From the IMG/VR virus record IMGVR_UViG_3300002307_000203, positions 1 to 26,099 of that record: 26,099 nt of DNA; one strand, given 5' to 3'. Below the pieces are notes generated by a model that was not told the DNA's origin, made no database searches, and worked only from the letters and a program-made list of their open reading frames with translations. The DNA comes from a virus. Lineage: Duplodnaviria > Caudoviricetes. Numbering within the stretch: position 1 is the first letter of the stretch; each line of letters begins with the position of its first letter. The position numbers were made by a program, and so were the translations under genes. Positions 1 to 26,099 of the stretch are shown here, piece after piece.

Positions 1-26
1 AAGAGGAAGAAGAGTAATCCTCTTGC

Positions 27-959
27 TTACAGAACGTGGTCGCCTCTGAATACGGGGCGACCACGAATCATCTCGCACAATTCTGGCGGAAACATTTTAC
101 CATCTTCATCAAAGGAAATGACGGCGAAGCCCATCTGAGCCCTGCTTGGCGTCCCTTCGGAATACTCGAACTGTGGTCCCAATGGATCTGCGAGTGTCCC
201 AGTCTCAATTCCCCATCTTGATCCATGCCGATCCCGCATTGCCGTCACCTGCAACTGGTGGGTATGTCCGGTGGCTATGTTGACGCCGCTATGCAAAGTG
301 TTGTTCCAAGCGCCGTGGATGCCGCCCCTGAACCTATGCCGGACTTCGAGAGTCTCATTGATGTCAAAGGCAAAGGCAAAAGTCCATGCAGGGAAATGCT
401 CGGCAAGGGACAAAATATAGTCGCTCAGCTCGTTGGCGTTGGCTGCAATGTAGTTGTCAATTCGCAAATCGTGATTGCCTAACGTCCATAATCTATGTTG
501 GGCATTGGGAAGCATTTTCAACCACTTTTTGGCTGTTTCAATTTCGACATCAATCTTAGGCGCCGAGCTGCCTCTTATGGATGGGTGGCGACTGATTCGT
601 GCTCCATCAATAATGTCGCCATTTAGAATAATACCGTCGACCTTGAGTTTTTTGGCGACGGATATAAAGGCTTTATAAATTAAAGGTGGCTCACCGCTCC
701 AAATGTGGAGATCAGATCCTATGATCCATTTGGTATTAGGGGCTTGGATTGCGGTCATCCGTGGGTAGGTCCATCGGTCCCGAACTTCTCCTTCTGGCAG
801 ACCGTCTGGAAACCTTTCTCTTGCCAGTTTAAGACGGTGGTAGAAGGTATCTGGGTTAACATTGATCTGACGAGCAGCCTCGGCACTGCTTCGGTTGTTC
901 ATTTCGAACAGACGCATTGTCTCAATCATTACATCTACGCTGAGCTTTTTATTGGGCAT
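27..959 (-). CDS. Calcineurin-like metallophosphoesterase with N-terminal HTH-like segment
   Basis: Motifs SDLH, LNGDIID, LGNHD, GHTH; the N-terminus SAEAARQINVNPDTFYHRL resembles an HTH. Confidence 0.85.
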   Translation of the reverse strand: MPNKKLSVDVMIETMRLFEMNNRSSAEAARQINVNPDTFYHRLKLARERFPDGLPEGEVRDRWTYPRMTAIQAPNTKWIIGSDLHIWSGEPPLIYKAFISVAKKLKVDGIILNGDIIDGARISRHPSIRGSSAPKIDVEIETAKKWLKMLPNAQHRLWTLGNHDLRIDNYIAANANELSDYILSLAEHFPAWTFAFAFDINETLEVRHRFRGGIHGAWNNTLHSGVNIATGHTHQLQVTAMRDRHGSRWGIETGTLADPLGPQFEYSEGTPSRAQMGFAVISFDEDGKMFPPELCEMIRGRPVFRGDHVL

Positions 960-1002
960 AGTGTTATCCCCGCCAAAGATAGGCGTTGTATAAAATAAAT
1001 TC

Positions 1003-1030
1003 TTGTCAATTTTATATCATATTCTATAAT
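1003..1030 (+). promoter_or_regulatory. sigma70-like promoter
   Basis: TTGTCA(1003-1008)-N16-TATAAT(1025-1030) in AT-rich context; predicted +1 near 1037 coincides with the start of a GC-rich stem. Confidence 0.55.
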
Positions 1031-1035
1031 TCGTA

Positions 1036-1113
1036 CAGCGGGGCGGCGTATTTCTGCTGCTTCTACGTCTAGGGGTGGCCGAAGCAGAGCAGCGTCAGGC
1101 CACCCACCCGCTG
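1036..1113 (+). ncRNA. Candidate ~80-nt pseudoknotted small RNA
   Basis: Closing stem CAGCGGG/CCCGCTG; crossing stems CTGCTTC(1057-1063)/GAAGCAG(1081-1087) and GGGTGGCC(1073-1080)/GGCCACCC(1098-1105). Confidence 0.5.
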
Positions 1114-1114
1114 C

Positions 1115-1143
1115 TTGACAGGCCATAAATTTAATATTAGCTT
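1115..1143 (+). promoter_or_regulatory. sigma70-like promoter
   Basis: TTGACA(1115-1120)-N17-TAGCTT(1138-1143). Confidence 0.6.
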
Positions 1144-1333
1144 GAAAATAAGAAAGCCTCGGGGAGCAATCAGCTCTATACCCGAGGCCTATCTGAACTA
1201 AACAGTCTTTTGCCGGACGACGTTCAGACGAGATAGTTGTAGGTGTTCGCGCCTGTTCAAACAATCTCCTCTGGTTCGTCCCCGAAACGATTGTGTAAAA
1301 TGCCCAGTTATTTCTATAACTGATTGAGCATCA

Positions 1334-1645
1334 ACACGTCGAGACTGGAAGGGGGCTTTGACTATTCACCCCATCAAAACGAATAGAGACGCGCCGGAGT
1401 CATCAAACCGGATGGACACCGCTGGTTTTTTCCCCACTGGAGATGGTGGGATATTCCGACGGCCCCGACGCTGGTCGAGCTAGGGGATAGCCGCAGACGA
1501 TTCAAACCCCAATGATAGTCGTATAGTTCGACTAGGGGGACGGCAAGGCCCACCGAATACGGGTATCTGCGGGTAAACGGTGTCTGACTGACCTCCTCTG
1601 GTCCGCAGCTGACTTCAGTCAGGGGGATAGCGGAAGCGGACGTGT
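1334..1645 (+). ncRNA. Candidate ~310-nt multi-branched structured RNA or leader
   Basis: End pairing ACACGTC(1334-1340)/GACGTGT(1639-1645); long-range GACACCG(1415-1421)/CGGTGTC(1578-1584) and AGTCA(1398-1402)/TGACT(1585-1589); several local hairpins; no plus-strand ORF in the track. Confidence 0.4.
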
Positions 1646-1666
1646 GCCTAGAAACGGGAGAGCGGT

Positions 1667-1966
1667 ATGATAGTACCACACAAGGAATACAGGACTAAGC
1701 AATACCTCAAGGTCAGCATCGATGAAGGATCATGGGACTACCCAGTGCTGACTGGCACGGTGCTGCTCCAGAATGGTCGTCTAATGATGGCTACATGGGA
1801 CAAGGAGACTGGCAAGGACACTAAGCGTGACAGTGCGCTTTACGACCGGTACGATTTGATAGAGTTTACGCCGGATGCTCGTGTCGCTGCTGCTAGTAAG
1901 GCGCTCAAGGAGGCAATTAAGCAGCTGGTTATTGTTGCGGATTATTTAAACAGGGGCGAAGAATGA
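1667..1966 (+). CDS. Hypothetical phage protein
   Basis: 99-aa ORF with GGAGAG RBS; ATGA overlap with the next gene. Confidence 0.7.
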   Translation: MIVPHKEYRTKQYLKVSIDEGSWDYPVLTGTVLLQNGRLMMATWDKETGKDTKRDSALYDRYDLIEFTPDARVAAASKALKEAIKQLVIVADYLNRGEE

Positions 1967-2298
1967 AACGGTTATTAGTGGCAGCACTGCTGGCCTCGAC
2001 ATCGGCAACCGCGAAAGACGCAGTACTTTCGTGTTTTGCAAATGATAGTCATCAACATTTAATTATTTTGGGTAAAGAAAACGAATCAGAGGTTCATCTT
2101 CAGTGGGATGGCGGACCTTTCAATTATGGGACGGTGGATTATACCGATAGTACAAATCGGTATCTTTTAATTCAACAATTTGGCAGCAAGGGCACGTTTC
2201 GTATGGTTCTGGATGCCAAAACTTTTAATGGATATGGTGGCACCATATTTTATAACGGTACCGAAACGAAATCGGCTTTTACTTGCGTTTGGCAATAG
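1963..2298 (+). CDS. Hypothetical exported protein (signal peptide)
   Basis: MKRLLVAALLASTSATA is a typical Sec signal with an AxA cleavage site; Cys near both ends of the mature chain. Confidence 0.7.
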   Translation: MKRLLVAALLASTSATAKDAVLSCFANDSHQHLIILGKENESEVHLQWDGGPFNYGTVDYTDSTNRYLLIQQFGSKGTFRMVLDAKTFNGYGGTIFYNGTETKSAFTCVWQ

Positions 2299-2307
2299 AG
2301 GTGTCGC

Positions 2308-2703
2308 ATGAAGACGGGATTAGATTATTTCCTCGGTGACGTTCGAAAACTCACCCAGACCAAACCGCCATACAATGAGGCGTTTCTGTCTCGGCTGCTG
2401 AACACGCTTAATACGGCGATCACCATCATCGAGGGGCTAAACGCTATTATCATTAAGCAAAAGCGGGAAGGATTTATTCAACACGTTGTACAAAAACCTG
2501 TTGTGCTGCCTCGAAAAAACAACTACCATGCCACTGGTAAGACGAATGGTTTGGCTGCTTATCGGGAGCGAGTGGCGAAGACTGATCGGAATGACGAGAT
2601 CATTCAGCAGTTCAAGCAGGGGTTCACGAAAACCGAAATCGGTAAAAAGCACCAAATAAGCCAGTCAAGAGTATTCAGCATCCTCAAACGTGCAGGTTTG
2701 TAA
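2308..2703 (+). CDS. DNA-binding protein with C-terminal HTH
   Basis: RNDEIIQQFKQGFTKTEIGKKHQISQSRVFSILK; GAGGTG RBS. Confidence 0.7.
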   Translation: MKTGLDYFLGDVRKLTQTKPPYNEAFLSRLLNTLNTAITIIEGLNAIIIKQKREGFIQHVVQKPVVLPRKNNYHATGKTNGLAAYRERVAKTDRNDEIIQQFKQGFTKTEIGKKHQISQSRVFSILKRAGL

Positions 2704-4205
2704 TGCAACACGAGTTACGGGACTATCAGGAGGCTGCCATTGCCAGCCTCCAATCCTCTATTGCCAATGGCAAGCGGCGCCTGATGCTTCAGATGCCGAC
2801 TGGTGCAGGTAAAACGGCTACTGCTGCCGCTATTATCAAGTCGGCTCTAGGCAATGATAAGCGGGTCATCTTCACGGTCCCTGCGCTCAGCTTGATTACC
2901 CAGACCATCGATAGCTTCAAGCGAGACGGGATCTACGACATTGGCGTGGTGCAGGGTATGCACGAGCTGACCGATGCGTCTGCCAAGGTCCAGATATGCT
3001 CGGTCCAAACCTTGATGCGGCGCAAAATACCACCAGCCGATATGGTCCTGATCGACGAGGCCCATGTCGTCTTTGATATATATAAGCGGTGGTTCGATGA
3101 CCTAGAATGGATAGATATTCCAATCATTGGGCTGTCTGCCACGCCGTGGACCAAAGGATTGGGCAAGCTCTACGACGAGCTAGTGATTGGGACCACAACT
3201 CAGGAGCTGATCGATAGCGAGTTCTTGTCCAAATTCAGGGTGTACGCCCCATCCAAGCCCGACCTCGAAGGCATCAAGACCGTCGCCGGAGATTATGAGA
3301 TGACGGGTTTAGCCAATGCCATGAACAGAGCTGCTTTGGTAGCTGACATTGTCGATACTTGGATTAAACTCGGCGATGATAGGCCGACCATTTGTTTTGC
3401 AGTCAATCGCGCCCATGCTGCCAATATCTGCGACAGTTTTAATAAGGCCAATATACCTGCTGCCTATGTTGATGGTGAGACACCTTTGGACGAGCGCGAC
3501 GAGCTGGCTCAGCAATTCCGAAATGGCGAATACAAAGTCATTTGCAATGTCGGCGTTATGACGACCGGCGTCGACCTGCCATTCGTATCATGTCTGATAT
3601 TAGCTAGGCCGACCAAGAGCGAAATGCTCTACTGCCAAATCGTCGGTCGTGGTCTGCGCATGTTCGGAGGTAAGCAAGATTGCCTGATTTTAGATCATTC
3701 TGACACGACCGCACGTCTCGGGTTCGTGACCGACATTTATCATGGCGTTCTCGATGACGGTAAAAAGAAGATGGGAGGCGGTGACAAACGGGAAAAGCAA
3801 GAGCCTCTGCCGAAGGTCTGCCCAAAATGCACCTACCTGAAGCCAGCCAGAATAAGGATTTGTCCTGCATGCGGGTTCGAAACCATGCCACGGGCGAACG
3901 TCTTTTACGCCGATGGCGATCTGCACGAGGTATCGGGGCGGGGAGGCAATAAGGTCTACAGCGAGGTGATGACGCCGTTCGAGGAAAAAGAACTGTTCTA
4001 TCGGGAGCTGCTTGGCATCTGCGAGGAGCGCAAGTACAAGCAGGGGTGGGCCTATCATCAGTACAAAGACAAATACCATGAGTTCCCCGATAAGATGTTC
4101 ACTCGAGTGCCAGTTATGCCATCCAAGAAGACGATCGGCTGGGTAAAAAACCAATGGATCAGGAAGCGCAGGGCCGAGCAAGCCGTTAATGGTAGCTGGA
4201 AATGA
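2703..4205 (+). CDS. SF2 DEAH-box helicase (RadD/YejH-like) with C-terminal Zn ribbon
   Basis: Q motif LRDYQ, Walker A PTGAGKT, DEAH, SAT, motif VI QIVGRGLR, CPKC..CPAC. Confidence 0.92.
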   Translation: MQHELRDYQEAAIASLQSSIANGKRRLMLQMPTGAGKTATAAAIIKSALGNDKRVIFTVPALSLITQTIDSFKRDGIYDIGVVQGMHELTDASAKVQICSVQTLMRRKIPPADMVLIDEAHVVFDIYKRWFDDLEWIDIPIIGLSATPWTKGLGKLYDELVIGTTTQELIDSEFLSKFRVYAPSKPDLEGIKTVAGDYEMTGLANAMNRAALVADIVDTWIKLGDDRPTICFAVNRAHAANICDSFNKANIPAAYVDGETPLDERDELAQQFRNGEYKVICNVGVMTTGVDLPFVSCLILARPTKSEMLYCQIVGRGLRMFGGKQDCLILDHSDTTARLGFVTDIYHGVLDDGKKKMGGGDKREKQEPLPKVCPKCTYLKPARIRICPACGFETMPRANVFYADGDLHEVSGRGGNKVYSEVMTPFEEKELFYRELLGICEERKYKQGWAYHQYKDKYHEFPDKMFTRVPVMPSKKTIGWVKNQWIRKRRAEQAVNGSWK

Positions 4206-5152
4206 ACGTCATCGAGGATGCTCGGGGTCGATGGGTCGGCCTGATGGATCACTTTGGGCTAAAGCTGCGCCTCAGAAAGCACGGGCCATGCCCTATATGT
4301 GGTGGGAAAGACCGTTTCATTTTCGACGATAAAGAAGGCTTGGGTACGTTCCATTGCAACCATTGCGGCGCAGGGACTGGATTCACTTTGCTAACAAAGG
4401 TTAAGGGTTGGGATATGCGCCAAGCCATGCGTGAGGTAAAATACATTGTCGGGAAGGTCGAAAGGAAAATGGAAACCAAAAAGGAAATTAACGATACCGA
4501 GCGGCGGAAAGCCCTAAACGAAACGTGGTCGGCTGCTCGTCCTGTATCACTTGGCGATCCAGTCCAGAAGTATCTATATGCTCGGACGGGTCTGGTCGAC
4601 GTTCCAACCGTGCTGCGTTTTCATCCGGCTCTGTATCATTCCGACACTCGGTCGGAGCATCCGGCGATGATTGCCAAAATCACTGATTTAGACAACAAGC
4701 CTGTGTCAATTCATAGGACGTACCTCACGGCTGGTGGTGACAAGGCCGCTATCGAGAAGTCAAGGATGCTGATGCAAGGATCGATCCCAGACGGCTCGGC
4801 GATCCGGCTTTTCCCATATCAAGACACGCTCGGCATTGCTGAAGGTATCGAAACCGCGATCTCAGCCTACGCGATCTTTGGCATCCCAACGTGGGCCGCG
4901 ATCAGCGCTGCAATGCTTGTGAAGTGGACGCCGCCTCACATCGTAAGAAAAGTTTATGTTTTTGGCGACAACGACGACAGCCTTACTGGACAGCTCGCAG
5001 CCTATCGGCTAGGCTGGGCGCTCAAAAACAATAAACCCCTCGACGTTGTTCGGGTGATAATACCCGACATCCGTGGGGCAGACTGGAATGACGTTTTAAG
5101 GCTACACGGTTCAACTGAGGCTCGCCTTATGTATAAGGATAAACTGGAATAG
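4202..5152 (+). CDS. DNA primase (P4 alpha-type Zn-binding domain plus TOPRIM)
   Basis: HGPCPICGGKDRF..CNHCGAG; TOPRIM IAEGIETA, GDND, DWND. Confidence 0.9.
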   Translation: MNVIEDARGRWVGLMDHFGLKLRLRKHGPCPICGGKDRFIFDDKEGLGTFHCNHCGAGTGFTLLTKVKGWDMRQAMREVKYIVGKVERKMETKKEINDTERRKALNETWSAARPVSLGDPVQKYLYARTGLVDVPTVLRFHPALYHSDTRSEHPAMIAKITDLDNKPVSIHRTYLTAGGDKAAIEKSRMLMQGSIPDGSAIRLFPYQDTLGIAEGIETAISAYAIFGIPTWAAISAAMLVKWTPPHIVRKVYVFGDNDDSLTGQLAAYRLGWALKNNKPLDVVRVIIPDIRGADWNDVLRLHGSTEARLMYKDKLE

Positions 5153-5182
5153 CTGTCGGGTTTCCCTCCTGTTTCCCGACAG
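5153..5182 (+). ncRNA. Hairpin with anti-Shine-Dalgarno loop (candidate 3'-UTR-derived sRNA)
   Basis: Perfect 8-bp stem CTGTCGGG/CCCGACAG; loop TTTCCCTCCTGTTT. Confidence 0.5.
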
Positions 5183-5183
5183 T

Positions 5184-5227
5184 AAAAGGCCTCGACAGTG
5201 TCCGTGCTGTCGAGGCCAATTTTATTT
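5184..5227. terminator. Probable bidirectional intrinsic terminator
   Basis: 11-bp stem GGCCTCGACAG(5188-5198)/CTGTCGAGGCC(5207-5217), flanked by AAAA and AATTTTATTT, between convergent operons. Confidence 0.8.
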
Positions 5228-5374
5228 CAGTAAGTTCTCAAGCCATTGCGGGATCGGGTGTTGACCGTTAAGCCATCGTCGGACTGTTCTTGGCGTTACT
5301 CCGATCCGTAAGGCAAATGCCGTTCGGGTTTCCCCGTTGGCTTTAAGGATCGTATCAAGCTGTTTTGGTGTCAT
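5222..5374 (-). CDS. Small Cro/XRE-like HTH protein (50 aa; absent from the ORF track)
   Basis: Manual translation MTPKQLDTILKANGETRTAFALRIGVTPRTVRRWLNGQHPIPQWLENLLK*; starts 3 nt after the upstream stop codon. Confidence 0.85.
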   Translation of the reverse strand: MTPKQLDTILKANGETRTAFALRIGVTPRTVRRWLNGQHPIPQWLENLLK

Positions 5375-5377
5375 TAC

Positions 5378-5623
5378 TTAACCTGCATCGATCAGGTTGT
5401 CTTTTTCATCAAAAAGGACATACCGCAATCGCTTTTCTGGCAAGCCAAAGCAGTTTTTGACCTCTGCGATGATTTCCATGGCATCGTATACGGCAGTTTG
5501 GGCAAGGCCTTTGTGGGCCTCGCCATAATCCAACCGAACGGAATAGACTCCTCCGCTCGCGTTCGCCTCTTGATAGCTTCTGTATTGATCTTGGTAGAAT
5601 CCAAGTCTTACACATCCGCCCAT
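5378..5623 (-). CDS. Hypothetical protein
   Basis: 81-aa ORF, TAATG-coupled to the upstream gene, AGGAG RBS. Confidence 0.7.
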   Translation of the reverse strand: MGGCVRLGFYQDQYRSYQEANASGGVYSVRLDYGEAHKGLAQTAVYDAMEIIAEVKNCFGLPEKRLRYVLFDEKDNLIDAG

Positions 5624-6105
5624 TATAATACTCCTATTGAATTCGTGGTTTCGGCTTCAACCTCGAAATTGCTCGGGTCAGCGTCCTCTGGATAATTGAA
5701 GTGAGCAACAAGGTGGGCCATGTCATCGGGTGCGTTGTCAAGATCAGAGCAGCATCGGTCGTCCCCGTCGTTCCAAATGCCGACAAAGAAACCGCCTTCG
5801 TCCCAATAGTCCGCCTTGACCGTATAACCAAGATTTTTCATGCGCTCGAATACTGGAATAGGGGGCGCCCACGCTGTTAAGAATGTTGCCTCCACCATTG
5901 TCGGGCCGTCAAGCGTATATTGTGGGCTGTTTATGTCCCATTTTGTCCCCCAATGTTCGACACACCAGTCGTAATCCCACCCATAGTCAGGCAAAGGAAT
6001 GAAATGTTCGAAGGTCTTTTCCTCTGAAAAGCTGTCGATCAGCTCCGCAATCATCGCAGGGTCGTTGTGGCTTATTGTGGCCGTGTGGCTGCACCAGTTA
6101 GGCAT
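5623..6105 (-). CDS. YubB/DUF1281-like ferredoxin-fold protein
   Basis: Recognisable MPNWC start, WYxW..WGTKW-like segment (YDWCVEHWGTKWD) and F.TAW.PP motif. Confidence 0.75.
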   Translation of the reverse strand: MPNWCSHTATISHNDPAMIAELIDSFSEEKTFEHFIPLPDYGWDYDWCVEHWGTKWDINSPQYTLDGPTMVEATFLTAWAPPIPVFERMKNLGYTVKADYWDEGGFFVGIWNDGDDRCCSDLDNAPDDMAHLVAHFNYPEDADPSNFEVEAETTNSIGVL

Positions 6106-6111
6106 GTTCAG

Positions 6112-6182
6112 TTCTCCTGTTTTCGGTGTCGGAATGACAACCGTGAAGCTGCACCCCGCAGGATGCAGCTAGGCTGTTGTCA
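6112..6182 (-). repeat. Intergenic stem-loop/RBS element, copy 1
   Basis: Minus strand TGACAACAGCCT-AGCTGCATCC-TGCG-GGGTGCAGCT-TCACGGTTGTCA-TTCCGACACCGAAAACAGGAGAA. Confidence 0.92.
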
Positions 6183-6506
6183 CTAAAAAACGTGCGTTCC
6201 GTTAAGGCTGATCGGGCTGTCGGCTTGATAACCAGTTTCGACTGTGACGGGGATAGCCGCCCTCATCGCATCAATCCAGCCGGTCAAATCTTGCATCGCT
6301 CGGTCGAACTCTCCGCGCTTGTATGCCTTCCCAGTGTATTTTGACGCGAGCTTGAACAAATCTGTCGTCGTGGTGTGACGATTAACTCGCAATCCCGCCT
6401 TATGCAGCTTGAGGGCCAGCATGATCGTGATCGCTTGGAACAAGCGTGTTCCGTCCGGTCCATTGAACGAGGCTCCTGTAGGGCCGATCCTGACTTCACT
6501 TTGCAT
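6183..6506 (-). CDS. Hypothetical phage protein
   Basis: 107-aa ORF exactly filling the space between repeat copies 2 and 1; AGGAG RBS. Confidence 0.8.
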   Translation of the reverse strand: MQSEVRIGPTGASFNGPDGTRLFQAITIMLALKLHKAGLRVNRHTTTTDLFKLASKYTGKAYKRGEFDRAMQDLTGWIDAMRAAIPVTVETGYQADSPISLNGTHVF

Positions 6507-6512
6507 TTTTCA

Positions 6513-6578
6513 TTCTCCTGTTTTCGGCCATGTCGACCGCAGGAGCGCACCCCGTAGGATGCGCTCGAACTGTCGTCA
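6513..6578 (-). repeat. Intergenic stem-loop/RBS element, copy 2
   Basis: Minus strand TGACGACAGTTC-GAGCGCATCC-TACG-GGGTGCGCTC-CTGCGGTCGACA-TGGCCGAAAACAGGAGAA. Confidence 0.92.
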
Positions 6579-6920
6579 CGCTGCAATGCCGACTGGCTGC
6601 CTTCTGTCGTCATATTGGACCGCCGCCGTCATCTCGGCCTCGGCCCAAGTTGCTAGGCCGCTTTCCAGTCGGTAGGCGTAATCCGTGGCAACCTCGTTGC
6701 TTTCGTCGTAATTGCAGACCACCTCGAAATAATCGCCGTGATCGTGGCTCTCGCGTTTGATGGTTAGAAAAGCGCCTTCAGGTTCTAGACCGTAAACCTT
6801 CCGCAGAGCCTCGATGTAGGCGTAGCACTCAATTTTGTTGAGACGCTCGGCCCCTTCCGTCACGCCTACTTGAGCGCAAGGCTCATCCGCTGGGCTTGGT
6901 CCAATATAGATATAATCCAT
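6576..6920 (-). CDS. Hypothetical acidic phage protein
   Basis: 114-aa ORF between copies 3 and 2; its TGA stop is the first triplet of copy 2. Confidence 0.8.
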   Translation of the reverse strand: MDYIYIGPSPADEPCAQVGVTEGAERLNKIECYAYIEALRKVYGLEPEGAFLTIKRESHDHGDYFEVVCNYDESNEVATDYAYRLESGLATWAEAEMTAAVQYDDRRQPVGIAA

Positions 6921-6927
6921 TGTTCAA

Positions 6928-6997
6928 TCCTCCTGTTTTCGGTTCCGTCATGGCAACCGCTGAGACGCACCCCGAAGGATGCGCCCTGCTGTTGTCA
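6928..6997 (-). repeat. Intergenic stem-loop/RBS element, copy 3
   Basis: Minus strand TGACAACAGCAG-GGCGCATCC-TTCG-GGGTGCGTC-TCAGCGGTTGCCA-TGACGGAACCGAAAACAGGAGGA. Confidence 0.92.
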
Positions 6998-7465
6998 AAT
7001 CCAAGCCTGTTTCAGAGCATACCCACCGTCACTGTCCGGCTCTCCGTTGCGTGTTCCGTGTGGCTCTGACGTGCCGTGAGGCCAAAGCGCAGCGCCGAGG
7101 CTGTAGACCGTGGCAAAGCCCATATCCATGCCGCAGCCTGTTACGATAAGTCCATCGCCTTTGGCCTGCTTTAAGCCCAGCAATCGCCCGATTGATCCAG
7201 TCAACCACAGCGGTTGATTGTATTTGATGACGTAAAAATCAATGTGGCGGCTCATGCCAGAGGCTGAGACGTGGCGCAAAACAGTGTAAATTGTGTCCTT
7301 CGGGCTGATTAAAAGCAGCAAGTGATCCCGTGCTTGCTCTTTAAGGCGCCGTTTGCCCTCGGTCGAGCTGAGCCGTTTGCCTGTTAAAAACTTCCCGTCA
7401 TAGAGCTGCGGGTTCTGCGTGGTAATAATAGTGCCGAGTTCTAGCTCAATATATGCTTGTTGCAT
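6995..7465 (-). CDS. Hypothetical phage protein (156 aa; start revised to MQQAY)
   Basis: ATG at 7465 follows the AGGAG of copy 4; the track start at 7510 lies inside the repeat; motifs VSASGMSR, GCGMDMGF. Confidence 0.8.
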   Translation of the reverse strand: MQQAYIELELGTIITTQNPQLYDGKFLTGKRLSSTEGKRRLKEQARDHLLLLISPKDTIYTVLRHVSASGMSRHIDFYVIKYNQPLWLTGSIGRLLGLKQAKGDGLIVTGCGMDMGFATVYSLGAALWPHGTSEPHGTRNGEPDSDGGYALKQAWI

Positions 7466-7470
7466 CGTCG

Positions 7471-7542
7471 TTCTCCTGTTTCCGGTCATAGCAACCGTGG
7501 GAACAGGCAAGGGTTGCGCCTCACCCGTTCAAGCTGTCGCTA
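7471..7542 (-). repeat. Intergenic stem-loop/RBS element, copy 4
   Basis: Minus strand TAGCGACAGCTT-GAACGGGTGAGG-CGCAAC-CCTTGCCTGTTC-CCACGGTTGCTA-TGACCGGAAACAGGAGAA. Confidence 0.9.
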
Positions 7543-7905
7543 CTTGATTTTCTTGGCGATCCAGTGGTTGAAAGTGTTTCTCGCGCCGTCTAAATCACGG
7601 TCGGCCTCATCGCCTCGCCATTTGCGCCAATCGTCGGCGAAGGCCAAAGGGATCATGCACCAATCGCAATCTTCCTCAAACCAGCCGTCTCGACCTTGGC
7701 CGTGGAAGGTCGCATCAAGCCACGCTTGCGGCATTGTCCGTCTGCGTTCGGCTGAGACATAAAAGCCACCATGCCGAGGGGTTGAGAGGGACCAGACGCC
7801 GTTGAATATCTGTTCGGCGTGGTCTGGCGCGCCCCATGGCGTCCACTGTGGCCGAGCGATGGGTTGAAACGTGCGCGGCATGTCGATTGTCAATTCTGCT
7901 TGCAT
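7540..7905 (-). CDS. DUF7007-like protein (121 aa; start revised to MQAEL)
   Basis: TPWG..ST..HGG..WFEEDCDW pattern; ATG at 7905 follows the AGGAG of copy 5. Confidence 0.7.
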   Translation of the reverse strand: MQAELTIDMPRTFQPIARPQWTPWGAPDHAEQIFNGVWSLSTPRHGGFYVSAERRRTMPQAWLDATFHGQGRDGWFEEDCDWCMIPLAFADDWRKWRGDEADRDLDGARNTFNHWIAKKIK

Positions 7906-7910
7906 CTGTT

Positions 7911-7982
7911 TTCTCCTGTTATCGGTTCCGAATGGCAACCGGTGGAAGGCTGGACATTGCGCCAGCCTTCGGCCTGTTGTCA
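7911..7982 (-). repeat. Intergenic stem-loop/RBS element, copy 5
   Basis: Minus strand TGACAACAGGCC-GAAGGCTGG-CGCAATGT-CCAGCCTTC-CACCGGTTGCCA-TTCGGAACCGATAACAGGAGAA. Confidence 0.9.
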
Positions 7983-8138
7983 CTTTTCAGCGTTAAGAAC
8001 CGCATCTTGAGCGCTTTTAATCAATCCTTCGAGGTGGCAGCCTATGCCAGCCCAGACGACGAACACTTGAAGATTACCAACGCCGTAGCGTTCCGCTCGG
8101 CCTTCTTTCCCGTCCACCGTAAATTTCCAGACTTTCAT
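7980..8138 (-). CDS. Small hypothetical protein (52 aa; absent from the ORF track)
   Basis: MKVWKFTVDGKEGRAERYGVGNLQVFVVWAGIGCHLEGLIKSAQDAVLNAEK*; GAGGAG RBS, ATGA overlap, stop codon is the start of copy 5. Confidence 0.8.
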   Translation of the reverse strand: MKVWKFTVDGKEGRAERYGVGNLQVFVVWAGIGCHLEGLIKSAQDAVLNAEK

Positions 8139-8416
8139 TGCGTGATCTCCTCTAGGATAATGTCGGCCTCAACGACTAGGAAAGTGTAGGTCGAGCAATC
8201 GGCTGCATAAGGGTAAAAGCTGAAGGCGTCGTGGTAGTGAATAAATCCGGCGTCTTCGGCATCGGTGCAGCTCAGGTTCGGCTCGTTTTTGGCAAGCCAG
8301 TCGTGAAATTGATCGGCTGCCTTGATCTCGTCGTCTTCGAGGCCTGAGGCATCGCCGTTAATGTAGTAAGACGCCCAGTAGCTGGGCGCTGTCACGGTAA
8401 AGGTCTTTATTGCCAT
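8135..8416 (-). CDS. Small acidic hypothetical protein, first gene of the leftward operon
   Basis: 93 aa, CAGGAG RBS, motif WASYYINGDASGLEDDEI. Confidence 0.8.
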   Translation of the reverse strand: MAIKTFTVTAPSYWASYYINGDASGLEDDEIKAADQFHDWLAKNEPNLSCTDAEDAGFIHYHDAFSFYPYAADCSTYTFLVVEADIILEEITQ

Positions 8417-8429
8417 TGTTCATCTCCTG

Positions 8430-8501
8430 CTAGGACGTTGCGTCCTGTGCATACTAGGACGGTGCGTCCGTCTTGCTGTCAACTCTTTTTTTTAGTATAG
8501 T
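8430..8501. promoter_or_regulatory. Divergent promoter region with twin operator-like palindromes
   Basis: CTAGGACG(T/G)TGCGTCC at 8430-8445 and 8454-8469; minus TTGACA(8482-8477)-N20-TAGTAT(8456-8451); plus TTGCTG(8473-8478)-N17-TATAGT(8496-8501). Confidence 0.65.
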
Positions 8502-8828
8502 GTTGCCAATGGTTTAGCTGTGTCGGTTTCCGGTAGGTAAGAAACAAAATCGCGCAAATCAGGTGCTCTTGATGCTGGTAGGTGAAAGGCATCAAAGACA
8601 GGGAAGCGGGAGAGACTGCTTCGAGGCTCTAGCAGAGGCTGGGGCATACAGACCGGACAGACGGTCGAGCGGCTCAAGGTATCAGGACAGCGCAGGGGTG
8701 AAATTTTACGGCCGCAGAGGTCTGCTCCTTGTTGTCCAGTCCATAGGTACAGACAGGGAAAGAAACAGTCCCAGAGAGCCTACAGACAGGCAAGGAGATG
8801 CTATCAGGGACAGGGGTGACTCTGGAGC

Positions 8829-8856
8829 TAGACAATCAATCCGTAATGATTATAAT
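8829..8856 (+). promoter_or_regulatory. Possible sigma70-like promoter upstream of terS
   Basis: TAGACA-N16-TATAAT. Confidence 0.4.
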
Positions 8857-8909
8857 CAATGGGAGCATAAGTCAGAACCAATGACTTAGGCTCAGATGGA
8901 GCATAAGAG

Positions 8910-9296
8910 ATGGCTAAAGGTGGCAGAAGGATCGGTGCAGGGCGGAAAGCTGGCACTTCGGACAAGACATTGCGCAAGTTCTCCGTGGATCAGGTGCTTA
9001 ACAGTATCGGATCCGGTCCAGATGCCACGCCTCTAGCGTTCCTAATGGGTGTAATCCACCTTCCAGCCGGCACGGAAGGAGTAAAGCTTTCTGACCGGAT
9101 ACAATGCGCCATTGCTGCTGCGCCGTACGTTCACCCGCGCCTGTCCTCTGTCGAGATGAAGGGCGATCCGAACGCTCCAATCCAGATACAATCGGATATT
9201 AGCCAAGCATTACAAGCACTTGCAGAGATGACTAGGAATAGAAACCTAATCGAAATAGAAGCTGAACCGGCATTGCTCGAAGCTGGCAGTCTCTAA
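8910..9296 (+). CDS. terS: Terminase small subunit (putative)
   Basis: GGRRIGAGRK N-terminus, TPLAFL, AAAPYVHPRLSSVE; directly upstream of terL. Confidence 0.75.
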   Translation: MAKGGRRIGAGRKAGTSDKTLRKFSVDQVLNSIGSGPDATPLAFLMGVIHLPAGTEGVKLSDRIQCAIAAAPYVHPRLSSVEMKGDPNAPIQIQSDISQALQALAEMTRNRNLIEIEAEPALLEAGSL

Positions 9297-9299
9297 AGT

Positions 9300-9335
9300 G
9301 GACGTGGCGTCATCTCTGGATAGGACGTGCCGTCC
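9300..9335. promoter_or_regulatory. Second pair of GGACG-N3-CGTCM palindromes
   Basis: GGACGTGGCGTCA (9300-9312) and GGACGTGCCGTCC (9323-9335). Confidence 0.6.
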
Positions 9336-9411
9336 ATGTGGTGACACCCCCCAGAGCGATCCTCGGGCAATTTTTATAGACCCCTCCCACCCGTTTTCAA
9401 AGTTATGATTT

Positions 9412-10857
9412 ATGCAAGCCATTGAAATCATTCAGAATAATATCGGCAACCTCGATTTAATCAGTCAGGAAGCTGTCTTAGCGCGGCTCAAATGGCTAAA
9501 GACGGCTAGACCCAATCAGGTGATACCTGAGACGACGGACTGGTCTTACTGTGGGGCTTTGGCTGGTCGCGGGTTTGGTAAGACGATGATGGGGGCTGCA
9601 TGGGCTTGGTGGCAAGCGTGGCAGAATCCCAAGTCTTATGGGGCTATTATAGCGCCTACCCGGTATGATGCTCAGTCTGTATGTATAGAGGGACCGGCTG
9701 GTCTATTGGCTCAGATGCCTAATAGCATTATTGAGAGCTATAATAAGAGTGAGCTTAAGATACGGTTGAAGAACGGATCAACAATGCAGGGGTTCTCGGC
9801 GAGTGAACCGGATCGTCTGCGTGGTCCCCAGCATCATTGGGCTTGGTGTGATGAGCTTGCGGCTTGGGAGAGTGGAGACGAAGTATGGGATATGCTTCAG
9901 TTTGGTATGCGACTTGGTAATAATCCACAGACGGTGTGGACTACGACACCAAGACCTACGGCTGCGGTTCGCAGAATTGTGAACTTACATAACACTATTC
10001 TAATACGGGGAAGCACTTTTGACAATGAAAAGAATCTTCCAGCGAGCTTTTTTGATAATTTGTCGCAATACAATGGTACAAAGATTGGTAGACAGGAATT
10101 GATGGGTGAGCTACTGGATTCTGAGGAAGGCGGCATTATCAAGAGGGATTGGTTTAATATTTGGCCGAGAAGCCAGCCCTTGCCACCGTTTCAAATGATA
10201 GTAGTATCCCTTGACACGGCATTTACTGAGAAGACGTTAAACAAGAAGAGTGGTGATCCTGATCCAACTGCGTGTACTGTCTGGGGTTATTTTGACCATG
10301 ATGGTATGGTTGGCTTTCTGCTGTTGGACTGCTGGAGCGATCATTTGGGGTTCCCTGACCTTGTTGAACGATCTAAGAAGGAAATGGCTATAAGGTGGGG
10401 CGATGATGAGTTTAACGCAGAAATCAAGCCCCAGTTCGGTTCCCGTAAGCCGTATAATATGGGCAAAAAGCCAGATCATCTTATCATCGAAGACAAAGGT
10501 TCCGGTATTTCCCTTAGGCAGACCTTGTACCGAGAGGGAATTTTTCCAATGCCTTATAATCCCGGAAGGGCTTCTAAACTCCAGCGTCTTCACGCCGTCT
10601 CGCATTTCTTTGCTTCGGGCCTAGTCTATGTGGTTGAGTCCAAGAAAATGGCTGGAGCACCTGCAACTTGGACAGAAGAGATGATCTCCCAGTTATGCTC
10701 ATTTCGAGGAGAAGGGTCTATTAGGCACGATGACTATGTAGATTCGACGACTCAGGCTTTGCGCTGGATGGCGGATAATGCTAACATATCGGTTACGGAA
10801 CAACCCGAAATTGATTATCGTCCCCCTAAGGAAGTGGTGAACCCCTATGCAATCTGA
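9412..10857 (+). CDS. terL: Terminase large subunit
   Basis: Walker A AGRGFGKT, LRGPQ, Walker B WCDE, TTTP, nuclease DTA..IEDKGSG..HDDYVD. Confidence 0.95.
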   Translation: MQAIEIIQNNIGNLDLISQEAVLARLKWLKTARPNQVIPETTDWSYCGALAGRGFGKTMMGAAWAWWQAWQNPKSYGAIIAPTRYDAQSVCIEGPAGLLAQMPNSIIESYNKSELKIRLKNGSTMQGFSASEPDRLRGPQHHWAWCDELAAWESGDEVWDMLQFGMRLGNNPQTVWTTTPRPTAAVRRIVNLHNTILIRGSTFDNEKNLPASFFDNLSQYNGTKIGRQELMGELLDSEEGGIIKRDWFNIWPRSQPLPPFQMIVVSLDTAFTEKTLNKKSGDPDPTACTVWGYFDHDGMVGFLLLDCWSDHLGFPDLVERSKKEMAIRWGDDEFNAEIKPQFGSRKPYNMGKKPDHLIIEDKGSGISLRQTLYREGIFPMPYNPGRASKLQRLHAVSHFFASGLVYVVESKKMAGAPATWTEEMISQLCSFRGEGSIRHDDYVDSTTQALRWMADNANISVTEQPEIDYRPPKEVVNPYAI

Positions 10858-11131
10858 TTTTATTGACGGCGGCAACATTAATTGGGCCAACCAGTCTGAT
10901 GGGAAAGATACCCAAACTCAAATTGGAAACCTTATGGCATCCGGTGGCATGGCCCCAATGCTACAACCAACAATGAATCAGCAACTCAATATGGCCCATG
11001 GTGGCCATGTTGACCATCTTGAGCAAATGGGACCGGAAGGTTTGATCTCCATGATCCGGGAAGAATTTAGGAAGCGCGGATTGGATTTTGATCGGTACAT
11101 GGCTCACCGGATGTCCCATTCCCGCAAATGA
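10847..11131 (+). CDS. Hypothetical protein with MAxGG motifs
   Basis: 94 aa, overlaps both neighbours; MASGG and MAHGG. Confidence 0.7.
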   Translation: MQSDFIDGGNINWANQSDGKDTQTQIGNLMASGGMAPMLQPTMNQQLNMAHGGHVDHLEQMGPEGLISMIREEFRKRGLDFDRYMAHRMSHSRK

Positions 11132-11520
11132 TTAAAGATATATTGGCCTTGATGAACCAATCCAAACTCCACAAGAAGTGGTATGTCGAGGATGTGTTCA
11201 ACATTATACTTCCCCCAATTGAAAATGGTCAGTGCATCATTGTTCGGGAAGAGAACAAAATTGTCGGTTTTGGAACATGGGCATATATGAGTAATTCCTC
11301 ATTGGATGATTTTTTAAATGGAAAACGCAAGATTAATCCTCAAGACTTTAACAGCGGAAATAATATTGCATTGGTAGATATTATAGCTCCCTACGGCCAT
11401 GGGAAAGAGATTGCTTTCAAAATACGCCACCGTCTGGTAGAACTGGGCCATTGGGGAAAGAAGATTAAATACGTTCGGTATTACCAAGGTAAGAAGGTCC
11501 AAAAGGAATCTCTGTTATGA
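11128..11520 (+). CDS. RTX toxin-activating lysine acyltransferase (HlyC/RtxC family)-like protein
   Basis: N-terminal SKLH (family Ser/His motif), ILPPI..GQ, WAYM, FNSG..LVDIIAPYGH. Confidence 0.85.
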   Translation: MIKDILALMNQSKLHKKWYVEDVFNIILPPIENGQCIIVREENKIVGFGTWAYMSNSSLDDFLNGKRKINPQDFNSGNNIALVDIIAPYGHGKEIAFKIRHRLVELGHWGKKIKYVRYYQGKKVQKESLL

Positions 11521-13406
11521 CAACATTGTTGGATAAATATTCCTTTTGGAACATCATTGCCCTTGGTGGCGGTGGTGGTGACGGTGGCGGTGGCGGGAAA
11601 AGCAGCGAAGAACGCGATACCAGCGGGGATCGCGATACCAGCGGGGATCGCGATACCAGCGGGGATAATGCAAATCTTTACAATGCCCCTATTGGCCCCG
11701 GCCTATCCAACTCTCCAGATATTGGAACGCCAACTTTTAATTCTCGTGGTGATGTAACATATTCTGGCACGCCAACTGTAAGTGAAGCTCCAACAGACAA
11801 TTCTGTTTTTACAGCCCCACCTACAGCAACTTCTACATTTACCACAGGTCCGGTCCCTGACTCGGTTGTTTTAACAGGGCCATTTAATGGTAGTTATCCA
11901 TCCGGCGGCGTTCCAGACTTCTCCGGCGGCAATTCAACAAATGACGCCGTTTTTCGGGCCGCTCTTGATGCTATTGGATCTGTACCATCTCCCGGTATAG
12001 CGGCTGACCTTGCTGCAATGGGTGGTGTTCCAGCCCCGGGCACTCCAATGCCAATTGACCGTCCGCAAGATGCAGCAACCATTGACCGCAATGGACCGTT
12101 TTCTTTTAATGGCTTTGGTCAAACGATTGGAGTTACACCCCCCGGCGAAACACAAGTTAATCCATCTACTAATTTTGGTAGTATTCCAAAATACCAAGAT
12201 ACATCCCAATTGCTTAAGCAAGTTCCGGGTGCATCATCCAGTACGGATACAAGTGATCCAAATTCTGCTTTGAATCAATTGCTTCAAGCATCCCTTGGAA
12301 TTACTCCAGCAGCTGCGGCTGACACGCCGCCAGTCAATTTTGTTTTGCCCGGCAATGTCCCATTACCTCCAGCTCGTCCAGATGACTTTTCAAATGTCCC
12401 ATTACCTCCAGCTCGGCCAGCCGATTTAAATGGTGGAGACATCGCTGCTCAAAAACCAATAGATGCTTTAAACTTAAGAACGATCTCTGCTCAAAAACCA
12501 ATAGATGCTTTGGATTTAAGAGCGAATGTAGCTACACCATCCGAAACGCAACCAATTACCCCGTTTGAGCAGCTTGTTAAAAACATTACAACAGAACTTC
12601 CTAAAAATGCGACAAATGCCGCAGTAGGATTTGTTCCCGGCGTTGGTTTAGTCAATACTGCTTCCGGTATATTAGGGGGGCCAACCATTGGCTCTATGTT
12701 ATTTCCAAAAGATACTTCGGGAGAAACCGAAACTACCGATCAGACAAAAGGCAGCTCATTTACTCCCCCTTCATACACGAATGATCAGCTTCGAGACCTT
12801 ATGAACCAACCCGGTTGGGGATCCGAAGACCCCGGTTTGATTGCCGATTTTAATAAATACAATACAGATACCTATGGCGTAAAATCTGGCCCAACTACCC
12901 GTGGTGGTGAAATATCTGTAGGCCAAACAACACCTGAAGTAATGGTGCCTGATGCCAATGGAAACATGGTTCCTACGTTTTTAAGCACTCTTAATACAGG
13001 GCTTGAAGAATTATTTAACCCATTTGTTAAAATGGGAACCGACAAGTACAGCGCATTGGGTGGTAATAATGCTGGTACTTTAAGCACAATAGGAAAAACT
13101 GGAAGTACAACTTCTACTAGTAATACAAATCCTATTGTAGTTGATAAGAAAACTTATGATGTAACAACTCCTACTACTTCAACCGTTACTACACCAACCA
13201 CCACAACAACATCAAAAACAACAAATAACTCTACTCCAGTAACTACTACTCCAAGCACATCAAATTACACATCTTCTTTTAATAGAAAGTATACTGGTCC
13301 GGGTAAAAATGTTTACCGTTATGGGTATGGCCCAGAATCATCTTTCTATACAACGGCAGCAAAGGGCGGTAAGATCGGCCCCTTAAATCAAATGCGGAAA
13401 AGGTAA
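11517..13406 (+). CDS. Gly/Pro/Thr-rich low-complexity protein, possible internal virion or ejection protein
   Basis: 629 aa; short leader followed by a poly-Gly tract, internal repeats, C-terminal AAKGG; ATGA-coupled to the acyltransferase. Confidence 0.65.
   Translation: MTTLLDKYSFWNIIALGGGGGDGGGGGKSSEERDTSGDRDTSGDRDTSGDNANLYNAPIGPGLSNSPDIGTPTFNSRGDVTYSGTPTVSEAPTDNSVFTAPPTATSTFTTGPVPDSVVLTGPFNGSYPSGGVPDFSGGNSTNDAVFRAALDAIGSVPSPGIAADLAAMGGVPAPGTPMPIDRPQDAATIDRNGPFSFNGFGQTIGVTPPGETQVNPSTNFGSIPKYQDTSQLLKQVPGASSSTDTSDPNSALNQLLQASLGITPAAAADTPPVNFVLPGNVPLPPARPDDFSNVPLPPARPADLNGGDIAAQKPIDALNLRTISAQKPIDALDLRANVATPSETQPITPFEQLVKNITTELPKNATNAAVGFVPGVGLVNTASGILGGPTIGSMLFPKDTSGETETTDQTKGSSFTPPSYTNDQLRDLMNQPGWGSEDPGLIADFNKYNTDTYGVKSGPTTRGGEISVGQTTPEVMVPDANGNMVPTFLSTLNTGLEELFNPFVKMGTDKYSALGGNNAGTLSTIGKTGSTTSTSNTNPIVVDKKTYDVTTPTTSTVTTPTTTTTSKTTNNSTPVTTTPSTSNYTSSFNRKYTGPGKNVYRYGYGPESSFYTTAAKGGKIGPLNQMRKR
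11613..11666 (+). repeat. Perfect 18-bp tandem repeat x3 (RDTSGD)
   Basis: CGCGATACCAGCGGGGAT at 11613, 11631, 11649. Confidence 0.97.
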
Positions 13407-15866
13407 ATGGCCGATAATCCTGAAGATATGTCGATGGACGGTGAGTTTGTCGAAATTGAAAATGAAAAGACCGACGTTCAAGATACGGACGACGGCGGGG
13501 CCATTGTTACTTTAGAAGATGAAAGTGAAGCCGATGAAAATCCTGAATTTTATGCTAACCTTGCTGAAACAATCCCTGACACTGCTTTATCAGATCTCGC
13601 AAACGATCTACTTGATGCTATCGCACGGGATAAAGAAGCTCGTAGTCTTCGTGACAAACAATATGAAGAAGGGTTAAAGCGTACAGGATTAGGCAACGAC
13701 GCCCCGGGTGGAGCGCAATTCCAAGGTGCCTCCCGTGTTGTTCACCCAATTCTGACCGAAGTATCTATTGACTTTGCCGCTCGCGCTATTAAAGAATTGT
13801 TCCCCCGTTCTGGTCCAGACTCTGGTCCAGTAAAAGAACAAATCATTGGCGATCCAACAGCTGCAAAAGCTGAGAAGGCAAAGCGCAAGAGCCGTTACAT
13901 GAATTGGCAGCTCACTGAGCAAATGCCAGAGTTTCGCAATGAGCTAGAGCAGTTGCTTACCCAAGTTCCGCTTGGTGGCGCTCAATATCTCAAGCTAACA
14001 TGGGACCGTCGCCTAAAGCGTCCAAAGCCATATCTTATTACTATCGATGATATGTATCTGCCTTATGCGGCTACGTCGTTCTATACGGCTGACCGCAAAA
14101 CCCACCGTCAAAATGTAACCCAACTTGAATTTGATCGCCGTGTTGCATCTGGCTTGTACCGAGACATTGAGTTGCTTCCCACTTCGATGCCAGAGCAGAC
14201 TAAGGCAGAAAAGGCAAATGACAAGATCGAGGGCCGTGAGCAGTTTGATTACTATGATGAAGACGGTCTTCGTGAGATTTTTGAGTGTTACGTCGAGTGC
14301 GAAATCAGTGAGGACGACAAGACCGAAGGCGAAACTGCACCGTACATCGTCACGGTTGATTCGGTAAGTAAAGAGATCGTTGCCATTTATCGCAACTGGG
14401 ACATGGACGATGAGCGCATGGTTGCGCTTGATTGGATCATTGAGTTTCCATTTGTTCCTTGGCGCGGCGCATATCCAATTGGCATTGTCCATATGATTGG
14501 TGGCCTATCAGCCGCTATCACTGGTTCGCTTCGTGCGCTTATGGACAGCGCTCACATTCAAAATAGTCAGACTGGTCTAAAATTAAAAGGTGGATCAAAA
14601 GGTGGCCAAAGCCTTAATATCCAGCCAACTCAAGTTCTTGAAGTCGAAGGTACGCCAAACAACGATGATATTCGCAAAACATTTATGCAACTTCCCTTCC
14701 CGGGACCGTCGCAGACATTGTTTACCCTTATGGGATTTCTTGTTGATGCAGCCAAGGGCGTTGTGCGGACAACCTTTGAAGACATATCGGACAACCCAGA
14801 TCGCCTACCAGTTGGAACGACATTGGCTCTTATTGAGCAAGGCATGGTGGTATTCAATGCCATCCACGCCCGTCTCCATGACGCTATGGGCCGCACCTTA
14901 AAGGTTCTTCACCGTCTCAATAAGACATATCTTGAAGAAGAAAATGTCTATGACGAGACGGGTGAGCTTTTGGTTCGTCGGTCTGATTTTGAAGGCCCAT
15001 TAGATGTTATCCCGGTATCCGACCCAAATATCTTTTCGGAAGTCCAGCGGTTTGCCCAGCTCCAAATTATTGAGCAACGCGCTCAAGCAATGCCGGATTT
15101 GTATGATCTTCGTAAGGTTGAGGAACTTATTCTTGACAGAACGAAAATCCCAAACGCCAAAAATTTGCTAAAAAAGGTTCCAGAGCCTCAAAAGTTAAAT
15201 GCAGTTAACGAAAATGTAGCTGCAACAATGGGTTCTCCCATTATTGCTTTCCCGGATCAAGATCACTTGGCTCATATTCAGGTTCATCTGAGCTACATTT
15301 CTAATCCGCTTTTGGGTGGAAGCCGGATCATGGCACCAGTTGTCATACCTCCAATGCTCAACCATCTAAAGGATCACATTGCTTTGTGGTACGTTTCGGA
15401 AACGGTTCGTATTGCATCTCAAGCTGCTGGCATGGATGTGTCCAAACTCATGGACCCTAAGAATACAGACATTGACCAAGAGTTTGATCGTATGTTGGCA
15501 TCTGCTGATGCTCATGTAGAAGCGGAAGCTCAAAGAACATTGGGTTCTATTCCCCAGATTATTCAGCAAGTTATCCAGCTTATGCAGCAATATATGCCAC
15601 CACAGCCAGATCCAACGCAACTTGCGATCCAAGCTCAACAGGCTGAAACGCAGCGCCGTGCAATGGCGGATCAGGCCAAAAACCAAAATGATCGTCAGAA
15701 AATCATATCTGACACACAGAACAAACAACTAGAGATTCAGGCGCGTGAACAAATGAACCGCGAGGACAACCAGACGGCAATGCTTATTGCTGCGTCTGAA
15801 TTGGAGGCTGGGCATCGCACCAACCTCAAAAATGGTACTGGCATCCAAAAAGGGCAAACACAATGA
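13407..15866 (+). CDS. Portal protein (P22-like, with Q-rich C-terminal extension)
   Basis: 819 aa, between terL and the head genes; acidic N-terminus, long helical Q-rich C-terminus. Confidence 0.85.
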
Positions 15867-16117
15867 TGAAATCCGGCATTAATCAGCACAAAAAAATGGC
15901 AATGGGAATGGCTATCCCACAGCCGAAAGGTAAGACGACCCCTTTTAAGAAAGGTGGTATGGCTTGGGAGGGTTCAGCAATGGACGAGGCCCAAGACAAG
16001 AAGCTCGCCAAGAAACACCATATGTCTATGAAAACATGGGAAAAATCCCCAATGGATACCAAGCACGACCGCCAGAAGTCTATGAAAGGACTAAAGCGCG
16101 GTGGCAAGGCTTGCTGA
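15863..16117 (+). CDS. Small basic protein with KxGG motifs
   Basis: 84 aa, FKKGG and LKRGG; overlaps the portal stop. Confidence 0.7.
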
Positions 16118-16352
16118 TTTTCCACTAATTGAGCGGGTGCTCATTGCGCTTAAGAAAGAGCAAAGAGAATTTGCAGAAAGTGCGATGAGCCACCCTGCAC
16201 ACCGAGACGCCTTTGAGTATGGGCGTGTGACCGGACATTATTCCGGGTTGATGAAAGCCGTTGAGACCATCGAAATGGCTTTGAATAAAGAGAGCGAGGA
16301 CGACGATCATGGTTACAAACGCCGTGGTGATTCCTTCATTATCAGAGATTGA
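16101..16352 (+). CDS. Small helical hypothetical protein
   Basis: 83 aa between portal and the GroES-like gene; start uncertain. Confidence 0.65.
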
Positions 16353-16734
16353 TGAAGCGTTTCCAAATGTAGACTTTGGTATTAAGCCAACCGGATCAAG
16401 GGTTTTGGTCCAAATCCGTAGGCCAAAGACCAAAATTGGGAGTATTATCCTTTCGGACTATACAAAGGATGCTGAACAAGACAATACGCAGGTAGCAAAA
16501 GTAGTATCTGTCGGACCACTGGCTTTTCGGAATCGGAACACAATGGATTTATGGCCAGAAGGGGCGTGGTACAAAGAAGGTGACTTTGTCTTCGTTTCGA
16601 AGTATGGTGGTGCAAGATGGCGCCGGGATATTCCCGGTTCTAAGGGAGAAAAGGTTGAGTTCGTTATCTTTAACGACCTTGATATTGTTGGCACGGTTGA
16701 AGCGGACCCTCTTTCCGTTCAAGCCTATATCTGA
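16309..16734 (+). CDS. GroES/Cpn10-like co-chaperonin
   Basis: IKPTGSRVLV, IIL, AKVVSVGP, GDFVFVSKYGG, FNDLDIVG. Confidence 0.85.
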   Translation: MVTNAVVIPSLSEIDEAFPNVDFGIKPTGSRVLVQIRRPKTKIGSIILSDYTKDAEQDNTQVAKVVSVGPLAFRNRNTMDLWPEGAWYKEGDFVFVSKYGGARWRRDIPGSKGEKVEFVIFNDLDIVGTVEADPLSVQAYI

Positions 16735-16746
16735 TAGGAGTGTGCC

Positions 16747-17667
16747 ATGAATGACAAGAAGTTGATTGAAGACGACGAAGATGACATCGAAGTCATTGAA
16801 CTTGAAGAGGGCCATGATGATGAGGATGGTGATGATGACCGCCTCGAATCTGAGCAGCGTGACGCGCAAGATGAAGAAGATGATGGCGAGGAAATAAACG
16901 CCCGTCAGCTCCGCCGGAAACGGCAGAAGCAGCGTCAAAAAGAAAACATGAAGAAGACTCGGGAAGAAAATGCCCACCTTCTTCAGGAGTTGCTGGAAGC
17001 AAAGGAACGGCTTGCCGCCCTTGAAACCCGCAATATCCAATCGGATGCCCAGACCGCCGAACAGCGGTACAATTATGCTCTGGCACAAATTACCAGAGCA
17101 GAAAGTGCGTTAAAAGAAGCCTTTGAGACGGGTGATGGCGATAAAGCCGTTGCTGCTCAAAAGCTAAGAGAACAAAGCATTTATGCCGCTCGAGAGGCTG
17201 AAGACCTCAGAAAGCGGCTATCAAATCCGCAGTTGCAGCAAAAGTCTAGTGTTCTTGATCCCAGAACAGAAACTTACGCTCAACAATGGATGCAGAAGAA
17301 TTCGTGGTTTAACCCTGCGGGTGAGGACGAAGATTCTGCAATTGCTCGTGCAATTGACGAGGCATGGGCAAGAGAGGCTCAAAAGCAGGGCATTAGCCCT
17401 TCTAGTGAGGATTACTGGGACGAACTTGATTCGCGTGTGAAGAGACGGCTAGGGATTGCCAACTCTGACCGGGAGCGGAAAAGATCAGCCCCACCTGTAA
17501 CTGGCCGTGGAGAATATACTGCACGTCCATCTACAAGTGACAAGGAATTCTATCTGACGCCTGAACGGAAAAAGGCTTTACAAGACGTTGGCGCTTGGGA
17601 CGACCGCGAAAAGCGTAAACGTTATATTAAGAGTTTCCGAAATTATGACCGTCAGAACCCACGTTGA
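16747..17667 (+). CDS. Capsid scaffolding protein (putative)
   Basis: Acidic N-terminus, coiled coil, WMQKNSWF motif; located upstream of the capsid gene. Confidence 0.7.
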   Translation: MNDKKLIEDDEDDIEVIELEEGHDDEDGDDDRLESEQRDAQDEEDDGEEINARQLRRKRQKQRQKENMKKTREENAHLLQELLEAKERLAALETRNIQSDAQTAEQRYNYALAQITRAESALKEAFETGDGDKAVAAQKLREQSIYAAREAEDLRKRLSNPQLQQKSSVLDPRTETYAQQWMQKNSWFNPAGEDEDSAIARAIDEAWAREAQKQGISPSSEDYWDELDSRVKRRLGIANSDRERKRSAPPVTGRGEYTARPSTSDKEFYLTPERKKALQDVGAWDDREKRKRYIKSFRNYDRQNPR

Positions 17668-17684
17668 GCCTCAAGGAGTAACCC

Positions 17685-18203
17685 ATGTCAAATGAAGAAC
17701 GTCTAAAGAAGGGACAAGGCGAAAACCGAGTCTCTAGGGAAATGGAAGATCGTATTGTTACCGAAGATAGAAACATCTCCGATGATGATCGTCTTTCAAT
17801 GTTTAGGCAGAGCTTTTTCCAATCCGCTTTGCCCGACCTGCCCAATATCCCCGGATACCACATATGCTGGCTTACAACAGCCAATCCCCGCGACTCTATC
17901 CATTCTCGTCGCTCCCTTGGTTACATACCAGTAACGCCTGAAGAGGTTCCCGGTTGGGAACATAGTTCGGTAAAAACAGGCGAATACGCTGGTTGTATTG
18001 GGGTGAATGAAATGGTGGCCTTCAAATTGCCTCTTAAACTTTATGAGGCATATATGAATGAAGCCCACTATGAGCGGCCATTAGCAGAGGAAGGGAAACT
18101 GGCTGACACTGCGGATTTTATTCGTAGCCAAGCCAAGCAGTTAGGTGGAGACATATACGAGGGTGATGGGTTGGCGGCTTTGCGGTCCCCAATGAGCCGT
18201 TAG
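17685..18203 (+). CDS. Head-module hypothetical protein
   Basis: 172 aa, AAGGAG RBS. Confidence 0.7.
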   Translation: MSNEERLKKGQGENRVSREMEDRIVTEDRNISDDDRLSMFRQSFFQSALPDLPNIPGYHICWLTTANPRDSIHSRRSLGYIPVTPEEVPGWEHSSVKTGEYAGCIGVNEMVAFKLPLKLYEAYMNEAHYERPLAEEGKLADTADFIRSQAKQLGGDIYEGDGLAALRSPMSR

Positions 18204-18235
18204 GCTCTCAACCGAAACCAAAAAGGAAATGAAGA

Positions 18236-18817
18236 ATGTCTTCTTCTGCAAGTCCATTTGGCCTTCGCCCTATCTACTCGGCAACGGGTACGGTACGTCC
18301 GACATCTGGCCAAATCAAATCGGGTTATGGCACTGATATTTATCAGTTTCAGCCTGTTCGCTATGGCGTTTCCGGTGATTCCGGCAGCGTCGAAGGTTAC
18401 ATTGTCCCAGCTGCTGCTGGCGACCGTTTAACTGGTTGCTTTATGGGCATTGAATGGGTTGACACCACTGGTCGTCAGCGCGTTTCGAACTATTACCCAG
18501 CATCGACCACGTTCCTTACGGGAACAACGTCGGTTGTGTATTTCACGGCTGATCCATACATCACCTATGAAATTCAGGGCAATGCTTCGTTGAGCATCGC
18601 CAATATCGGCAATCAGTACAACATTAACTCGGCCACTGGCACATCGCCAATTGGCTTATCTACAACCGCTTTGGACGTGTCGTCTTCTGCCACTAACGCT
18701 CAACTTCGCGTTGTTGGTTTGTCGAACTATATCGACAATGCTTGGGGTGATGCCTACACAATCGTGCAGGTTCAGATCTCCCAGCATCAGAACGTCGCTA
18801 ACCAAGCTGCTTACTAA
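18236..18817 (+). CDS. Capsid decoration or minor structural protein (putative)
   Basis: 193 aa rich in small residues, PFGLRP start; immediately upstream of the capsid gene. Confidence 0.65.
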   Translation: MSSSASPFGLRPIYSATGTVRPTSGQIKSGYGTDIYQFQPVRYGVSGDSGSVEGYIVPAAAGDRLTGCFMGIEWVDTTGRQRVSNYYPASTTFLTGTTSVVYFTADPYITYEIQGNASLSIANIGNQYNINSATGTSPIGLSTTALDVSSSATNAQLRVVGLSNYIDNAWGDAYTIVQVQISQHQNVANQAAY

Positions 18818-18830
18818 GGAGGTCTAGACT

Positions 18831-19748
18831 ATGGCACTTCCAATGCGGAGTACTGACTTCCGGTCAGTAGTTGAGCCAATTCTCAACGAAACCTTTGACG
18901 GCATCTACAACGTTCGCAAGGACGAATGGGCTACCGTTTTCAAAGAACAGCGTGGTATTCCACGCAACTATCACGAAGAGCCTGTTCTGTTCGGCTTTGG
19001 TGCTGCTCCTGAATTACCAGACGGCACACCAGTAACCTATCAGAGCGGTGGCGTTCTCTTCCTTGCTCGCTATACCTATCGGGTATACGGCATGGCATTT
19101 GCGCTCACGAAGGTTCTCGTCGAGGACGGCGATCATATCTCAATTGGCCGCACCTACGCCGAGCATCTTGCTCGTTCGCTCATCGAAACCAAGGAAACTC
19201 TTGGCGCCAACATTCTTAACCGTGCATTTACGGCTGGTTACGTTGGCGGTGACGGTGTAACGCTTGTTAACTCCGCTCACCCGATTGCTAACGGTCAGAC
19301 ATTCTCAAATCAGCTTACGACGGCAGCTGCGCTTTCGCAGACTTCTCTCGAACAAATCTTGATTCAGATTCGTCAGGCAGTTGACAACAACGGCAAGAAG
19401 ATCCGTCTTGAGCCTAAGAAGATCATCGCATCTCCTTCGAACTACTTCCAATCGGAAGTGCTTCTTAAGTCTGCGCTTCGTGCTGGCACCAATAACAATG
19501 ATATTAACCCAATCACCACGACTGGGGTTCTATCGGAAGGCCACACGAACTTGTCGCGTCTTACCTCGAACACCGCATGGTGGGTTGAGACGGATGCGCC
19601 AGAAGGTCTTAAGCTCCTCATGCGCCGCCCGCTCGAAAAGAGCATGGAAGGCGACTTTGAGACTGACTCCATGCGCTATAAGGCGACAGAGCGTTACATC
19701 TTCGGATGGACCGATCCTCGCGGCGTCTGGGGAACTCCCGGTTTATGA
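18831..19748 (+). CDS. Major capsid protein
   Basis: 305 aa, strong TAAGGAGG RBS; GGDGVTL..AHP and C-terminal GDFETDSMRYKATERYIFGWTDPRG. Confidence 0.9.
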   Translation: MALPMRSTDFRSVVEPILNETFDGIYNVRKDEWATVFKEQRGIPRNYHEEPVLFGFGAAPELPDGTPVTYQSGGVLFLARYTYRVYGMAFALTKVLVEDGDHISIGRTYAEHLARSLIETKETLGANILNRAFTAGYVGGDGVTLVNSAHPIANGQTFSNQLTTAAALSQTSLEQILIQIRQAVDNNGKKIRLEPKKIIASPSNYFQSEVLLKSALRAGTNNNDINPITTTGVLSEGHTNLSRLTSNTAWWVETDAPEGLKLLMRRPLEKSMEGDFETDSMRYKATERYIFGWTDPRGVWGTPGL

Positions 19749-19801
19749 GTTGACAAATCTCTGGCATTAGTCCATAAGGGGATAGAAACCCGGAGGATGA
19801 T

Positions 19802-20491
19802 ATGCCAGAGAAATGTCACGTTCATAACTGCGTCGCACAGGCCGTTTCACATGGCCTGTGCGATACTCATAGAAAACGTCTTTCCCGTCATGGGACATTA
19901 GAAAATACTCGCCCTAACGATTGGGGTAAGCGGGAAAAACATCCACTATACAAATCTTGGTGTGGTTTAATCCGCCATCATAAATTTAACATTCCTAAAG
20001 AATGGCATGATTTTTGGAAATTTGTTAAATCTGTTCCAGAAAAACCAAGTCAAAAAGCAAAAGTATATAGGCCAGATAAATCCCAACCTTGGGGCTTAAA
20101 CAATTTTTTTTGGAAGGAAACAAAATTATCTAACGAGGCTTTAGAAAGCCGCGCAGTTTATATGAGAGAGTACCAACGCAAAAAACGTATGTACAATAAA
20201 GATTATGGCAAAAACTCTGATCTTAAAAAGAATTACGGCGTCGATCTTGATTGGTTTAACCGTCAATTTGGCCTTCAAAATGGTGTATGTGCTATTTGTA
20301 AGCAGCCAGAAACAACTGTGATTAAAGGAAGAACAATATCTCTTTCAGTGGATCATTGTCATGATACGGGATTGGTTCGTGAGCTTTTATGTCGTGGGTG
20401 CAATAATTCTATAGGTCATTTTAAACATGACCCCACCCTCCTCCAATCAGCAATGGACTATCTTAAAAAACATGGGGATGGGACTAGCTAA
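19802..20491 (+). CDS. Free-standing endonuclease VII-type (His-Me finger) putative homing endonuclease
   Basis: YGV..QNGVCAIC..LSVDHCHDTGLVRELLCRGCN..G; N-terminal C-x4-C..GLCxxH; visibly AT-richer than its neighbours. Confidence 0.85.
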   Translation: MPEKCHVHNCVAQAVSHGLCDTHRKRLSRHGTLENTRPNDWGKREKHPLYKSWCGLIRHHKFNIPKEWHDFWKFVKSVPEKPSQKAKVYRPDKSQPWGLNNFFWKETKLSNEALESRAVYMREYQRKKRMYNKDYGKNSDLKKNYGVDLDWFNRQFGLQNGVCAICKQPETTVIKGRTISLSVDHCHDTGLVRELLCRGCNNSIGHFKHDPTLLQSAMDYLKKHGDGTS

Positions 20492-20553
20492 TTCCTGAAA
20501 AATATTGCATTATACATCATCTGAAACGGTCAGGCTTTTCAAGGAGAAGACCA

Positions 20554-21279
20554 ATGGGACAAACTAATGACGATCTCTGGATGGGTCCGGCAACCGGCCC
20601 TCAAACTGCTGGATGGGCCAATGCTGGCAATCCGGGTGTAATTGGCCGTGGCGTAGGTCCACTTGGCCGTACTTATGTTTACGATCTTGTGCCAGCTGCA
20701 CTTTCAGCAACCGCAGTTTGCGCTGCACAGGCTGTATCAACTGCTGGTAATGCAACAATCAATGGTGCTTCGGCTACGGCTGGTGTGGCAACCTTTGATT
20801 ATGCTCGCGCTTTTTCGATTGTTACGTCAAACGCTGGCAACACGACACAGACGGTAACGATCACTGGAACTGATTATTATGGTCAGCCTCAAACGCAGCA
20901 GCTTACGTGCAGCGGTACATCGACTGTAGTCAGCACCAAGACATTCAAGACAATTACTCAGGTTGCTGTTTCGGCTGCGATCACAGGTACGTTGTCGGTT
21001 GGTAGTGCTGATGTGTTTGGTCTTCCATACGCAGTTACAAACGCTGGCTACCTGCTCCGCACGGGCTGGGATAACGTCGTTTCCGACAATGCTGGTACGT
21101 TCGTTGCTGCTGATGCAAGCACCCCTTCGGCTACGACGGGTGATGTTCGCGGCACATATGCTCAATCTGGCAACGCAGCAAACGGTACCCGCCGCCTCGT
21201 TATTGCCATTGGCATGACAGCTATTCAGGCTGGCCCGAACGCTACCCAGACTGGCGCAATCGGTGTAACTCCGGCTTAA
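20554..21279 (+). CDS. Virion structural protein (putative)
   Basis: 241 aa, Ala/Thr/Gly-rich, AAGGAG RBS. Confidence 0.7.
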   Translation: MGQTNDDLWMGPATGPQTAGWANAGNPGVIGRGVGPLGRTYVYDLVPAALSATAVCAAQAVSTAGNATINGASATAGVATFDYARAFSIVTSNAGNTTQTVTITGTDYYGQPQTQQLTCSGTSTVVSTKTFKTITQVAVSAAITGTLSVGSADVFGLPYAVTNAGYLLRTGWDNVVSDNAGTFVAADASTPSATTGDVRGTYAQSGNAANGTRRLVIAIGMTAIQAGPNATQTGAIGVTPA

Positions 21280-21286
21280 TTGAGTT

Positions 21287-21311
21287 GGGGGAGCTAGTCT
21301 CCCCCTTCCTT
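21287..21311 (+). terminator. Possible weak terminator hairpin
   Basis: GGGGGAG-CTAGT-CTCCCCC followed by TTCCTT. Confidence 0.5.
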
Positions 21312-21327
21312 CACATGGAGAAAACCG

Positions 21328-21741
21328 ATGGCTGATGCAGTCACTTCGCAAACGATCCTCGATGGTGATCGGCTTGCTATTTTCAAATTTACCAACATTT
21401 CAGATGGCACGGGTGAAACCGCTGTCAACAAGATTGTTGTATCTACATTAAATAAAAATCAATTCGGTAGTGCTTGCAATGGCGTAAAGATCAATAAGAT
21501 CTGGGCCATGACCGATGGTATGGGCGTAAATATCCTTTGGGACGCAACAACCGATCTTATTTGCGAAACAATTCCAAAGAATGAAATGTACACCCAATCG
21601 TACAATGAGTTTGGCGGTATTCCTAATAACGCTGGAACGGGTGTTACCGGAAACGTGGCATTTAGTACAGTTGGGGCTACTTCCGGTTCTCGGTACACAA
21701 TCATTCTTGAAGTAATCAAGACTTACGCATCAATATCTTGA
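21328..21741 (+). CDS. Virion structural protein (putative)
   Basis: 137 aa, beta-rich, GGAG RBS. Confidence 0.7.
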   Translation: MADAVTSQTILDGDRLAIFKFTNISDGTGETAVNKIVVSTLNKNQFGSACNGVKINKIWAMTDGMGVNILWDATTDLICETIPKNEMYTQSYNEFGGIPNNAGTGVTGNVAFSTVGATSGSRYTIILEVIKTYASIS

Positions 21742-21748
21742 GGATGAT

Positions 21749-22048
21749 ATGGCTAAAACTCCAGCGTGGCAACGGTCCGAAGGAAAAAACCCTAAAGGTG
21801 GATTAAATTCCAAGGGTCGAGCCTCGCTGAAGGCAGAAGGCCACAATATTAAAGCTCCGGTAAAGGCTGGCGATAATCCACGCAGGGCTAGCTTTCTTGC
21901 TCGTATGGGTAATATGCCCGGACCTGAACATGATGAAAAGGGCAAACCTACCCGTTTGTTGCTGTCGTTAAAGGCTTGGGGAGCATCAAGCAAAGCTGAT
22001 GCAAAAGCTAAGGCTAAGGCAATCTCTGGGCGAAACAAAGGTAAATAA
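21749..22048 (+). CDS. Small basic phage protein (DUF6321-like)
   Basis: PAWQRSEGKNPKGGLNSKGRAS..RRASFLARM. Confidence 0.7.
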   Translation: MAKTPAWQRSEGKNPKGGLNSKGRASLKAEGHNIKAPVKAGDNPRRASFLARMGNMPGPEHDEKGKPTRLLLSLKAWGASSKADAKAKAKAISGRNKGK

Positions 22049-22049
22049 A

Positions 22050-22205
22050 ATGGCAAAGCCATTTTGGGAAACTGACAATCCTAAGAAGAAAAGCACAAAG
22101 CTGACTGCATCACAGAAAGCCTCCGCAAAAGCCAGTGCCAAGAAAGCTGGCCGTCCATACCCTAATCTTGTCGATAACGCAGCTGCTACGAGGAAAAAGA
22201 AATGA
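22050..22205 (+). CDS. Small basic protein (51 aa; start revised)
   Basis: MAKPFWE..AGRPYPNLVDN; the ATG lies 1 nt after the upstream stop. Confidence 0.7.
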   Translation: MAKPFWETDNPKKKSTKLTASQKASAKASAKKAGRPYPNLVDNAAATRKKK

Positions 22206-22930
22206 AAGACTTCAAGCACACTCATAAAATGCACCATGGTGCTCATCCTGTATTTGGCGGTGGCGCACGTCCAGCCATGCAGTCGGCTGGTATGCCTCCA
22301 ATGATGCCTCCGGGCGGTATGGGCGATATTCAAAGCGCTGGTGAGGACATGGCTTCTTCAGCTCCCGGCGGTATGTCTGGTGGCGCTCCATCGGGCATGG
22401 GTGGTGGTGCAGATGCTGGAAGCTCAGGTGCTGGCTATCGTCGTGGCGGAAAGATTATGAAGAAGGCCCGTGGCGGTGAAGCTCGTGATGGCATGGATGA
22501 TGATGATTCCGGCACAATCCGCATGGAAGAAATGCCAAGCGGTGCCAAGCAATATATTCGCGGAAAAGATAGAAGCGCCAAAGACGACACTGTTCGTGAA
22601 TACACAAAAAATGCAATAAATGATATAACCCCCGGCTCTGATGATGCTATGGAACAAATTAAAAAAGCCGACAAGCTGGTAAATGCTCGCGGGGATAATG
22701 TTAACGCTTATTACAATGAAACCATGCAAGGCCTTAAAAAAGGTGGCATGGCCAAGGGCGGCAATTGGATCAAGGGTGCCATAAAAAACAAAGGCGCTCT
22801 TCATCGCTCACTTGGTGTTCCAGAGGGCCAGAAAATACCAATGTCAAAGATCAAAAAGGCCGAAAAGTCTTCTGATCCTAAATTGGCAAAACGCGCTCGT
22901 TTGGCTGAAACGCTTAGGGGTTTTAAATGA
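22202..22930 (+). CDS. Gly/Met-rich protein with repeated [KR]GG motifs
   Basis: YRRGG, KARGG, LKKGG, MAKGG; C-terminal WIKGAIK..GALH..RARLAETL module. Confidence 0.75.
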   Translation: MKDFKHTHKMHHGAHPVFGGGARPAMQSAGMPPMMPPGGMGDIQSAGEDMASSAPGGMSGGAPSGMGGGADAGSSGAGYRRGGKIMKKARGGEARDGMDDDDSGTIRMEEMPSGAKQYIRGKDRSAKDDTVREYTKNAINDITPGSDDAMEQIKKADKLVNARGDNVNAYYNETMQGLKKGGMAKGGNWIKGAIKNKGALHRSLGVPEGQKIPMSKIKKAEKSSDPKLAKRARLAETLRGFK

Positions 22931-23574
22931 CCATCAAGTACGGTGAGTTTACCTTTGATTCTGCACAGGGCTTCACTGGGTCAACTGGTAAGAAGGCTGT
23001 AAAAGGCTATATGCGTGGCGGAGCAACAAAAATGGCTCAGAATGTTGAGCTTGCTAAGTCACGCGCAGCAACCGCATTTGCTAAATCCAAGCCAGCCTCA
23101 AAGTTCAAGACGGGTGGCAAAGCTCGTCATTATGCTGAAGGCTCTGATGGCGGTGTTCAGGGCGATGGCCCAACGATTGAAAGCATCATCGAAGACACGA
23201 AGGATATGCCGATTCCAAAGGATACGCGCAAATACGCTCCTTTGCCCAAGATGACGCCATCAGAAGCAGCTCGCCTTAAAGCCTTCGAAGCTCAAGAAGC
23301 GGCAAAACGTCGGTACGAAAATGAAACCGAAGATATGCGCGAAAACCCAATGAACCAAGCCAAGGGTGGACGTATTAAAAAAGCTCGTGGCGGCGCAACT
23401 ACAGTTCCAATTCGCATGGCCCCGGCTTACAAGCCTCCGCGTTTGCCATCTGTACCAGCTGCAATGGCAACTCCTATGGCTCTAAAACCAAAAGCCCCTC
23501 CATCCTTGGCAAACATCGCAATGTCGCGTAATCCTCAGATGTTGAAGATGGGCGGAAGGTCTAAAAAGAAATGA
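22927..23574 (+). CDS. Basic protein with repeated xxxGG motifs
   Basis: YMRGG, FKTGG, QAKGG, KARGG, LKMGG. Confidence 0.75.
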   Translation: MTIKYGEFTFDSAQGFTGSTGKKAVKGYMRGGATKMAQNVELAKSRAATAFAKSKPASKFKTGGKARHYAEGSDGGVQGDGPTIESIIEDTKDMPIPKDTRKYAPLPKMTPSEAARLKAFEAQEAAKRRYENETEDMRENPMNQAKGGRIKKARGGATTVPIRMAPAYKPPRLPSVPAAMATPMALKPKAPPSLANIAMSRNPQMLKMGGRSKKK

Positions 23575-24626
23575 CAACCAGCGGTACAGTTTCAGCAACG
23601 GTATTTAACACCAATAATATTTTGGACCAAGCGTTCAGAAGGTGCAAAGTTCCGCCTGAAACTGTTACTTCGGAAATGCAGCAGACCGCATTGGACAGTC
23701 TGTATTTGCTGATTTCCTCTCTTTGTAATCGCGGTTTACAGCTTTGGACTGTAGAAAAGATTATCTTACCATTCTATTTGGGTAACGGATATGTTACCAC
23801 CCCCGCTGGAACGGTTGACCTTCTCAATACCAATTATCGGACCATTAACCAGTATACAGGTTCGATCTCGTCGAGCAGTGGCTCTCCTAGCTTGGCCGAT
23901 GATAGCAATTTAGCTACCGCTTGCATCCAAACAGCTCCAAATGGTTTTATTACTCAAAACCTATTGCAGCCAACACTTATTACAACGCTTGGCGTCAATA
24001 TGTACGCCGCCGGGTCTTACAAGCTAAAAATTGAATGGTCGAACGATAACATCAATTGGACCACTGTGGTTGATCCTGGCACTGTGGTTTATGCTCAAAA
24101 TGAGTGGAACTGGTACGATATTAATCCATCCATCACTGCCCAGTATTGGCGCTTGTCAGAATATGGCGGTGCAACATTAAGCGTTGCAGAATTTGTAACG
24201 GCTGGTAATCCAACCGAGATTCCAATTGCACGTCTTAATCAGGATGATTACACCAACCTGCCCAATAAGACATTTCAGGGCCGTCCATTACAGTTTTGGC
24301 TTGATCGCCAATTAGCTGCTCCTGTGGTTCGTTTATGGCCAGTGCCAGATCAACAGGCTCAATTTGCACAATTTGTTGCTTGGCGCCAGCGTCACATTAT
24401 GGATGTTGGTTCTTTAACGCAGACGATTGAGTTGCCACAACGCTGGGTTGATGCCATTACTTGGGAACTTGCAAGCCGTCTTTGCTTTGAGCTTAAAGAG
24501 GTTGATATTGGTATGGCTGACCGCATTGCCCCTCGCGCTGCCGAAGCTATGGGCTTGGCGTTTATGGAAGAAAGAGACAATTCGCCATTTATGATGGCTC
24601 CAAATATCTCGATGTATACGAGGTAA
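23571..24626 (+). CDS. Head-tail adaptor or tail tubular protein (putative) with inserted beta-sandwich domain
   Basis: MTTSGT..AFRRC, DYTNLPNK..GRP.QFW..LWPVP; insert containing WSNDNINWTTV..QYWRL. Confidence 0.65.
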   Translation: MTTSGTVSATVFNTNNILDQAFRRCKVPPETVTSEMQQTALDSLYLLISSLCNRGLQLWTVEKIILPFYLGNGYVTTPAGTVDLLNTNYRTINQYTGSISSSSGSPSLADDSNLATACIQTAPNGFITQNLLQPTLITTLGVNMYAAGSYKLKIEWSNDNINWTTVVDPGTVVYAQNEWNWYDINPSITAQYWRLSEYGGATLSVAEFVTAGNPTEIPIARLNQDDYTNLPNKTFQGRPLQFWLDRQLAAPVVRLWPVPDQQAQFAQFVAWRQRHIMDVGSLTQTIELPQRWVDAITWELASRLCFELKEVDIGMADRIAPRAAEAMGLAFMEERDNSPFMMAPNISMYTR

Positions 24627-24628
24627 GC

Positions 24629-24931
24629 ATGGCCATTTGGCTCGATACAACTGGTAGAGGTACACTCGGAATTGGGATTTGTGACCGCTGCCGGAGAAAA
24701 ATGTCAATTGAAGACCTTTGGCCGGATATGAATTCTCCGGGACTTCGTGTATGCTCAGAGGATAGGGACCAACTCGATCCCTATCGTTTACCAGCTCGGC
24801 AACCTGAACGGATTACCCTTCCGTTTGTTCGTCCAGATGTTCCGATTGGTACTTCGCCGAAAGGGTTGGTTACGGAAGACGACAATAATTTCATCGTCAC
24901 ACAGAATAACGAAGATTACATATTGCCATGA
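24629..24931 (+). CDS. Small Cys-containing phage protein
   Basis: GICDRC..GLRVC..DQLDP..RPD. Confidence 0.75.
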
Positions 24932-26099
24932 CCGTACCTTCAAATCTTGTACCCATTTCCATTTCCGGGCTTCCAACGCCTCCGACGTCCCCTCAAGGGG
25001 CTGATCTTGCACTTATCGTGCAAAATGGCACAACCTATCGCACAACTATTTCTGCTTTTGTGGGCGCCGTTGCTACTCCCAACACAACGCAAATTATCGC
25101 TGGAACGGGATTAACAGGCGGCGGAAATCTTTCGTCAAATGTTACGCTTGCTATTGGAAATACTGGCGTAAGCTCTGGAACTTATGGGTCTTCGACTCAG
25201 GTTCCAATTTTTACGATTAATTCACAAGGTCAAATTACTGCTGCATCTTCAACCACATTTTCGGTTCCATTTAGCGGAGTTACGGGTAAACCAACCACAT
25301 TGGCCGGGTATGGCATCACTGATGCTCAGCCATTAAGCAATAACCTAACTGGCCTTGCTGGACTCGGTACATCAGGCATAATGGTCAATCAAACGGGCGG
25401 ATCATATGTCACCCGGTCAATTGCAGCTGGTAATGGACTAACTGTTTCTGATGGAAATGGGATAAATGGTAATCCAACCATCTCGATGCCCAATCAATCT
25501 GTAACCCCGGGTACTTACGGATCGGCTTCTTTTATCCCAGTCATCACGGTTGACCAGCAAGGACGCATTGCAACCATTGGTCTTACTCCAAGTGCCGCTG
25601 GCGGTACGGTTACGCAAGTCAACACTGGAACGGGGCTAACAGGCGGACCAATAACCAATTCTGGGACAATCAGCATTGACAACACGGGTGTTACAGCGGC
25701 ATCTTATGGTTCATCTACAGCAATTCCTACTTTTACGGTTAACGCTCAAGGTCAATTAACTATTGCCTCCACAGCGGCAGTTATTGCTCCAGCTGGTACA
25801 TTATCTGGCACAACGCTTAATTCGACCGTAGTTTCTTCGTCTTTGACAAGCGTAGGAACTATTGGAACTGGTATTTGGCAAGGTTCAACTATTGCCACTG
25901 CTTATGGTGGAACGGGCATTACGTCTCTTGGAACTGGTGTTCAAACTGCTTTGGGGCAAGCGGTAACTGGTTCTGGAAGCATTGTGCTGGCAACTTCGCC
26001 AACGCTTGTTACACCAACATTAGGTGCAGCATCGGCCACTAGCGTTGCAATGACAACGGGTACGATTACGACCACGCCATCTAATAGCAATGATATAGC
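24928..26099 (+). CDS. Tail fibre protein, N-terminal part (runs off the window)
   Basis: Manual translation [16 protein letters not shown]..; repeats GTGLTGG..G(T/S)YGS..P.xTxxxQG; [12 protein letters not shown]; ATGA overlap with the previous gene. Confidence 0.85.

What the first reader, a model, noticed from the sequence alone, without database searches (positions are those of the whole stretch)
6112..7982. Array of single-gene cassettes punctuated by five covarying ~70-nt RNA stem-loops running from stop codon to RBS
Seen: five consecutive junctions (6112-6182, 6513-6578, 6928-6997, 7471-7542, 7911-7982) share, on the coding strand, TRRCRACAG-N3-[inner hairpin]-N3-4-CGGTYGHYAT-N-CCGRWAACAGGAG-N-ATG. 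In four copies the first triplet is the upstream stop codon; in the fifth it directly follows the stop. Structure is conserved while sequence changes: the outer stem varies TGACAAC/GTTGTCA, TAGCGAC/GTTGCTA, CGAC/GTCG. Inner stems differ but stay paired, with G-U wobbles valid on the mRNA strand. Copies 1-3 have C(UNCG)G tetraloops (UGCG, UACG, UUCG); copies 4-5 have GGCGCAA. No U-tract follows, so they are not intrinsic terminators. Inference: processing or stabilising elements that split the polycistron (compare T7 early RNase III sites), protein-binding elements, and/or recombination joints for cassette shuffling (compare T4-type PeSL elements). I do not recognise the motif as described.
Basis: partly seen in the sequence, partly recalled or inferred. 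Interest (0 to 1): 0.9.

Follow-up and report, generated by a model that had tools for sequence, protein, structure and literature searches.

The report
Phage mRNA cut-and-cap hairpins
An uncultured freshwater phage separates five small genes with copies of one folded RNA hairpin, at junctions where related phages carry hammerhead-ribozyme sequences instead; the hairpin is likely a cut site for the host enzyme RNase III that would split the long message into end-protected single-gene pieces, and close strains gain, lose and reorder genes at these copies.

Summary
The five elements are real (5 matches, 0 in 100 shuffles), covary, and have no Rfam match. They lie in a phage accessory operon. In 12 related operons (terminase 72-93% identical), junctions carry this hairpin (25) or a type II hammerhead (21), never both. 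Genes C, E, F and G follow a hairpin in some phages and a hammerhead in others. The hairpin is a 10+2+10 bp helix, the size of an RNase III substrate. An A-U pair at proximal-box position 2 holds in 7 of 9 sequence clusters. Best reading: RNase III processing sites leaving hairpin-capped mRNA ends (about 60%); no RNA data exist to show cleavage. Close strains gain, lose or reorder cassettes at the elements, probably as a by-product of repeat homology. attC, PeSL and terminator tests fail; no catalytic core is conserved. This scan noted the same kind of element in other phage genomes before. Verdict: new variant of a known kind.

The parts
7913..7982 (-). Junction hairpin c5 (gene B stop to gene C RBS); predicted downstream product starts at 7941, competing hairpin 7941-7923, SD 7917-7913
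   Evidence: cut position inferred from the T7 R1.1 register
7473..7542 (-). Junction hairpin c4 (C stop to D RBS); predicted product starts at 7497, competing hairpin to 7483
6930..6997 (-). Junction hairpin c3 (D stop to E RBS); predicted product starts at 6959, competing hairpin to 6940
   Evidence: strain insertions and joins map here
6515..6578 (-). Junction hairpin c2 (E stop to F RBS); predicted product starts at 6539, competing hairpin to 6525
6114..6182 (-). Junction hairpin c1 (directly after F stop, to G RBS); upper helix 6170-6147, predicted product starts at 6143, competing hairpin to 6124
8135..8416 (-). Gene A, 93 aa, DUF6926; first gene of the operon
7980..8138 (-). Gene B, 52 aa, no family; overlaps the stop of A (no element)
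7540..7905 (-). Gene C, 121 aa, DUF7007
6995..7465 (-). Gene D, 156 aa, phrog_12365 (unknown function)
6576..6920 (-). Gene E, 114 aa, no family
6183..6506 (-). Gene F, 107 aa, no family; missing with one element in close strains
5623..6105 (-). Gene G, 160 aa, phrog_20518; look-alike of clusters in which about 30% of members carry DUF1281_C
5378..5623 (-). Gene H, 81 aa, no family (no element before it in the window; a hammerhead before it in L005)
5222..5374 (-). Stand-alone 50-aa HTH gene closing the operon, likely its repressor
   Evidence: Pfam HTH_3 E=4e-5; repressor role inferred
5188..5217 (.). Bidirectional intrinsic-terminator-like hairpin ending the operon
8433..8469 (.). Two palindromes GGACG-N3-CGTCC in the leader, likely operators for the HTH protein
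   Evidence: similar palindromes in the leaders of L011, L005, L008, L013; function inferred

Best explanation
The five elements are conserved two-turn RNA hairpins at gene junctions of a phage accessory operon, and they are likely host RNase III processing sites that would cut the long message into single-gene mRNAs with a hairpin on each new end. Shown: a 10-bp lower helix with mismatches that starts at the stop codon, a 2x2 unpaired centre, a 10-bp upper helix, and a second helix that competes for the 3' strand of the lower helix; hammerhead sequences in the same slots of relatives; strain differences in gene content that break at the elements. Inferred: (1) RNase III nicks the 3' side of the internal loop, within about 1 nt of the C of CGGU, as at T7 R1.1; (2) the upstream mRNA keeps the upper helix as a 3' cap against exonucleases; (3) the weakened lower helix comes apart and the downstream mRNA refolds into the competing hairpin, a 5' cap ending 5 nt before the Shine-Dalgarno sequence; (4) a ribosome at the stop codon would melt the lower helix and may gate the cut; (5) as near-identical repeats, the elements also act as crossover points for gain, loss and reordering of cassettes, without a dedicated recombinase.
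For: Slot swap: 12 operons hold 25 hairpins and 21 hammerheads, no junction has both, and genes C, E, F and G follow either kind. L005, terminase 90% identical, has 8 hammerheads and no hairpin. Rfam Hammerhead_II scores two of the L013 copies at E=0.004 and 0.012, below the gathering score. Geometry over 31 copies from 14 contigs: upper-helix positions paired in 26-31 of 31, centre positions in 6 of 29 and 2 of 29; two helical turns and a nick at an internal loop are the described RNase III features (PMC1540722, PMC3867540). The same layout appears at T7 R0.3, R0.5, R1 and R1.1. Register test: with the cut taken from R1.1, the product starts with a paired base in 28 of 31; the count is the same 1 nt downstream, 8 of 31 1 nt upstream and 0 of 31 2 nt upstream. 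Competing helix of 4 bp or more in 29 of 31, against 51% of 696 swapped tails, with four Watson-Crick types at its first pair. Distal-box U.G in 4 of 5 window copies and 12 of 31 (background 6.8%); A-U/U-A at proximal-box position 2 in 21 of 31 (background 23.5%) and 7 of 9 clusters, where no other upper position exceeds 3 of 9. Upper helices hold 38 G.U and 0 A.C on the mRNA strand.
Against: No RNA end, cleavage or expression was observed. E. coli rules fit only in part: the inhibitory G-C/C-G at proximal-box position 2 occurs in 2 of 5 window copies and 8 of 31, the preferred pair at position 1 in 1 of 5 and 10 of 31, at position 3 in 1 of 5 and 3 of 31. Mapped double-cut sites in B. subtilis and E. 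coli are mostly paired next to the cut (PMC11780869), whereas these have mismatches there; PMC1540722 notes helix defects that allow binding without cleavage. The lower helices carry 17 A.C against 26 G.U, and only 20 of 31 hairpins fold better on the mRNA strand. Against shuffled tails only 3 of 31 competing hairpins reach p<0.05 alone. The 31 copies were picked by eye, 12 were shifted by hand to align the central mismatch, and they are related, so counts are not independent. The host is unknown, and S. meliloti RNase III needs longer helices (PMC6121014).
Confidence: 0.62

Rival explanations
1. No cut is made. The element is a two-state structure flipped by the terminating ribosome, which tunes translational coupling or blocks nucleases travelling along the message.
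For: The two folds lie within 3 kcal/mol in 14 of 31 copies (median gap 3.5); the stop codon forms or directly precedes the base of the lower helix in all five window copies.
Against: Neither helix includes the Shine-Dalgarno sequence in the window copies. An element also precedes the first gene, with no upstream ribosome, in L011. It does not explain the fixed 10+2+10 geometry, the A-U preference at one position or the exchange with hammerheads.
Confidence: 0.15
2. The hairpin is a new small self-cleaving RNA, or the target of a nuclease other than RNase III, doing the hammerhead's job.
For: It occupies hammerhead slots; hatchet, pistol and twister-sister were found near ribozyme-associated genes (method described in PMC5737381; class names recalled); recurring A.G and A.C mismatches in the lower helix.
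Against: No nucleotide is invariant across 31 copies (best 28 of 31), the unpaired centre varies freely, and the fold is a plain hairpin. No phage RNase III homolog in 5 relatives, one of them complete.
Confidence: 0.1
3. The elements are chiefly DNA recombination sites (attC-like or PeSL-like) for cassette shuffling, and RNA folding is incidental.
For: Strain differences break at elements: loss of F, an insertion of 385 bases at c3, a join from A to c3, E followed by D, and D followed by another gene. L011 has the order F,A,D,C against A,B,C,D,E,F. The 7 bp arm plus 5 nt spacer resembles attC geometry (recalled).
Against: attC R'' and R' consensus 0 of 31 each; no extrahelical bases; upper-helix wobbles fit the coding strand; no tyrosine recombinase in 5 relatives. 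Adjacency is kept in 7 of 37 comparisons at elements and 9 of 23 without (p=0.13). Hammerhead-only L005 is shuffled too.
Confidence: 0.06
4. The hairpins are RNA sites for the operon's HTH protein, which would repress translation of each gene as reported for Aca2 (recalled).
For: A stand-alone HTH gene closes the operon and palindromes lie in the leader.
Against: L005 and L013 keep the HTH (76% and 70% identical) and the palindrome with 0 and 1 hairpins; upper-helix sequences vary within one genome.
Confidence: 0.04

Closest known systems
RNase III processing sites of the phage T7 early mRNA (R0.3, R0.5, R1, R1.1, R1.3)
   Same: Intergenic sites in a small-gene operon; 9-10 bp upper helix closed by a short loop above an internal loop in four of the five; U.G near the top followed by A-U in R0.3, R1 and R1.1; R0.5 starts at a stop codon; the R1.1 product also begins with a 7-bp hairpin.
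   Different: Different sequence family (the covariance model does not hit T7); symmetric 2x2 centre instead of the 4/5 loop; a competing 5' hairpin in nearly all copies but in only 1 of the 3 T7 sites I could register; near-identical repeats that are exchanged with hammerheads and mark gene gain and loss.
Clustered hammerhead ribozymes flanking single genes in prophage operons (Perreault et al. 2011, PMC3088659; Rfam RF02276)
   Same: Same position and proposed job: processing long phage transcripts into single-gene mRNAs. Relatives of this phage carry 21 such type II hammerheads in the same slots.
   Different: The window's elements have no hammerhead core (0 by descriptor) and would need a protein to cut; RNase III leaves a 5' monophosphate, a hammerhead a 5' hydroxyl.
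PeSL cassettes of T4-type phages (Arbiol et al. 2010, PMC2839356)
   Same: Repeated intergenic stem-loop cassettes in a variable region, at which genes are inserted, deleted and replaced.
   Different: PeSLs are a sigma-70 promoter plus a terminator; these elements have neither. Mini-circles were not testable here.
Integron attC sites
   Same: One hairpin between each pair of single-gene cassettes, starting at the stop codon.
   Different: No R''/R' consensus, no extrahelical bases, folding bias on the coding strand, no integrase.

Membership tests
T7-type RNase III processing site | About two helical turns with roughly 11 bp on one side of the cut | tested here: met
   10+2+10 register in 31 copies; requirement from PMC1540722
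T7-type RNase III processing site | Internal loop at the target site limiting the cut to one strand | tested here: met
   Centre paired in only 6 of 29 and 2 of 29 (partly circular for 12 hand-shifted copies)
T7-type RNase III processing site | Distal-box U.G and proximal-box A-U preferences | tested here: inconclusive
   U.G 12 of 31, position-2 A-U 21 of 31 and 7 of 9 clusters; inhibitory G-C in 8 of 31; positions 1 and 3 poorly matched
T7-type RNase III processing site | Folds on the mRNA strand between genes | tested here: met
   Upper helices 38 G.U vs 0 A.C; whole hairpin favours the sense strand in only 20 of 31
T7-type RNase III processing site | Cleavage by RNase III with 5' monophosphate ends | not testable with these tools
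   No RNA run holds the stretch
Hammerhead ribozyme | CUGANGA / GAAA / NUH core on three stems | tested here: not met
   0 in the window by descriptor and Rfam; met by 21 junctions in relatives
Other Rfam families (twister, pistol, hatchet, RAGATH and the rest) | Score at or near the family's gathering threshold | tested here: not met
   3 matches at E 2.4-9, far below threshold; Rfam at gathering level also missed the hammerheads of relatives, so a blank is weak
Integron attC | R'' RYYYAAC and R' GTTRRRY boxes (consensus recalled) | tested here: not met
   0 of 31 each; AAC/GTT alone in 8 of 31
Integron attC | Extrahelical bases and bottom-strand folding | tested here: not met
   Unbroken upper helix and coding-strand wobbles
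Integron attC | Integrase in the element or host | tested here: inconclusive
   PF00589 absent from 5 relatives, only one complete; host unknown
PeSL | Sigma-70 promoter plus terminator stem-loop in each cassette | tested here: not met
   No promoter-like or terminator-like call at any of the five elements
PeSL | Exchange between copies changes gene content | tested here: met
   Five strain differences break at elements

The most novel reading that the evidence does not exclude
The hairpin is a new, very small self-cleaving RNA that phages swap one-for-one with hammerheads, cutting at the base of the competing hairpin and gated by the ribosome that stops on its first three bases.
Probability: 0.06. 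Interest if true: 0.9.

Novelty: new variant of a known kind. Interest (0 to 1): 0.5.

Why it matters
The purpose of the many hammerheads found between phage genes is still open (PMC6765202 says so). Here closely related phages fill the same junction, before the same gene, with either a hammerhead or a protein-cut hairpin of matching design: both start at the stop codon, would leave a hairpin on each new end, and mostly carry a competing helix that would strip the products apart. That natural swap makes the question testable by exchanging the two modules in one reporter. It also predicts a cut site to within a base. The mechanism itself resembles T7 early processing, so the surprise is moderate.

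Tried and rejected
No RNA holder listed; all 8 runs laid were DNA contigs, so no RNA ends or circles could be seen. Two joins in run X5 with 31-base sides and the terminator replacement were not counted. Strict pattern scan of viral contigs: 2 contigs. Relaxed pattern: 65 stretches, of which 5 were real and all in the terminase clade. Primase scan gave 1 locus and gene E scan none. Gene D scans gave 66 viral and 80 metagenome loci; most carry neither this hairpin family nor hammerheads near D (7 of 193 junctions scored as hammerhead), and differently shaped hairpins there (L182, L183, L248, L254) were left out of the counts. blastn of copy 1 against cultured phages gave 3 chance pieces. Prokaryote genomes held no close prophage (best 27-28% terminase identity). 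Cultured Caulobacter phage RW (terminase 53.5%) shares none of genes A-H and has no hammerhead in the stretch read. NCBIfam and PADLOC name none of the cassette genes. The 'SD free in state 1' column is fixed by the constraint and is not used. Intrinsic terminator, attC, PeSL membership and HTH binding were considered and rejected as above. Ten literature searches listed no paper describing this motif or a hairpin-hammerhead exchange; the library lacks most subscription papers, including the T7 primary papers, and I did not open supplements of Weinberg 2017 or Perreault 2011, where a similar motif could be listed.

Full report
Setting. The window is a fragment of an uncultured tailed phage: helicase and primase at 2703-5152, terminase, portal and capsid genes from 8910 on. 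G000 is the window alone. The four runs that hold the whole stretch are freshwater metagenomes and may be its source. The nearest cultured terminases are those of Caulobacter phages RW, RLK, KcrB and GB2A at 53.5%, which hints at an alphaproteobacterial host but does not show it. Between primase and terminase lies a minus-strand operon: A, B, [c5], C, [c4], D, [c3], E, [c2], F, [c1], G, H, a 50-aa HTH gene and a terminator. An early role is inferred from the layout.

The motif occurs five times against none in 100 shuffles, and a covariance model finds no sixth copy on that strand. Covariation is strong: 11 of 18 pairs change on both sides in 9 sequences aligned by MAFFT and 17 of 18 in 21 model-fitted sequences (fitted, so biased). 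Rfam has no match, but at gathering level it also missed the hammerheads described next, so this blank is weak.

What relatives put in the same slot. A terminase scan kept 80 of 330 loci; 24 were 72% identical or more. Twelve operons (the window and 11 of these loci, chosen as non-redundant and long enough) were annotated. They hold 25 curated hairpins (two more turned up later) and 21 type II hammerheads with canonical cores, 20 with GUC and one with GUA at the cut. Rfam supports two of the five in L013 at E=0.004 and 0.012. No junction holds both kinds. Gene C follows a hairpin twice and a hammerhead once, E twice and three times, F three times and once, G once and twice. L005, with a terminase 90% identical, has eight hammerheads and no hairpin. 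Perreault et al. 2011 (PMC3088659, passages read) describe clustered hammerheads flanking single prophage genes, active in vitro, and propose processing to single-gene mRNAs. The slot is therefore most simply an RNA-cutting slot; that is inference from position.

Anatomy. I picked 31 hairpins from 14 contigs by eye and laid them in a gapless register; 12 were shifted by hand to align the central mismatch and two have a one-base gap. Positions 1-10 form a lower helix with recurring mismatches (A.G at position 8 in 18 of 29; A.C at position 3 in 12 of 31), positions 11-12 are mostly unpaired, and positions 13-22 form an unbroken upper helix. Upper helices hold 38 G.U pairs and no A.C, so they are selected on the mRNA strand. 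The lower helices are mixed (26 G.U, 17 A.C), and copy 5 folds better on the other strand.

RNase III register. Pertzev and Nicholson (PMC1540722, parts 1-3 of 7 read) define an 11-bp minimal helix, a distal box with U.G and a proximal box whose second position rejects G-C. Taggart et al. (PMC11780869, passages) find similar preferences in B. subtilis. Nicholson's review (PMC3867540, passages) states that loops at the target site limit cleavage to one strand and leave stabilising 3' hairpins. Saramago et al. (PMC6121014, passages; author name recalled) give 47- and 13-nt products for R1.1, a 3'-side cut. In the T7 record the rule 'cut 10 nt 3' of the G of the top U.G pair' gives 890, 3138 and 5887 for R0.3, R1 and R1.1, matching positions that I recall from Dunn and Studier 1983; no call confirms those numbers, and the rule picks the wrong pair for R0.5 and R1.3. 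Applied here, the U.G sits at the distal-box position in 4 of 5 window copies and 12 of 31, and A-U/U-A at proximal position 2 in 21 of 31 and 7 of 9 clusters. The other proximal positions fit poorly, and 8 of 31 carry the inhibitory pair.

The competing hairpin. The predicted cut falls just before CGGU. The RNA from there starts with a paired base in 28 of 31 copies, against 0 of 31 two bases upstream. It is 4 bp or longer in 29 of 31, against 51% of swapped tails; the shuffle control is weak per copy (3 of 31 at p<0.05). It ends 5 nt before the Shine-Dalgarno sequence in all five window copies. The hammerheads mirror this: 20 of 21 products start with a paired base and 14 of 21 have a downstream segment that can pair with the core. 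T7 R1.1 has such a hairpin; R0.3 and R1 do not. My model: nick, release helped by the mismatches and the competing helix, and a hairpin on both new ends. The two folds are near in energy, so a ribosome at the stop codon could shift the balance. All of this is untested.

Shuffling. Contigs of close strains from other studies show five differences in gene content, each breaking in or beside an element: loss of F with one element (runs X5, X8, X10 of one study and X7 of another), 385 extra bases at c3 (X8), A joined to c3 (X7), E followed by D (X10) and D followed by another gene through a hybrid element (X6). These are assembled contigs, several of low depth. Across the 12 operons adjacency is kept in 7 of 37 comparisons at elements and 9 of 23 elsewhere (p=0.13), and no tyrosine recombinase was found in 5 relatives. 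I read this as exchange between similar repeats, as for PeSLs (PMC2839356, abstract read), not as the primary function.

Novelty. The sequence family is uncatalogued and clade-restricted. The kind of signal is known from T7. Weinberg 2017 (PMC5737381) and the ribozyme review PMC6765202 were read as passages and PMC5371410 as two passages; the other papers were seen only in search listings. Ten searches listed no paper on this motif or on hairpin-hammerhead exchange. Earlier notes of this scan describe the same kind of element in other phage genomes; my RNase III reading and the competing hairpin were recorded before I saw them, and I did not check their DNA. Verdict: real, conserved, likely RNase III cut-and-cap sites; new variant of a known kind; interest 0.5.

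Noticed in passing
L005:2001-5202, L013:4030-6617 and seven other loci (minus strand): 21 type II hammerhead sequences at stop-to-RBS junctions, none reaching Rfam's gathering score; 14 have a downstream segment able to pair with the CUGA core, a possible product-release or timer helix.
   Followed up: partly
window 9323-9335: A third GGACG-N3-CGTCC palindrome between the small and large terminase genes, with similar palindromes at the same place in L011, L005 and L008; the HTH protein may also control packaging genes.
   Followed up: no
leaders of L011, L005, L013, L021 and L012: A boxA-like motif (GCT[G/C]TTT..CATCG; boxA resemblance recalled) after the operon leader, as T7 has before R0.3; absent from the window and L008.
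   Followed up: partly
L013:7060-7200 and L012:1820-1960 (minus strand): A longer two-hairpin leader before the first gene, shared by these two phages and different from both the hairpin and the hammerhead.
   Followed up: no
L019:9270-9347: CyVA-1 RNA match above the Rfam gathering score (E=2.7e-7) upstream of the terminase.
   Followed up: no
window 5160-5185 (minus strand): A short hairpin after the terminator with an ACAGGAG-containing loop, echoing the element tail; also present in L002 and L008 in similar form.
   Followed up: no
window 11128-11520, 16309-16734, 19802-20491: An HlyC-family acyltransferase gene after the terminase, a GroES-like gene and an endonuclease VII gene behind the major capsid gene.
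   Followed up: no
L183:456-2320, L248, L182, L254: Other stop-anchored long hairpins of different sequence around gene D homologs in distant phages; five in a row in L183.
   Followed up: no
L306:3430-3506 (Caulobacter phage RW): One stop-anchored hairpin with a competing downstream helix in a cultured phage; a possible test case.
   Followed up: partly
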